DNA of 64,000 nt, from NCBI GenBank assembly GCA_045863295.1, contig BTWA01000006.1, forward strand, positions 64,001 through 128,000. The letters are read 5' to 3'. The stretch comes from Candidatus Hydrogenedentota bacterium (GTDB lineage Bacteria > Hydrogenedentota > Hydrogenedentia > Hydrogenedentales > SLHB01). The notes under the pieces are model-generated. The model had not been told where the DNA came from. It saw nothing but the letters and a program-made list of their open reading frames with translations, and made no database searches. Shown here piece after piece: positions 1 through 64,000 of the stretch; the first letter of the stretch is position 1, and each line of letters starts with the position of its first letter. Position numbers and translations under genes: made by a program.

Positions 1-2
1 GC

Positions 3-575
3 ATCGTCTTTCGGCTGGGATCCGAATGGATCTTTCTTCGACCATATTTCGCGGTACTCCGGAACACAGGGCACCGTAATGACCACCCTCCCTCCTGGGC
101 GGAGTACCCTGGAAATCTCTTTGATCGCCAAAGTATCCCCTTGGTTGGGAATATGTTCGAGTACGCTAACCGAATAGGCGAATGCATAAATGGCATCGGG
201 AAGAGGCATCTTGGTGGCATCAAATAGAGCCCCTTGAATTGTGCCGGGAGATGCCGATCGACCGTACATTCGGCATTCTCTTGCGAGATAGGGCACGATG
301 TCCGAAACGTGGATGTGGGCTCCCGTTCGTTTAGCCATGTGCATGGCCAATCCTCGTGGGCTACCCACGTCCAAGACAGGTGTTTCCCCGCGATGTGAAT
401 GAAGCACCGCCGGGAACTCGATGTATCGCCAACTGTCGATGGGGCACAGCAACAGCCGGATCGCCTGTCGCAATTCATGTGCGCTACCAGCCCGCACCAA
501 ATTGCGTAAACCACACGCAAACCCGGCCCGCCACAAAGCGCAAGATTCGGCCCAGTCGGCGGCAGGCAAAGTCAT
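3..575 (-). CDS. Class I SAM-dependent methyltransferase (3' end outside window)
   Basis: Not in the ORF track; read by hand from ATG 575 (MTLPAADW...). Contains VLDVGSPRG, FDATKMPLPD, SVLEHIP and EISRVLRPGGRVVITVP (Methyltransf_11-like). Open to the window edge. Confidence 0.8.
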   Translation of the reverse strand, partial: MTLPAADWAESCALWRAGFACGLRNLVRAGSAHELRQAIRLLLCPIDSWRYIEFPAVLHSHRGETPVLDVGSPRGLAMHMAKRTGAHIHVSDIVPYLARECRMYGRSASPGTIQGALFDATKMPLPDAIYAFAYSVSVLEHIPNQGDTLAIKEISRVLRPGGRVVITVPCVPEYREIWSKKDPFGSQPKDD

Positions 576-597
576 GACGATTGCCAACGAAGATTCA

Positions 598-3042
598 TTA
601 TCCGCCCAGTTTGCTCCTCAAAGCAGCAAGCTGGTCGGCCAGTTGGGAGTTGCTCAAATGTCCGCCGTCGCCGCGGACAGCCACCGGCACCTTCTTCTGC
701 CCTTGAGGTTTGTGACGGGGCTTTTTGGGCACACGCGGGGATTCGGCGGGGGGTATGGGCATGCGAACGTCTGCTGTTTGGATGCGCTCAGCGGCCTGAC
801 GCGACCCGCTTTCGACGGGTTGTGGCGCTTCAGCGTTTTCGTTTTCAGACCTCCGTCTGCGCCTGGGCGGTCTAGTTTCGGCTGGGGGCAACAACTGTCG
901 CATCGAAAGTGAGATTCGCGGAAGTTCCTTGTCGACTTTAATGACTTTAATTCGGACGATGTCCCCCACTTTGACCACGTCACGCGGATCTTGCACGAAT
1001 CGATTTGCCAACTCTGACAAATGCACGAGGCCATCCTGGTGGACGCCGATATCCACAAAAGCGCCAAAATCAGTCACGTTTGTGACTACTCCTTCGCACT
1101 CCATCCCCACTTCCAACAATTGAATACTGTCGACTCCGTCGATGAATCTAGGAATCTTGAATTCCTTGCGCGGATCGCGTCGTGGTTTCAGGAGTTCGTC
1201 CCGAATATCAGCGAGGGCGCGGGGTCCCATGACTTCGTTTTGATACTTGGACAAATCGAAGTCCTTGAGAACCGTGGGATTCGCCAACAAGTCGGCAATT
1301 GATAGGCCCAGGTCAAGAGCGATTTGTTCGACCACTGGGTAGGCTTCCGGGTGGATACCCGTCGCCTCCAGTGGGTTGTCTCCCGTGGGAAGTCGGAGGA
1401 ATCCTGCACATTGTTCGAAAACCTTTGGCCCCATTCCTTCCACGAAGAGCAACTGTTGTCGAGACTTGTACAGACCCTCTTTCGCGCGATGCTCCACAAT
1501 TGTCCGCGCCGTCGTAATATTGATTCCGCTAACGTAGCGAAGAAGCGGCGCCGAGGCAGTGTTCAAGTCAACGCCAACACGGTTTACACACGATACCACT
1601 GTTCGGTGCAGGCCTTCGCGCAGGCTCTTTTGATTCACGTCGTGCTGATACTGGCCGACGCCAATATGTCGGGGTTCGATTCGGACCAATTCGGCCAGGG
1701 GATCCTGCAAGCGGCGTGCGATTGAAACCGCGCCACGTACCGTGGGATCGAGATCAGGAAATTCTTCACGTGCAATCTTCGAAGTAGAATAGATGGATGC
1801 GCCGGCCTCGTTCACGAATGCAACAAAAATGGTGTTCGAAGGCTTCTTGGCCAGTGTGCTTTTCACGAATCGAGCTGCTTCACGGCCTGCCGTGCCGTTG
1901 CCGATGGCGATAGCCTGTATGTTGTGCTTTTCTATAAGCGCGAGCAGCGTCGTTTCGGCGCCTTCGACATCGTTTTGCGGCGGCGTAGGAAACACGACGG
2001 CGCTTTCCACAAATGAACCATTCGCATCGACAATCGCCAGTTTACAGCCAGTTCGCATGCCAGGATCCAGGCCGATAACCTTTAATGCTCCCGCAGGTGC
2101 GGACAAGAGGAGGTTTTCCGCATTCTCGCGAAAGACACGTATAGCCTCATCATCGGATCGCTCCTGGACGATAGCCTTTACCTCACTTTCGATTGACGGA
2201 CGCAACAAGCGGAAGTAGGAGTCTTCCACGGCTTCCCTAAGTAACGGCTCAAACAATGTGCCGGGCTGATGCAGAATGTAGGCCAGTATATCGTGAGTCG
2301 CGGTTGCATCGTCCAGTGCCAGTTCCATCCGGAGAAGACCTTCTTTCACACCCCTGACGATAGCGAGAAATCGATGTGAGGGAATCTTGGCAACCGGTTC
2401 TTGAAATGCGTAGTACGTTTCGTATTTGGTTTTGAGCCCTTCGGCATTTTTGGTGGGATGCGCGGTCACTGTGCCGGCCATCAAGAAGCGTTCCCGCAAC
2501 ATATGTCGAATTCCGAGATCCAAGGCAATTCGTTCGGCCAATATAAATCGAGCGCCTTCCAGTGCTTCCTCGGGCGACGAAACGGATCTATCGGCGCGAA
2601 CAAATTCGGAGATTACTTCGTCGAACGGTTTGCCTGTTGAAAGCTGTGCCCATATGAAATCGGCGAGGGGTTCGAGGCCTTTCTCACGCGCCATCGTTGC
2701 CTTGGTCCGCCGCTGCTTGCGGTAGGGCAGGTAGATGTCTTCAAGCAGTCGCTTGTCAAAACAGTTTTCAATACTTTCGCGCAACTCCTGCGTAAGCTTG
2801 CCGTCCTTTTCAATATTCTCGAGAACAGTCAGTTTTCTCGCAGCCAGCGCCGCGTAGTAGGCCATGCGGTCGGCCACAATTTCGAGTTGAACTTCGTTTA
2901 GGCCGCCGGTAACGTCCTTCCGGTATCGCGCGATGAATGGGATGGTAGACCCTTCGTCAAAGAGTTGAATGGCTTTGACGGCATTGGTATCCGAAATGCC
3001 TGCTTCGTGTGCGACCCGCTGAATATACTTCGAATCTAACAT
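598..3042 (-). CDS. tex: Tex family RNA-binding transcriptional accessory protein
   Basis: TIPFIARYRKDVTGGL, GLDPGMRTGCK, VNEAGASIYS, IGVGQYQHDV and S1 domain (GVVTNVTDFGAFVDIGVHQDGLVH). Start placed at MLDSK. Confidence 0.95.
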   Translation of the reverse strand: MLDSKYIQRVAHEAGISDTNAVKAIQLFDEGSTIPFIARYRKDVTGGLNEVQLEIVADRMAYYAALAARKLTVLENIEKDGKLTQELRESIENCFDKRLLEDIYLPYRKQRRTKATMAREKGLEPLADFIWAQLSTGKPFDEVISEFVRADRSVSSPEEALEGARFILAERIALDLGIRHMLRERFLMAGTVTAHPTKNAEGLKTKYETYYAFQEPVAKIPSHRFLAIVRGVKEGLLRMELALDDATATHDILAYILHQPGTLFEPLLREAVEDSYFRLLRPSIESEVKAIVQERSDDEAIRVFRENAENLLLSAPAGALKVIGLDPGMRTGCKLAIVDANGSFVESAVVFPTPPQNDVEGAETTLLALIEKHNIQAIAIGNGTAGREAARFVKSTLAKKPSNTIFVAFVNEAGASIYSTSKIAREEFPDLDPTVRGAVSIARRLQDPLAELVRIEPRHIGVGQYQHDVNQKSLREGLHRTVVSCVNRVGVDLNTASAPLLRYVSGINITTARTIVEHRAKEGLYKSRQQLLFVEGMGPKVFEQCAGFLRLPTGDNPLEATGIHPEAYPVVEQIALDLGLSIADLLANPTVLKDFDLSKYQNEVMGPRALADIRDELLKPRRDPRKEFKIPRFIDGVDSIQLLEVGMECEGVVTNVTDFGAFVDIGVHQDGLVHLSELANRFVQDPRDVVKVGDIVRIKVIKVDKELPRISLSMRQLLPPAETRPPRRRRRSENENAEAPQPVESGSRQAAERIQTADVRMPIPPAESPRVPKKPRHKPQGQKKVPVAVRGDGGHLSNSQLADQLAALRSKLGG

Positions 3043-3311
3043 GAACACCACCCCCATCTTACTACCTAACCCGGATACTTCACGAACAAGCGCCGTTACG
3101 GTCCAAGCCGCCCAATAACGTTACATTGTTTGGAATCCAATGGAGGTTTTCTCATACAAAACCTCCGCCCAAGTGCCGGAATCGACGCTGATTCAGAGAC
3201 CCGAAGCTGCTCGACTGCACGCTGCGAACACAGGATGGCAACGCGCCTTCGATCATGCGAGTCTACCAAAGAACGGTACATTTCACAATTACCCCAAGTT
3301 TCACGAATTCA

Positions 3312-5471
3312 TTACAACACGATATCAATCTGCACGGTTTCCGCATTATTCATGAAGCTTAGGCGTAGGAGCTGATTTTCGTCATCCCACCGCCATGTGT
3401 GCACAATCAACCCGCCCACGGTGACTTGGGCCGGGGCCTTTGGAAGAGCAACGCATAACACGGCCTTTGTCCCGAAGGGGCCTGTTGCGGAAAACGAAAA
3501 TTGGCTGGCGCGGGTGGATGTATTGCGTATTCTCGCGCTTGCCGCGAGGACCTTTGGAGAGGGTTGGTTGCGTGCTTGCCAATCCAGGTCCATCAGGAGG
3601 GCCGTGCTGCCGGGATGGAAGACCGGATCGCGCAGCAGCGGCAGGTCAGGCGAAAACAGGTCAACGTAACGGCCCTGCACGGTGAGTGGGTCCGCGCTTT
3701 GCGCTTCATCCATGACCGCGATGATGGCATAGGGTCCCCGATTTACGCGGAGGTAGTGTTGGGTGTTTAACGGTTGACCAGCTGCCTCAAGCAATTCGCG
3801 AACACCATTGAGGACTGTCTGATGTCCGGTTGCATCACGTGCAAGAAGGCTGGGACGGACTTTCAGCACCCGCACAATGCCACTTCCGATTGCTTGATTG
3901 TCAATTGCATCGGTATTTGGCAATTGCAGCCGCTGAAACAGGTCATCCTGCGGAATTCTGTTTGATTCACCAAAGTTATTCCACCATTCACGAACGTGAT
4001 TGTATGGATCCGAGGCGTCGTCTATAAACAGCAATAACCCACCTTTTCGAACCCAATCGACGATTGCGTCATGATATGCCGGTCTTAATGGCTTTTGGTG
4101 CTCGTAGGTGAGCACCAGGAGTTTGTAAGGCGAAAGCGCTCCGGGCTGTAGCGAGTTTTCCAGTTGCATGAGTCCCAGGGGGATGCCCGCTTTAACTAAG
4201 GGCATCGCAAGACCAAAGAATCCGCCCAGCCGGGCATCGCTCGAATTGGGGTTGGCTCTCTGAAACATCATGGTGTCAGACACGACAACCCCGATACCGC
4301 CGGAACCGGCCTCCACGTTAACCTGCGTCTGGTTCATATCATTGAGAGCGTTGCAAATGGTGAGAATCTCGGCGGCGTATTCAGCCGGAATCCCACCTCG
4401 TTTATCCTTGGAATCCAAGTCGGTCAAAGGATAGCTGCCTTTGAAGATACGGCTTGGCCATGGCATGACTTCAAATCGATGCACTTGAGGCCACATGAGC
4501 GAGGCAACAACAGTCGCCTCGTAGTTTTTTTTGTAATCTGCCCAACTGCGATCCGGGTTGTCTTCAACTGGATCTGTCAAAAACCAGACCTTTTTGCCTG
4601 TGGGCTGAACCATGCCGAACATTTGCCCGTATTCAAGATAGGCCGTCTCAAACGTGCGCTCTTTTAACAGTCCCTTGTATTCGTTCTGAGATCGCGCTGT
4701 GCCGGTCCATACTTGTGCGATATATCCATCCAGTTGTGGAATGTCTATCAGGTGTGATTCCGGGCTAACGATGCGCCACTGTGCATAATTGATAAGGCTG
4801 TGCGTTGGAACGTGACACTCAATTTGAATGCCCTTTTTCGTTGCTTCCTCATCCACAAACTCAAATACTCCCTTCAACGCATTGAAATAGAGTTCGTACT
4901 TGAGCTTGCTTGCACGGTATTGGGCATCCGGACTGCTGTCGGGCTCTTGCCAAGGCACTCCGTAGAATCGCTGCCATTCAGATTTGAAGGCCTCGCTCCA
5001 ACCGGTTTCAGCCCAATACTCGGGCTCTTCAAGAAACACACCTCTGACTCCAAAGTCCAATGCGGGTCTGAGATAATCTTTGATGTACTCGATATATGAA
5101 GGTGTGGGGACATTGTATCCGACGTCGACACTGTTTCCGTGCATAAACAATCGGCCAGACTTGGTGGTCTGGACCTCTTGTTTCTTGAAAGCGTCTCCGG
5201 AGCCGTAGTACGAACCGTATCCACCCCATGAAATACCGGTCATTAAGGAGATTTCGTATCCGTTTTCGCGCCACACGCTAGCCCTCTTTTCGAAATCACC
5301 CGTTCCGTAGACAATGGCCATGTCTGAGGCTATGTGAGTCTCTGGTGCGAACGGGGCATGCTCTTGAAAACAGGTGAAGTCCGAATAAGCGTCGTCTGCG
5401 CTGCAAATTGGGTCGAATGCGGCCATTAAACACAAGAGGAGCCACGGCATCCAAGCACGGCCAGCCCTCAT
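3312..5471 (-). CDS. Secreted uncharacterised glycoside-hydrolase-like protein
   Basis: Signal peptide, RGVFLEEPEY strand/acid motif, Trp/Tyr-rich, YKLLVL...DWVRKGGLLL resembling a GH42 trimerisation domain. SD GGGGAG before ATG 5471. Confidence 0.55.
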   Translation of the reverse strand: MRAGRAWMPWLLLCLMAAFDPICSADDAYSDFTCFQEHAPFAPETHIASDMAIVYGTGDFEKRASVWRENGYEISLMTGISWGGYGSYYGSGDAFKKQEVQTTKSGRLFMHGNSVDVGYNVPTPSYIEYIKDYLRPALDFGVRGVFLEEPEYWAETGWSEAFKSEWQRFYGVPWQEPDSSPDAQYRASKLKYELYFNALKGVFEFVDEEATKKGIQIECHVPTHSLINYAQWRIVSPESHLIDIPQLDGYIAQVWTGTARSQNEYKGLLKERTFETAYLEYGQMFGMVQPTGKKVWFLTDPVEDNPDRSWADYKKNYEATVVASLMWPQVHRFEVMPWPSRIFKGSYPLTDLDSKDKRGGIPAEYAAEILTICNALNDMNQTQVNVEAGSGGIGVVVSDTMMFQRANPNSSDARLGGFFGLAMPLVKAGIPLGLMQLENSLQPGALSPYKLLVLTYEHQKPLRPAYHDAIVDWVRKGGLLLFIDDASDPYNHVREWWNNFGESNRIPQDDLFQRLQLPNTDAIDNQAIGSGIVRVLKVRPSLLARDATGHQTVLNGVRELLEAAGQPLNTQHYLRVNRGPYAIIAVMDEAQSADPLTVQGRYVDLFSPDLPLLRDPVFHPGSTALLMDLDWQARNQPSPKVLAASARIRNTSTRASQFSFSATGPFGTKAVLCVALPKAPAQVTVGGLIVHTWRWDDENQLLRLSFMNNAETVQIDIVL

Positions 5472-5576
5472 TGTACTCCCCCACTTCCGCCGACTCACTT
5501 CCGGCAAAGAATGACCATAGCACCTGACCGGGTGTCAGTCAATGCACTATGGACCCAACTTGAGCGGATTGGTACG

Positions 5577-6797
5577 ATGGCGCGCATGACGACTCAACGG
5601 CTTTCCATTACCCCTCGCCTGCGCGAGCGTATGGCCTATGTTAAATTCAAGGGGCCGACCCCTCGTATGCTCGTTTTGCGCAGCCAGTACTGGCTCGACG
5701 GTGCATGCCTCCGCGCGGCGGAGTCTCTGGGTTGGCAGGTAACAAGCGTTCCAACGGTAATGGAAGGGGTATTGTCCAAAAAGCTTTTGGGAGAGTTCAT
5801 TGCCAAGGTATTTGAGTTTCGTCCCGACTTTATTCTTTGTGTTAATTTTGGTGGACTGGATCTTGATGGCATTATCGCGAACTTTCTCTTTGATCTGAAT
5901 CTGCCGTTCGTCGTCTGGGTCGTTGACGACCCGCGAACTATATTGATGGATACCCGCACCCAAGTAACGGACAATACAGTCGTGCTCACGTGGGATCGCG
6001 CCTATATATCGTATTTAAGCGGGTTAGGCTTTAAACATATTCACTGGATTCCGTTGGCGACGGATACCACGTTATTCAACTCCGAGCCGCCCGGCTACTG
6101 GTCCCGTTCACCTTCCTTTGTCGGTAATTCCATGGTCGATTTCTCCCATCGCGAATGGTTACCACTGCTACATCAGCCTGTTCTTAAAACATTTGTTGAG
6201 TATGCCTTTGCTGAAGGTCTAGTCACGCGTGACCGGTTCGGCGAGGGGATCGAAGCGATATTGGGGTCAGACATTGTTTCGGCTTTGGATGCCGAAACCC
6301 GGCGCCGGGTCGAAATGATCTTTTTTATTGAGGGAACTCGTCGATTGCGTCATGCGATTGTCGAGCGACTCGCAAGCGAAGGTCTGACGGTTTATGGAGA
6401 CGAAGGTTGGAGCGATATCCTCTGCCAATCAGGCGGTTGGATTGGATATGAAGCAGAGTTGCCGGCATTCTACCGGGAGTGCCCACTAAATCTCAATGTA
6501 ACCAGCATTCAAATGCCGAATGCTGTAAATCAGCGTGTTTTTGATTGTCCCGCCGCGGGCGGATTTTTGTTGACAGACAATCAACCTGATCTGGACGTGC
6601 TGTTTTCAAAGGATTCTGAAACGGCGGTCTATCACTCTCTCGAGGATTGTGTCGAGAAGTTTCGATTTTACATGAACAATCCGCGTGCCCGCACCGCAAT
6701 TACGGAGCGCGCGCGTACGCGTATTCTGGAAGAGCATACCTATGCGCATCGATTGTGGGCGATTGAAGGAATCTTGAAGTCGATTTTTGCATCCTAG
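5577..6797 (+). CDS. CgeB-family / Glyco_trans_1_2 glycosyltransferase
   Basis: WVVDDP, WIPLATD, LNLN...VNQRVFDCPAAGGFLLTD, EEHTYAHR. Start uncertain (5511/5577/5586). Confidence 0.85.
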   Translation: MARMTTQRLSITPRLRERMAYVKFKGPTPRMLVLRSQYWLDGACLRAAESLGWQVTSVPTVMEGVLSKKLLGEFIAKVFEFRPDFILCVNFGGLDLDGIIANFLFDLNLPFVVWVVDDPRTILMDTRTQVTDNTVVLTWDRAYISYLSGLGFKHIHWIPLATDTTLFNSEPPGYWSRSPSFVGNSMVDFSHREWLPLLHQPVLKTFVEYAFAEGLVTRDRFGEGIEAILGSDIVSALDAETRRRVEMIFFIEGTRRLRHAIVERLASEGLTVYGDEGWSDILCQSGGWIGYEAELPAFYRECPLNLNVTSIQMPNAVNQRVFDCPAAGGFLLTDNQPDLDVLFSKDSETAVYHSLEDCVEKFRFYMNNPRARTAITERARTRILEEHTYAHRLWAIEGILKSIFAS

Positions 6798-6810
6798 CCA
6801 GCCGACGCGA

Positions 6811-7188
6811 TCAATCCGGGTCCTGGACTTCGTATTCTACGCTATCAATCATATCGATCATTGCGCGCACGGCGTTTTCAATGGAATCGAGTCTATCCAC
6901 GATCTCACGATTGGACTTGGGCTTTCCTTCTCCGCGAATTTCCTTGGCAATTTGGATTCGCGCACCGTCAAGCGTCATACCTTCATAACGCACCAACTGC
7001 TTCACGCGGCGAGCGACGTCGATGTCCTTTCTAAGATAGAAGCGCTGTTTGGCTCGATTGCGGCCTGGACGAAGTTGTGGGATTTTCTTTTCCCATTCGC
7101 GAAGTACGTGATCTCTGAGATCCAGGATTTCGCAGACTTCCGAAATCGTGTATCGGCGATCAGGGAGCGCGTCTTCAGTTAATTTCAT
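6811..7188 (-). CDS. MerR-family transcriptional regulator
   Basis: YTISEVCEIL...HVLREWE...RFYLRKDI...EGMTLDGAR MerR HTH. Confidence 0.9.
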   Translation of the reverse strand: MKLTEDALPDRRYTISEVCEILDLRDHVLREWEKKIPQLRPGRNRAKQRFYLRKDIDVARRVKQLVRYEGMTLDGARIQIAKEIRGEGKPKSNREIVDRLDSIENAVRAMIDMIDSVEYEVQDPD

Positions 7189-7205
7189 GGCGATGGTTTC
7201 CGTGA

Positions 7206-8126
7206 TCAAGTGTCCAACGGCAGGACGTCTATTGAATCCAGAGTCAACCAATCTTGCGGTCTAAGATAGAAATCAGTCAACTCGGCTTCTGCGGAACCAG
7301 GCGCAGGCGCCCAATTGTAGCGCCATTCCGTCTTCGGGGGCATCGACATCAGTATGGATTCCGTTCGTCCGCCCGATTGCAGCCCGAACAATGTGCCACG
7401 GTCGTACAGCAGATTGAACTCCACGTAGCGCGATCGGCGGTAGCGTTGAAATGCCACCATGCTGTCGTCGTAAGGGCGATCACGATGGGCATCAATCAGT
7501 GGGCGATACAGACTGGGAAACTCCGAGGCGAGGGCGCAAACAAACTCAAAGTGTGCGGCTTTGTCGCGGTTTAAGTGATCGAAGAACAGTCCACCAACGC
7601 CACGGGTTTCCTGCCGGTGGCGCAAGTAGAAATACTGGTCGCAAGTCTCTTTGTGCTTCTGGTAATCCTCTTGGTGCGCGTCGCACAGCGATTTTAACGC
7701 ACGGTGAAAGGCGATGACGTCGGGCAAGCGGGGATAATACGGTGTCAAATCAATGCCGCCTCCAAACCACCAGACATTGCCTGCTTCAAAATACCGGACA
7801 TTCAAGTGGATGGTTGGCACGTTTGGATTTGTGGGGTGAATGACCAGGCTGATTCCTGTTGCGATAAACGGCGTTTCCGGGCCTATGTTGAATTGGGTTG
7901 CTGCCGAGGGGGGAAGCGCAAGGCCTCTAATGGCCGAAAAGTTCACACCGCCCTTTTCGATCAACCCGTTCCCTTCCCAGACACGGGTAACGCCGCCGCC
8001 ACTTCCCTTCTCGTAGTGCCATTGGTCTTCACGGAATGCCACACCTCCGGAGGCAACCAGAAAATCGCAAATAGCAGCGTGTATCGCCCGAAAACGCGCC
8101 TGAATGACTTCGGCGGTAGCCATCAC
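7206..8126 (-). CDS. hemF: Oxygen-dependent coproporphyrinogen III oxidase
   Basis: EKGGVNFS, WWFGGGIDLTP, RGVGGLFFD, RRSRYVEFNLLYDRGTLFGL, ESILMSMPP. Confidence 0.97.
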   Translation of the reverse strand: MMATAEVIQARFRAIHAAICDFLVASGGVAFREDQWHYEKGSGGGVTRVWEGNGLIEKGGVNFSAIRGLALPPSAATQFNIGPETPFIATGISLVIHPTNPNVPTIHLNVRYFEAGNVWWFGGGIDLTPYYPRLPDVIAFHRALKSLCDAHQEDYQKHKETCDQYFYLRHRQETRGVGGLFFDHLNRDKAAHFEFVCALASEFPSLYRPLIDAHRDRPYDDSMVAFQRYRRSRYVEFNLLYDRGTLFGLQSGGRTESILMSMPPKTEWRYNWAPAPGSAEAELTDFYLRPQDWLTLDSIDVLPLDT

Positions 8127-9760
8127 ACGAGAGGCTTATCGTCCATGGTCCACCAGGTCATATTGGTCAAATCGCGATCCCGTTTCGGAAGCATCGCCCC
8201 CAGGGTATATCCCACGGCGAAGAAAATGATATGTCCAATGAGATCGGTGTAATACGGAAAAATCGGCGCTTTTAGCGAAGGACTCAGCGCACCTGCGGAG
8301 GAGAGCGACAACCACAGGGTAAACAGCATTGTGAATCCAATGGCGACCAGTATCGCACGGTCGTCGCCGACCTTTGTGAAGAAGCCGAGCAGATACAGTC
8401 CAAGCAACCCGCCGGACGTCATGGCCGTAAGAATGTTGGCTTTATCCTGGAGAGTGGTGTTTTGGGCCTGCATCAGTATGGTGGCGCCGACGATCATGAC
8501 TACACCCAATCCCCATCCGACGGACTTGGCGACAAAAACATAGTGATCGTCCGAACGGCCTGGGGCCACGTGACGCCGGTATATATCCACCAGCGAGACG
8601 GCTGACACGCTGTTTACGCTGGAAGACAAGCTGGACATGGCAGCCGCCAAGACGGCCGCAATCACAAGTCCAGTGATGCCAGGAGGCATAAAGTGGATGA
8701 CAAAATACGGAAGGATATCTTCAGCCTTCCTCTCACCCGACAATATCGCCATCGAGTCTGGAGTCGGATTCTGCTGGAAGAAGACCCAAAGTGCCGTGCC
8801 AAGAAACATAAACATGGCCCACGTCGGCACACTAAACAGACAGCATGTCCACATGGCAACGCGCGCTTCGCCCGGTGTTTTCGATGCGACGCATCGCTGA
8901 ATGACGTTTTGGTTACTGCAGTATTCCGCGAGCCACCGGCCTAATCCCACCAACATGAACAGCAGAACTGTCTTGTCGGCCAACATGGTGAATCCTTTGC
9001 TGGCATCTGGCAACCAAGGGACCGGGTACAGTTCCAAGTCGCCGGGCTTCCCTGATATATCGGACATGGAGAATTTACCGGCGTCCGCGGCAGTGGAGAC
9101 GATTTCAGAGATCCCCCCTGGGATCTTTGTAATTATGACGAAGAGTGCAATCAAACCGCCGGCCCACAGCACCAGCGACTGAATAAAATCAGTCCATAGA
9201 ACTGCTTTAATGCCGCCCATGACGGAGTAAAACGTGGTGATTACTCCGCCAGCCACAATGCAGACATAGGGATTCCAACCGAACATGTTCTTCATCAGCA
9301 GAGCTATCAAATAGAGAATTAGGCTCACCCGCACGAACTGCATTACGATGAATGCCGCGGCTGCGTATACTCGCGTCCAGGGACCAAAACGGCCCTCTAG
9401 ATACTCGTACGCAGAGGTAATGTGTGTCTTTCGAAAGAATGGCAAGAATAACGTGGTTGCGACCAAGATGGCGATGGGCATCACCCAGTTCGGGGACATG
9501 CGGTACCAAGCGGTTTTGTAAGCGTCGGCTGGATAGGCCATAAAGGTCACAGAACTGATGGATGTGGCAAACATCGAAAAGCCCAACAGCCAACCTTTAA
9601 AGTTGCGATCCCCCAGCAGATACCCTTCGGTAGTTTTGGATGAACTGGCGAAAATGGGCCCCATGGCCACCATGCCCGCGAAATATGCAATTAGAACGAC
9701 CCAATCGAGTATTGTAAAAGAAAAAGGCACAACAACTTCTGCCGCGACATTCTCAGGCAT
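8123..9760 (-). CDS. Sodium:solute symporter (SSS family)
   Basis: Many TM helices; SMFATSISSVTF, SAYEYLEGRF, GGIKAVLWTDFIQ, AAAMSSLSSSVNS. 4-nt overlap with hemF. Confidence 0.93.
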   Translation of the reverse strand: MPENVAAEVVVPFSFTILDWVVLIAYFAGMVAMGPIFASSSKTTEGYLLGDRNFKGWLLGFSMFATSISSVTFMAYPADAYKTAWYRMSPNWVMPIAILVATTLFLPFFRKTHITSAYEYLEGRFGPWTRVYAAAAFIVMQFVRVSLILYLIALLMKNMFGWNPYVCIVAGGVITTFYSVMGGIKAVLWTDFIQSLVLWAGGLIALFVIITKIPGGISEIVSTAADAGKFSMSDISGKPGDLELYPVPWLPDASKGFTMLADKTVLLFMLVGLGRWLAEYCSNQNVIQRCVASKTPGEARVAMWTCCLFSVPTWAMFMFLGTALWVFFQQNPTPDSMAILSGERKAEDILPYFVIHFMPPGITGLVIAAVLAAAMSSLSSSVNSVSAVSLVDIYRRHVAPGRSDDHYVFVAKSVGWGLGVVMIVGATILMQAQNTTLQDKANILTAMTSGGLLGLYLLGFFTKVGDDRAILVAIGFTMLFTLWLSLSSAGALSPSLKAPIFPYYTDLIGHIIFFAVGYTLGAMLPKRDRDLTNMTWWTMDDKPLV

Positions 9761-9943
9761 GACCCTGCTCCCCTTCGCGCGTTAACCCGGAACTAACATT
9801 CAGGGATGAACGCTAACATGTTTTGGCAGCATGGTCAAGATTGCGCCGAAATCACAATTCTTGAGTGCGGGAAAGTTCACGCGATACCATGATGCGAATG
9901 GCAGTAAAAAGGGGGCCTTACGGCCCAAAGGGGGTTTTCAGTC

Positions 9944-11188
9944 ATGAGCGCTTTCAAATTGGGTTTTATTGGTGCCGGGTTTATCGCCCGCTTTCAGGCG
10001 ACCGCGCTAAAGCTTGTGCGCGGTGTTGATCTGGTTGGGGTATATTCAGTCAAAGGTTCAGAAGAATTTGCCGAGTTTGCGAAGTCAAACGGGCTGGGCG
10101 ATTGCAAGGTTTATGCGAGTGTCGCCGAATTGTGTAACCACTGCGATGCAGTTGCGGTGCTAGCGCCGAATTTTGCTCGATTGGACCTTGTGGGTGAAGT
10201 GGCCAAAGCGAAGAAGGCTGGAGCAAATCTGAAAGGCATCATGTGCGAGAAGCCGTTAGGCCGCACCGTGCGTGAAGCCAAAGAACTCGTCAAGCTTGTG
10301 CGGGACGCGGGTCTCAAGACTGCGTATTTTGAAAACCAGATTCACATGAAGGCCATTAAGTCGGCACTGGCCCAGTTGGCGCCCGTACAAAAAGCGATGG
10401 GACCGCTGACACTTTCCCGTTCCGCCGAGGAACATGCCGGACCGCATATGCCGTGGTTCTGGGATCCAACTCAACAAGGTGGCGGTGTGTTGTCCGATAT
10501 GGGATGCCACAGCATCGCGGTGGGATGGTTTGTATTAAATCCTGCCGGGACGAGCCCCACATTTATGAAGCCGGTTTCAGTGAATGCGGAAACGGCTTTG
10601 CTGAAATGGGGCACACCCAAGCACCGCAAACAACTTCTGGACCGCATGGGGGTGGATTACGCAAAAACACCGGCCGAAGATTTCGCGACCGGGTTGGTTA
10701 CCTTCAAGAATCCGGATACGGGACAAATTGCCAAGGCGCAATTTACGAACTCCTGGATGTACGACAAGCAGGGACTTCGACTGCTCATGGATGGGTTGGG
10801 CGCGGGATACGCCTTTGAAGTAAATTCTCTCAAGTCGCCGCTGGAAGTGTTTATCGGTGACGAGGCGGCCGAGGCGGTGGCCGATGCCGAAACCGCATTG
10901 GAAAAGGCGACCGCGTCACGGGGTTTGCTGACCGTCCAGCCAAACGAGGCGGATTTGTACGGATATGTGGATGAACTCGCGGACGCGATCGCCGCATTCC
11001 AGGAAGGTCGCGACGCGCTCCTTGACTTCGAATACGGCTTGGAAATAACCCGTTTGTGTCAGGCGTCGTATCTGTCCGCGGAAAAGGGCAAGGTCATCGA
11101 TTTGACCGACCCCGCGACGGACAGCGAGTTGGAAAAGTACACGTCACTTATCGCCCAAGGGCGCGGCGGCGAAATCCTTTATACTTGA
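9944..11188 (+). CDS. Gfo/Idh/MocA family oxidoreductase
   Basis: GFIGAGFIA Rossmann motif, MCEKPL, GGGVLSDMGCHS. Confidence 0.92.
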   Translation: MSAFKLGFIGAGFIARFQATALKLVRGVDLVGVYSVKGSEEFAEFAKSNGLGDCKVYASVAELCNHCDAVAVLAPNFARLDLVGEVAKAKKAGANLKGIMCEKPLGRTVREAKELVKLVRDAGLKTAYFENQIHMKAIKSALAQLAPVQKAMGPLTLSRSAEEHAGPHMPWFWDPTQQGGGVLSDMGCHSIAVGWFVLNPAGTSPTFMKPVSVNAETALLKWGTPKHRKQLLDRMGVDYAKTPAEDFATGLVTFKNPDTGQIAKAQFTNSWMYDKQGLRLLMDGLGAGYAFEVNSLKSPLEVFIGDEAAEAVADAETALEKATASRGLLTVQPNEADLYGYVDELADAIAAFQEGRDALLDFEYGLEITRLCQASYLSAEKGKVIDLTDPATDSELEKYTSLIAQGRGGEILYT

Positions 11189-11211
11189 CACTATTCGCTA
11201 TCTAACTTTGG

Positions 11212-11255
11212 AAAGGGGCTCTCGTACCGATCTCACGAGAGCCCCTTTTGTTTTT
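11212..11255 (+). terminator. Rho-independent terminator
   Basis: 14-bp perfect stem AAAGGGGCTCTCGT / ACGAGAGCCCCTTT with 9-nt loop, followed by TGTTTTT, 23 nt after the stop codon. Confidence 0.85.
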
Positions 11256-11632
11256 GGTGGGTGCCCTTGATACCGCCTGCGTAGGTCCGCAAACGAAGCA
11301 AACCGGCCGCTCAGACATAGGGGCAGCTGTGTGGGAATAACTACTGTGAAGCAATACCGGGTTCTTGCCACTGTACAGTTTCGGGTGATGGGCATCCACC
11401 CCATCCGGTACATAGCTCATATGCCAGTAGTTAAAACCTAGGTGGCCGAATTCTCATCGGAGTTCCCGGTCGATGTCCCTACCATTGCGAGGGACGGAAA
11501 GCTTCGGGAAATACTACGCCAAAACGGAAAGCCGGTAGCCGGCGACGAGGTAGTTCACTGAACCATTTCATTGTTGCCGTGAAATTGTGCTTTAATCCCG
11601 TCGATTCAACCGGCTGTTCGAGAGGAGCAATC

Positions 11633-12592
11633 ATGGGTGATAGCGTGAGCATCCAAGTATCTGGATTGCGCAAGGTGTACCGGGACGGTTTGCTTGGGCA
11701 ACGACGCATCGATGCTGTCAAAGGAATTTCGTTTCAAGTTCGAGACGGAGAGATCTTTGGGCTTCTTGGACCAAACGGCGCGGGCAAGACGACTACTGTC
11801 AAGATGTTGCTGGGTATAGTCAAGAAATCGGGCGGCGAGGCGCTACTTTTGGGAAAGCCTGCCGGCGATCGTGCCAGCCGTCGCGCGGTGGGATATCTTC
11901 CAGAAAATCTGCGCATCCCCTTGCACCACACCGGGGCGTCTGCTTTGGCCTACTATGGCCGTTTGAGCGGACTTTCCGGCGCTGAGATAAGGCGTCTGAC
12001 GCCAGGCCTGCTGGATCTGGTCGGGTTGAGCCAATGGGGAAAGACGCGCGTCAAGAAGTACTCGAAAGGCATGTTGCAAAGACTGGGTCTGGCTCAGGCG
12101 ATGATGCATGATCCCCAGGTGCTTGTCCTGGATGAACCCACCGACGGCGTGGATCCCGTGGGACGAAATGAGATCAGAATCATTCTTAAGCGGTTGAAAG
12201 AACAAGGTAAGACGGTCTTATTGAACAGCCATTTGTTGCAGGAAGTGGAACTGGTGTGCGATCGCGTAGTGATCATGCAGCATGGAGAAGTGTTACAGGA
12301 GAGCGATGTGTCGAGCTTGACGCAGCGCGATGGGCGTGAAATGGAAATGACGGTGTTGGCGCCGGATTCTGTTGTTGAAGCCGCGCTGGCCGGGCTTCCG
12401 TTTGAGCGAATGGGCCGCTCGACCGGCGGTGAATTGTCGATTGTGATTCAAGCCGATAGCCAGCGCTCGCTGGACTCCTATGTAGACGCGTTGCGTCGAT
12501 CAGGCGTCAGTATTACTTCTATCGTTCGACGCCGGCAAACCTTGGAAGAAGCATTTTTGCGGCTGGTCGGCCAGAAAGACCGCATTCCGTGA
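11633..12592 (+). CDS. ABC-2 type exporter ATP-binding protein
   Basis: GPNGAGKTT, YSKGMLQRLGLAQA, LDEPTDGVDP, NSHLLQEVE; SD GAGGAG. Confidence 0.95.
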   Translation: MGDSVSIQVSGLRKVYRDGLLGQRRIDAVKGISFQVRDGEIFGLLGPNGAGKTTTVKMLLGIVKKSGGEALLLGKPAGDRASRRAVGYLPENLRIPLHHTGASALAYYGRLSGLSGAEIRRLTPGLLDLVGLSQWGKTRVKKYSKGMLQRLGLAQAMMHDPQVLVLDEPTDGVDPVGRNEIRIILKRLKEQGKTVLLNSHLLQEVELVCDRVVIMQHGEVLQESDVSSLTQRDGREMEMTVLAPDSVVEAALAGLPFERMGRSTGGELSIVIQADSQRSLDSYVDALRRSGVSITSIVRRRQTLEEAFLRLVGQKDRIP

Positions 12593-14868
12593 GGCCGTAT
12601 CTAGCCATTATTCGTGACTGTTTCCACGAGGCGTTTTCTTCGCGCGTGCTTTGGATACTGGTGAGTTTGACTACGCTAATTCTCGTGGTTCTTTCCATGT
12701 TTTCCGTTTACGAGCAGCCGCCAACGCGAATTCGTCCTTGGGACTTTAACGATATGTTGGGGTTTGCCCGAACCATTGCAGGCGCGTCGGATGATGGCGA
12801 ACTAACTCCCGCCGATCGAGTTTGGGATGTTCTGGACGCGGATTTGCAAGCGCGGTTAAAACAGCGACTTGAAGACAGTGGCCGTGGACGGCGCCGAATG
12901 TTTGGTGCGGCGTTTGAACTGGCGGACGCAATTAGCGATATGGACGATCCGCAGTCGTTCTACGATCCCGAAGCCTGGAAGAATACGGAATTGTCCGACG
13001 AGGCAAAACAGTTGTTGGATAAGGGAGTCACAAGCTTATCGGAACCGGAGGTTCGGCATCTGAACGTGTTACTGATCTCAGATGCCTTTCCGGCAATGAT
13101 TGAACGCCGGACCGGATTCGAATCGCGATTGACATTTCTGGGAATGGATTCGGGCGATTCGCTTCCCATTCCGCGGGAGACGGTGATCGGCAATGTCATC
13201 AACTCAATCACGAGCTTTCTTGTAGGGGTCTTGGGACTTTTTGTGGCACTTCTCGTGACTGCATCCATGATTCCGCAGACGTATAACGAGGGGGCAATCG
13301 AACTTCTGTTGAGCAAGCCCATAAACCGGTCAATGCTTTTTCTTTCCAAGTATGTAGGTGGCTGCGCCTTTGTACTAATAAACAGCGTATACCTTCTGGG
13401 CGGCTTGTGGCTTCTCGCGGGTGTGCGGTTCAACTACTGGCAATCTGCCATTCTCGTTTGCATTGGTCTGCTCATACTACTCTTTATGATCTACTACGCC
13501 GTCTCCGCGCTCGCCGGCGTGATTTGGCGCAATGCAATTGTGTCTGTCGTGGTTACCATCATCTTCTGGTTTACGTGCACCATCGTGGGCATCGTGAAAC
13601 AAGTTACGGAAGAGATTGTGTTTGAGCCAAGTGAGGCGTCGCATGTGATCGCCGCGGGTGATCGCGTGGTCATGACTTCCCGCCAGGGCAGTGTCTACAT
13701 GTGGGAACCGGGAAGCAACGACTGGATGGAGATTCTGCGCACCAATACGGAAGCCATACCGCTGGTGGAAAACAGCGTGCTCGCGATTGCATATGATTCC
13801 GTTGGAGATCGACTGCTGGCCTTTCAAGAACTTCCCCTTGAACAGCTGGCCTCGATTGCCGGGGGTGAGGTTTCCATGGAAGGCGCGTTCGCCCTGATCA
13901 TCGGCCGACAGGAATTCGAGTGGGAGCGGGAATCAGGACCTGTGCTCAGAGATCACCCCCGCCGCATCATTCCCACAACGGAGGGATTGGTATTTGTGGA
14001 AGGCGCCGAGGGGCTGTACCGACTTGATACGGCCGGCGACGAACCTCGTTTTGTCGAGGTAGCACAAGAGCTGGAACTCAATTCCAATGTCCTCTACGCG
14101 TTGAATCCATCGACGTTGGCGATTGCCGTGGTAAATGGCCAGTTCCTGACCGTGTATGAGCGCGGTTCGGATGGATTTTATATTCAAACCAAACGTCAGC
14201 GCCTGGAGGAATTCAAAGCGCGCACAATCGCTTTTCAGCATCAAGCCGTCGCCCTTGCGGGAGAAGGCGTGCAGGTTCAAATACGACAAGCCGATACGCT
14301 GTCGCTTGCCTATGAGTTTGGACTTTCCGGCGATACCAATCCTGAAGAATTGCTCCTGACGACCGACGGTTCAACCGCTGCCGTGCTTGATGAAGATGGA
14401 AACCTTGGCCTGTATGACTCGCAGGGAAATGCGGTTTTCCCGCGTTGGATACCACAAGGGGATGTCACTGCGTTTGCATTTGACGTAGAGAATGCGTTGC
14501 TGACGAATGGCTCATATCGATCGGTTCTGCGATCGACAGAAAGCCGCGATCAAGTGGCCGAGCGCATACGCCCCCCGCTGACGGGCACGGAAATCTTTTA
14601 CCGCTATCTCGCTTATCCATTCTACGTCATTTTTCCAAAACCCAATGAGCTCAATCGGATGGTCGCTCATCTGCTATCCGAATTGAAACCGGAACCTATC
14701 GCGGCTGCAGGCTTCAGCATCGCCCCGGAGGCTGTACCTCCCACTCCGGCGACTACTCTCCCCCCCCCGGACCGTGACATGTATGTCTACGCCATTTGGA
14801 GCAATGCCGCATTCATTGGTGTTGCCCTGTTACTCGGTTGCATGTTCGTGTCCAGGAAGGACTATTGA
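12589..14868 (+). CDS. ABC-2 type permease with two large extracytoplasmic insertions
   Basis: GTGA overlap with the ATPase; GAIELLLSKPINRSMLFLSKYVG permease motif; TM helices interrupted by ~170-aa and ~390-aa soluble regions. Confidence 0.85.
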   Translation: MRPYLAIIRDCFHEAFSSRVLWILVSLTTLILVVLSMFSVYEQPPTRIRPWDFNDMLGFARTIAGASDDGELTPADRVWDVLDADLQARLKQRLEDSGRGRRRMFGAAFELADAISDMDDPQSFYDPEAWKNTELSDEAKQLLDKGVTSLSEPEVRHLNVLLISDAFPAMIERRTGFESRLTFLGMDSGDSLPIPRETVIGNVINSITSFLVGVLGLFVALLVTASMIPQTYNEGAIELLLSKPINRSMLFLSKYVGGCAFVLINSVYLLGGLWLLAGVRFNYWQSAILVCIGLLILLFMIYYAVSALAGVIWRNAIVSVVVTIIFWFTCTIVGIVKQVTEEIVFEPSEASHVIAAGDRVVMTSRQGSVYMWEPGSNDWMEILRTNTEAIPLVENSVLAIAYDSVGDRLLAFQELPLEQLASIAGGEVSMEGAFALIIGRQEFEWERESGPVLRDHPRRIIPTTEGLVFVEGAEGLYRLDTAGDEPRFVEVAQELELNSNVLYALNPSTLAIAVVNGQFLTVYERGSDGFYIQTKRQRLEEFKARTIAFQHQAVALAGEGVQVQIRQADTLSLAYEFGLSGDTNPEELLLTTDGSTAAVLDEDGNLGLYDSQGNAVFPRWIPQGDVTAFAFDVENALLTNGSYRSVLRSTESRDQVAERIRPPLTGTEIFYRYLAYPFYVIFPKPNELNRMVAHLLSELKPEPIAAAGFSIAPEAVPPTPATTLPPPDRDMYVYAIWSNAAFIGVALLLGCMFVSRKDY

Positions 14869-15710
14869 GTGCGACGGCTGCGTTCAGGTCGAAGCATAGC
14901 GAGCGTAAAGTGGTCCCCGTCCGGACGGACCTGGCATGGACACCCAAACGCTTCGGTCAAGATATCCGAAGTCAGTGTGTCCGATCGATTGCCTGCCTTG
15001 AGCACTTGGCCGCCTCGCAGCACCAACACGTCGGTCAGCCACGGCCCAATCTCTTCAATGTGGTGTGTGACATATATGATGTTGGGGGCTTCGGCCTTCG
15101 CTGCAAGCCGACGCAGATCATCGAGAAACGCCCTTCGGGCCCCCGGATCCAGGCCGGCACAGGGTTCATCCAGAATGAGCAATCCGGGCTGAGCGATCAG
15201 CGCGCGCGCGATCAGTGTTCGCTGCTGCTCGCCTTGCGAGAGCAATCCATATGCTCGTTCTGTGAATGAATGGGCTCCAACCGCCTTCAAACACTCTTCC
15301 GCCAGAGTTCGTTCAGCCGTCCGGAATTCACGGTACACTCCGAGAGAAGCTTCAAATCCGGATAGCACCACGTCCATGGCGCTGTCTTCTGTCGGGATCC
15401 TGTGTTCCAACGCCGAACTCACATATCCGATGGATCGTCGCAGAATGCGGACATCACACTGTCCCAGCCGATGTCCCATGACCTCGACGGTCCCCTCGGT
15501 CGGCCATTCATATCCGGTGATAATCTTTAGAAGCGTTGTTTTACCCGAACCGTTGGCACCCAACAAAGCTGTGTGGCGGCCGGACAACATGGTCCAGCTG
15601 AGTCCGTCAAGGATGATATTTCCTGAACGAATGAATGTCACATCCTCGAGTTTCACAGCGTTTGGCGTCAGGCCCACCCCTCTTCCCCTATCAGCGGAAC
15701 AAAAACGCAC
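14862..15710 (-). CDS. ABC ATP-binding protein (ModF/YlmA-like)
   Basis: GANGSGKTT, LSQGEQQR, LDEPCAGLD, VTHHIEEI. True start probably slightly downstream. Confidence 0.9.
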   Translation of the reverse strand: MRFCSADRGRGVGLTPNAVKLEDVTFIRSGNIILDGLSWTMLSGRHTALLGANGSGKTTLLKIITGYEWPTEGTVEVMGHRLGQCDVRILRRSIGYVSSALEHRIPTEDSAMDVVLSGFEASLGVYREFRTAERTLAEECLKAVGAHSFTERAYGLLSQGEQQRTLIARALIAQPGLLILDEPCAGLDPGARRAFLDDLRRLAAKAEAPNIIYVTHHIEEIGPWLTDVLVLRGGQVLKAGNRSDTLTSDILTEAFGCPCQVRPDGDHFTLAMLRPERSRRTQ

Positions 15711-16342
15711 CCAATGATATCTTCTGTAATGTAGGTATCGCCACGGCGTACCATCCTAATCAACCTTTGTCCATCCCGTGGGCCTACGGGGCATACAAGG
15801 CATCCACCTTCCGCCAGTTGTACTTTAAGGCTTTTGGGAATGCGGGGACCGCCAGCCGTTACAATGATGCCATCGAATGGAGCGAGCTCCGGCCAACCAA
15901 GGGTTCCATCTCCCACGTGCACACAGACGTTGTCGTATCCGAGGGCCACCAGGCGTTTCTGTGCCTGTTCCGCAAGTTCCACTTTACGTTCCACGGTGTG
16001 TACTTCGGCACAAAGTACCGACAAAATGGCACTTTGATAGCCAGAACCTGTTCCAATCTCGAGCATACGGTCGGTGTGACCTGGTTCAAGAAGTTCTGTC
16101 ATCATGGCTACCATATAAGGTTGCGAAATGGTCTGACCTTCGCCTATTTCCACCGGTTTGTCTTCATACGCCCGAGATTGGGCCGATTCGGGTACGAACA
16201 GGTGGCGCGGAACCGTCCGCATGGCATTCAGAACGTGGGGATCGGAGATTCCACGGTTCTCGAGCTGGGATGCGACCATATCCCGGCGAGTTTCCCAGTA
16301 CGGGTCGTTCAGCAACTCAAGTCTCCTGAGGAGCTTCGGCAA
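15668..16342 (-). CDS. pcm: Protein-L-isoaspartate O-methyltransferase
   Basis: VPRHLFV, GQTISQPYMVA, LEIGTGSGYQ, APFDGIIVTAG, FVPLIG. Confidence 0.96.
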   Translation of the reverse strand: MPKLLRRLELLNDPYWETRRDMVASQLENRGISDPHVLNAMRTVPRHLFVPESAQSRAYEDKPVEIGEGQTISQPYMVAMMTELLEPGHTDRMLEIGTGSGYQSAILSVLCAEVHTVERKVELAEQAQKRLVALGYDNVCVHVGDGTLGWPELAPFDGIIVTAGGPRIPKSLKVQLAEGGCLVCPVGPRDGQRLIRMVRRGDTYITEDIIGCVFVPLIGEEGWA

Positions 16343-16403
16343 TGCATGAAGATGGCCGAGGTTTTTTCACCCGAACACTTCAGTGTGTTGCACCTGTTGG
16401 AAA

Positions 16404-16688
16404 TTAAAGCGGAGCCATGCCAAGAAGTGTACCTACTAATATAGTCCGGGTTATCCAGAGTCCAACGACAGCGGCGAGGGGTGCGAAGTCCATGGGGCCG
16501 ATAGATGGAAGTACGCCACGCAACATAGATAGTAACGGATCGGTGACACGAGGGATTGTTCGCCACCAACCCGAACGCAAATCCAGCTCCAACCATGGCC
16601 CTAGCCACCGCAGCAAGATGGCGATCATATAAAGGGTCATGCCGGCATACAGTGCTCTGGCTAGCAATTCGAAGACGTTTATGGTCAT
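16404..16688 (-). CDS. yggT: YggT family membrane protein
   Basis: RVTDPLL...LRGVLPSIGPMDFAPLAA motif. Confidence 0.88.
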   Translation of the reverse strand: MTINVFELLARALYAGMTLYMIAILLRWLGPWLELDLRSGWWRTIPRVTDPLLSMLRGVLPSIGPMDFAPLAAVVGLWITRTILVGTLLGMAPL

Positions 16689-17245
16689 GGCTTTAGCTCT
16701 AACGTGTGCAATCGCGTGTACGTGGGACCACTTCGAGTCAGTTCACTGGAGAATAATGACACAGCGGTGACAGAAATGGAACCACAGGCAAGTGGAGCGA
16801 TACGACTAAACATGGGTTGCAGAGATTTGCCCGCCACCGCTGATCGTACACGCCCAAGGGTCACGTGAGGAGTGAAAGGCCTGTCGTCTGGCTCAAATCC
16901 CTCCGACTGCGCCGCCAATTCGGCCACCGACTGAATCGTAGCCAATTCCTCACCGTCCGTTTCAATGCCGGCCCAAATCACGCTGGGACGGTGGGTGCTG
17001 GGAAAAGCGCCAAGCTTGCGGACCTCAATATCAAAGGTATGAACATCGCTGATACCCGAGGCGAATTTCAGAATTAAGTTCTCCATTTGCTGGAAACTGG
17101 CATCCGCCATAAACCGCAGTGTCAAATGCATTCTTTCCGGAGGAACCCACGAAATGCCTTTGACACTTCGCAACGATTCTGTGTGGTGCCAGATGTAATG
17201 GCTTATGCTGTCTGGAAGCACGATGGCGAGAAAGGCGCGCATCAC
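16685..17245 (-). CDS. thpR: RNA 2',3'-cyclic phosphodiesterase (2H family)
   Basis: MRAFLAI start, two HxT motifs (HLTLRF, PHVTLGR), SELTRSGPTY. Confidence 0.93.
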   Translation of the reverse strand: MMRAFLAIVLPDSISHYIWHHTESLRSVKGISWVPPERMHLTLRFMADASFQQMENLILKFASGISDVHTFDIEVRKLGAFPSTHRPSVIWAGIETDGEELATIQSVAELAAQSEGFEPDDRPFTPHVTLGRVRSAVAGKSLQPMFSRIAPLACGSISVTAVSLFSSELTRSGPTYTRLHTLELKP

Positions 17246-17246
17246 T

Positions 17247-17924
17247 TCAAGCCAACTCGTGAACGATCAGCTCTCGCCACGCTTTGTCGTCCCAACAGAC
17301 TTCCGGGATGCCAATATCGGCTATTACGACCTTGCCGAGATAGGGTATTGCTTCGGGATTGGTGAACCCTACTTTTTGACACTGAAGGGATACCGTAACA
17401 TGCGCGTGGATACAGACATCTTCTGCTCGCCCGGTGTCGGCATTGAGTCCGGACGGCACATCGACAGCTATGGTGTACATATCTGGCCACTGCGCGATCG
17501 CAAACCGGTAAGGTTCCCTGGGGGCGCCTGTAAAGCCAGTCCCCAACATGGCATCGACAAGCGTGCAACAGCGATCCAGCGACTTCAAGGCGCGTTCTGC
17601 CTCAATTCCCGTACTCGCCAATGCAACGTATCCCCCCAATTTCTGGTAACTTTTCAAGAAGGTGGCGGCATCGCCCGAAACGTCGGATGGATCGCACAAG
17701 AGAATGACTTTAACGTCCATTTTGGCCTGCAGAGCCAACCGGGCGACAACAAAGCCGTCACCTCCGTTGTTGCCCTTTCCACATACCACGCCGACGGGTC
17801 CGCAAGGAATTTGACTAAAGACCGCCATTCCAGCGTTGTTCATCAGGACTGCACCCGGTATGCCCAGTACTTCGATACAGCGCCGATCGGCTTCTCGCAT
17901 TTGAGCCACAGTGAGCGAACGCAT
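17247..17924 (-). CDS. nnrE: NAD(P)H-hydrate epimerase (stand-alone YjeF-N)
   Basis: QMREADR, LMNNAG, CGKGNNGGDG, VDAMLGTG, AVDVPSG, ADIGIP; no dehydratase domain. Confidence 0.93.
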   Translation of the reverse strand: MRSLTVAQMREADRRCIEVLGIPGAVLMNNAGMAVFSQIPCGPVGVVCGKGNNGGDGFVVARLALQAKMDVKVILLCDPSDVSGDAATFLKSYQKLGGYVALASTGIEAERALKSLDRCCTLVDAMLGTGFTGAPREPYRFAIAQWPDMYTIAVDVPSGLNADTGRAEDVCIHAHVTVSLQCQKVGFTNPEAIPYLGKVVIADIGIPEVCWDDKAWRELIVHELA

Positions 17925-17970
17925 GCCTTCATGATAAACCCATGGGTTGGGCTTGGCAACTGAGCCTGCG

Positions 17971-19392
17971 TCAGCGGTAGGTCACCTGTATGCGGTACGT
18001 CAGTTTGGCGTCGCCGTCCTTGGGGATCGGTATGGAAAACACCGCGGTTCGCGCATCGCGCTTTTCGTGCGGGTGCGATTCGCTCAATATCTCCCAATCC
18101 CCCCCTACACGTTCTACAATATCGACCGAAATGTCCGTTTCCTTGTGATTTCGCAGCACGATTTCGAATTCTGATTGGTGTACGTTCGAGCTGATTGCGC
18201 GGTAGTTGACTTGCCGGCGTTCTCCGATGACATCAAACGCGTTGCCCATCTTGAGACGTACTGTTTCGTCCTTGGGAGTGTGCTTAATCCTATCTTCGCC
18301 GGAGAATTGGAGCATCCCTTCGCTATCCTCCTGGTAGATTCGCATGACGCCGCCCGGCAACGGGACACCCAGTTGGTTTTCTTCCTCATTCTCGAAGTTG
18401 ATGTAGACTTCCGCGTTCTGTTCCGGCAGGTGCCCCATCGGCTGGCTGTAGAAGTACTCCTCTCCCCTGAATTCATACTTCTTTGTTAGCTTTACGCCAT
18501 TGGCAGTCAAAAGGCTGACTTGCTTCGATTGATTCTCTTTGATAGTGGTACGGCGGGCAAGAGAATACAGGTGATACTCTGCGAACGACTCCAGCTGCAT
18601 AGGGGGAGGCGGCGCGGCGGCAGGAACGGCATAATCGAACGCGACCATGGGCATAGGTTGGTTAACCGGGGCAATGTTTACATCTCCGGCAACGAGCTTA
18701 AGCTGTGCATTTGTATAGCCGATTCCGGACTGATTGTTCAGGGTTACCCATCCTTCCACGTCCATGGAGGTTTCGTCATTTGAGAGGGTAAGCACGTAAT
18801 CAGCAGACCATGAGATTCCGTTGGTCAGGTAGGTGGCTTCAATGGTCTGATCGGCCGTGTCATTTTCGAGCAGCCATATGAGAGAAGGCTTCGCAATGAG
18901 ATTCTCGGGAATTTCAGGCAACACGACCTGACCCGGATGGCCCAGAAAGATGTCGTTTCCTACTTTGTAAATAGGCCCTTCGTTCAGGCTCAAGAGCTCG
19001 GCTTCGACTTCCGATACCGTGATGTCCTTGTCAAGATTGATGAGCCGCACCTTCTTGCCAACGTACTTTTCCATTAACTTGGATGGGCTCATGAGATCAT
19101 ACTCATAATTCTGTTCCAATATGCGAAGGGAGCCGGGCGAGTCGATGGATTGCAGGCTGAGCGACTCCGGCCTTATCTGTTGGGCGACGTCTCCAAAACG
19201 CAGCGCATGCTCCCCTGTGGGCAACGTCACTTTTCGCCGATCGCGCACCAGCGCCAGATTGTTGTTATACACCGTAACCGAAACGTCCGTCTGATCGGCT
19301 ACGGAACTCTCGGCAGGCGTATTGGATGGATGCGCCGACGCCGTGCAGACAATCAAAATAGTGGCCAGAACCGATACTCGCATCGTATTCAT
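17971..19392 (-). CDS. DUF4139-type secreted protein, paralog 1
   Basis: Signal peptide; VTVYNNNLALVRD, ILEQNYEYDL, YLTNGISWSADY, LKLVAGDVN, EYHLY, LGVPLPGG, GEDRIKHTP. Confidence 0.85.
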   Translation of the reverse strand: MNTMRVSVLATILIVCTASAHPSNTPAESSVADQTDVSVTVYNNNLALVRDRRKVTLPTGEHALRFGDVAQQIRPESLSLQSIDSPGSLRILEQNYEYDLMSPSKLMEKYVGKKVRLINLDKDITVSEVEAELLSLNEGPIYKVGNDIFLGHPGQVVLPEIPENLIAKPSLIWLLENDTADQTIEATYLTNGISWSADYVLTLSNDETSMDVEGWVTLNNQSGIGYTNAQLKLVAGDVNIAPVNQPMPMVAFDYAVPAAAPPPPMQLESFAEYHLYSLARRTTIKENQSKQVSLLTANGVKLTKKYEFRGEEYFYSQPMGHLPEQNAEVYINFENEEENQLGVPLPGGVMRIYQEDSEGMLQFSGEDRIKHTPKDETVRLKMGNAFDVIGERRQVNYRAISSNVHQSEFEIVLRNHKETDISVDIVERVGGDWEILSESHPHEKRDARTAVFSIPIPKDGDAKLTYRIQVTYR

Positions 19393-19424
19393 GGAAGTAA
19401 CTCCGATTTGCGTACCAAAAGGAA

Positions 19425-20858
19425 TTAGTACCTGACTTGAACCCTATACTTTAGTGTCGCTTCACCATCTTTTGGGACCGGAATGGAATAGGCGGCTGTG
19501 CGTGAATCACGTTTTTCGTGAGTATGAGTTTCGCTCAGAATTTCCCAGTCACCGCCCAACGGCTCAACGACATCTACAGTGATATCCGATTCCTTATGGT
19601 TTCGCAGTACGATTTCATACTCCGACTGGTGCACGTTAGCGCTGATGACCCTGTAGTCCAATTGTCTTCGCTCGCCCACCACGTCGAAGGCGTTGCCCAT
19701 TTTGAGCCGAATGTTTTCCTTCTTTGCGGTGTGCTTGATTCGATCCTCACCCGAGAACTGCAGCATGCCTTCACTGTCCTCTTGATAGATTCGCATAACC
19801 CCGCCGGGCAGCGGTATTCCGAGTTGATTCGTCTCCTCATTCTCGAAAACGATATAGACATCGGCATTCTGTTCCGGAAGGTGTCCCATGGGTTGACTGT
19901 AGAAGGACTCCTGGCCGCGAAACTCGTACTTCTTGGCCAGTTTGACGCCGTTTGCCGTCAACAAGCTAACCTGCTTTGACTGATTCTGTTTAATGGTCGT
20001 TCGCCGCGGAATGGAGTACAAATGGTACTCGGCAAACGATTCCTCTACAGCCTCGGCCACTCGTTGACCCATCGTGACCGCCCCGCCCGCATAGAAGGCT
20101 TCTTGAGGGGGTTGGACAATATTGACATCGCCTGCGACCAGTTTCAGTTTCGCATTGGAATACGTTGCGCCGGACTGGTTGGCGAGCGTGACCCACCCTG
20201 CGATATCCATGCTGGTTTCATCCTTACTTAACGTAAGCACATAATCGGCCGCCCAGGTGATACCATTCGTCAGATACGTGGCCTCGACGGTTTGTGCCGC
20301 CGCGCTGTTTTCGATCATCCATACAAGCGACGGTTTGGCAATGAGATTCTCCGGGATTTCCGGCAGTACAACATATCCCGGATGTCCCAGAAAGATTTCG
20401 CCTCCAATCTGATAGACAGGTCCTTCGTTCAAGCTGAGCAGTTCTGCTTCAACCTCAGTGGACGTAATTTCGTTGCTAAGATTGATCAGGCGCACCCGCT
20501 TTCCCACGTATTTTTCCATGAGCTTGGATGGACTCATTAGGTCATATTCGTAGTTTTGTTCAAGAATTCGCAGCGATCCGGGGGTTGCAACCGACACGAG
20601 GCTCACGGATTCGGGTTTGATCAACTGAGCCACATCGCCAAAGCGCAGCGCATGTTCACCCGTTGGCAACGTCAGTTGGCGTGTGTCCCTCACGAGCGCC
20701 AAATTGTTGTTGTAAATGGTAACGGCAACGTCCGTTTGATCGGCCAGTGAACTCTCCACGGTGGTCGGTACCGGCGATTCCTGGGCATGGACACGCACGG
20801 GCCACAGGCTTGCTAAAACCGCGATGATGGCAAGTGTCGCAACTGTACTTCGAATCAT
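19425..20858 (-). CDS. DUF4139-type secreted protein, paralog 2
   Basis: Same motif series as paralog 1, colinear throughout; AxA signal peptide (VHA/QE). Confidence 0.85.
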   Translation of the reverse strand: MIRSTVATLAIIAVLASLWPVRVHAQESPVPTTVESSLADQTDVAVTIYNNNLALVRDTRQLTLPTGEHALRFGDVAQLIKPESVSLVSVATPGSLRILEQNYEYDLMSPSKLMEKYVGKRVRLINLSNEITSTEVEAELLSLNEGPVYQIGGEIFLGHPGYVVLPEIPENLIAKPSLVWMIENSAAAQTVEATYLTNGITWAADYVLTLSKDETSMDIAGWVTLANQSGATYSNAKLKLVAGDVNIVQPPQEAFYAGGAVTMGQRVAEAVEESFAEYHLYSIPRRTTIKQNQSKQVSLLTANGVKLAKKYEFRGQESFYSQPMGHLPEQNADVYIVFENEETNQLGIPLPGGVMRIYQEDSEGMLQFSGEDRIKHTAKKENIRLKMGNAFDVVGERRQLDYRVISANVHQSEYEIVLRNHKESDITVDVVEPLGGDWEILSETHTHEKRDSRTAAYSIPVPKDGEATLKYRVQVRY

Positions 20859-20907
20859 GATTTTGGCTCCCTGGAATTGTCCATACAGGACAAATTGTTG
20901 GATGGCA

Positions 20908-22329
20908 TCAGTAGGTGACCTGTACGCGGTATTTCAACTTGGATTCTCCATCTCTTGGGACTTTCAAAGTGAACACGGCCGTACGGGCGTCTCGCTTGTC
21001 GTGGGAGCTCGATTCGGAGAGTATTTCCCAGTCGCCTCCCATTGGCTCAACCACGTCCACAGTAACGTCCTGTTCCTTGTGATTTCGAATGATGACCTCG
21101 TACTCCGACTGATGCACGTTTGAAGCAATTGCGCGGTAGTCCAATTGACGTCGCTCGCCCACCACGTCGAAGGCGTTTCCCATCTTCAATCGCACGGTTT
21201 CGTCTTTCGCCGTGTGCTTTATCCGGTCCTCGCCCGAGAATTGCAGCATTCCTTCGCTGTCTTGCTGATAGATGCGCATGACGCCGCCTGGCAAGGGCAT
21301 TCCAAGATGGTTATCGGCCTTGTTGGTAAAATGAATGTAGACATCGGCGTTTTGCTCCGGCAGATGCCCCATGGGTTGGCTGTAGTACGATTCCTGCCCA
21401 CGAAATTCGTATGTCTTTCCGATTTTTACGTCGGCGGCGGTCAGCAGGCTGACTTGTTTGGATTGGTTCTGCTTGATGGTTGTCCGGCGAGGGATGGTAT
21501 ACAAGTGGTATTCGGCAAAACTTTCCTCACGCGCGAGTTCCACTTTCGCCAGGTTGCGGGTCCGACGTTCCAGCCGGTCAAGTTGGATCTCCTGGGGCAC
21601 GATGTTCACCTCCCCGGCGACGAGTTTGAGCTGCGCGTTCCCATAGTCCGCACCAGACTGATTTTGTAGCGTAACCCACCCTGTAACGTCCATGGCGGTC
21701 TCGTCTTTGGCCAGTGTTAGTACATAGTCCGCGGCCCACGAGACCCCGTTAGTCAGATACGACGCTTCAATCGTCTGATTCGCCGTGTCGTTGTCCAACT
21801 GCCAGATCAGCGACGGTTTTGCAATCAGATTCTTCGGGATCTCCGGCAACACTACTTGGCCGGGATGCCCAAGAAAGATGTCATTCCCGACACGGTAAAC
21901 CGGCCCTTCGTTTATGCTGAGCAATTCCGCCTCCACATCGGTGGCGGTTATGTCTTTATGCTGGTTGACAAGGCGTACTTTCTTGCCAACATACTTTTCC
22001 ATCAGTTTCTGCGGACTCATCAAATCGTATTCGTAGTTCTGCTCCAGGATTTGAACCGAACCCGGAGCGGAGATTGAGCGCAAGCTAACGGACTCCGGCT
22101 TGATCTGGTTGGCGACATCACCGAATCGAAGTGCATGCTCCCCGGTGGGGAGCGCTACCTCCCTCCTGTCTCGTACGAGGGCGAGGTTGTTGTTGTATAT
22201 GGTAATTGCCACATCAACCTGATCGGCGAGGGTTGTGTTCGCCGATGCCGGTTCTTGAGCACCCGCCGGCACCCATGAACAGAGCATTATCGCCAAGCCC
22301 ACATTCAGACTACGAGCCATCGAATTCAT
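20908..22329 (-). CDS. DUF4139-type secreted protein, paralog 3
   Basis: Same motif series; SD GGGAGG before ATG 22329 (MNSMARS); signal peptide ending AGA/QE. Confidence 0.85.
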   Translation of the reverse strand: MNSMARSLNVGLAIMLCSWVPAGAQEPASANTTLADQVDVAITIYNNNLALVRDRREVALPTGEHALRFGDVANQIKPESVSLRSISAPGSVQILEQNYEYDLMSPQKLMEKYVGKKVRLVNQHKDITATDVEAELLSINEGPVYRVGNDIFLGHPGQVVLPEIPKNLIAKPSLIWQLDNDTANQTIEASYLTNGVSWAADYVLTLAKDETAMDVTGWVTLQNQSGADYGNAQLKLVAGEVNIVPQEIQLDRLERRTRNLAKVELAREESFAEYHLYTIPRRTTIKQNQSKQVSLLTAADVKIGKTYEFRGQESYYSQPMGHLPEQNADVYIHFTNKADNHLGMPLPGGVMRIYQQDSEGMLQFSGEDRIKHTAKDETVRLKMGNAFDVVGERRQLDYRAIASNVHQSEYEVIIRNHKEQDVTVDVVEPMGGDWEILSESSSHDKRDARTAVFTLKVPRDGESKLKYRVQVTY

Positions 22330-22542
22330 CGCTACCTCCCTCTCACTGGGTTGAGGAACTACCATAATAACGATTTTTCCCGCAATTGGTTTCTTAGACA
22401 CCAGTCCATTTCAAAAGTTCAGCCATGCCAGTCCTTGAGCAGACTTTGGAACCCGTTGCCTTACAGGAAGATGCAATGCACACCCCAATTGCGCTATCGT
22501 TTCGGGTAATGTCCTGAATACGTCCAAGAGGAGTTTTCCGTT

Positions 22543-22938
22543 ATGACTATGTCTATTGTGGCCATTGCCTATGGCCTTGCGCTGGCGGCCCTGGGCATTG
22601 GATTCTATCTGAACACGGGCGGCGTCTCTGTTACCGCCTTGATTCCTGCTTTTTTTGGATTTCCGGTTCTCGTGTGCGGCCTATTGGCTATTCGTGAGAA
22701 GTTTCGCATGCACGCCATGCACGGCGCAGTCCTCGTTGGCCTCCTTGGATTTCTGGGTTCGCTTGGAGGAGTGATCAAATTGCCCGGCTTGATTGCCGGG
22801 ACTTTGGAACGCCCGGCGGCAGTTCTGGAACAGGTTATCATGGCCGTTCTTTCGCTTGTGTTTGTCGCATTGTGTGTTCAAAACTTCATATCTGTTCGGC
22901 GCAAGCGTAAAGCGGCGCAAGCCGCGGAATCCAAGTAA
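22543..22938 (+). CDS. Small 4-TM membrane protein of unknown function
   Basis: Four hydrophobic segments, SVTALIPAFFG, RMHAMH, basic C-terminal tail; SD GAGGAG. Confidence 0.8.
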   Translation: MTMSIVAIAYGLALAALGIGFYLNTGGVSVTALIPAFFGFPVLVCGLLAIREKFRMHAMHGAVLVGLLGFLGSLGGVIKLPGLIAGTLERPAAVLEQVIMAVLSLVFVALCVQNFISVRRKRKAAQAAESK

Positions 22939-22963
22939 CTTCTCCTTGACGTTGGAGGACCGT

Positions 22964-23932
22964 ATGAAGAGCGTTTTCGTGGAACACTACGGTGGTCCTG
23001 AGGTACTTGTCGTAAAAGAAGTGCCTAAACCGCAGCCCGCCGCCAACGAAGTTCGGATCAAGGTACGCGCGGCCGGGCTAAACTATGCAGACGTTATGCA
23101 GCGCGAGGGCTTGTATCCCGGAGGGCCAAAGCCGCCGTTCGGGGCCGGGTTCGAAGTCGCCGGCACTGTGGACGCCTTGGGAAGCGGTGTCGCGCAATGG
23201 ACTGTCGGCGACCGAGTGATGGGATTCTGCAGCGCTGGATATAGCGAATTCGTGGTGGCACCCGCCGATCGCCTGCTTCCCATACCTGACAGTCTTGGTT
23301 TTGACAAGGCGGCAGCCATACCCTGCCAGTATCTGACCGCATATCATGCATTATTGACTTTGTCGAGCTTGAATTCCGGGCAGACAGTGTTGATACAGGC
23401 CGCGGCCGGCGGCTTGGGATCGATGTTGGTTCAGATTGCCAGAAACGTAGGCGCCACTGTCTTTGGTACCTGTTCCAGTCCGGAAAAAGCCAAAGTTATT
23501 GAGGAACTGGGATGCCATTTCCCGATTATCTACACCTCCGCGGACTTCGAGACCGTAATCAATGAGCAGACCAAAGGCAAAAAGTGCGATCTGGTCGTTG
23601 AATCGGTCGGCGGAGACGTGTTTGAAAAAAGTCTGCGCTGCGTAAAACCGCGAGGCAGGCTAATTACACTCGGCGTGGCAAGTAAACAGCCATCAATGAT
23701 TCCGGCAACGTATCTCTTGGCAAATAATATTACCGTTTCAGGGTTTCACCTGATGGCCTATGCGGGCGACTTGCCGGCTATGATGAATGCCATGCGCGAC
23801 TTGTTGGAGTGGCTGGAGGCGGGCAGCTTGAAGATACTTGTGAATCATCATTTCACGATCGAACAGGCCGCCGATGCGCAGCGGTTATTGGAAAGCCGCA
23901 AAAGTACGGGAAAGATCGTGATAGAGTTTTGA
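22964..23932 (+). CDS. NADPH:quinone oxidoreductase (MDR family)
   Basis: YGGPEVL, GLNYAD...G.YP, QAAAGGLG, ESRKSTGKIVI; SD GGAGG. Confidence 0.92.
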   Translation: MKSVFVEHYGGPEVLVVKEVPKPQPAANEVRIKVRAAGLNYADVMQREGLYPGGPKPPFGAGFEVAGTVDALGSGVAQWTVGDRVMGFCSAGYSEFVVAPADRLLPIPDSLGFDKAAAIPCQYLTAYHALLTLSSLNSGQTVLIQAAAGGLGSMLVQIARNVGATVFGTCSSPEKAKVIEELGCHFPIIYTSADFETVINEQTKGKKCDLVVESVGGDVFEKSLRCVKPRGRLITLGVASKQPSMIPATYLLANNITVSGFHLMAYAGDLPAMMNAMRDLLEWLEAGSLKILVNHHFTIEQAADAQRLLESRKSTGKIVIEF

Positions 23933-23948
23933 GAGTTACGCGCACTTG

Positions 23949-25703
23949 TTAGTTCTGTTCCAACCATTGAGCGATGGCCTCCGCCACGATTTCGTTTCCG
24001 CGGTAATACAGGTGTGTATCGTACCTCGGAGAGTATACCATCTCCCCTTTGGAGGCGGCGTCTCGTAGTGCACGGGTCGCGTCGAGGTAGTCGATGGAAT
24101 GATCGCTGCAAAAGGCAGCCAGCCTCTTTTCGAACTCATCATCGGTTTCCACCACTCCGCCGGGCGCGTATTCGCCGAGCTTCGAATCGGGAGGAAAAGT
24201 GGTATAGGGCCCAAGTACGCGCAGCTTGATGGGAACATAGAGGATAAGGAGCCGAATACCGTTTTCGGAGCAAATTTCCTTTCCACGCTGTATGGATTCC
24301 GCAGTGACTTTCCATCCCTGGGGATAGAGTTGATCGAAGTTGGTGTCAATCTTGTATCGAAAACCGACTTCGGTTTTGCCGTAGGCTGTCGAGTCAAACG
24401 TGCCAACCAGCCCCCAATAAGCGCGTATTCGATCTTGCTGATGGCGAAGTACATCAAGCAATTCCAGCAATTTAACGTTGACTCCATCCTCTCTTGCTGG
24501 AGGCGGACCAGAAGGCCTGCGGAGAAAGACCCGGACTTCTCCCGGTGTTTGTGGTGTTGTGAATACCAGCTGAGAGTGGGTCCATCCTGATTTGGCGGGA
24601 ATGCCGGGGGTGAAACGAAGGAGCGCGTACTTATCCGCATCCTTTTGTTGGACCTCCAGACGAGTTGGTACCAATACGTCGTCCGTGCGGATCCAACCAC
24701 TGTAGAGGTAGGTTGTACCCGGTTTTAGCCGCGACGCAATTTGGGCCAAACCAATATTCGTGGACGAAGAGACGTGGATCTTCAAGGCATAGTCACCTTC
24801 CGGGGCATCCGAGACTCGTTCACGGACTACTGCATCGCGGATTGATTCAGTGATTTCCCACTCTCCCTTGGTAATTTCATTCTCGAAGCCTCCATTGCGC
24901 ATGAGGTTTTCGCCCACAATGAAACGCTCGGGTAAACGATCCGAAATGTTCATTATCGAGGCCGAACGGTAATACCAGTCGTCGCCGCCGGGCGGTGGGG
25001 CCAATTCGTGAAGCCGGAGATCGTCAAACCAGAGGGTCCCCATGGCAGACCAATTGGTGTTCGCCGGATGGTTCAGAACCTTGGCGCTGCCTTTGTAAGA
25101 AATTTGAGCCTCCATCAAGTCGTTGCCCTCAAAGATTACCCACACAATCGACTTGGGTTTGTATTGGAGTGCATATTTCCAAAGAACCGTCAATTCCTGG
25201 GGAGGGCCGTATGAACTGCGAGCTAGGTTAACAATGGACTTACCGGTCGATTTTTCAATAAGTCGTGGAAAGGTATGTTCCAAAGTCATGGAACCGCCCT
25301 CGGTGAACGAGTCTCCGAGAAAGGCGACTTCGGCTTGAGTTATCCCAGGTGGGTTGCGGAATCCGTTTTCGTCTGTATTGGCGGTAACAAAGGGCGCAAA
25401 CTTGTCCGGATATGCCTTGCCTTCCCACTTCACGAAAGGCCGGCGTACAAAGCCGAGCAAGTCATCGGGGTCATTCCATTCGGTGGATAATCCGGGGTCG
25501 CGCGTGAGATCCGCCGCGCGAAAATCAGTATAACGGAGGTAGAGTTCGGCAGCGGCCAATGCCAAGGCAAGGGAAATGACGACAAGCGACGCATTTGCAG
25601 CAACTGCGAGGAATCGCCGAAGCGCTGCAGACCTGATATCTGGGACATGGTTGCCGGATTCCGGTACTGTCATGACGCGACTTTTGAACCTTTCATTCCG
25701 CAT
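23949..25703 (-). CDS. Membrane-anchored SGNH/AlgX-AlgJ-like protein with internal CBM4/9-like domain
   Basis: N-terminal TM; FLGDSFT, NLARSSYG, EGNDL and YDTH blocks; NLMRNGGFE...LKPGTTYLYSGWIR insert. Confidence 0.7.
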   Translation of the reverse strand: MRNERFKSRVMTVPESGNHVPDIRSAALRRFLAVAANASLVVISLALALAAAELYLRYTDFRAADLTRDPGLSTEWNDPDDLLGFVRRPFVKWEGKAYPDKFAPFVTANTDENGFRNPPGITQAEVAFLGDSFTEGGSMTLEHTFPRLIEKSTGKSIVNLARSSYGPPQELTVLWKYALQYKPKSIVWVIFEGNDLMEAQISYKGSAKVLNHPANTNWSAMGTLWFDDLRLHELAPPPGGDDWYYRSASIMNISDRLPERFIVGENLMRNGGFENEITKGEWEITESIRDAVVRERVSDAPEGDYALKIHVSSSTNIGLAQIASRLKPGTTYLYSGWIRTDDVLVPTRLEVQQKDADKYALLRFTPGIPAKSGWTHSQLVFTTPQTPGEVRVFLRRPSGPPPAREDGVNVKLLELLDVLRHQQDRIRAYWGLVGTFDSTAYGKTEVGFRYKIDTNFDQLYPQGWKVTAESIQRGKEICSENGIRLLILYVPIKLRVLGPYTTFPPDSKLGEYAPGGVVETDDEFEKRLAAFCSDHSIDYLDATRALRDAASKGEMVYSPRYDTHLYYRGNEIVAEAIAQWLEQN

Positions 25704-25718
25704 GGGTTACGGACGTAC

Positions 25719-26393
25719 TCACAGTTCGGCAATGGGAATATCCAGGTTTGGCTTATTCTCGTACCCTTCAAAATCAAAGTGCCACCACTCCGTTGGAAAC
25801 GGGATGAACCCATGTTTCTTCATGGCCTTTTCCAGGATCTCGCGGTTTCGCGCCACGTCGCTTGACACCCCTGCAAAGGTCCTGTGTGACCTCTCGCTAA
25901 AATCGTCATAGTCGGTAGGCATTGGCACGTCGTTTCCCTGTAGATCGACGAGCGTCAGGTCAATGGCGTAGCCACGATTGTGGCGCGACCCGACCGAAGG
26001 GTCCGCCACGTACCGCGGGTCGGGCAGGATTTCCCAGAAGATCTTCTGGACAGAGAGCGGCCGATAGCCATCGAAGACCTTCAGGCGATAGCCTTGAGAT
26101 CGTAAATCGGCCTGAACCTTCAAAAGAGCCAACGCGGCTTCCTCAATGAGGAAACAGCGTGCCTCTGGATAGATCTGCCTTCCAGTGAAGTTGTTTTCCG
26201 TTGCATAGCGGATGTCGAGCACGATATCGGGTATAAGTACTTCAAGATCGACCAGTTCTTGACTCGCAACCTCACGGGGGACCACGGAAACGAGAGACAA
26301 ATCGGACCCGTGTTGGCAGCCTGCGAGTGTAACTGACGACCCTGCAACGGTCAGGTATACGACATACCTGTAGTGGAGCTTGATCCAAGTCAT
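25719..26393 (-). CDS. ddpX: D-alanyl-D-alanine dipeptidase (M15D), predicted lipoprotein
   Basis: DIRYATENNFTG, FDGYRP, SRHNRGYAID (SxHxxGxAxD), EWWHF; LAGC lipobox. Confidence 0.92.
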   Translation of the reverse strand: MTWIKLHYRYVVYLTVAGSSVTLAGCQHGSDLSLVSVVPREVASQELVDLEVLIPDIVLDIRYATENNFTGRQIYPEARCFLIEEAALALLKVQADLRSQGYRLKVFDGYRPLSVQKIFWEILPDPRYVADPSVGSRHNRGYAIDLTLVDLQGNDVPMPTDYDDFSERSHRTFAGVSSDVARNREILEKAMKKHGFIPFPTEWWHFDFEGYENKPNLDIPIAEL

Positions 26394-27520
26394 GGATCAA
26401 GTTCACCTTCGTCCAAGGCCAGAGGTAATGCTTGAGGTCTTTCGCAAGTGCTGTGAATGGTAATATGACGCGCGCGTTCAGCGGAATCCAGAAATGCGTG
26501 CATTACATCCAAGACATGAAAAGCCATGTCGCCGTTGGCCCGGTGGGCTCTACCACTGCGAAGGCTGTGTGCCAAATCCGCCGTCCCCACACCTCTGGAG
26601 TTTTCAGAATAACCAAAAAGCAGGGGTACCTCCCGCCACTCTCCTTCGCCTCTGCGCTGATACTGAATTGTGCCGCTGAAATTGTTCGGGTCTGGAACCT
26701 GCAAAGTTCCCTCAGTGCCGTAGATTTCCATATGCGGCAACCGATGTCCCCACACATCGAAACTGGTAATCAGCGTGGCAATTACTGAGTTGGTAAACGT
26801 CAAGGTGCACGCGAGATGAGTTGGCGTTTCCACCTTAACGCGCTGGCCGAATCGCTCGTTACTGGTCACGATGCGCTCAGGAAACGTAGTCCGCGTCATT
26901 GCCGAAGCTTTGGCAATGGGGCCAAAGAAGTTGATGAGGGCCGTAAGGTAGTAAGGACCCATATCAAACATCGGCCCCCCACCGGGCTTGTAGTAAAACT
27001 CGGGATCGGGATGCCATGTCTCATGGCCATGATGCATCATGAATGCAGTGACGGCCACTGGGTTGCCGATCCATCCTTCGTCGATGATTTTTCTACACGT
27101 TTGCAGTGAGGCGCCAAGGAATGTGTCAGGCGCACATCCAATACGCAGATTTCTTTCTTTAGCGTATTTGAGCATGTGCACTGCTTCTTCGCGGGTTGCG
27201 CACAACGGTTTCTCGTTGTATACGTGCTTACCAGATTGAAGTGCCTGAAGCGCCACTTCGCCGTGAACAGCCGGAACAGTGAGGTTGATGACCAGTTCGA
27301 TCTCGGCGTCCGCCATGAGCTTATCCACGGACAACGACTTCGGAATTCCGTGTTCACGGGCTTTAGCCTTGGCTCTTTCCTTCACCAGATCGGCGCAGGC
27401 CACAATTTCGAGTATCGGGAATGTCTTGCCTGCCTTAAAATAAATATCGCAGATGTTGCCACAACCAACGATGCCGGCCTTAACCGAATTACCTTTCCCC
27501 GTTACGATCTTGCTGCCCAA
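26390..27520 (-). CDS. Gfo/Idh/MocA family oxidoreductase
   Basis: GIVGCGNI, KHVYNEKPL, CAPDTFLG, GGGPMFDMGPYY; TTG start at 27520 with SD GGAGGGG. Confidence 0.92.
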   Translation of the reverse strand: MGSKIVTGKGNSVKAGIVGCGNICDIYFKAGKTFPILEIVACADLVKERAKAKAREHGIPKSLSVDKLMADAEIELVINLTVPAVHGEVALQALQSGKHVYNEKPLCATREEAVHMLKYAKERNLRIGCAPDTFLGASLQTCRKIIDEGWIGNPVAVTAFMMHHGHETWHPDPEFYYKPGGGPMFDMGPYYLTALINFFGPIAKASAMTRTTFPERIVTSNERFGQRVKVETPTHLACTLTFTNSVIATLITSFDVWGHRLPHMEIYGTEGTLQVPDPNNFSGTIQYQRRGEGEWREVPLLFGYSENSRGVGTADLAHSLRSGRAHRANGDMAFHVLDVMHAFLDSAERARHITIHSTCERPQALPLALDEGELDP

Positions 27521-28149
27521 CGCATACCCCTCCGAAGAATTTCCAGGCATTCGGGAACGTCAAAATCCTGTGGGGCGTGCCCCAATGCCGAGTAGAATAC
27601 CTTTCCTTCCCCATACCTGCGTTTCCAGGCAACAGGCATCACGCACCCGGCACACCAGGAAGCATGGCGGCCATCAAACGTTGTGGTTGCAAGTACTTCG
27701 TTGGAGGGGTCGACATGCATATAGTACTGTTCAGAGTGCATCACAAAATCGTTCAGACCGGCGACAATTGGATCCGACGGATTTTCGATATGTACGACGT
27801 AGTCAATGATGTTGCCCGGATGAGCAACGAACTGTCCCCCGGTCATCCATTGGTATTCAGTGCACGACCGGAAGGCGTCGCACATACCGCCATGCCAACC
27901 GGCCAAGCCAGAACCCGCGCGCACGGCATTTTCCAGTCCGCTGAACTGATCGGCAGAAATCTCACCCATGGTCCAACAAGGCACAATGAGATCCACGGAG
28001 GCCATAATTCGTGTATCGCACAAAGTGTCCAAGCTATCTGAGATTATGGTGAGAAACCCATCGGATTCCAGCAAAGGAGAGATTCGTTCAACGCATTGAC
28101 GCGGTTGATGACCTTCCCAGCCGCCCCAAATGAGCAACGCGGACCGCAT
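27502..28149 (-). CDS. ThuA domain-containing protein
   Basis: WGGWEGHQP, GLAGWHGGMCDAFR, GGQFVAHPG, SEQYYMHVDP, GKVFYSALGH. Confidence 0.9.
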   Translation of the reverse strand: MRSALLIWGGWEGHQPRQCVERISPLLESDGFLTIISDSLDTLCDTRIMASVDLIVPCWTMGEISADQFSGLENAVRAGSGLAGWHGGMCDAFRSCTEYQWMTGGQFVAHPGNIIDYVVHIENPSDPIVAGLNDFVMHSEQYYMHVDPSNEVLATTTFDGRHASWCAGCVMPVAWKRRYGEGKVFYSALGHAPQDFDVPECLEILRRGMRWAARS

Positions 28150-28244
28150 CTATCCCCTCCTCTTTGAATTAAGGCACATCCTTCGCATGTCGGCGTTTTG
28201 CGTTCTATCAATCCGCAGCGTACACCATACTGTTGTGATCGGAC

Positions 28245-28838
28245 TCAGGGGCGCCGTGCGCGAAAAACATACGCGGGGGGAAAATTCCGCAGCACTATAG
28301 GCAAGCGTTCGACGTCCACCATGCGTTGACGCAACTTCTGGAGAAAGCTCCTGCCCTTCGGCAGCGCCGGACTGAAGAAGTACATAAACGTGGAGAAATG
28401 GCCGCCCGGGCGCAGAACGTCCATTATGGCATCCAGCAGGCTGTTCTGGAGTTGATCGTCGAAGACCGTCCAAGGCAGTCCAGAAACGATTGCGTCACAG
28501 TGAGTCTGCCCGATGGCCTCTAGGTGCTTTCGGGCATTTTCGGCAGAATCGTGATGGAGCGTGATGTGGGGAAAACGGTCGCGAATTACGCGGACGAATT
28601 CGTCGCTTACCTCGAATGCCATAAATGTGGCATCCGGTCTAAGCGCATCCAACAGGACCTCAGTGACAACACCGGTACCAGGTCCGAACTCGAGGACGAT
28701 TTGGGCATCGCGCACGTGTGCAGCATCGACCAACATCTGGCCTACATAGGGAGTGCTGGCGGAAATTGCGCCCACGGCGCCGGGATTTGCGATTAGTCCT
28801 TTAAAAAAACGAAGTGAATACAAGGCAAACTCCTGCAA
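28245..28838 (-). CDS. Phospholipid N-methyltransferase-like SAM methyltransferase (PmtA type)
   Basis: NPGAVGAISAS, VLEFGPGTG, AIVSGLPW, RNFPPA. Confidence 0.8.
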   Translation of the reverse strand: MQEFALYSLRFFKGLIANPGAVGAISASTPYVGQMLVDAAHVRDAQIVLEFGPGTGVVTEVLLDALRPDATFMAFEVSDEFVRVIRDRFPHITLHHDSAENARKHLEAIGQTHCDAIVSGLPWTVFDDQLQNSLLDAIMDVLRPGGHFSTFMYFFSPALPKGRSFLQKLRQRMVDVERLPIVLRNFPPAYVFRARRP

Positions 28839-28845
28839 AAACTGG

Positions 28846-29667
28846 CTACCCTTTTAAGGCACCCTTGGTCAATCCGGAGACGAAGTGGCGTTGCGCAATA
28901 ATGTACAAAATCAGTAGCGGAATAACAACGATTAAAGTCGCGGCCATCAGCAGGTTCCAGCGGTTTCCTCCTTCCTCCGCTTGCTTCAGGTAGGCGAGTC
29001 CGAGCGGTAGAGTGCGCATCGCCGTTTTACTGGTCACTATCAACGGCCACAGATAGTCGTTCCATCGGCCCAGGAAGGATACGAGCGCCACGGCAACCAA
29101 CAGCGGCCGGGCAAGCGGAGTCACAACGTGTACTAGCGTGCGAAACGGCCCGGCGCCCTCCATCGCCGCTGCTTCGAATAGGTCGGCCGGAATCATGCGA
29201 AACTGCTGATAGAGCACGAAGACCGGAAACGCATGCGCGGAAGCGGGTATGATCAGTGCCCAATAGGTGTCCGTCCAGCCGAGACGATTGATCAAAATGA
29301 AATTAGGAACTAGTTTCATCTCTTCGGGAATCATCATCGTGGCCAGTACCGCTATCAGCAATGCCTTTTTGCCCGGAAATCGCAGTGCAGCGAAGGCAAA
29401 AGCCATTAATAGCGCAAATATCACCTGCAATAGCGTAGCTGCTGCGGACGTAACCGCGCTGTTTACGTAGAATCGGCCGAATGGCGCCGAGTGCCACGCC
29501 TCGTAGAAATTCTCCCAACGCAATTCGGACGGAAACCATTGAGGCGGAAATCGGCTTACATCGGCAGATGTCTTCAGGGAAGTAAGAGCCATCCAGAGAA
29601 ACGGCAAGACAAGCATTCCGCAAGCAAGCAGCAGTGCACAGTGAAGCAGATATGCTCTAGTCGTCAT
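28846..29667 (-). CDS. Carbohydrate ABC transporter permease (UgpE/MalG-like)
   Basis: EAAAMEGA loop, WNDYLWPLIV, QRHFVSGLTKGALKG. Confidence 0.93.
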   Translation of the reverse strand: MTTRAYLLHCALLLACGMLVLPFLWMALTSLKTSADVSRFPPQWFPSELRWENFYEAWHSAPFGRFYVNSAVTSAAATLLQVIFALLMAFAFAALRFPGKKALLIAVLATMMIPEEMKLVPNFILINRLGWTDTYWALIIPASAHAFPVFVLYQQFRMIPADLFEAAAMEGAGPFRTLVHVVTPLARPLLVAVALVSFLGRWNDYLWPLIVTSKTAMRTLPLGLAYLKQAEEGGNRWNLLMAATLIVVIPLLILYIIAQRHFVSGLTKGALKG

Positions 29668-30571
29668 AGTGCACCCACTTTGACGCAAGGCGGAACTGCA
29701 CAAGCGTGATTGTCACCGTCGCTATAAAGAAGACCAGCGCGAATGCGGATGCATAGCCTGCACGGAAGTCCTTGAACGCGAGCTTGTACAAGTGATACAC
29801 GTACAAACTTGAGTCGGGGTATACGGGGCCGCCTTCGGTCATAATCGCAACAGTGTCAAATGCCTTTATTGAAGCAATGAAGCCAGTAACCAGAAGTAGA
29901 AAGATAACCGGTGACATCAGTGGAATAACAAGGTGCCGGAGGCGAGTCCACGCTGACGCCCCATCTAGCCGCGCCGCCTCGAAGGGCTCCTGAGGGAGAG
30001 ATTGCATTCCGGCAAGAAAGAAGATGCTGGCAAACCCGATTTCCTTCCAGATGCCGACCACCATAAGTGCGCACAGAGACATGATCCCCGATTCCAGCCA
30101 ATTCCAACCCTGCATGCCAACCGTCGTATACAATCGACTCAACGGCCCGTAATCCGGATGCAAAAGGAGTATCCACACCAAAGCGGCAGCGGCCGTTGTA
30201 GTGATGTGTGGTGTAAAGGCGATAGTGCGATAGACACTACGGCCCCAAATATTCCTGTTTAGACCCAAAGCCAAAAAGAACGCCGCGGATTGGGCAATCA
30301 CGACGACACCCATCGCGTAGACCAAAGTATTTAGTGCGACGCGCCAGAATTCGGTGCTCTGCCACAGGGCGAAGTAATTTTCAAGCCCTTGCCATCTACC
30401 AGTCCCTGTGAGAAGGTTCCAGTCATGCAGACTCAAATAACAGGAATAGGCAATAGGCCAATAGGTGAAAGTCAAAAATAACATGGCATTGGGTGCAATA
30501 AAGATCAGAAAGGCGAGATATTCCGTGCGATGCCGTCGCCATGAGCGAAGCAGATTTTCGCGTCCAGACAT
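29657..30571 (-). CDS. Carbohydrate ABC transporter permease (UgpA/MalF-like)
   Basis: WQGLENY, EAARLDGAS, MTEGGP, AGYASA. Confidence 0.93.
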   Translation of the reverse strand: MSGRENLLRSWRRHRTEYLAFLIFIAPNAMLFLTFTYWPIAYSCYLSLHDWNLLTGTGRWQGLENYFALWQSTEFWRVALNTLVYAMGVVVIAQSAAFFLALGLNRNIWGRSVYRTIAFTPHITTTAAAALVWILLLHPDYGPLSRLYTTVGMQGWNWLESGIMSLCALMVVGIWKEIGFASIFFLAGMQSLPQEPFEAARLDGASAWTRLRHLVIPLMSPVIFLLLVTGFIASIKAFDTVAIMTEGGPVYPDSSLYVYHLYKLAFKDFRAGYASAFALVFFIATVTITLVQFRLASKWVHYDD

Positions 30572-30574
30572 TGC

Positions 30575-31903
30575 CTACTCATTCCGCATGGAGGCGGCCA
30601 GCACCGCTTCTGCTTCGGCATCAGCCGCATCCAATGTTTGTTTCACGTCGGCGTCTTCCAGAAGTATTTTGTGGAAAGCTCTGTCAAATGCGTCCCTTAC
30701 CGGAGGCGACATGTTCACGGAAAAGTCAGCCCGAACATACTGAAGCGCATCATGAATCGTCTGAAATCGGGGATCCTGTAGCCGCTCCCCCATTAACTCA
30801 CGGGCTTCCGGAGTAAACGCGACATAGCCGCTCGCACCTGAATAGTATGCGATGCTCTCGGGTGCGAGCATGTAACGGATGAAACTCCAAGCCGCCTCGC
30901 GCTGATCTTCCCTTGCGGTCGAGATCATGGCCAAGCCGCCGCCGCCCGGCGCGTACACCTTGCCTTTGGCGCCCGCCGGGTACTGCGCGAGCGCCGGTGT
31001 AAACCCTGCCGCTCGATCATACACTTCGCCAAACGCATCCTGCGAGTCCAGAATCATTGCGGAGCGCCCGCTTATAAATGCGGCACGATGGCCCCCTGAT
31101 GCTTTATCCGGCATGGTCAGGCAACCCTCACGAGCAAGTTGCTGCAGTTCAGAAAGTATTTGAATAGCAATCGGGTCGTTTAAAGTGACGTTTGTATAGT
31201 CGCGGTTGGTTAATTCTCCTCCCTCCGACCAAATCATGGAGACTAGGGGCCAAGTAATGTTCCAGAGCGCTATCCCAGCCCGGGAGACTCGGCCATTCGG
31301 ATCGCGCCGCGTCAATTTTCGGGCGGCTTCATAAAACTCCTTCCATGTGCCTGGCGGCTGGTTAACGCCAGCCTCGGTGAACGCGTCTTGATTGTAATAA
31401 AGAACCGGAACGGCAACATTGAAAGGCAACCAATACACGTTGCCGTCTACCACACCTGCTTCCGCCAACGATGCCGGCCAGGCGCTGGTATCCAGGGGGA
31501 GGGTGCCCTGAAGAAACGGTGTTAGATTTACAAGCAATCCTGCTTTCGCAAATTCCCGGATTTCAAAGGTGCCAAGTTGGGTAACATTGGGACCGGTCTT
31601 CGCCGCGGCGGATGTCAGCAGTTTAGTAGCCAAGTCGCTGTAACTACCCTGGAATTCCGAAGTGACCTCGCAGATGTCTTGGGTCGAATTGAATCGGCGT
31701 ACCAATTCATCCTGTGCCTCTCCCGCAGACCCGGTGAGCGTTCGCCAATAAACCAAGGAAGAATTTGCAGTGCTCTCTGGTTTCGCGTTACACCCCGCGA
31801 GTAAGACACCAAGAAAAATGGTGGGAATAAGTGAAAATTGAGCGGTTCGCATGCAACACCTCATAGCCTTCGCGGGTACAAGGCGAATTGTACCTATTGA
31901 CAC
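30575..31903 (-). CDS. ABC substrate-binding lipoprotein (UgpB-like)
   Basis: LLAGC lipobox, FQGSY, LPFNVAVPVLYYN, PGGGGL, AAWSFIRYM. True start probably MRTAQF. Confidence 0.9.
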   Translation of the reverse strand: MSIGTIRLVPAKAMRCCMRTAQFSLIPTIFLGVLLAGCNAKPESTANSSLVYWRTLTGSAGEAQDELVRRFNSTQDICEVTSEFQGSYSDLATKLLTSAAAKTGPNVTQLGTFEIREFAKAGLLVNLTPFLQGTLPLDTSAWPASLAEAGVVDGNVYWLPFNVAVPVLYYNQDAFTEAGVNQPPGTWKEFYEAARKLTRRDPNGRVSRAGIALWNITWPLVSMIWSEGGELTNRDYTNVTLNDPIAIQILSELQQLAREGCLTMPDKASGGHRAAFISGRSAMILDSQDAFGEVYDRAAGFTPALAQYPAGAKGKVYAPGGGGLAMISTAREDQREAAWSFIRYMLAPESIAYYSGASGYVAFTPEARELMGERLQDPRFQTIHDALQYVRADFSVNMSPPVRDAFDRAFHKILLEDADVKQTLDAADAEAEAVLAASMRNE

Positions 31904-31980
31904 AACCGGAAACTACTTGGTGTCCATCAAACTGGCGAATGAGCCACAGTGCAGAACGGGGATTTTCGTCGAATTCAGCT

Positions 31981-33804
31981 TCACCAAGGGGTATCGGATA
32001 CGACCGTTATCGCCAATGTTCTTTCAACATTGGAGCCTGGCAGTGCGGCAGCCCAATACCATGAGCTTACGTCAGGCCACGAATCCACACCGCTTATCCA
32101 TACATCCAAATCGCTGGGTGAGCGGGATACAGTAATTGCGAAATAGCACTGGCGCACATAGTAAACGCCCCCATCGGGGTCGTAATAACGGAATCGGCTC
32201 CATACATGGCCGTGTTCGTCAACAAGACTGTCTTCGGTGTCACAATTCCCGCCTTGAGCTTTGAAACAGTTTTCTGCCGAGTGCAGGGCGCGAGTGGCAA
32301 CCGTGCAAATGCGAAGCAGTACAAGTTCATCACTGTCTTGAATCCGAAATTGGGCCCAGGCTCCTGGAAAGTCTTTGATGTACGCCTCCAAATCGGGATT
32401 CAAGGCAACCGGAAGTAGGGTACGGCCAGACCATGTATCAGGCCATTTCAACGAATCAACCAGGGCATCGGTGCCATTGGCCGTCCCGCTGCCGAGCAGT
32501 GGCCCTGTGGCCGCCAGAATCGTTGCGAACGCAACGATTCCAATTGACCTGGACCCAACAGACTTTGACGCAGTCGTTGAATCGGCGCATTCAGATTGCT
32601 CTCTACGCTTCAACCAGACCGCCACAGCTATCAACACTAAGGCACACTGTGCAAATACAATGATCCCGAACGCCGTATGCGCGGCCGAATCAAGTTCTGC
32701 CCCCATCAGGAACAAGGTGGCCGCTCGCTGCGCGTTTCCGAATATTACCAGGAGGACCGCGAAGCATAGGAAAAGGAAGGTTTTCAGAAATCGGAATTGC
32801 ATGACCAAGGAAACGGCCGATGCGAGTGCCAACCCCGTGCTGAGCATATGCACACCGCTGCAAGGTCCATCCACGTTAAACACCATGGATCCATCGGTCA
32901 AGCCGGTGCCTATACTGAATGCAACCGGCCCAAGCATTAGGTCGGCCAGTCGGGCCGAGATAACGCGCAAAGGAAAGCCAACAAAGAAATCCAATGACGT
33001 ACTTACATGCATGGAAAGCATGATCAAAACGACGAGTCCCCAGGAGCGCGACCGAGTGTGACTTGGTAGGGCTGCAATCAGGGCGATTCCCAGTGCGGCA
33101 GCGGCAATTTCACAGGAAACCAGCGAAGGAACATGAACAAACGCAAGTCCGTAAACGGACAGAAGCGCGGCAACGGAAATCCATGCCCAACGTGCTGCAT
33201 CACGAACCGGAGTGAAACGCTCACTGGACTGAGCAAGTAGTATGAGCCAAAGTCCAATAGCAAAGGCAAAGATGACTCCGCCGCTAATCGATCCCCAAGG
33301 CTCAAACCACCGATCCCATGCGTTGACCACGGCCGCCCAGCAACCCAACAATACGGCTACTGGCAATAGCAGGGATCTGACGACAAAGGAATGCAGTATC
33401 AATTCGTCAACCGGTGCTGGGGACAAGGCTTCCGGAGTCGGACCTTGTACGTTTTTTCGGATGGTGCCGATGGTTAGTTGAAATGCACGGACAGGTGCCA
33501 TGACTAACGCAACCACGACCACCACCAAGCTCAGACAATAAAATAGAATCCGAAAGATGCTCAACTCGGCAAGTCGTTGAATTGAATAATTCAAGCGTTC
33601 GGATTCGCCATTAATCGCATAGTCAATGCTGCCCGCAACCAGATCAAATGAATGGTCGCCAAAAAACAGGGAAACGATATACAATGCAAAGGCGAACACA
33701 CACCAGAAGATAAAGGATCTTGCCATTGCGGATATCGCCGAACGAATTCTCGATGCGGTTATACGTCTACCGCTTTCGGATAGAAATTCATCCCGCTGCA
33801 ACAT
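31981..33804 (-). CDS. Exosortase (XrtQ-like) with N-terminal extension and C-terminal soluble domain
   Basis: Cys-Arg-His triad: VDGPCSGV, GNAQR, AAHTAFG. C-terminal WPDTWSGR...FPG...TRALHSAENCF domain. ATG directly follows the TAG of the upstream gene. Confidence 0.85.
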   Translation of the reverse strand: MLQRDEFLSESGRRITASRIRSAISAMARSFIFWCVFAFALYIVSLFFGDHSFDLVAGSIDYAINGESERLNYSIQRLAELSIFRILFYCLSLVVVVVALVMAPVRAFQLTIGTIRKNVQGPTPEALSPAPVDELILHSFVVRSLLLPVAVLLGCWAAVVNAWDRWFEPWGSISGGVIFAFAIGLWLILLAQSSERFTPVRDAARWAWISVAALLSVYGLAFVHVPSLVSCEIAAAALGIALIAALPSHTRSRSWGLVVLIMLSMHVSTSLDFFVGFPLRVISARLADLMLGPVAFSIGTGLTDGSMVFNVDGPCSGVHMLSTGLALASAVSLVMQFRFLKTFLFLCFAVLLVIFGNAQRAATLFLMGAELDSAAHTAFGIIVFAQCALVLIAVAVWLKRREQSECADSTTASKSVGSRSIGIVAFATILAATGPLLGSGTANGTDALVDSLKWPDTWSGRTLLPVALNPDLEAYIKDFPGAWAQFRIQDSDELVLLRICTVATRALHSAENCFKAQGGNCDTEDSLVDEHGHVWSRFRYYDPDGGVYYVRQCYFAITVSRSPSDLDVWISGVDSWPDVSSWYWAAALPGSNVERTLAITVVSDTPW

Positions 33805-36561
33805 CTAGGCCGTGTGCGCGCCCGTTGCGCGCGTCTTTCGTTGTACCCACAGCAGAAGAATGAATGTGACGCCGGCAACGACAATGAGCGCCCATTCTTC
33901 CGGCTCCGGTATTCCTGGGATCGATTCCATATTCTCAGAGGGATCCAGCCCGAACTCTTCGTACTGCGCGGCCTGTTCCAATACCACAGCCCCCGTCAGT
34001 GGAGTTACGAGACGCGACGTAGCCGCCAGGCTCGCGACGGGTTCAATTTCCTGGGTGAGATGTCCTTGATGCACCTTCCATGCATGGTCGGCTATGGCCA
34101 ATCGGGCCAAATGCCCCGTGGCGAAACCAATGACCGGTGAGACCGCGGCTTCCGGAGTAGCAGTAATAGAAAAATGGTGAGTCACCTCTCCTGGAGCCAG
34201 CCGGGCCAGTGCAAATGCCAGTGTCGCTTCGAGTGACTCCAATTGGGGTACCCGGAAAACACCCCCTATCTCCCCCAACTGTTCCAACACGCGATTAGGC
34301 CCTTGCACGGCTTCGATGGTCAGCAGTCTGGAAGGCGCCCCATCCCCACCCATCGCGCGCCGACGGTTCCATTGCCTTATGCCTTCGATCGAGGAGAGTT
34401 CTACAGGAAGCGGCCCGTGGACCCACACAATTGACGCACGGTTCGCGCTGGCCAATTCCCACGCTTTTTCCAGGGCGGGAATTGGATCGCACCCGCCGCG
34501 GTATATCCGGTCGTCCAGCCAAGTGGCCATATCGGTACCGGGCACTTGAAACCCCCGTCCATATACTTCGACTTCCTGCCCTGCAAAAATGGCCGCCACT
34601 TCGGCTTGGCGCGGGAGTTGTTCCATAAGGCGGCTCCAATTCAGCGGCAAAGCCCTCATCGACGCCGAACCGTCAACCACAAGGCAATACTTCTCACCCT
34701 CGCGCGCCTGCCCGGCGGCTGGCTCCACACTCATAGATGCTTCCGTCTGTTGGAGCACATCACGCCAACGTGTACCAGTAATTGTTCCTTGTTCGACCTC
34801 GACTATGCCGGAATTCGGCGACTGCAGTGACTCTTCGCTTAACTCTCCGCGGAGCATCGACCATCCGTTCACCGGTGTATGGGAAGTCAGCATGGGACTC
34901 TTGGCGCGAACTGTAGAATCGCATTCTACCCAGATGTCATGACGGAATTCCGGCAAAACGGTGAAATTGCGCTCGCTGAAATAAGGCATTCGCAAGTAGC
35001 CGGTGCCGTTGCGAATTACCAGCGGCGCAGTGATCCCAATCTTCAGTTTCATGGTGGACTGAGGCTGGACAGGAAAGCACTGGAGCAACAACTTGTCGGG
35101 ACCGGCGATATTCAGCAGCGCCGGATCTCGTCGCCTTACTACGGCTACCTTCTGGTAGGCTTCGCGCACTTGCTGGCGCGCGCCAAACGCCGCCTCGCGT
35201 TCTTCACCTTCTATCCACAATGTCAGCCGGCTCGCGACTCCGCCATGTGGCAACTCAATTTGAGCCCGGGCTTCCCTCTGGTTATCGGAATCGTTCCGGA
35301 ATTCGATTATCCATTCCATATACGCCAAAGCCGGGTCGCCCGACTCGCCCCCCAAATGCACAATATTCGCATCAATATGGCTGCCTCGAAGGCTAAGGCC
35401 AGCTACCCGGCCGGCAACCGCCATTCCCCCGACCTCGCTGTCGGCAATACGTTCTTCCTCAAGCGTACCGATATCGGCCAGGGTGCGCGATACCTTCATT
35501 TTCGGCCTGGGGACGCTGTTGTACGGTTGTCCGGTCATCCTGAAGTACAATTCGCGACTTCCCGCAAGCCGGGACACCTCGGACTCAGACCAACGCCGAT
35601 TTCCAGGCAATCCGATCCCGATTGGTCGGTAACAAGTCTTAAGGACGGTCTCTTCCAAGCTGAGCGCCTGCAGCCACCAGAATCCTCTCGATCGCGAGTC
35701 CTTATCCGCGGAAATAGCCATATCGATGAGCTTGCGTGACAGCAATTCGGGTCCCGCATAACCGGCCGTTAACAGCACTACAACGGCTGCCCCACCGGCT
35801 GAACGCAAAATCGCTTTGCGTACAGGAAACTCAGCATGACTGGAAATGTGGATGTAGAAGCGTCGCATCTGAGCAAGTGAACAGGCGAGACAAAATACAG
35901 GAGAAAAGCCCATAATCCCGGCGCCAAAACCCAATATGGCAAACGTTGCGACCGGAATTATAGGGAGGTATATGAGCGTATAGATCAATGAAAGACCGAC
36001 GGCATAGGCATTGAGAAACAGGACCCACTCGGGCCAACGAATGTGTCCGCTGCGGCCGGCCATTCGTAGTGACATGTCGCTAACCACGATCGATCCAATG
36101 AGGACAAGGCCGGCAACGATATGCCATACGGTCGGAATTGGATCGACGAAAATTGTGGCCATGACCCCCGTAAACAACTCGAATCCCATCGAAAGCAGGG
36201 GTATCGCAACGCCAAATAGATAAATGAGCACACTCGTGCCAATACCGGTCGCGGCTTGCTCTTGAAGCGGCTTCGTGCCATTCCCGTTTGTACCTTGGAC
36301 CGCGGGAGTGGCGCACTGGGAAGGTGGTTGGGTTGATTCAGTACCAAGGATATCTTCGGGGCTCCCCATGGCCGCCAAGGCCCGTTGAACATGTTCGAGC
36401 GTAACAACCGAGCCAGAATGCTTTTCCGCTTCGGTCCGTATGTGGATGCTCAGGCCTTCGACGATCTCGCCGGTGTCTTCGCCCCGGCTTTCGGATATGC
36501 GTCCAACGGTTGATAGGTACTCGTCGAGGCGTTCCTTCGCTTCAGGCGTCCAGTTCGACAT
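33805..36561 (-). CDS. HAAS - TM region - VIT - vWA-like protein with PEP-CTERM sorting signal
   Basis: HAAS-like LDEYL...EIVEGL..HI...MGSPEDI; ~5 TMs; VIT-like EFRN...REARAQIELP..GVASRLTLWIEGEEREAAFG; VVDGSASM; C-terminal IPEPEEWALIVV-TM-RKTR. Confidence 0.85.
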   Translation of the reverse strand: MSNWTPEAKERLDEYLSTVGRISESRGEDTGEIVEGLSIHIRTEAEKHSGSVVTLEHVQRALAAMGSPEDILGTESTQPPSQCATPAVQGTNGNGTKPLQEQAATGIGTSVLIYLFGVAIPLLSMGFELFTGVMATIFVDPIPTVWHIVAGLVLIGSIVVSDMSLRMAGRSGHIRWPEWVLFLNAYAVGLSLIYTLIYLPIIPVATFAILGFGAGIMGFSPVFCLACSLAQMRRFYIHISSHAEFPVRKAILRSAGGAAVVVLLTAGYAGPELLSRKLIDMAISADKDSRSRGFWWLQALSLEETVLKTCYRPIGIGLPGNRRWSESEVSRLAGSRELYFRMTGQPYNSVPRPKMKVSRTLADIGTLEEERIADSEVGGMAVAGRVAGLSLRGSHIDANIVHLGGESGDPALAYMEWIIEFRNDSDNQREARAQIELPHGGVASRLTLWIEGEEREAAFGARQQVREAYQKVAVVRRRDPALLNIAGPDKLLLQCFPVQPQSTMKLKIGITAPLVIRNGTGYLRMPYFSERNFTVLPEFRHDIWVECDSTVRAKSPMLTSHTPVNGWSMLRGELSEESLQSPNSGIVEVEQGTITGTRWRDVLQQTEASMSVEPAAGQAREGEKYCLVVDGSASMRALPLNWSRLMEQLPRQAEVAAIFAGQEVEVYGRGFQVPGTDMATWLDDRIYRGGCDPIPALEKAWELASANRASIVWVHGPLPVELSSIEGIRQWNRRRAMGGDGAPSRLLTIEAVQGPNRVLEQLGEIGGVFRVPQLESLEATLAFALARLAPGEVTHHFSITATPEAAVSPVIGFATGHLARLAIADHAWKVHQGHLTQEIEPVASLAATSRLVTPLTGAVVLEQAAQYEEFGLDPSENMESIPGIPEPEEWALIVVAGVTFILLLWVQRKTRATGAHTA

Positions 36562-36919
36562 TGTTCTTCTCGCTTTCAAGCAACTGCCCAATACCCTGCA
36601 CCAATTCGGTCCAGTAGGTGCCCATCATTTCCACGGAATTCCGTCCTTCCGCAGTCAGTGCATAATATTTGCGCGCGGGACCTTCCGGAGATTCTTCGAG
36701 GCGGGATGTTACGAGTCCAGCGCTTTTTAGACGCGAAAGGAGCGGATAGATTGTGCCATCGGTGATCGCCAACGCCTTGATGCCGGCCAGGCGTTTGACC
36801 AGGTCGTAGGCATACATTTCGCCTTCGGCCAACTGGGCGACGATGCAGAGCTCAAGAAGTCCCTTGCGGACTTGGGTAACCCAGTTGGAGATGTCGAAGG
36901 ATGTCTCTTGATTAGCCAT
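36542..36919 (-). CDS. PadR family transcriptional regulator
   Basis: QVRKGLLELC, YAYDL, DGTIYPLLSRL, GPARKYYALTAEG; overlaps the next gene by 20 nt. Confidence 0.95.
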   Translation of the reverse strand: MANQETSFDISNWVTQVRKGLLELCIVAQLAEGEMYAYDLVKRLAGIKALAITDGTIYPLLSRLKSAGLVTSRLEESPEGPARKYYALTAEGRNSVEMMGTYWTELVQGIGQLLESEKNNVELDA

Positions 36920-36952
36920 AAATTCTCGTCTCGTTGAAATAATATAACAAAC

Positions 36953-36971
36953 TACCTTGTATTGCAAGAAC
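36953..36971. promoter_or_regulatory. Candidate PadR autoregulatory operator
   Basis: Imperfect palindrome TACCTTG-TATTG-CAAGAAC in an AT-rich promoter region ~35 nt upstream of padR. Confidence 0.45.
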
Positions 36972-37188
36972 AATTGCAAATAGTCTTGATTTATCTGTAA
37001 AATATTTATCTATATATATTTAGATAAAGGGCCTGTCGGCGCTCTCGGCGTGCAGTTGTGGCTCAAAAGAGTCGATCTACCTTTAAACCACTGCTGGCAT
37101 CACTCTCCGCAAAATTGCTCCACAAACGGAATTGCTCAGGATCCATGTATAATTCGCAGATAGCGCCTACCCGGAAGGATTACCCTGC

Positions 37189-38778
37189 GTGCCCATTAGT
37201 TCGCCTGTCTCCTCGGCTTCAAAATCACTGGTACCTTTTGTGTTCATGGCCCTTGCGTTGCTTTGGCCTGCCGTCGTGTATCACGTGCTTCCTCTCAAAG
37301 GGCAAGTCCATGCCACGGATTCCGTATCCTATACTCAAATGGCGAAGGGTATACTTCACTGGCCGGATGAGCCGATTGGACTGCGGTTCCTGGATTGGGA
37401 CGGTAAATCCCCAACATTTAATTCGACCTTTCCGGTCGGTTATCCCTTGTTGATTGCCTTGGTTTCCCTGTCTGGCATCCCAATTGCCATCTCAGCCCTG
37501 CTGGTTCCGTTTTTATGTTATTGTCTGAATGGACTGCTGTTCTATCTTATCGCTTCACGACTAACCAATGCGCGCACGGGCCTCGCCGTTTCAATTCTTG
37601 CTTCATTTGCGTTTCCTTTCCTGGATGTCGCCTGGACGGCTTGGTCGGAGACGCCCGCAATTACCTCGACCCTTTTCGCGTTCCTGGTTCTGGCGATAAT
37701 CGAGGCAGAAGCGGTTCCGAAAGATGCGGTCTGGCCGTATACCCTGGCCGGTTTGGCTGCTGGGTTTACGTTCTGTATTCGCTACGCCATGTTGCCGTTT
37801 CCGTGTGCATTTGTGTTAGCAATTGCCTGGGGACGGTGGAAGCATGTCATTACCACAAGACAAGCGGTGGCGGGTATCGCCGGTTGCTGTGGACTGGTGA
37901 GTGGATTGCTTGTGATGAACTCGACTCTGTCGGGAAATGCCATGGGACCTTATCGGCACCCGGCTGAGGAGTCATTCGCAAAAAATGCGGCAACCGTAGT
38001 GAACCATCTCACCTATACCGTCACGGGCGTTTGGGGTGAGTTGAGCCGGCCTGTGCTCGCAGGTCTTGTGTTGATTTCGTTCACTGCGATTGCCCTTGCC
38101 TGCGCTTACTGGGCATTGGATACGCTCGTTCGGGGGAAAGCGGGCACGTTTTATTGGACCTCCTTGCTTTTTGCAGGCGGGTATCCGGCGTTCATCGTCG
38201 TTTCCCGCTCCCTGAAGCAGTACGACCCCATCGACATACGCTTCATGGTCCCATTTCTGGCGGTATATGTCCTGCTGTTCCTGACCCCATCCGTCCACGC
38301 AATCCTCGAGGGGGAAACGAACCGCCTAAAACGCGCTGCCTCGGTATGTATCGCTGGGTCTTTCCTGCTTGGATTTCCACTCACTTGGATTCACGAACCG
38401 GACCAGCACCATTCCACGCGCTGGCATTTGAACCTAGGTACGGATCGCCCTGATTTCGCTGCGCTCTCCGCGTCAGTGTCCGAAGATAGAGCGGCGTTGA
38501 TTACGGTGTCACACGAGATGGCCTACATCTGGGATCGCGGTCCTTCCGTAATTATCGACCCACAATCCCTTCAGGCGGACGACGAACGGGTCGCGGAATT
38601 TACCCGACGGGTGGGCATGCCTGTCTATTTCTATGTTCCCTACGATCATCCCGAGTTTACCCCGGCGGAATTCGGCCCGTTCGTCGAAGAACTCTTCGCG
38701 GGAACGGCCGGTGGGAATGCCGAAATGCTGCATGACTCGGGCAAGGCTAAACTATGGCGGCTGCGCGCCGGTATATAG
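37189..38778 (+). CDS. Polytopic GT-C fold glycosyltransferase-like protein (ArnT/PMT-like)
   Basis: TDSVSY after TM1, FPVGYPLL, WSETP, IRYA, RFMVP; ~11 TMs. Confidence 0.7.
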   Translation: MPISSPVSSASKSLVPFVFMALALLWPAVVYHVLPLKGQVHATDSVSYTQMAKGILHWPDEPIGLRFLDWDGKSPTFNSTFPVGYPLLIALVSLSGIPIAISALLVPFLCYCLNGLLFYLIASRLTNARTGLAVSILASFAFPFLDVAWTAWSETPAITSTLFAFLVLAIIEAEAVPKDAVWPYTLAGLAAGFTFCIRYAMLPFPCAFVLAIAWGRWKHVITTRQAVAGIAGCCGLVSGLLVMNSTLSGNAMGPYRHPAEESFAKNAATVVNHLTYTVTGVWGELSRPVLAGLVLISFTAIALACAYWALDTLVRGKAGTFYWTSLLFAGGYPAFIVVSRSLKQYDPIDIRFMVPFLAVYVLLFLTPSVHAILEGETNRLKRAASVCIAGSFLLGFPLTWIHEPDQHHSTRWHLNLGTDRPDFAALSASVSEDRAALITVSHEMAYIWDRGPSVIIDPQSLQADDERVAEFTRRVGMPVYFYVPYDHPEFTPAEFGPFVEELFAGTAGGNAEMLHDSGKAKLWRLRAGI

Positions 38779-38980
38779 GCGAACCCACTCTTGCCATTCT
38801 AAAGATTATTCTCCATAATCGGTCCTTGGGTTGGCGGATAGCACCTTGCCGGGCGGGCGCGTGCCATCCGAAGTCAGGTTCGATGTGGGCGGGCCGTGCC
38901 CGTTTACCTATTCGAACGATTGCAGTACCAGTCCTTTTCCCAGTTCCAAACGATTCGAACTTTCGAGGGAGGATTCGGCA

Positions 38981-40171
38981 ATGGCAGGCAATCGTGGTGT
39001 AGCGTATATCAAGCCGGGTGTGGTCGAAGTGCAGACAATCGACTACCCCAAACTGGCACTGGGCAATCGCAAATGCGAACACGGTGTCATTCTGAAAATT
39101 GTCTCAACCAACATCTGCGGCAGCGATCAACACATGGTCCGCGGCCGAACTACAGCACCCGAAGGGTTGGTTCTGGGACACGAGATTACCGGCGAGGTCA
39201 TTGAGTGCGGCCGAGACGTCGAGTACATCAAGAACGGCGATATTGTTTCGGTGCCTTTCAACATCGCTTGCGGACGCTGTCGAAATTGCAAAGAAGGCAA
39301 GACGGGCATTTGCCTGAACGTGAATCCGGCTCGCCCTGGTGCGGCATATGGATACGTGGACATGGGCGGATGGGTCGGTGGTCAGGCCGAGTACGTAATG
39401 GTGCCCTACGCGGACTTCAACTTGCTCAAGTTCCCGGATAAGGCACAAGCCATGGCAAAGATCAAGGATCTAACGCTTCTGTCCGACATCTTCCCAACTG
39501 GATTTCACGGCGCGGTGACGGCGGGAGTAGGTCCTGGGTCCGTGGTGTATGTGGCCGGAGCCGGTCCTGTGGGGCTTGCTTGCGCCGCATCATGCCACCT
39601 ATTGGGCGCCGCCGTCGTTATTGTCGGCGACATGATTCCAGAACGGCTTGCGCAGGCCAAAAGCTTCGGCTGCGAGACCGTCGATCTCCGGAAGGATGCC
39701 ACGCTGGCCCAACAGATTGAGCAAATCGTGGGAGTACCCGAAGTGGACTCGTCCGTGGATTGTGTCGGCTTCGAGGCACGTGGACATGGCCACGATGCCG
39801 CCGTGGAACGTCCTGCAACCGTGTTGAATTCCGTAATGGAAGTTACCCGCGCGGGTGGTGCCATTGGCATTCCAGGCCTCTACGTAACCGGCGATCCCGG
39901 TGGAGTGGATGAAAACGCCAAGATCGGTAATCTTGGCATTCGGATCGGGCTGGGCTGGGCAAAATCGCATTGCTTTACAACCGGCCAGTGTCCTGTGATG
40001 AAGTATAACCGAGCCTTGATGCAATGCATTTTGCATGACAAGATCCAGATTGCCAAGGCGGTAAACGTCGAAGCCATTTCGTTGGACGACGCACCAAAAG
40101 GCTATAAAGACTTCGACAAGGGCGCTGCCAAGAAGTTTGTCATTGACCCGCACGGAATGATCGCGGCGTAG
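38981..40171 (+). CDS. fdhA: Glutathione-independent formaldehyde dehydrogenase
   Basis: MAGNRGVAY, TNICGSDQHMVRGRT, GHEITGE, ACGRCRNC, LSDIFPTG, GIPGLYVT.DPG, KKFVIDPH; SD GGAGG. Confidence 0.95.
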   Translation: MAGNRGVAYIKPGVVEVQTIDYPKLALGNRKCEHGVILKIVSTNICGSDQHMVRGRTTAPEGLVLGHEITGEVIECGRDVEYIKNGDIVSVPFNIACGRCRNCKEGKTGICLNVNPARPGAAYGYVDMGGWVGGQAEYVMVPYADFNLLKFPDKAQAMAKIKDLTLLSDIFPTGFHGAVTAGVGPGSVVYVAGAGPVGLACAASCHLLGAAVVIVGDMIPERLAQAKSFGCETVDLRKDATLAQQIEQIVGVPEVDSSVDCVGFEARGHGHDAAVERPATVLNSVMEVTRAGGAIGIPGLYVTGDPGGVDENAKIGNLGIRIGLGWAKSHCFTTGQCPVMKYNRALMQCILHDKIQIAKAVNVEAISLDDAPKGYKDFDKGAAKKFVIDPHGMIAA

Positions 40172-40183
40172 CACTTGGATAGC

Positions 40184-40221
40184 GTGGGCGTCACTCCGAG
40201 TAAACACGGAGTGACGCCCAC
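40184..40221. other. Perfect 15-bp intergenic inverted repeat
   Basis: GTGGGCGTCACTCCG-N8-CGGAGTGACGCCCAC; no U-tract. Confidence 0.85.
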
Positions 40222-40246
40222 ATTGAACCTTTGCAGGGTTTATCCC

Positions 40247-42442
40247 ATGTCTGATAGTTGTTCGGCGCGACGCCTTCCCAAAGCCGGCGGAGGTTGGCCG
40301 GCCATTCTTTACACGCTTCGAAAGGCCCGGCAAGCAGGCGGTGCTTGGCGATTGTGGAAAGCACTGCGTACAAAGAACGCATGCAAGACGTGCGCGTTGG
40401 GAATGGGTGGACAATCCGGAGGCATGGTAAACGAACTCGGCCACTTTCCGGAAGTCTGCAAAAAATCTATCCAAGCCATGACCGCGGACATGCAAGGCCG
40501 TATCCGGCCGGATTTCTTCAGGGAATTCAGTCTGACTGACCTTGAACGGTTTTCCCCCCGAGAGTTGGAAGCAGCGGGCCGGATCGTAGAGCCGTTATTC
40601 GCCGGATCCGGTGACTCCCACTATCGAACCATTTCATGGGACGAAGCCATCGACCGGATCTCGAAGCGACTTCGTGCGTCGGATCCCGATGAAACGTTCT
40701 TCTACTTCAGTGGACGCTCTTCTAACGAAGCTGGGTTCTTACTCCAACTATTTGCGCGTGTGTATGGCACGAACAACGTCAACAACTGTTCCTATTACTG
40801 CCATCAAGCATCGGGGGTGGGTCTGCATAGCATTTACGGGTCAGGCACAGCAAGCGTGGTCCTGGAAGACGTCGAACATTGCGATGTGCTGTTTCTTGTA
40901 GGGGCCAATCCCGCATCCAATCACCCGCGCCTTATGACGACTATCGACCGCCTCAAGAAGAATGGAGGCAAGGTTATCGTCGTCAACCCGATTCGCGAGG
41001 TCGGCTTGGTTCAATTCAGGATTCCGTCAGTCATGTCCAGTTTTCTCTTTGGAACCAAGATCGCCGACATCTACGTACAACCGCATATTGGCGGTGACAC
41101 GGCTTTTTTCGCGGGACTTGCGAAAGAAATCCTGGAGCGAAACGCCGCTGATTCGAATTTCATCGATCAGCATACGGAAGAATGGTCCGAGTTTGAATCC
41201 TTTATCCGAAGTCTGACGTGGGACGAAGTGGTCGAGAAATCCGGTGTAGACAGAAATACCATTAATTGTGTTGTGGATGTTTATATCGCATCAAAAGGCG
41301 CGATTTTTGCCTGGGCCATGGGCGTTACCCACCATGAACACGGTGTCCAAAACGTGCAAATGATGGGAAACGTGTGTTTGATGCGCGGCATGCTCGGCCG
41401 CCCCCATGCGGGTCTTCTCCCTATTCGCGGACATAGCAATGTGCAGGGGATAGGTTCAATGGGGGTTACACCAAAACTTAAGGAAGCGGTGCTACGCAAC
41501 CTGGAAGCTCATTATGGCGCAACGTTGCCGAGATCCCAAGGGCTCGACACGATGGCCAGTATGGTAAAGGCCGAGGCTGGCGGCATTCGCTGTGCATTTT
41601 GCGTGGGAGGAAATTTGTATGGTTCGAATCCCGACGCTACTTTCGCAAACCGTGCTCTGCGGAGCGTAGACACAGTCATCTATCTGAGCACCACGCTAAA
41701 TACCGGGCATGCCAGAGGCCGCGGCCAGGAAACCCTGATTTTGCCCGTACTGGCACGCGACGAAGAGTCGCAATCAACTACCCAGGAATCAATGTTCAAC
41801 TACGTTCGGCTGAGCGATGGTGGACCCAAACGATACGAAGGGCCGCGAAGCGAAGTGCAAGTAGTCGCAAGCCTGGCACAGCGATTGTTTGGAGATGAAT
41901 CCCCAGTGGACTGGAAAGCCATGGAAGAACACGGCAGAATTCGTGAAGCCATTGCCGCTGTGATTCCAGGCTACGAGGAAGCGGCGGACATCGGAGCAAC
42001 ACGAAAGGAATTCTATATCAAAGGCCGCACATTCCATGCGCCTGCATTCTCCACCCCTTCGGGCCGTGCCCGTTTTCATGCCGCACCTCTCCCGGCTTTG
42101 AAGGGCGGAAACGGAGCTTTTCGTCTGATGACGCTTCGTTCCGAGGGACAGTTCAATACAGTCGTGTACGAAGAAGAAGACTATTACCGAGGTCAGGAAC
42201 GGCGAGACATAATCCTGATGCACCGGCAAGACATACTCCGCTTGGGATTGCGTGAGGACCAGCCGGTATCGGTGAGAAGCGCCACGGGAATCATGCAGGG
42301 CATTCACGTGCGCGAGTTTGATATACGCCAGGGAAATGTCGCCATGTATTATCCTGAGGCCAATGTGCTCGTACCGCGCGCCCTCGACGCCCAATCAAAG
42401 ACACCGGCCTTCAAAAGTATCGCTGTCCACATCGAGTTCTGA
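40247..42442 (+). CDS. FdhF/YdeP family molybdopterin oxidoreductase
   Basis: ACKTCALGMGG, YFSGRSSNEA, NNCSYYCHQAS, RGHSNVQG, TLRSEGQFNT, YYPEANVL, SKTPAFK. Confidence 0.92.
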   Translation: MSDSCSARRLPKAGGGWPAILYTLRKARQAGGAWRLWKALRTKNACKTCALGMGGQSGGMVNELGHFPEVCKKSIQAMTADMQGRIRPDFFREFSLTDLERFSPRELEAAGRIVEPLFAGSGDSHYRTISWDEAIDRISKRLRASDPDETFFYFSGRSSNEAGFLLQLFARVYGTNNVNNCSYYCHQASGVGLHSIYGSGTASVVLEDVEHCDVLFLVGANPASNHPRLMTTIDRLKKNGGKVIVVNPIREVGLVQFRIPSVMSSFLFGTKIADIYVQPHIGGDTAFFAGLAKEILERNAADSNFIDQHTEEWSEFESFIRSLTWDEVVEKSGVDRNTINCVVDVYIASKGAIFAWAMGVTHHEHGVQNVQMMGNVCLMRGMLGRPHAGLLPIRGHSNVQGIGSMGVTPKLKEAVLRNLEAHYGATLPRSQGLDTMASMVKAEAGGIRCAFCVGGNLYGSNPDATFANRALRSVDTVIYLSTTLNTGHARGRGQETLILPVLARDEESQSTTQESMFNYVRLSDGGPKRYEGPRSEVQVVASLAQRLFGDESPVDWKAMEEHGRIREAIAAVIPGYEEAADIGATRKEFYIKGRTFHAPAFSTPSGRARFHAAPLPALKGGNGAFRLMTLRSEGQFNTVVYEEEDYYRGQERRDIILMHRQDILRLGLREDQPVSVRSATGIMQGIHVREFDIRQGNVAMYYPEANVLVPRALDAQSKTPAFKSIAVHIEF

Positions 42443-42472
42443 TGCCTTGTACCGCTTAAAAAGGGCTGACGT

Positions 42473-43258
42473 ATGTCTCTGTTTCTGCTCACAATCGGCT
42501 TGTGTGCTGCTTCTCACCTGAGCGGTGACCAAACCGAACACGTAGAATCCATGACCCACTTCCCGCACCCCCTCGGACAATCGCAGATTTATCGGAATGT
42601 GTACAAGTCGGCTGTCGGTCCGGGAAATCACGTCGCAACTATATCGTGGATCCGGGCGATTACCGTCATAAAGCACATCCAGATTCCCGAGGGCACCATG
42701 GTAATTCGCCGGGTGACCAACTCGAATATTCAGTACGACGTCCCCGAGGATGCTACTGAGACAAGCTTACAATGGTTTCGAGAGAATCTTGCCAATGATA
42801 GAACCGATCACCTGCTGTTTGCCGGTGACTATGTATATGAAGTTGACGATAGAGTTTGGAATCATTCCGCCAACCAGTTGATGCCTGACTTTGCACGATC
42901 CCTTGCCCAAGGCGGAGTTACGCCATGTCTACATTTTCCCTTGAAACTGCGCGACAAATGGTCTGAACGTACCCGCGAAGAGGCCGATAGCGAGTTGACA
43001 GCAAGATTTGAAGCCGGACAAGGGCCGGCTCCGAATCCAGGGCTTTGGTATTGGATCGTCCAAGCCGTGGAACCGATCGAGACTCCATTCGGCCAGATAG
43101 AAAATACATACCAACTTCGATATCAAACACTCGGCGGATACGAGGCACGTTGGTTTAAGCAGGGAGTAGGTTTTGTACGGTTTGAGAACAAGCACGGTGG
43201 ATCCTATTTTGAATCCAGTTCGGAACTGATCGCTGTCAAGCCCAATACGACAGATTGA
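42473..43258 (+). CDS. Hypothetical, probably exported protein
   Basis: 261-aa ORF filling the gap; hydrophobic N-terminus; C-terminal IETPFG...RWFKQGVGFVR beta-rich pattern. Confidence 0.6.
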   Translation: MSLFLLTIGLCAASHLSGDQTEHVESMTHFPHPLGQSQIYRNVYKSAVGPGNHVATISWIRAITVIKHIQIPEGTMVIRRVTNSNIQYDVPEDATETSLQWFRENLANDRTDHLLFAGDYVYEVDDRVWNHSANQLMPDFARSLAQGGVTPCLHFPLKLRDKWSERTREEADSELTARFEAGQGPAPNPGLWYWIVQAVEPIETPFGQIENTYQLRYQTLGGYEARWFKQGVGFVRFENKHGGSYFESSSELIAVKPNTTD

Positions 43259-43365
43259 GCTAACACAGAAAGTTAGGACATTGGCCATTCATAGCCCAGG
43301 AAAAACACGGTCCCATTGCGCATTGAGCAAGAGAATTTGTAGAATCTGCCACCCAATTCCGAGGG

Positions 43366-44499
43366 ATGGAGCGACACATGACTGTACTTGCCGACCGGAT
43401 GAAAAAAATTGACGCAAGTGGAATACGAAAAATATTCGCCCTGGCGGCAAAACTGAAAGATCCAATCAATCTCAGCATTGGCCAACCCGACTATGATGTC
43501 GACCAAATTGTAAAAGACGTGGCCGTAGAGGCCATCCAAGATGGCTTTAATTCCTATACGCAAACCTGGGGCACAGAGGAATTGCGAGAAGCCTGTTCCG
43601 CATATTATGAGCGTACTTTTGGGACACCCCTCAAAAACGTCATGATCACATCGGGGGTCTCAGGGGGCCTTTTTTTGGCGCTCATGGCGACAATTAATCC
43701 CGGCGACGAAGTTATTTTCGGCGATCCCTACTTCGTGATGTACAAGCATTTGGTAAATTTGCTTGGGGGAACGCCGGTCCCGGTTAACACGTATCCCGAT
43801 TTTCGACTGACGCCAGAACGCGTCAAGCAGGCGATTACGTCCAAAACCAAGATGTTGATTGTTAATTCCCCATCCAACCCCACGGGCGTCGTGTTGAATG
43901 CCTCCGAGTTGGCAGCTCTCGCCGACCTGGCACGAAAGCATAACCTGTTGGTTCTGTCCGACGAGATTTACGAGGGGCTTTCCTATGACGGTGATCGTGC
44001 ATCCATGGCGGGTAAGTACGAGCATGTTATCGTCCTCAACGGCTTCTCCAAGATTGCAGCGATGACGGGCTGGCGTGTCGGATACGCCGCCGGTCCTGAC
44101 GATGTGATTCAGGCAATGAATACCTTGCAGCAGTATACCTTTGTGTGTGCGCCAAGTTTCGCGCAAAAGGCAGCGGTAAAAGCGCTGAACACCGATCACT
44201 CCGCCAAAATTGACGCCTACAGAAAGAAAAGAGACATTATCCATGATGGCCTGACCCAACTCGGATTCCACGCGGTGAAACCCGGAGGCGCCTTTTACAT
44301 CTTTCCGCAAGCCCCGTCGGGGAACGGAGATCTGTTTGTGGCCAAAGCCATCGAAAACGGACTCCTCATAATTCCAGGGTCAGTTTTCAGCGATCAGAAT
44401 TCCCATTTCCGAATCAGCTTCGCCGCGACTGACTCTACCCTTCACAGGGGTATCGCCTTGCTGGAGCGGCTCCGCAACGAAACCTTGGCGGCCGTCTGA
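43366..44499 (+). CDS. PLP-dependent aminotransferase class I/II
   Basis: INLSIGQPD, NSPSNPTG, SDEIY, NGFSKIAAMTGWRVG, PGGAFYIF, HFRISFA. Confidence 0.95.
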   Translation: MERHMTVLADRMKKIDASGIRKIFALAAKLKDPINLSIGQPDYDVDQIVKDVAVEAIQDGFNSYTQTWGTEELREACSAYYERTFGTPLKNVMITSGVSGGLFLALMATINPGDEVIFGDPYFVMYKHLVNLLGGTPVPVNTYPDFRLTPERVKQAITSKTKMLIVNSPSNPTGVVLNASELAALADLARKHNLLVLSDEIYEGLSYDGDRASMAGKYEHVIVLNGFSKIAAMTGWRVGYAAGPDDVIQAMNTLQQYTFVCAPSFAQKAAVKALNTDHSAKIDAYRKKRDIIHDGLTQLGFHAVKPGGAFYIFPQAPSGNGDLFVAKAIENGLLIIPGSVFSDQNSHFRISFAATDSTLHRGIALLERLRNETLAAV

Positions 44500-44595
44500 A
44501 TCCGGCGGCCAGGATGGTCATCCACCCGAATTTCAGTGGTGGCCTTCGTGCGGCTCTGATATACTTGGGCGTTTAAATAAAGGGGGCCGTGGACC

Positions 44596-45696
44596 ATGAT
44601 AACCCTGCAGAAGATACTGACCTATGCCGTGAAGAACGGGGCTTCTGACGTCCATTTGACGGTAGGAAGTCCGCCTGCAGTTCGTATTGATGGCGTTATT
44701 CGATTCATTCGCGATGTCGAGATCCTGAAGCCTGAGGATACCCTACGCTTTCTCGACGACATGATGACCCCCAAGGAAAGAGACACTCTATTGGAAAAAG
44801 GTGACGCAGACCTTGCCCTGAGCGTGCCGGGTCTCGGCCGGTTTCGCGTAAACTGTATGAAGCAGCGCAGTTCCATTGGCATCGTGATGCGACACGTAAA
44901 AGGCAAGATTCTCAATTTTGACGAACTGAATCTCCCGCTCGGGATGGAGTTGCTCACGAGAATGCCTCGGGGCCTCGTGCTCGTTACCGGAACTACCGGT
45001 AGCGGCAAGTCAACAACATTGGCTTCAGTCATTGACAAGATTAACGAGTCCAGACGTGGTCACATCATCACGCTGGAAGACCCGATTGAATATCTTTATG
45101 TCAACAAGAAGAGCATCATCTCGCAGCGCGAGATGGGCATAGACACCCAGAATTTCCATACAGCATTGCGGGCCGCAATGCGTGAAGATCCCGATGTAAT
45201 TCTTATTGGTGAAATGCGAGACAAAGATACGTTTCAGGCGGCCATTTCTGCCGCTGAAACCGGTCACCTGGTATTCAGTACCCTGCATACAACCAACGCA
45301 ATGCTGACCATCGACCGCATCTTGGACCTCTTTCCTTCCAATCAACAGGATCAAGTGCGGTCTCAGCTATCGCTGCAGTTGAAAGCGTGCGTTGCCCAGC
45401 GTCTCCTGCAGACAACCGACGGAAAAGGACGCGTCCCGGCCGTTGAAATCCTCATCAGCAACCCGGCAATTGCGGCATTGATACGGGAAAACAACGTCAA
45501 GATGATTCCCAACGCAATTGCGGCAGGCAAAGAAGACGGCATGCAGACTTTTAACATGAGCCTCGTTGATTTAGTGAAGCGAAAGCTCGTTTCGCAAGAA
45601 GAGGCAGAATGGGCGTCGGACAACCCGGAAGAATTGAAGATGAACCTGCAAGGTATCTTTTTGAGTTCGGGACGAGGCGGAATACTTAAGAAATAA
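44596..45696 (+). CDS. pilT: PilT/PilU family type IV pilus retraction ATPase
   Basis: ASDVHL, GTTGSGKSTT, TLEDPIE, REDPDVILIGEMRD, AETGHLVFSTLHT, AIAALIRE, GMQTFN. Confidence 0.9.
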   Translation: MITLQKILTYAVKNGASDVHLTVGSPPAVRIDGVIRFIRDVEILKPEDTLRFLDDMMTPKERDTLLEKGDADLALSVPGLGRFRVNCMKQRSSIGIVMRHVKGKILNFDELNLPLGMELLTRMPRGLVLVTGTTGSGKSTTLASVIDKINESRRGHIITLEDPIEYLYVNKKSIISQREMGIDTQNFHTALRAAMREDPDVILIGEMRDKDTFQAAISAAETGHLVFSTLHTTNAMLTIDRILDLFPSNQQDQVRSQLSLQLKACVAQRLLQTTDGKGRVPAVEILISNPAIAALIRENNVKMIPNAIAAGKEDGMQTFNMSLVDLVKRKLVSQEEAEWASDNPEELKMNLQGIFLSSGRGGILKK

Positions 45697-45751
45697 ATAG
45701 ATGGTTGGCTCAGCATCGGTCTGCTCGCACGAGGGAAGGGTTTTCTCCCGC

Positions 45752-47017
45752 TTATACGGGCCGGTCGTAAATCTTCTCGGGGCCACGGAAGGGGTCGTAG
45801 ACCGTAATCCCTTCCGGTCCGAAACCCGCTGTAACGTGCGCCCCTTTGCCCGACTCGAAATACGAGAAATTGCGGCGAATTACTTCGCGCGCCGCCTGCA
45901 CGATCAACGCAGTCAAGCGGCCCTCTTCCGCGTCCGGGTAAGACCCTCTTAATGCCTCCGTGCTCCGGCCCAGAAACTTGATTTCAGAAACTTTGGCCAG
46001 ACAGACTACGAGACTGTCAATACCGTAGCCAACATAGGCGTGGCTGCCGTCTTCTCGCCGGACGTCGCGTGTAAAATGACTATTGCGAGTCTGAGTCCCT
46101 TTGCCTTGCTCATGGTAACGCAGACCCCTGTACTGTGAATCGGATTCGATCATTCCGCGCGTGCCGCAAATCATGCTTTCCTGATTCACGGGCGCCTCGA
46201 ATTCATCCGGAACAATCCAATTGTTTACAAAATCGATGCTCATGCCGTTATCAAACTGAATCTTGACCTGAACGGAATCAAAGGCGTCCATGCCATATTC
46301 TTGGCGCAATTTTACTTTCTGGCCCACCGCATGCAGACTTACCGGCTTCACGCCAAAATAGGAAATGAATAGATCCGTCCAATGACAACCGACATAACTG
46401 AACGGATCGCTTTGCTCAGCCCACTTCCGGAACACCTGCGTGGATATCGATAGCGGCTCTTCCAAAACCGCCCGTCCGTACAGCGGTGTCCCAATACGCT
46501 TCGACAAATCGTCGCGAATGCGCAAATGGTCGGGGTCGTAGCGTTTGTGCATATCGACCCCGACCAGACAATGAGACTCACGCGCGGCAGCAACAATGGC
46601 GTCCGCTTCATACCCGTCCAGTGTCATGGGCTTTTCGGTAATCACATGGACACCGCGCTTCAAGGCCGCAAGTATCGGTGCGGCATGCAAATGGTCTGGC
46701 GTGGCGACCGCCAGCACATCCAAATCCGGATGCTCGTTGAGCATGTCTTCCCAAGGAGTCTCGCCATGATATAGCGCGAATTCCATCCCTTGGGGAGCAT
46801 ACTCCCGCAATTTGGATTGGCCTGTCTGTTCCGACCGGGTCGCCAAAGCAATGAAACGGATTTCCACGTCACCCAAGGGTCGGGCAAGCGTGTCCAACCC
46901 CAACCGGCCCAGCCAGGGAGTTAGTCCATTCAAGTGCAATTGGCAAAATGTGCGCATGTGCACATCGCCGCCAAACATTCCCGCGCCAACCAGGCCAACC
47001 GTCAGAACCCGGGTCAT
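45752..47017 (-). CDS. Gfo/Idh/MocA family oxidoreductase
   Basis: GLVGAGMFG, VATPDHLH, HVITEKP, HKRYDP. Confidence 0.9.
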   Translation of the reverse strand: MTRVLTVGLVGAGMFGGDVHMRTFCQLHLNGLTPWLGRLGLDTLARPLGDVEIRFIALATRSEQTGQSKLREYAPQGMEFALYHGETPWEDMLNEHPDLDVLAVATPDHLHAAPILAALKRGVHVITEKPMTLDGYEADAIVAAARESHCLVGVDMHKRYDPDHLRIRDDLSKRIGTPLYGRAVLEEPLSISTQVFRKWAEQSDPFSYVGCHWTDLFISYFGVKPVSLHAVGQKVKLRQEYGMDAFDSVQVKIQFDNGMSIDFVNNWIVPDEFEAPVNQESMICGTRGMIESDSQYRGLRYHEQGKGTQTRNSHFTRDVRREDGSHAYVGYGIDSLVVCLAKVSEIKFLGRSTEALRGSYPDAEEGRLTALIVQAAREVIRRNFSYFESGKGAHVTAGFGPEGITVYDPFRGPEKIYDRPV

Positions 47018-47046
47018 GCCCCACTCCACTTCCTAAAGTAAACGAA

Positions 47047-48075
47047 TTAAATCGCCTCTTCCGCGGCGCCATCCGCGGGTGCCGCCGGTGGCGTCACCTG
47101 CAAATCGGTGACAAGGATGTCAATCTTTAAGGCCGCCTTGCCATCCGCGACAACCTTTTCAATGTGCTCCATTTGCTTCTGACCGGTCAGACCCTCGCGA
47201 ATCTTGCCCGACGCCTCTTCCTTGCTCACTTGGCCCTTCGCTGTGACCGTAAGGAAGTGCCAACCAAACTGCGTCTTGAAAGGTGCCGAGACTTTGCCCA
47301 CTTCGGTGCCGAACGCCACGGACTCAAACTCCGGAACCATCACACCACGAACTACGTTGTCGTAGGCGCCACCATTGTCTTTCGATCCGGGATCGTCGGA
47401 GACTTCCTTGGCCACGTCAGCAAACGCTTCACCATCCGTCACGCGCTTGTGCGCCGCATCAATTTCGACCTTTGCGGTCGTCCAGGCATCTTCGGATGGG
47501 TCATCCACCTTAACCAGAATGTGCGCCACGTTCACCGAATCCAGCTCACCCGCAGTCTTCGACTTTTCGTATTGAGCCTCTATATCTGCATCCGTGACTT
47601 GGACCTCATCCATCTTGGCTTGGGTAAACGCACGAATAGCGCCGCCGCGCGCAATCATGTCCCGAAAGTCAGCTTCCGTAAGTCCTTCAGACTTGAGCGC
47701 GTCCTCGAACGACATACCGGCTGGCATGTTCTTTTTCGTTTCGGCAACCTTGCTATCGATTTCATCGTCTTTCAACGCGAAACCTTCTTTTTGCGCCAGA
47801 ATGAAAAGCACATGATTATCAATCAGGGAATCCAAAATATTCTTCATCTGCTCGGCGGTGAACGCCTCCGGCGGCTCGCTCCCGGTCATCTGGGCCTGCA
47901 TCGCCTGGCGCTGGCGAATCATGGCGATCGCCTTGTCAAACTCCTTCTGGGTCACGGTCTCCGTATCGCCTACCTTGGCAATGACGGCCTCCTCGGCCAT
48001 GGCCGGCGAAACTGCCAACGCGGCAGCCGCTACGCCTGCGGCGACAACGAGGGGCTTCAGAAACGACAAACGCAT
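47047..48075 (-). CDS. Exported parvulin-type peptidylprolyl isomerase (PrsA/SurA-like)
   Basis: AMA/EE signal peptide, SurA-N-like helices, VAHILV, FADVAKEVSDDPGS.DNGG, MVPEFE, FKTQFGWH. Confidence 0.92.
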   Translation of the reverse strand: MRLSFLKPLVVAAGVAAAALAVSPAMAEEAVIAKVGDTETVTQKEFDKAIAMIRQRQAMQAQMTGSEPPEAFTAEQMKNILDSLIDNHVLFILAQKEGFALKDDEIDSKVAETKKNMPAGMSFEDALKSEGLTEADFRDMIARGGAIRAFTQAKMDEVQVTDADIEAQYEKSKTAGELDSVNVAHILVKVDDPSEDAWTTAKVEIDAAHKRVTDGEAFADVAKEVSDDPGSKDNGGAYDNVVRGVMVPEFESVAFGTEVGKVSAPFKTQFGWHFLTVTAKGQVSKEEASGKIREGLTGQKQMEHIEKVVADGKAALKIDILVTDLQVTPPAAPADGAAEEAI

Positions 48076-48348
48076 ACACTGGTCTCCTGGAGCAGGATTT
48101 ATTTGACCTGCTTGTTAACGCGAAACCACGGGGACGGCATGGCCTGGACTGGCTTCAGCAAGGCGTCATGCATTGCGACAGGCAACGAGACGTATGTGGT
48201 TTGCAGCTAAGGACGATTTGGCTTCAGCTTTCTTGAATTTCGATTCTGACGCTGTGGACTCTGCCAGAAGCGCTATACTTTAAATCCGCAGCAATTTTGA
48301 TTCTATGTAAGTAATACCGAATTCAGTGGCCTGCACCTGGCCAAGTCT

Positions 48349-49398
48349 TTACAGGTCCACCGGCCTACCAGTCTCCGCCGATCGATAAATTGCTTCTATT
48401 AGCTCGACTGCGCGCCGGCCTTCCCGGCCCACGATGGCGGGCTCCCGTCCGTCGCGAATGGCAAGCGCAAAATCCTCAATCTGCCTGCGATGCGCTTCGT
48501 GCTTGAGATTGGCCAGTGGATCCGCCGCGCCGGAACCTGTTGCACTGCCCTGATTCAACCGATCCACGATGGCCTTGTCTTCCGGAAGCTCATTCTTGAA
48601 CTTCCACGATACAATTTCGCCATCTTCCAAGACAACCGAACCCTCGGTCCCATGAATCTCCACGCGAGCAGGATGTCCCGGCCAGATCGCTGTACTCCCC
48701 TCAATACAGCCCATGGCCCCGTTCTCAAATTGAAGCATCGCGCACGCCAAGTCTTCGACTTCCAGCCCCTCATGACCTACCAAAGCCGTTTGAGCTGTGA
48801 CGCGCTTCACAGGGCCAAAGTACCAAAGAAGCAAGTCGATCTGGTGAATACCCTGGTTCATTAGACACCCACCGCCATCGAGCTTACGGGTACCGCGCCA
48901 AGCCCCACTATTGTAATACTCTTGGGACCGATACCACTTAATGTACGCATCGCCTAGCACCAATTTGCCAAATCGGCCAGAGTTCAGGGCGCGTTGGATC
49001 TCCCTGGGTCCGTCCGCGAAACGGTACTGAAAGATGCACCCCAACAAAACATTCGCTTCATCTACGGCCGCAAGTATTCGATCAATACGGTCAGTCGATA
49101 CTTCCAACGGCTTTTCAGACAAAATGTGTTTGCCGGCTTTGGCGCAAACCTCGGCAATTTCCGCCCGCATTCCGCTCGGCACGCAGAGACTGACCGCATG
49201 CAAATCCGGCCGCTGTATCATTTCTTTGTAATCCGAATAGACATCCGCGCCGTACTTCCCCGCTAGCGCTTCGGCATTCTTGGGAACCACGTCGGACACG
49301 GCAACGAGCTTTGCAGACGGTATTTCGGATATGGCAAGGGCATGAATCGGGCCGATATTTCCGCATCCAATTAACCCGAAGCCAATTCGGTCAGCCAT
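48349..49398 (-). CDS. Gfo/Idh/MocA family oxidoreductase
   Basis: GLIGCGNIG, KHILSEKPL, WRGT..LDGGGCLMNQGIHQID, VEDLA. Confidence 0.92.
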   Translation of the reverse strand: MADRIGFGLIGCGNIGPIHALAISEIPSAKLVAVSDVVPKNAEALAGKYGADVYSDYKEMIQRPDLHAVSLCVPSGMRAEIAEVCAKAGKHILSEKPLEVSTDRIDRILAAVDEANVLLGCIFQYRFADGPREIQRALNSGRFGKLVLGDAYIKWYRSQEYYNSGAWRGTRKLDGGGCLMNQGIHQIDLLLWYFGPVKRVTAQTALVGHEGLEVEDLACAMLQFENGAMGCIEGSTAIWPGHPARVEIHGTEGSVVLEDGEIVSWKFKNELPEDKAIVDRLNQGSATGSGAADPLANLKHEAHRRQIEDFALAIRDGREPAIVGREGRRAVELIEAIYRSAETGRPVDL

Positions 49399-49497
49399 TG
49401 TGTACACCTTTCTTCATACGGGCACCCCAAGCCTAGCCTGTCGGATCCCACGATTGGGCTGCAAAAGCAGATATGATGAAGGGCGAAACATGGCAAT

Positions 49498-50493
49498 TCA
49501 AGCTGTAGTTTCCCCGTCACCGTTCAAATCCGCTTTCCGCAGGGCTGATCTTCGTGTGCGAAACAATAAAAGCAACCCCAGACCGAGAGCGGCGAGCCCG
49601 ATCCATTGGGACACGGCCAAACCGCCGATCACGTACACCCGGGTGGCCAGAAGGCTATCGAGGGTCAAACGCAATACCCCGTAGGATAGGAGCACAAAGG
49701 CAAGCGTCGCACCCCGACATGGACCCTTCCGATAGATCTGCTCTGCCACAATCCCCAATGCCAAGGCAGCCAACGAGAAAAGAATCGGCGTGGGCCAAAC
49801 CGGAAGGCTTCGCGTCTGACCCGCGAGATGCGCGATGTCGGTTGCGCTCTTGCCTGAGACTTCGTCCGGAAAGCGGTCCAATAATCGTTGAAACTGCTCA
49901 CGGCGCAAATGCAGGAACTGTTCGTGGCCCCAGAGGTTGGTTTCGCCTTCCGCGGTGGTGTGAACCAATCCGCGAGGGGGCACAATCAAATTGGAGCGCC
50001 ATTGGGTCTCATACGGTGTGCTTCCATAGGGATAGGTTATGCCCAGATAGGCAGGCGCAAGGCCACCGGCACAGCACCCGGCAAATACGCATCCCCATTT
50101 AGCCACCGCAAGACCAAGTAGTGCCGAAGGAGCGAGCGCGTCGAGATAGTCGACCGCTTTGAGTCGCAGTGGCGCGAGTCCAATCAACAATGCTACTCCT
50201 GCGCCAATGGCAAATACCGTAAAGGAGGACGGTGCCTTTTGAAAAGGAGAGAACACACGCAAGCCCAATGCCTCGTGCCGAGGATCAAACAACAGGGTGG
50301 ACCGGCTCAACATCCATCCGCATAACAACGCCACGGACAGCATGGGGATGAGTAAAATAAAGTGTATGTCGTCCCTTTTGACACGCCAGAATAGGGTGGC
50401 AAGCGCGGTCAATACGGCAAGTAGTATAGCTGTCGAATAGGCGCCGATGTATGTATTGCCTATGGAAAACAGAACCGGACGCACCTGTGTCAC
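49498..50493 (-). CDS. Divergent prolipoprotein diacylglyceryl transferase (Lgt) family protein
   Basis: VRPVLFSIG start, YLDALAPS...KWGCVFAGCCAG, GITYP, PVWPTP, YGVLR, VSQWIG; ~7 TMs; several canonical residues altered. Confidence 0.8.
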   Translation of the reverse strand: MTQVRPVLFSIGNTYIGAYSTAILLAVLTALATLFWRVKRDDIHFILLIPMLSVALLCGWMLSRSTLLFDPRHEALGLRVFSPFQKAPSSFTVFAIGAGVALLIGLAPLRLKAVDYLDALAPSALLGLAVAKWGCVFAGCCAGGLAPAYLGITYPYGSTPYETQWRSNLIVPPRGLVHTTAEGETNLWGHEQFLHLRREQFQRLLDRFPDEVSGKSATDIAHLAGQTRSLPVWPTPILFSLAALALGIVAEQIYRKGPCRGATLAFVLLSYGVLRLTLDSLLATRVYVIGGLAVSQWIGLAALGLGLLLLFRTRRSALRKADLNGDGETTA

Positions 50494-50495
50494 CT

Positions 50496-50536
50496 AAAAA
50501 CGTTGGAGACACCCCACTTGGAAAGGGTGTCTCCAA
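50496..50536 (-). terminator. Rho-independent terminator/attenuator between the peptide gene and the lgt-like gene
   Basis: 12-bp perfect stem TTGGAGACACCC / GGGTGTCTCCAA, 10-nt loop, then CGTTTTT on the minus strand, ending 2 nt before the lgt-like GTG. Confidence 0.75.
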
Positions 50537-50578
50537 TTTGCCAAAGTTTCTATGCCGCACAAACGCGCGGCACGTCTG

Positions 50579-50776
50579 CTACACTTCCAGTCCCGCCGCT
50601 TCAAGTTCGGCAAGGCACTCTTCCAACGTAATATCTTCCAAACTTACGTCGTCGCCCGTGTCGCCCGAATCGTCCGTTTCGTCCGCATGCGAAAGCAACG
50701 AAGGGCCAAACAACGCCAGCACAAGCGCCAGCAAACCACTTCCTAGCATCCATTTCCAACTCTTTGACTTGCTCAT
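50579..50776 (-). CDS. Small secreted acidic peptide (65 aa, single Cys)
   Basis: SD AGGAGG 6 nt upstream; Lys-rich N-terminus, hydrophobic core, SHA/DE cleavage; own promoter and terminator. Confidence 0.75.
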   Translation of the reverse strand: MSKSKSWKWMLGSGLLALVLALFGPSLLSHADETDDSGDTGDDVSLEDITLEECLAELEAAGLEV

Positions 50777-50852
50777 GCGATTCCTCCTGATTGCGGTGCA
50801 ATCTTGCGGGAGATGCCCTGTCTACGAATCCCCCGGCCGTCCACACACCTAC

Positions 50853-50880
50853 AGTATATCGAAACGGCACGATTATGCAA
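50853..50880 (-). promoter_or_regulatory. Candidate sigma70 promoter for the peptide gene
   Basis: TTGCAT-N16-TATACT on the minus strand, ~76 nt upstream of the ATG. Confidence 0.5.
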
Positions 50881-50913
50881 AGACGTAACAAACAAAGAGT
50901 GGCCAACAACTTC

Positions 50914-52446
50914 CTAAGACTTGGCGGGCAAGGAGCGAATTCCCCCGCGCAACGAGAATACGTTTGGATATCCCTGTTTGTGGAACACCCGCGCTGCACT
51001 TCGGCTGCGGTGTCCATGGCTACAGCACAACACATAGGACCGGTCACATTCAAAAGGCGGAGAGGCAAAATCGATGCGGCTGAGGGGAACGGATAGTACG
51101 GCGCTCAGGGAAATCGGTTCGCGCTCAACCTCGTCCAATTCTCGCACGTCAACCAACGTGAACCTTTCTATCGTCCCAATGAGAATCTGCTGGTAGTCAA
51201 GCTCTATGGACTCGTCCGGCCCGTAATTCTCCGGGGACAAATCGGATATGGAAGGATTCGCCCCGCACACCGGACACCCGGAACTCTTTTCAATGACCAC
51301 CTTCCGTATACTCAGATCCAGACAATCCACGATTGCAATTCCATTGACTGGGCCTCCCGGAATAGCCAAGAGTTGACGCAAGGCTTCCATGGCCTGCATG
51401 GCCCCGAGAATTCCCGGAATAGCCCCAAGCACACCCACCTCGGCACACGTACCCACACAGCCCGGATCCGGCATGGTCGGCCAAAGGCACCGCAGACACG
51501 CCGATTCCCCAGGAACATAAACCTGAATCTGGCCTTCAAATTGATAAAGGCTGCCAAAAACTGCCGGCATACCCAGTAAGACTGCAGCGTCGTTGATGAG
51601 AAATTTTGTCGGAAAATTGTCCGTGCAGTCGAGCACCAAATCATACTGGTTGAATAGGGAATACGCGTTTTCGGCCGTGAGACGATGATCGTGTTGGCGC
51701 AATTCTATACCCGGATTCAGCGCTCGAAGTCGATGAAGGGCAAGTTCGATCTTCGGCTTACCAACGTCGATGGCGCTGTACAAGGGCTGACGATGCAAAT
51801 TGCTGATATCCAACGAGTCGGATTCACACAGGCCGAGAACGCCGATTCCCGCGGACGCCAGATAAGTTGCTGCGGGAGAACCCAACCCACCCAGCCCCAC
51901 AACAAGTACGCGGGCGTTGGCCAGTCTATGTTGTCCGTCTGTACCGATTTCGCGAAGCCGGATTTGACGGTCGTAATACAGAGCCGGATCGGGTGCAACG
52001 CTCGATCCCACTGGGCCATGTCCGTGTGCAGCGCAACGCTCGCAATTGACCCACCCCGAATTCCCGTCGATGTAGTACTCCTTTTTCCATATGGGTACTC
52101 GGTGCTTGACCTCGTCTATAATGTACCGGCAGGCTTTGAACGCCTCGTCGCGATGTGCGGAAACCGCACCTACCCAGACGGCCATGTCGCCAATGCCCAG
52201 CCCGCCAATGCGATGTACGCAGTGCGCGGTGATCAACCCGAAACGGCGAATGGCGTCCTCAACAATCCTGCACCCCTCAGCGACGGCCATCGACTCGTAG
52301 GCTTCATATTCCAGCCGGGTAACTGCTTTACCCTCGTTATGATTACGAACCCAGCCTTCAAACGATGTGAAGGCTCCGGCTTCAGGCGCAATCATCGTTG
52401 CTTTTAATGTGGCGGTGTCGATGGTGTCTTGACTCAATGAAAACAC
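50914..52446 (-). CDS. MoaE - MoeB/ThiF - rhodanese fusion protein
   Basis: MoaE (GAFTSFEGWVRNHN, LEYEAY, SAHRDEAF, VPIWKKE), MoeB (YDRQI, GLGGLGSP, SNLHRQ, DCTDNF, CLRC, CPVC), rhodanese (VDVRE, CCSHGHRS, SLRGG). GTG 2 nt after the moaD stop. Confidence 0.9.
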   Translation of the reverse strand: MFSLSQDTIDTATLKATMIAPEAGAFTSFEGWVRNHNEGKAVTRLEYEAYESMAVAEGCRIVEDAIRRFGLITAHCVHRIGGLGIGDMAVWVGAVSAHRDEAFKACRYIIDEVKHRVPIWKKEYYIDGNSGWVNCERCAAHGHGPVGSSVAPDPALYYDRQIRLREIGTDGQHRLANARVLVVGLGGLGSPAATYLASAGIGVLGLCESDSLDISNLHRQPLYSAIDVGKPKIELALHRLRALNPGIELRQHDHRLTAENAYSLFNQYDLVLDCTDNFPTKFLINDAAVLLGMPAVFGSLYQFEGQIQVYVPGESACLRCLWPTMPDPGCVGTCAEVGVLGAIPGILGAMQAMEALRQLLAIPGGPVNGIAIVDCLDLSIRKVVIEKSSGCPVCGANPSISDLSPENYGPDESIELDYQQILIGTIERFTLVDVRELDEVEREPISLSAVLSVPLSRIDFASPPFECDRSYVLCCSHGHRSRSAARVFHKQGYPNVFSLRGGIRSLPAKS

Positions 52447-52448
52447 CG

Positions 52449-52691
52449 TTAGCCTCCCGCCACCGGAGGAACGAAGACGACCGTGTCGCCTTCGGACAGC
52501 GGTGTGTCCCAATCGCCAAACGTCTCGTTAATCGCTACCTTAAGTTGTTCAAGGTGCAAAGTAAATCCATGAGTTCGCTGCAATTCACCGTACAAAGCGC
52601 GGGGAGTGGACGCCGTTGTACGCACCTCTTCAGCGGAAAGGCCTCGCTGCTCGCGCATCAACGCAAAATATCGTACATGGACAGTAATCAT
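52449..52691 (-). CDS. moaD: Molybdopterin synthase sulfur carrier subunit
   Basis: VRYFALMRE, VAINE, C-terminal FVPPVAGG. Confidence 0.95.
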   Translation of the reverse strand: MITVHVRYFALMREQRGLSAEEVRTTASTPRALYGELQRTHGFTLHLEQLKVAINETFGDWDTPLSEGDTVVFVPPVAGG

Positions 52692-52707
52692 CCGGGCTCC
52701 ATCAACA

Positions 52708-53811
52708 TCAACCCGTTGCAAGGAATCGTCGAACCGAGTCCCGTTCGTCGGGGTTGTTCACATTCTGTAATGTCCGCGACTCGGGCGGGGTGATAAGCGC
52801 GATCCGGGAATTGATAAGCATCTTGCGCGGACAATCATATCCTGCCGCCAGAAATGCAAGCATCCTATGTATCGATTTCGGCTCGTAAATCGTACAAAGT
52901 GGCTCTGGAAAGCCTTGCTCGACATTGGCAAATGCAGTTGCATGACGGAATGGGTTGCGTTCCGCAATCAAGTGCCGCAGCACCTCGTGATCGACGAAAG
53001 GCATATCACACGCCAGTACAAGCCACGCAGCCCGGGGATCTTGGGTCAAAGCAGTCAGTATGGCACCCATTTGACCATGACCCAAAAAGGTATCCGAAAT
53101 TAATGGCAAGCCCGCATAGAACGGCTCATCAATTTGGTCGGGGCGAATGGACACGTGCGCCGACACGCAAACGCTACGCAACAATTCCAGGGCATGCAAA
53201 ACCTGAGGCCGGCCGTGATAGTCGATCCGCGCCTTGTCTGACTGCATGCGGGAGCTATGTCCTCCAGCCAGCACCAGACCCCGCAGGGGAACTCGCCCTG
53301 CCTCGCCAACAAGGTATTCGCACACCCGTTGGGTAAGTCCCGGTACGTCATCGAACGCATAAAACGCTTGGTCTGGCGCCAGAATTGGACATGCGTTTAG
53401 CGGCCCCACATAGGCAAGTACCTGCTCCTGGACTGGTTGAACGCCGTCAACAGCCACCACAACCTTGCAGCCGTCGAACAATTCGACACACTCCGTAAAC
53501 ACCACGTCGCAGTCCAGCAATGGACGGGACCCCACAAAGGAATCCAGTACTGATGGATACTGCAAACCCTGTTGGTTCCCCGTGACAAACAGGTTAACGC
53601 CGGAAAAGGCATCCCTCGCTGTCTCGGACCCTACTTCCGGTCCGCGGCAAACCACGCGCCCCACCAGACAGTCGCGAAATGCCTCTGCGATTACACCCGA
53701 AACGAGTGCGCCAATCAGCTCGGTTTGACCACAGCAGAAGCCAATCTCATAGGGATTGTATACGAACGGCTTCGGGTGGATTTTCTCCGAGTTGGAACTA
53801 GCGCACGGCAT
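52708..53811 (-). CDS. mobA: Molybdenum cofactor guanylyltransferase with degenerate N-terminal domain
   Basis: GLVLAGGHSSRMQSDKA, WLVLACDMPF, PEPLCTIYEP, NVNNPDE; ~170-aa N-terminal extension. Confidence 0.85.
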   Translation of the reverse strand: MPCASSNSEKIHPKPFVYNPYEIGFCCGQTELIGALVSGVIAEAFRDCLVGRVVCRGPEVGSETARDAFSGVNLFVTGNQQGLQYPSVLDSFVGSRPLLDCDVVFTECVELFDGCKVVVAVDGVQPVQEQVLAYVGPLNACPILAPDQAFYAFDDVPGLTQRVCEYLVGEAGRVPLRGLVLAGGHSSRMQSDKARIDYHGRPQVLHALELLRSVCVSAHVSIRPDQIDEPFYAGLPLISDTFLGHGQMGAILTALTQDPRAAWLVLACDMPFVDHEVLRHLIAERNPFRHATAFANVEQGFPEPLCTIYEPKSIHRMLAFLAAGYDCPRKMLINSRIALITPPESRTLQNVNNPDERDSVRRFLATG

Positions 53812-54268
53812 AATCGGACCTGCCGCCTCTTTTTTCCATCAATCGGATTTCCTGAATGACGATGCCATGTGAGGCCGCTTTGCACATATCGTACACGGTC
53901 AATGCCGCGACCGAAGCACCGGTCATCGCTTCCATTTCCACACCCGTCTTCCCGTACACGCTGACCACGCAATCTATCTGAATCCTGTCAGGTTCCGGCA
54001 ACGTGATTTCCACCTGGCAATCGTCCAATCCAATAGGATGGCAAAACGGGATCAACTCGCTGGTCTTCTTCGCCGCCATTACGCCCGCAATGATGGCCGT
54101 GTGAAACACGGGACCTTTCTGGGTACGAAGAGCGCCGTCTCGAATAAGCATGGCTACTTCATCGGGAATGTGAATCAGCGCGCGCGCGCGCGCGGACCGT
54201 CGGGACATGGGCTTCTCTCCCACGTCCACCATGCGCGGCTGACCCTTCTCGTCAATGTGGGACAGCAT
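53798..54268 (-). CDS. moaC: Cyclic pyranopterin monophosphate synthase
   Basis: LSHID..GQPRMVDV, AAKKTSELIPFCHPI, KTGVEMEA, VYDMCKA. Confidence 0.97.
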   Translation of the reverse strand: MLSHIDEKGQPRMVDVGEKPMSRRSARARALIHIPDEVAMLIRDGALRTQKGPVFHTAIIAGVMAAKKTSELIPFCHPIGLDDCQVEITLPEPDRIQIDCVVSVYGKTGVEMEAMTGASVAALTVYDMCKAASHGIVIQEIRLMEKRGGRSDYAVR

Positions 54269-54276
54269 ACGATCTC

Positions 54277-55413
54277 CTAACCTCCAATATGGTACATTTC
54301 CACGTGCTTGCGCATCTCAGGTGAATTCAAAGTCTCCATGCGTACCTCAGAATACCGATCTGCGCGCTGCTGCCACAATGACGCAATCAAGGCCGTAATT
54401 TCCTCCTCGTGTGCGCCATCCCGCAATGGAGTGCGAAGATCGAATCCATCCGAAGCAAACAAACAGGTGTATAGCTTTCCTTCCGCGGAGAGTCGCATCC
54501 GCGTGCAGTCTCCGCAAAAAGGTGCACTTACAGACGATATGAACCCAATTTCCCCCGATCCATCCAAGAACCGGTATCGGGCCGCAACCTCACCCCGGTA
54601 ATTGGGCTCCACAGGCGCTATCGGAAAGACCGCGTTTATCATCGCGCAGATTTCCCGCGATGGAACCACTTGGTGCATTCCCCAGCCATTGCAGGTCCCA
54701 ACGTCCATATACTCAATAAAACGTACGATATGGCCCGTGCCTTTGAAGCGCCGTACCAGTTCGACCACCGTATGCTCATTAAGTCCACGGATGACGACGG
54801 CGTTTATTTTTGCGGGAGGAAAACCGGCCGCTTCGGCGGCACGAAGACCCTGGAGAACCGCGTCAACGCCCGATCGCCCCCCGTTCATCGCGCCAAATAC
54901 GGCGTCATCCAGCGTATCAAGGCTTAAGGTGATACGACGCAATCCAGCGCGCATCAACGACTGTGCATAGGATGGCAGCAGCACGCCGTTGGTCGTAAGC
55001 GCGATGTCTTCCAACAACTCAATTCCAGCCAACTGAAGTACCAACTGATCCAGGTCACGCCGGAGCAACGGTTCTCCGCCCGTTATGCGAACCTTGCGCA
55101 CGCCCAGTTTCACGAATGACCGTGCCAGCACACAAATCTCTTCAAAGGTCAGCAATTCGCTCTTCTGAAGAAAATGATAGGACTCGTGATAGGTCGTTTC
55201 AGGCATACAATACGTGCAACGAAAATTGCATTTGTCAGTAACCGATATCCTCAGGTCATGCATCGGCCGGCCAAAACGATCCGAGGGATACTCCTCCTGT
55301 CGCGACGGTTCAATAGGGCGCGTGTTCGGATACCTCATGCGGGTTGGTTCTGGATGCACGCCGAATCCTTTTTGCGGCCTTCTATGTCTGGCTGGTGCAT
55401 ATTCATGGGACAA
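54277..55413 (-). CDS. moaA: GTP 3',8-cyclase (radical SAM)
   Basis: LRISVTDKCNFRCTYC, ITGGEPLLR, FCGDCTRMR..EGKLYTC, C-terminal IGG. Start uncertain, possibly MRYPN. Confidence 0.96.
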   Translation of the reverse strand: MSHEYAPARHRRPQKGFGVHPEPTRMRYPNTRPIEPSRQEEYPSDRFGRPMHDLRISVTDKCNFRCTYCMPETTYHESYHFLQKSELLTFEEICVLARSFVKLGVRKVRITGGEPLLRRDLDQLVLQLAGIELLEDIALTTNGVLLPSYAQSLMRAGLRRITLSLDTLDDAVFGAMNGGRSGVDAVLQGLRAAEAAGFPPAKINAVVIRGLNEHTVVELVRRFKGTGHIVRFIEYMDVGTCNGWGMHQVVPSREICAMINAVFPIAPVEPNYRGEVAARYRFLDGSGEIGFISSVSAPFCGDCTRMRLSAEGKLYTCLFASDGFDLRTPLRDGAHEEEITALIASLWQQRADRYSEVRMETLNSPEMRKHVEMYHIGG

Positions 55414-55809
55414 TCATCTCTCGGTGATACACTATGCGTTTGCGATTCTATTCTGACTTTTCAAATCTTGCGAGGTCGACATACAGTACGGCAGTGGACG
55501 ATGGCAAGACAAGTATGAACAGCCGCTCTCGGATCAATACTATCTGTAGTCCAATTTGCGCTTTGTGAGTCACTCGAACGGCGTATCTGCCTGACCGTAT
55601 GTTCCTTATCTCATAAGCGCCACTGGAATCGCAAAGTCCATCAAAACAAGAAATCCGCGTGTTGCCGCGGATTCAACGAATACACCCATTTCCAATCCGG
55701 TCCTGCCGTAAAGGTTGCCCACTTCAACCAATGCAGGCAAGTCACAGAATCGAATGCAGCCTCAGTGTCCACGCCAGAGAGTCTCGAGTCATTAATCATA
55801 CCGGGCAAT

Positions 55810-55838
55810 GCTATTTGAGTCTTTAGAGCTATTTGAGT
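55810..55838. repeat. 11-bp direct repeat GCTATTTGAGT x2
   Basis: Copies at 55810-55820 and 55828-55838 in the moaA/gntR divergent intergenic region. Confidence 0.7.
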
Positions 55839-56184
55839 ACCATGCGACGCCAAGCCGGGGAGTGGATTCAGCGATCTTCAGGTTTTGCGGATATTGTAGG
55901 AGAAATCGGGAACGCGATGGGCCGCAGTGGTGTTTCCTTAGGAGTCTGTACCATAGTATGAAGGTTGGACAACACTGCAATCGCACAAAGTACAGGTTTT
56001 TCTGGATTTCTACCGGAAGACGGGAAGCCATTTGGGATTGCATATGCCGAATACTCAATAATCTCCGGCTTATCTTTGTGACTTATTGGATCAATTTGGC
56101 CTTTTATGCCCGGTACCTGTACAATCGGGGTTTTGTGCGCGTCGTGGTTTGAAGTTTTGACAACCCATTACACAGGAGGACGAT

Positions 56185-56607
56185 ATGAACACGAATGCCG
56201 CGTTGTTTCATATCAATATCAAGAGCCCTATTGCGGTTTATGTGCAAATTGAGAATCAGGTCATGTTTGCCATTGCAGCAGGCAAATACCAACCCGGGGA
56301 TACTGTTCCCTCTGTACGGGACATGTCCCAGATCCTCAATGTGAATCCGAACACGGTCACAAAGGCGTACCGCGATTTGGAATTGCTTGGGTTCGTGACC
56401 ACTCGTCGGGGTGTAGGCGTAACCGTGAGTGAAAAGGCGCCTAAACTCTGCAAAGACCGAGTATCTCAAATGGTTCGTTCGCATCTGGAAGACGCATTGG
56501 GAGAATGCATCGCCAGCGGACTGAAAGCCGCCGAAATCCGTTCCGCCGTGTCTAAAGCGATCGATGCGTCGGTGGTCCCCTACCACCCCGATCGAGTTTA
56601 TTCATAA
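56185..56607 (+). CDS. GntR family regulator (YtrA-like)
   Basis: VYVQI, PSVRDMS..LNVNPNTVTKAY.DLE, RRGVG; short C-terminal domain; SD AGGAGG. Confidence 0.93.
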   Translation: MNTNAALFHINIKSPIAVYVQIENQVMFAIAAGKYQPGDTVPSVRDMSQILNVNPNTVTKAYRDLELLGFVTTRRGVGVTVSEKAPKLCKDRVSQMVRSHLEDALGECIASGLKAAEIRSAVSKAIDASVVPYHPDRVYS

Positions 56608-56626
56608 CCGACGCAATCCGAAATCA

Positions 56627-56666
56627 AACCGCCGGCACCCCCGCAGTAAGAGGGTTGCCGGCGGTT
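56627..56666. terminator. Terminator hairpin between convergent genes
   Basis: AACCGCCGGCA / TGCCGGCGGTT 11-bp stem extended by CCC/GGG; T-rich tail on the minus strand. Confidence 0.7.
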
Positions 56667-56682
56667 CTGCAAATTGCGTTGG

Positions 56683-57012
56683 CTACTCGATACTGAACTG
56701 CTTGAGAATGGTGCCGATTTCCGCTTCTTCCTTCGGGTGAGTTTTCAAGATTGAGACCTTGCCCTTCGGAGAAATCGCGATGGCGTAGGCCATCCACGTA
56801 TACCCGCTACCACCATCCAATATGGGCAGTACAGTGTAAGCGCCGTTCCCCACGGCTCCTTGGCTCTGAGTTATCGCGGGCAAGGCAAGTGTCCCTTCAA
56901 TGGACGCCTCCGCTTTCGGGGATACCATACCGGCCCAGTATCCCGCCGCTGCAAACCCCCCGCACATCAACCCCAACAGCAAGTAACGCACATACTTCGA
57001 TTTCATGGCCAT
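56683..57012 (-). CDS. Hypothetical exported or membrane-anchored protein
   Basis: SD GGGAG; basic N-terminus plus hydrophobic segment, possible AEA cleavage; terminator downstream. Confidence 0.65.
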   Translation of the reverse strand: MAMKSKYVRYLLLGLMCGGFAAAGYWAGMVSPKAEASIEGTLALPAITQSQGAVGNGAYTVLPILDGGSGYTWMAYAIAISPKGKVSILKTHPKEEAEIGTILKQFSIE

Positions 57013-57075
57013 TCTCCCTGGTTAAACGGTTGCAGAAGCGAAACTACATGCCGCCGAAGGCGGATATGTACGGAG

Positions 57076-57906
57076 TCAGGGTCGTTCGCCGCGTGCCAAG
57101 CGGGTATTAATCGAGTCAATAATAACCGGCAATTCACGAATAGATTGAATAAGAAAATGTGCGCCCGCTCCAGCAAGGCGTTGCCGGGCGTACTCGAATC
57201 GGCTCTTGCGAACTTCGTCGGGTAGCGCGTGCAAATCAACCTCACTCAGCCCCACCTCGTTGCCATGCTCGATCACCCCCACTGTCCACATGCCCGCATT
57301 GAGTCCTTCGCCAATGTCTACCGGCGTATCGCCTACCTTCACGATAGACTCCATCGGATACACACCCAACCGCTTTGCACACTCCAACGCCATCCACGGC
57401 GATGGGCGGCCTTCTGGAACTTCGTTTACACATACCATGGAATCAGGCTCGTAGCCTGCCTTGGCCGCCTCGGGGGTCAGAACAGACATCATCACGTCGT
57501 TGTAGCCAGTCGTGCTCCCGATGCGCAGTCCACGCCGCCTCAGTTCTGAAATTACTTCAAGCACCCCGGGGACCAGATCGGTATGTTTTCCTATGCAAGC
57601 CACTTGCATCGGCACGAACTCGGTGAAGAGCATATCCACATCGGCATGACCCGGCGTATGCCCCTTTTCCTTCTGCCACTGACTGGCGATGGAAGGCATG
57701 GAGAGCATCACGCGAAGGTGATCTTTCTTATGCATCCCCATGGGCTGGCGCGCTTGCTCAACCGTAACTTGGACCCCATGCTTTTCAAACAGTTCGACAA
57801 ATACAGAAGCAGGGGCCATGCAGCCAAAGTCAACGGTAGTCCCTGCCCAGTCGAATATGGCCGCCTTGAGTGGACCACGATAGATTCGATGAAACATAAA
57901 ATCCAC
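57076..57906 (-). CDS. phnX: Phosphonoacetaldehyde hydrolase
   Basis: IFDWAGTTVDFG, ARQPMGMHKKDH (Schiff-base Lys), GSTTGY, GRPSPWM, KVGDT..DI.EGLNAGMW, RLARGERP. Confidence 0.97.
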   Translation of the reverse strand: MDFMFHRIYRGPLKAAIFDWAGTTVDFGCMAPASVFVELFEKHGVQVTVEQARQPMGMHKKDHLRVMLSMPSIASQWQKEKGHTPGHADVDMLFTEFVPMQVACIGKHTDLVPGVLEVISELRRRGLRIGSTTGYNDVMMSVLTPEAAKAGYEPDSMVCVNEVPEGRPSPWMALECAKRLGVYPMESIVKVGDTPVDIGEGLNAGMWTVGVIEHGNEVGLSEVDLHALPDEVRKSRFEYARQRLAGAGAHFLIQSIRELPVIIDSINTRLARGERP

Positions 57907-57956
57907 GGCAAATCTCCAATTGAAACGCTACGAAAAAGTACGAAAAGAACATGAAA

Positions 57957-59084
57957 CTAAACGAGACGAATGTTCATCGTATGAAGCACCGAGAAAATAG
58001 CATGAAGTAAGTCATCAATATCTGACTTTCCAATCCTGCCGATGGTCCCGATCCTGAAACAGTCCGCCTGAGCGACCTTTCCGGGATAAATTACGTAGCC
58101 GCGCTCGTTCAAGAGTCGATAGAATTTTACAAACTCGAAATTCGGGTGCTCAGGATAGCAAAACGATGTGATTATGGGTCCCTGTAACTCTCTGGAGAGA
58201 AACGTTTTGAATCCCATCCGCGTCATTCCTTCCAGGAGCGCGGCGTGATTGTCGCGGTAGCGCTTTTCCCTGGCCTCGACCCCACCCTCGCTTTCCAGTT
58301 CTAATAAAGCCTGATGGAAAGCCAATAGAGCATGGGTGGGTGGAGTAAATCGAAATTGACCGTTTTCTTCCAGACCCCGCCATTGGGAATGAAGGTCCAG
58401 ACACAAGCTCCTGGACCATCCTATCGTTTTCTCAATCAATTGGTTGCGCGCAATCACAAAGGAGAATCCCGGGACCCCCTCGATACATTTGTTGGCCGAA
58501 GACACCAGGTAATCTATACCACACTCATCCAGATCGATCGGCAACCCACCGAAGCTACTCATAGCGTCTACAAAGAACTGCCTTTTCGCCTCCCGTACCT
58601 GGGCTCCAATGGCATCCAAGGGATTCAAAATCCCCGTCGTGGTCTCGCAATGAACCATGGCCACCATCGTTATGGACATGTCATCGAGGGCAAGGCGTAC
58701 TGCATTGGAATCTGGAACCATGTCTTCGGAAAAGCGCAACACCTCGTGCGCGATCCGAAGCGTCTGAAGAATATTTACCATGCGCTCCCCGTAGGCGCCA
58801 TTGGCGAGGACGAGTACCTTGCCACTGGGCGGGACGCAACTGGAAAACACCGCCTCTACGGCATAGGTCCCGCTACCTTGTACTGGCACGGCCACAAATG
58901 CGTCCGTATTCCGGGTGGCGAGACGGACTAATCGCTCCCGGATATCGCGCACTACTGCAATAAACGCGTCGTCGCGCGATCCAAGGTCGTGGAGCATCGC
59001 CTGTTTGACGGTTGCGCTCGTGGTGAGCGGGCCGGGAGTGAACAAGGGCTTGTCTTTCCAACCCGGCAACGAAGTGTTGATCAT
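57957..59084 (-). CDS. phnW: 2-aminoethylphosphonate-pyruvate transaminase
   Basis: LFTPGPLTTS, DLGSRD, QGSGT, HCETTTGILNP, DAMSSFG, SSANKCIEGVPG, RFTPPTH, IYPGK. Confidence 0.97.
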   Translation of the reverse strand: MINTSLPGWKDKPLFTPGPLTTSATVKQAMLHDLGSRDDAFIAVVRDIRERLVRLATRNTDAFVAVPVQGSGTYAVEAVFSSCVPPSGKVLVLANGAYGERMVNILQTLRIAHEVLRFSEDMVPDSNAVRLALDDMSITMVAMVHCETTTGILNPLDAIGAQVREAKRQFFVDAMSSFGGLPIDLDECGIDYLVSSANKCIEGVPGFSFVIARNQLIEKTIGWSRSLCLDLHSQWRGLEENGQFRFTPPTHALLAFHQALLELESEGGVEAREKRYRDNHAALLEGMTRMGFKTFLSRELQGPIITSFCYPEHPNFEFVKFYRLLNERGYVIYPGKVAQADCFRIGTIGRIGKSDIDDLLHAIFSVLHTMNIRLV

Positions 59085-59089
59085 CGGTA

Positions 59090-60424
59090 TTACAATCCGC
59101 TGTTTCGGGCGTCGGCTTCCCGATGGCCTTTGTGAGTAACGTGGAGTCGCCACATCATGATCATCATGAAGAAGACGAACAAAACGCTCATCCCCAACGC
59201 AAGTCGGTTGGTATTTTGGATGCCTTCCAAAACTCCCCCGCTGACAAGCCTTGCAATGACCCACTCCTGGAGGATGGGACCAGTGCTTGCAATGCCATTT
59301 ACGACTCCGGCAACGGCCACGCCATTTTTTTCTCCGGCTACCTGCACGGCTGCGGCACCTGCCAGCAATGTGTCAGGCCCGTATAGCATGAATCCGACGA
59401 TACCGAAACACCACGCGATGCGTACAGGCGAATCGCCGAGATAAATCACGGACAGATACCCAGCGATCAACCCTAGACCCATCGTGAAGCAAAGGGCGGC
59501 CCAGTTGCCCCGAAAGAAGCGGTCCAAAACCAAACCCGCGACGATGGCGCCCGCAATGCCGGCGTTGTCGAATATCGAGGAATAGTAGCTGGCTTCCCCA
59601 ACTCCCATACCCTGGAAGTTCAAGAACAACGGCAGCCAGGAATCGAGCGCATAACGTAGAAACTTTATGCAAAAATAGCTTACACCCATGGTCAGTACGA
59701 CCGGGTTGAGCGCGAGACGGAAATAGTCAAGTGCGTTTACGTGGTCTTCTTGCGAGGCGCGCACCGCTCTTTCGTCAATCGCTTGCTTCTGGACAATGGG
59801 ATCCAACCCTACGTCTTGAGGCTTGTTGCGCTGCCAGAAATACACAATCCACCAAATGCCAAACGAAATCGCGCTCAGACCAAAGAACGCATACCGCCAA
59901 CCCATCGCGTCCAGCAATAGGCCGCCGATGTACTTCACCATGAGATTGCCGACAAGATAACTGGTAGACCAGAATCCCATGATTGAACCGCGTTCATGCG
60001 GGCGCAACCACTGTGATACGCCACCAACGGCCCCAGGCCAACCGCTGGCTTGTACCAAGCCGTTAAACACCATAAAGACCAGAAAGGTATAATACGAGTT
60101 GGCAAACCCAAAGATTGTGTTGATGACGATCGACAATCCGAATCCAGTCAACAGAATAACTCGAGGACCGTGCCGGCGCCCCAGAAAGCTATTCGCGAAT
60201 TGGCCTATCGCATATGCCACAAGGTAGGCGAACCAGGCATTGGAGGCAAGATTGACGCCGGCTTCGACCGAAATGCCATAGTCGGCCGAAAACATTTCGG
60301 CAATCGTTGATTTGCATATGGTAAATGCTTTTCGAGTAAGGTAGTAGCCTGCATAGGCAAAGTACGTGGCAAACAGAATGCGCCAGCGCCAAAGGTGCTG
60401 CTCTCTGGACAACGGTTGCAGCAA
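59090..60424 (-). CDS. MFS organophosphate:phosphate antiporter family transporter (GlpT/UhpT/AepP-like)
   Basis: YAGYYLTRKAF, YAIGQF, NGLVQASGWP, ERGSIMGFWST, KFLRY; TTG start at 60424 with SD GGGGAG. Confidence 0.9.
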   Translation of the reverse strand: MLQPLSREQHLWRWRILFATYFAYAGYYLTRKAFTICKSTIAEMFSADYGISVEAGVNLASNAWFAYLVAYAIGQFANSFLGRRHGPRVILLTGFGLSIVINTIFGFANSYYTFLVFMVFNGLVQASGWPGAVGGVSQWLRPHERGSIMGFWSTSYLVGNLMVKYIGGLLLDAMGWRYAFFGLSAISFGIWWIVYFWQRNKPQDVGLDPIVQKQAIDERAVRASQEDHVNALDYFRLALNPVVLTMGVSYFCIKFLRYALDSWLPLFLNFQGMGVGEASYYSSIFDNAGIAGAIVAGLVLDRFFRGNWAALCFTMGLGLIAGYLSVIYLGDSPVRIAWCFGIVGFMLYGPDTLLAGAAAVQVAGEKNGVAVAGVVNGIASTGPILQEWVIARLVSGGVLEGIQNTNRLALGMSVLFVFFMMIMMWRLHVTHKGHREADARNSGL

Positions 60425-60631
60425 TTCGATATCTCCCCGTGACTCCGCTATGAGTCCGTATACAACGACAAAGACAAGTCCTTGGGTTTCGGCCCCCCCC
60501 ACGTTGGAAGCGATAGCATACCGGCGGAGCAATTCAAAAGGAAATCAGATCCAGAGTAAGGACAGTCCCTTTCAAATCCCCCCATCACAGGAGGCGGGAA
60601 ACACGCATATCGCCTGATACACACCTGTGCC

Positions 60632-60657
60632 ATGTAACGCTACTCGTAACGTTACAT
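60632..60657. promoter_or_regulatory. Palindromic activator/operator site
   Basis: ATGTAACG-N10-CGTTACAT, ~85 nt upstream of the sigma54 -24 element. Confidence 0.55.
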
Positions 60658-60740
60658 CATTCTGCTGAATCGACCAAACTCGAACTGGCTTTGTATTTGT
60701 AAGCGATTTTATAACAATGCATTAGGGCTAATTCGCGCGA

Positions 60741-60757
60741 TTGGCATACTCATTGCG
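60741..60757 (+). promoter_or_regulatory. Sigma54 (-24/-12) promoter
   Basis: TTGGCATACTCATTGCG: exact GG-N10-GC spacing, ~50 nt before ATG 60809. Confidence 0.7.
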
Positions 60758-60808
60758 CCGTTCGCTTACTGCTAGGCACATTGGGTTACGCAAATTCGGA
60801 GATTGCAC

Positions 60809-60982
60809 ATGATACGACTCTTGTTGGGAACGGCGGCCGGCGTCATTGTGGGCACGCTCACGGGGATGTCCAGGTCATGTGAATCCGGCACGTGCCCACT
60901 CACGGCCACCCCTTTTCGTGGCGCCATTTATGGCGGCATTATGGGCTTCATGTTGGCTTCTATGGCAGGTGGACCTGCCTGA
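60809..60982 (+). CDS. Small 2-TM Cys-motif protein (DUF6132-like)
   Basis: Below the ORF-track cutoff; read by hand: MIRLLLGTAAGVIVGTLTGMSRSCESGTCPLTATPFRGAIYGGIMGFMLASMAGGPA (57 aa); SD GGAG. Confidence 0.8.
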   Translation: MIRLLLGTAAGVIVGTLTGMSRSCESGTCPLTATPFRGAIYGGIMGFMLASMAGGPA

Positions 60983-61005
60983 TGTATCCGGATTGTGAGG
61001 GAAAC

Positions 61006-62214
61006 ATGATACAGCAAATTCCCAGACTGTCATTGTTACTTGCTCTAGTGGTAGTGACGGGTTGCGGGGCATACTCCGACTCCGGAAAATACCTCACCGA
61101 GCGATCCGCGCCGATGCCTGTACCTGTACCACTAAAGGCCGTCGAATCCGTTCAGATGAACACGTTCTACGAGGCATCCGGGACCGTACGTGCGAAATCA
61201 AACACGGTCATTCAGAGCAAAGCAACCGGGCACATCATTCGCATGGCGGTTAACGAGGGCGACCGTGTGTCCAAAGATACTGTCCTCTTGGAAATTGACG
61301 ATCGCGAAGCGCTGGCATGGGTCCAACAAGCAACCAGTGCTCTGAAAGCGGCAAGAGAGGCACGTGGCGAAGTGCAGGCCGCAACGCTCGCCGCCGCCCA
61401 CGCCCAAGACGCGGCAGACGCGAACAACGCACTGGCTAGTGCCACGTACGATAGATACAAGAGACTGCGCGATCAAGACGTTGTCAGTGAACAAGCTTAC
61501 GACGAAGCGAGCGCCAAGTGGAAAAGCGCCGCCGCTGAATCCGCCCGCGCAGCCGAGACCGTGGCCTCCATTCAAGCCCGAAGCGGAGAAGCGGAAGCCC
61601 GAATTCAACAGGCTGAGGCCGCACTTGTGAATGCCCAAACGTTGCTCTCGCACACCAAAGTACTCGCCCCATTCGATGGCGTCGTTACGAAAAAGCATGC
61701 GGATGTGGGCACCCTGGCCGCCCCCGGTTCTCCGCTGCTCGAACTGGACGCCACCGGCCAATTCCAACTGGAAGCGCTTGTGGACGAGTCCATGATAGCC
61801 ATGGTCCATCAAGGTGACACCCTTCAAATTACGGTGGACGCCATCGCCGATCGGACACTCCAAGGAGTGGTGAGCGAAGTGGTGCCCTCGGCCAGCGAAT
61901 CAAGCCGCACCTTTGTTGTACGAATCGATATTCAGACTGTGGAACCAATCATATCTGGAATGTTTGGCCGCGCCCGGTTCATCACCGGGCAAAAGGAGAC
62001 GATTCAGGTGCCAGCATCAGCGATTGTACGGCGAGGACAATTGGCATCTGTGTATGTTGTGGACGAATCCCTCGTTGCGCGCATGCGGCTGGTCACACTG
62101 GGGAAAGCGAACGGCGATACCGTTGAGATTCTGAGCGGACTGGATGCGGGCGAACGAATTGTAGTCGATGGAATCGACCGGGTTAGAGACGGGTGTAGGA
62201 TTGAAGCGAACTGA
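61006..62214 (+). CDS. RND efflux periplasmic adaptor subunit (lipoprotein)
   Basis: VTGC lipobox, ASGTV, VNEGDRV, long coiled coil, APFDGVV, SRTFVVR, SGMFGR, EILSGL. Confidence 0.93.
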   Translation: MIQQIPRLSLLLALVVVTGCGAYSDSGKYLTERSAPMPVPVPLKAVESVQMNTFYEASGTVRAKSNTVIQSKATGHIIRMAVNEGDRVSKDTVLLEIDDREALAWVQQATSALKAAREARGEVQAATLAAAHAQDAADANNALASATYDRYKRLRDQDVVSEQAYDEASAKWKSAAAESARAAETVASIQARSGEAEARIQQAEAALVNAQTLLSHTKVLAPFDGVVTKKHADVGTLAAPGSPLLELDATGQFQLEALVDESMIAMVHQGDTLQITVDAIADRTLQGVVSEVVPSASESSRTFVVRIDIQTVEPIISGMFGRARFITGQKETIQVPASAIVRRGQLASVYVVDESLVARMRLVTLGKANGDTVEILSGLDAGERIVVDGIDRVRDGCRIEAN

Positions 62215-62267
62215 CGCCCCTGTTTCTGAGGTCGTGCCAGACCAAACGCGCACAGGAGACTGACTGA

Positions 62268-63998
62268 ATGAGTAGGCCGACTGGAATTGCTGGGCGTATG
62301 GCCCACGCGTTCATCGACAGCAAGCTCACCCCCTTGCTCGTCGGCGCCTCTATTCTATTGGGTATTGGGGCGGTTGTCCTGCTTCCACGAGAAGAAGAAC
62401 CGCAGATCATTGTTCCGATGATCGACGTATTCGTTCAGATGCCCGGCGCGAGCGCCAAGGAAGTGGAAGAACGTGTCACGAAACCCATGGAGAAGCTTCT
62501 CTGGGAAATTCCGGGCGTCGAATATATCTATTCCACTTCCAGCCCCGGACAGTCGATGGCCATCGTTCGATTTCTCGTTGGTCAGAACGAGGAAGCGGCC
62601 ATCGTGCGGTTGAATCAGAAGATGTTTGCGAATTTCGATGTCATTCCGCAGGGTGCGTCTCAGCCCATCGTAAAACCTCGATCCATAGATGATGTGCCAA
62701 TACTCAGTTTGACACTCTCCAGCAACCGATATGGGCACTTTGAGTTACGGAGGGTGGCCACGCAGTTGCACGATGCGATCAAAGAGGTCGGCAATGTATC
62801 GGAAGTAAAGGTCATAGGTGGGCAGCGCAGGCAACTGCGGGTTGTATTGGATAAAGTAAAAATGGCTTCGCGGCAGGTGGATCCTGTCACGATCCAAAAT
62901 ATGTTGAGTCACGCAAACGCAAAAAGTATACCCGGGCGATTCGCCTCCAATAATCAAGAGTTTCTTGTGGAGGCGGGCCGCTGGCTACAGGATGCCGACG
63001 ATGTCGGCAGCGTTGTGGTGGGCACCTTCGAGCAACGGCCGGTATACTTGCGCGATGTATCGACCATTGATGACGGACCGGAAGAACCGCTGAATTATGT
63101 GTATCACGGCAACGGGCCTGCGGCCAATCATACCCGCCGACTGGACGATCGTTCAGTTGCGGATCCCGTCGGCGCATCGATTGCGCCCGCGGTGACCATT
63201 ACAGTCGCCAAGCGCAAAGGAACCAACGCCACCCATGTAGCCGATGCCGTGTTGACAAAAGTCGATGCCTTGCGCGGTAAAGTCATCCCAGGCGACATAC
63301 AGGTGGTCGTATCGCGTAATTACGGTGAAACCGCTGCTGAAAAATCCAACGAGTTGCTGTATCACATGGCGCTGGCCATCGTCTCGGTCACAATACTCGT
63401 GGCACTGGCCCTGGGGCTGCGTGAATCCGGATCTGTGGCCATCGCGATTCCCGTCACGTTGGCTTTAACCCTGGTCGTCTTCTATTTCTTCGGCTATACC
63501 ATTAATCGAGTCACCCTCTTTGCCTTAATATTCTCCATCGGCATCCTGGTAGACGATGCGATTGTCGTGGTCGAGAATATCGTCCGCCATTTTCGTTTGC
63601 CTGAAAACAAAGCCCGGCCCGCTCTCGAGATTGCCGTCGAAGCCGTCGACGAAGTAGGCAACCCCACGATTCTCGCCACGGCGGCTGTCATCGCAGCGAT
63701 TCTTCCCATGGCTTTTGTACGTGGGTTAATGGGTCCCTACATGCTGCCCATTCCCGTGGGGGCATCGGCCGCCATGGTATTTTCAGTGCTGGTATCTTTT
63801 ATGGTCACTCCGTGGGCAGCCTATCGATTGATTCGGCACGATGAAAACGTCGAAAAAGGAAGTCGCTGGATCCGGCTATTCTTACGCAAACCAAATAGTG
63901 CACCTTTACAAAACCATACCGCACACAGCGAAGGTTGGATGGACAGACTCTACCGGCGGGTGATGAACCCATTGATCGCTAATCCGTTCTATCGATAC
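62268..63998 (+). CDS. RND efflux permease subunit (3' end outside window)
   Basis: Not in the ORF track; [84 protein letters not shown]. Confidence 0.93.
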
Positions 63999-64000
63999 GG

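Follow-up and report, generated by a model that had tools for sequence, protein, structure and literature searches.

Lgt is seen as a housekeeping enzyme with one purpose, linked to the lipobox. The available part of a study of Lgt enzymes (10.1101/2025.03.27.645668) gives a 13-residue motif (Y26-H103-G104-G142-R143-G145-N146-E151-G154-Y235-R239-E243-R246), in which R143 and R239 position the phosphatidylglycerol phosphate, and notes Lgt subgroups without R143/R239 that may use another mechanism. The same source reports N146C and E151C as variation among Lgt enzymes, as well as a Cys-rich signature, and describes the head and arm domains as the most variable parts of Lgt, with a head length of 17-33 residues in three other species and a proposed role of the head in positioning the preprolipoprotein linker. 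Small ribosomal peptides with a diacylglyceryl on Cys are represented by the DAG-RiPPs (PNAS 2026, PMC13056109); according to the accessible part of that paper, their precursors have a canonical lipobox, and the housekeeping Lgt, LspA and Lnt act after a cytoplasmic MNIO enzyme.

The locus compared here with these systems belongs to a Hydrogenedentota genome and lies in the window (the whole 64,000-nucleotide stretch of DNA that was analysed), where the following features were located:

50853..50881, minus strand, sigma70-like promoter candidate TTTGCA-17-TATACT (9/12 matches)
50783..50788, minus strand, Shine-Dalgarno AGGAGG, 6 nt upstream of the peptide ATG, read from the sequence
50579..50776, minus strand, putative precursor peptide gene, 65 aa, ATG at 50776
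50552..50573, minus strand, first hairpin, stem of 9 bp, immediately downstream of the peptide stop codon
50496..50536, minus strand, terminator-like hairpin from a scan, 13 pairs, loop of 8, tail CGTTTTT (fold z = -3.63)
49498..50493, minus strand, divergent membrane enzyme of the Lgt family, 331 aa long if started at GTG 50493 and 328 aa if started at GTG 50484

The small ORF, its AGGAGG, a signal ending in SHA, a 34-aa single-Cys tail, the hairpin and the Lgt gene had all been proposed in an earlier note on this DNA, and their coordinates and features were verified in the sequence. The sigma70-like promoter that it had also proposed is present, being the sole such match in 48000-52000, but shuffles average 2.4 and the site is not significant alone. 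The signal of the window peptide comprises residues 1-31, with an LFGP motif and LLSHA at the end, and is followed by the tail DETDDSGDTGDDVSLEDITLEECLAELEAAGLEV (34 aa, including 14 D/E, no K/R and one Cys). The single tail Cys is Cys54 (codon TGC at 50617-50615), and no lipobox is found in this peptide. A contig from an RNA library spans 50594-50822, over the peptide gene (assembled contigs only; that run has none over the enzyme gene, which carries no information on read-through). The small ORF is a genuine gene, as its homologues at the 11 loci described below show.

The enzyme matches the Pfam LGT profile (PF01790) with 56.2 bits (gathering cut-off 24.9) over profile positions 1-239/240, and it falls below the cut-offs of both NCBIfam lgt equivalogs (46.8 vs 334 for NF000778 and 23.5 vs 118.9 for TIGR00544). 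The alternative start at GTG 50484 has AGGTGA 6 nt upstream, and the gene as called in the database (P0001) has 328 aa. An AF2 model of the enzyme (pLDDT 89.3, pTM 0.84) has seven TM helices and the Lgt fold; in a Foldseek search with this model, E. coli Lgt (5azb) was the sole PDB match at E <= 0.001 (E 1.8e-7, prob 1.00, TM 0.59/0.67). The sequence contains the signature AKWGCVFAGCCAG, with YGVLRLTLD further on, and a periplasmic insert of ~95 residues (residues ~136-231). Judging from the model, the active site would be oriented toward the periplasm. This enzyme is distinct from the housekeeping lgt, which lies beside lspA elsewhere in the genome: among six PF01790 matches in this genome the window enzyme ranks fifth (54.5 bits), and the best match (C6:59010-59825, 205.6 bits) abuts lspA at C6:59866-60291. 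The presence of a canonical lgt elsewhere, which the earlier note had proposed to confirm, is thereby established.

The subfamily to which the window enzyme belongs is rare and sharply bounded: a set of 1.84 billion proteins contains 15 representatives, all scoring at least 209.8 bits, and the next protein scores 132.7. This subfamily occurs in 5/135 genomes of the phylum, and the peptide occurs in the same five and in G013, where it lies ~100 nt from a contig end. One paired locus (L013) comes from outside Hydrogenedentota, namely from a Planctomycetales MAG. The hosts (Hydrogenedentota and the one Planctomycetales MAG) are uncultured sludge bacteria. A conserved-pattern search of the genome contigs returned 15 pattern matches, none of which was confirmed. 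No radical SAM fusions were seen in 17 related Lgt homologues; the inserts observed among these 17 are PDZ and EF-hand.

Upstream of the enzyme, on the same strand and ~10-170 nt away, 1-5 peptide genes are found at each of the 11 loci where a full-length subfamily enzyme and its upstream DNA are present (the window, an in-genome paralog, G011, G034, G053, G118, L013 and the metagenome loci L053, L054, L055 and L056), with tandem arrays of five genes in G011 and four in L053. Homologues of the Lgt paralog do have signal-peptide ORFs upstream, as anticipated. At 39 other loci, which include this genome's four other Lgt loci and ~30 that contain more distant Lgt homologues, the peptide HMM had no match, and no upstream signal-peptide ORFs were found at the distant Lys-/GCC-type Lgt loci L015, L017-L021, L025, L027 and L028. 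Other conserved neighbour genes were not found across the subfamily loci, whose flanking genes vary (SDR, class-III aminotransferase, GH31, GGDEF response regulator, spermidine-synthase-like protein), so that the peptide and the enzyme form a self-contained pair. Since G118 has four peptide genes, and G034 one, at a distance from the enzyme (which is present in trans), the linkage is not obligatory. Of the refuting conditions in the earlier note, three were checked computationally (homologues without an upstream peptide, a Cys that is not conserved, no other lgt in the genome), and the proposal withstood each of them. Overall, the comparison of loci gives good support to a dedicated pair of peptide and enzyme; most of the loci belong to a single phylum and few lineages and are thus not fully independent.

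The conserved signal of these peptides, of the Sec/signal-peptidase-I type, begins with a basic N-terminus and continues with a Trp, a hydrophobic core and LF[AG]P, and an AxA-type cleavage site is retained 5-6 residues past the Pro in nearly all of them. Residues M1, L22, F23, P25 and C54 are invariant in the 9-row peptide alignment. Peptides outside the training set were recovered by the HMM with per-genome E values from 1e-14 to 7e-6, and the window peptide was matched in its own genome at E 7.5e-17. The short tail is hypervariable and alike within subgroups, with AAAKGQYTWLPECLE in L046, L054 and L055/56 and RCPIPA.GDV common to G011 and G118. Each of the 23 distinct peptides has a single Cys in its tail, so the Cys to which attention had been drawn in the window peptide is conserved; it is located 15-29 residues past the Pro, 2-14 residues from the C-terminus and 10-22 residues past the predicted signal-peptidase-I site. 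The lipobox pattern [LVI][ASTVI][GAS]C was found in none of the 23. The combination of a conserved leader, a variable core and multiple copies beside an enzyme is the layout of a RiPP-like precursor/maturase cluster. A Sec signal peptide as the leader is unusual for RiPPs.

The interpretation that we favor, and to which we would give roughly an even chance, is that the peptides are dedicated substrates S-lipidated by the Lgt paralog at the non-lipobox Cys. We infer that the peptide serves as the substrate, and likewise the following chemistry and sequence of events. Sec would export the peptide, with the signal peptide keeping it tethered; the enlarged periplasmic head domain of the paralog would capture the tail; diacylglyceryl (or a related lipid) would be moved from a membrane phospholipid to the thiol of the tail Cys; and signal peptidase I would free a small lipopeptide. 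The anchor of such a lipopeptide would be a Cys near the C-terminus and not an N-terminal lipobox Cys.

Several observations go against this interpretation. The tail Cys is far from the membrane face where canonical Lgt meets its Cys, and the motif changes, the low equivalog scores, the orphan peptides, the weak complex prediction and the small number of lineages point in the same direction.

Co-folding of the enzyme with the peptide had been suggested earlier as a check. In a complex prediction the chains were placed together with a median ipSAE of 0.52 (runs 0.52, 0.48 and 0.69; best of 3 controls 0.01), a partner pLDDT of at least 57 and agreement between runs in at least 90% of contacts. 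The mark applied to such predictions is reached by 116/157 solved complexes and 2/215 mismatched pairs, and at ipSAE <= 0.60 it is reached by just 18/157 solved complexes and by both of the passing mismatches, so the prediction lends weak support to an enzyme-peptide complex, for which no contacts are given. The same placement would also suit a different role of the peptide, as a single-pass membrane partner (a subunit, regulator or pseudo-substrate) whose uncleaved TM helix docks in the lateral cleft of the enzyme. The LF[AG]P motif resembles the lipobox L-x-[AG]-C with Pro replacing the Cys, conservation along the peptide is highest in the hydrophobic segment and this motif, not in the tail, and small membrane proteins are frequent beside membrane enzymes. 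A subunit of fixed stoichiometry, however, is a poor fit to 1-5 divergent tandem copies and orphans, an uncleaved helix to an AxA-type site retained almost throughout, and the sole invariant residue of the tail is a Cys, which is what Lgt enzymes modify. We therefore consider a membrane partner unlikely, if deserving of some weight.

The active-site residues bear on whether the chemistry is that of Lgt. Eight positions are invariant in 19 sequences (K129, C132, G136, C137, C138, G140, R272 and D276), and the subfamily has the 13-residue Lgt motif in part. It retains Y26 (Y16), G154 (G140), Y235 (Y268, at least 90%) and R239 (R272, invariant), and the equivalent of G145 is mostly G/A; the positions of H103/G104 are occupied by T/V in the HMM alignment, where equivalents are uncertain and a His103 counterpart is not evident. 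Four positions are altered, G142A, R143K (invariant K129), E243D (invariant D276) and R246L, all at residues either essential in E. coli or part of the Lgt motif. These changes are specific to the subfamily, the canonical Lgt of the same genome having G, R, E and R there. The subfamily also shows N146C and E151C, both of which are present in this phylum's canonical Lgt copy.

We rejected the Cys-rich signature (C..GCC) as a mark of altered chemistry; the active-site context had been stressed earlier, but this signature is ordinary in Hydrogenedentota and Bacteroidota Lgts. It is present in this genome's canonical Lgt (GRIGCFLNGCCFG) and in every motif-bearing protein among the Lgt homologues P0017-P0151, and in two Bacteroidota genomes the top-scoring Lgt combines it with a Lys at the R143 position (GKIGCLLAGCC).

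The four subfamily-specific changes could nevertheless mean that the enzyme acts on the peptide Cys with a different chemistry, using another lipid or head group or a donor besides phosphatidylglycerol, given that R143 and R239 hold the phosphatidylglycerol phosphate and that subgroups without them may differ (10.1101/2025.03.27.645668, available part). On the other hand, the equivalents of R239, Y235, Y26 and G154 are retained, a Lys is still able to bind phosphate, and the best-scoring Bacteroidota homologues likewise have Lys at this position, which makes a departure from the usual reaction rather improbable in our judgment.

The intergenic region of the window contains the terminator-like hairpin with a stem at 50536-50503 (7/13 pairs G-C) and a T5 run at 50500-50496 that stops 2 nt short of GTG 50493, the longest-ORF start of the enzyme. 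The distance of the T run from the Lgt ORF is as the earlier note had it, but the stem has 13 pairs and not 12. The fold z of -3.63 was equaled in 0/200 shuffles, and the hairpin at 50496..50536 is possibly a partial terminator between peptide and enzyme. The attenuator proposed earlier is not a conserved feature of the system, since in just 2/7 intergenic regions is the fold clearly more stable than in shuffled sequences (-3.63 for the window and -2.30 for L008, with five others from -0.07 to -1.69).

A small secreted peptide followed by a hairpin and a polytopic membrane protein, with variable tandem peptide genes, is also a layout that would fit Sec-dependent bacteriocin-like or signalling peptides, the membrane protein then being an immunity protein or a receptor instead of a modifying enzyme. 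We find this very improbable: it leaves the single invariant Cys unexplained, the catalytic-site equivalents are invariant throughout the subfamily, and the window tail, with its 14 acidic and 0 basic residues, is unlike typical membrane-active bacteriocins. Finally, a chance neighbourhood of the Lgt paralog with an unrelated small ORF, or with no gene at all, is hardly credible, as the insignificance of the promoter-like match alone would fit it but the comparative data already contradict it (pairing at 11/11 loci, HMM E as low as 1e-14 for peptides not used in training, agreeing phyletic patterns with 5 and 6 of 135 genomes, and 0/39 control loci matched).

S-lipidation of dedicated peptides by the Lgt paralog thus remains our preferred interpretation. 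A broader claim, which we advance tentatively and hold at somewhat below even, is that an Lgt-family enzyme may act as the only maturase, and the defining one, of a new class of ribosomal lipopeptides, in which an internal non-lipobox Cys close to the C-terminus of a Sec-exported, signal-peptidase-I-type peptide is S-lipidated, the conserved signal peptide and the enlarged head serve for recognition, the products are small peptides held in the membrane by a lipid close to their C-terminal end and the tandem precursor arrays are expandable. If true, a dedicated paralog with non-lipobox Cys peptides would broaden the rules of bacterial protein and peptide lipidation, add an enzyme class to ribosomal lipopeptide biosynthesis, provide a simple two-gene system to put lipids on chosen peptides, and reveal a purpose of the variable Lgt head domain. 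In the literature open without subscription, bioRxiv supplements excepted, we found no account of dedicated non-lipobox peptides that accompany an Lgt paralog, and the comparative data suggest an undescribed route to lipid-tagged peptides.

With E. coli Lgt (PDB 5AZB/5AZC; PF01790) the window enzyme shares the fold, a score above the Pfam cut-off and the equivalents of Y26, G154, Y235 and R239. It differs in the head region of ~95 residues, in G142A, R143K, E243D and R246L, and in not being the housekeeping copy, while its presumed substrates have no lipobox and a Cys located well past a signal-peptidase-I-type site. The second Lgt of M. smegmatis, MSMEG_5408, is likewise an extra divergent copy in addition to a major one and carries the N146C change; unlike the enzyme described here, it is presumed to act as a general Lgt of weak activity, and the available part of the source mentions no dedicated peptide partner for it (10.1101/2025.03.27.645668). 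The DAG-RiPPs resemble the outcome proposed here in being small, signal-peptide-bearing ribosomal peptides with a Cys diacylglyceryl acquired via Lgt-type chemistry, and the accessible part of the paper describes no dedicated Lgt for them (PMC13056109). They are recognized by a lipoprotein-type signal with a lipobox and by an MNIO-type enzyme in the cluster, whereas in the present system the lipobox is absent, neither an MNIO nor any other conserved neighbour accompanies the peptides, and the dedicated Lgt paralog is the only enzyme.

Direct reading of the sequence bore out the earlier description of the minus-strand unit at 49498-50881, in which the gene of a secreted peptide precedes a divergent member of the Lgt family:

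50881-50853, minus strand: promoter-like site TTTGCA-17-TATACT, the sole such site from the scan
50579-50776, minus strand: peptide ORF of 65 aa, ATG start, AGGAGG 6 nt upstream
50536-50503, minus strand: second hairpin, 13 pairs with a CGTTTTT tail, the region's top terminator-like site in the scan
49498-50493, minus strand: Lgt paralog

The promoter-like site carries little weight, since shuffled sequence yields 2.4 on average. The peptide has a basic, Trp-containing N-terminus, then a hydrophobic core and a signal ending in LLSHA, and its 34-residue tail holds 14 acidic residues, no basic ones and one Cys; a pattern check found no lipobox (the Cys-ended motif of normal Lgt substrates) in its sequence. 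Two hairpins lie 3' of the peptide stop codon, and the T run after the second ends 2 nt upstream of GTG 50493; an alternative enzyme start, GTG 50484, has a stronger ribosome site (AGGTGA) and agrees with the 328-aa database gene call. The intergenic fold in the window has a z of -3.63 against shuffles. The attenuator hairpin, part of the system as the earlier note proposed it, did not hold up as a family trait, the fold being clearly better than shuffles only in the window and at locus L008. The gene immediately upstream of the peptide's promoter region encodes a 532-aa triple fusion of MoaE, a MoeB/ThiF adenylyltransferase and a rhodanese domain (50914-52512, minus strand), with MoaD-like and MobA-like ORFs further upstream. 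The genes 3' of the enzyme (45752-49407, minus strand), two GFO/IDH/MocA oxidoreductases and a SurA-like PPIase with a signal peptide (47047-48075), are not kept beside the module in other genomes.

As the earlier note had anticipated, homologues of the Lgt paralog are preceded by signal-peptide ORFs: the arrangement recurs in all 11 loci having a full-length enzyme and upstream DNA, when L009 (genome G034), L014 and L057 are taken as one locus.

Peptide-enzyme loci outside the window
Window's own genome, contig 12: 328-aa paralog preceded at ~100 nt by a 51-aa ORF that has a like signal peptide and GEC in its tail
G011: five peptide genes in tandem and the enzyme
G034, G053 and G118: peptide gene(s) and the enzyme in each
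L013 (Planctomycetales MAG): peptide gene(s) and the enzyme
L053 (metagenome): four peptide genes and the enzyme
L054, L055 and L056 (metagenome): peptide gene(s) and the enzyme in each

The peptide profile had no match at 39 other loci, including the genome's four other Lgt loci and some 30 that carry more distant Lgt homologues; inspection by hand upstream of nine more distant homologues found nothing like the peptide, and the neighbourhood comparison found no further gene common to the loci. We thus regard as firm the existence of a self-contained, conserved module that unites precursor-like peptides with a dedicated Lgt paralog. The profile search also returned orphan peptide genes apart from the enzyme, four in G118 and one in G034. 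One G118 orphan (L039, G118:C59), on a different contig from the G118 enzyme, adjoins a class-III aminotransferase gene; in G011 (L045, G011:C52) this same gene borders the enzyme and its five-peptide array. At this syntenic site in G118 the enzyme was apparently lost from the array or never acquired.

In a nine-row alignment of the peptides M1, L22, F23, P25 and C54 are invariant, and its profile recovered peptides outside it with per-genome E values of 1e-14 to 7e-6. The conservation of the Cys extends to the whole set: each of the 23 distinct peptides has exactly one tail Cys, 15-29 residues past the motif Pro and 2-14 residues from the C-terminus, and none has a lipobox. Five of the 23 carry a second Cys within the hydrophobic core, just before GLF/GLL, always as C-G-L-[FL]-[AG]-P (loci L008/L045, L039 and L053). 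The tails are very unlike between lineages and kept within them (e.g. AAAKGQYTWLPECLE and RCPIPA.GDV), a pattern that speaks for a function of the exported part itself.

The window enzyme scores above the Pfam LGT cut-off (56.2 versus 24.9 bits) and far under those of the NCBIfam lgt equivalog models. It ranks fifth by score among the six PF01790 matches in its genome, which is 6.3 Mb and 96% complete. The top match (205.6 bits, G000:C6:59010-59825) is the canonical lgt whose presence elsewhere in the genome the earlier note had wanted confirmed; it abuts lspA (C6:59866-60291), and the pair looks like the housekeeping lipoprotein operon. This pair shares its contig with the peptide and enzyme and is located ~4-5 kb ahead of the start of the window; another lspA match is on contig 11. 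An AF2 model of the enzyme (alignment of 19 sequences, pLDDT 89.3) had a sole significant PDB match, E. coli Lgt 5azb (E 1.8e-7, TM 0.59/0.67). In the model, ~95 periplasmic residues (~136-231) of short strands and helices separate the fourth long helix from the fifth; the available text of 10.1101/2025.03.27.645668 puts the head domains of Lgt from three other species at 17-33 residues and argues that substrate handling depends on head and arms. PDZ domains are inserted at this head-domain position in the Lgt homologues P0056, P0059, P0066 and P0028 from the exhaustive search, and P0134 carries an EF-hand. Because PDZ domains bind peptide tails, head-domain inserts may generally confer substrate selectivity on Lgt enzymes.

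Residue equivalents were taken from an HMM alignment to E. coli Lgt and a 19-row family alignment. The subfamily retains Y26, G154, Y235 and R239; G142 is replaced by A, R143 by an invariant K, E243 by an invariant D and R246 by L, and the N146 and E151 positions are Cys in the enzyme. The Cys-rich signature fails as a mark of new chemistry: the genome's canonical Lgt carries GRIGCFLNGCCFG, the motif-bearing homologues P0017-P0151 share the signature, and GKIGCLLAGCCHG, with Lys, occurs in the top Lgt match of two Bacteroidota genomes. A CC variant is mentioned in the available text of 10.1101/2025.03.27.645668. The subfamily is distinguished by having Lys129 and Asp276 together with the large head, the R246 equivalent being lost.

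When 1.84 billion representative proteins were searched exhaustively with a profile, 6227 matched at E <= 0.001, with a sharp gap between 15 representatives at 209.8 bits or more, all with [AV]K at the signature, and the next at 132.7. The enzyme occurs in 5 of 135 phylum genomes, with one further member in the Planctomycetales-labelled MAG (L013). The peptide occurs in six, the five enzyme-bearing genomes and G013, where its gene lies ~100 nt from a contig end, so the enzyme may merely be unassembled. DNA nearly identical to 49400-50950 (pieces of at least 99% identity) also turned up in sludge metagenomes from other studies (runs X2 and X4), so the organism or a close relative recurs in such reactors. 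Just one of the 23 runs listed is a metatranscriptome; most are metagenomes from sludge and bioreactors. It contributed a single matching contig of 229 nt, without differences, that spans 50594-50822, the peptide ORF and its leader. This is a mere hint of expression, given possible DNA carry-over and because transcript ends cannot be read from contigs.

Predicting the complex from both alignments lends weak support to peptide-enzyme binding: the median ipSAE was 0.52 (runs 0.52, 0.48 and 0.69) versus 0.01 for the best control, the partner had a pLDDT of 57 or more, and at least 90% of contacts were common to the runs. In calibration, 116 of 157 solved complexes reached the mark, as did 2 of 215 mismatched pairs; among these passes, values of 0.60 or below accounted for only 18 of the 157 solved complexes and for both mismatches. 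The most economical mechanism, to which we give an even chance, is that the invariant Cys accepts an Lgt-type lipid transfer before the signal peptide, which still tethers the peptide, is removed; in this scheme the tail would be gripped by the enlarged head domain, with cleavage by signal peptidase I following the transfer. The peptide might instead be a non-substrate membrane partner or pseudo-substrate; LF[AG]P, in our own reading, resembles a lipobox with Pro replacing Cys, and we consider this role unlikely. Rather less probable is the same pairing with a different chemistry, and a secreted peptide with its immunity or receptor protein is improbable. Chance neighbourhood can practically be dismissed.

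We found no description of an Lgt paralog paired with a dedicated non-lipobox peptide in freely readable papers and the main texts of preprints, and no radical SAM gene among the module's neighbours in the neighbourhood comparison. The nearest published system found is that of the DAG-RiPPs, whose precursors, according to the available text of PMC13056109, bear a canonical lipobox and use the housekeeping Lgt/LspA/Lnt pathway. Judged against that text, the module described here differs in that its peptides are without a lipobox and its Lgt is dedicated.
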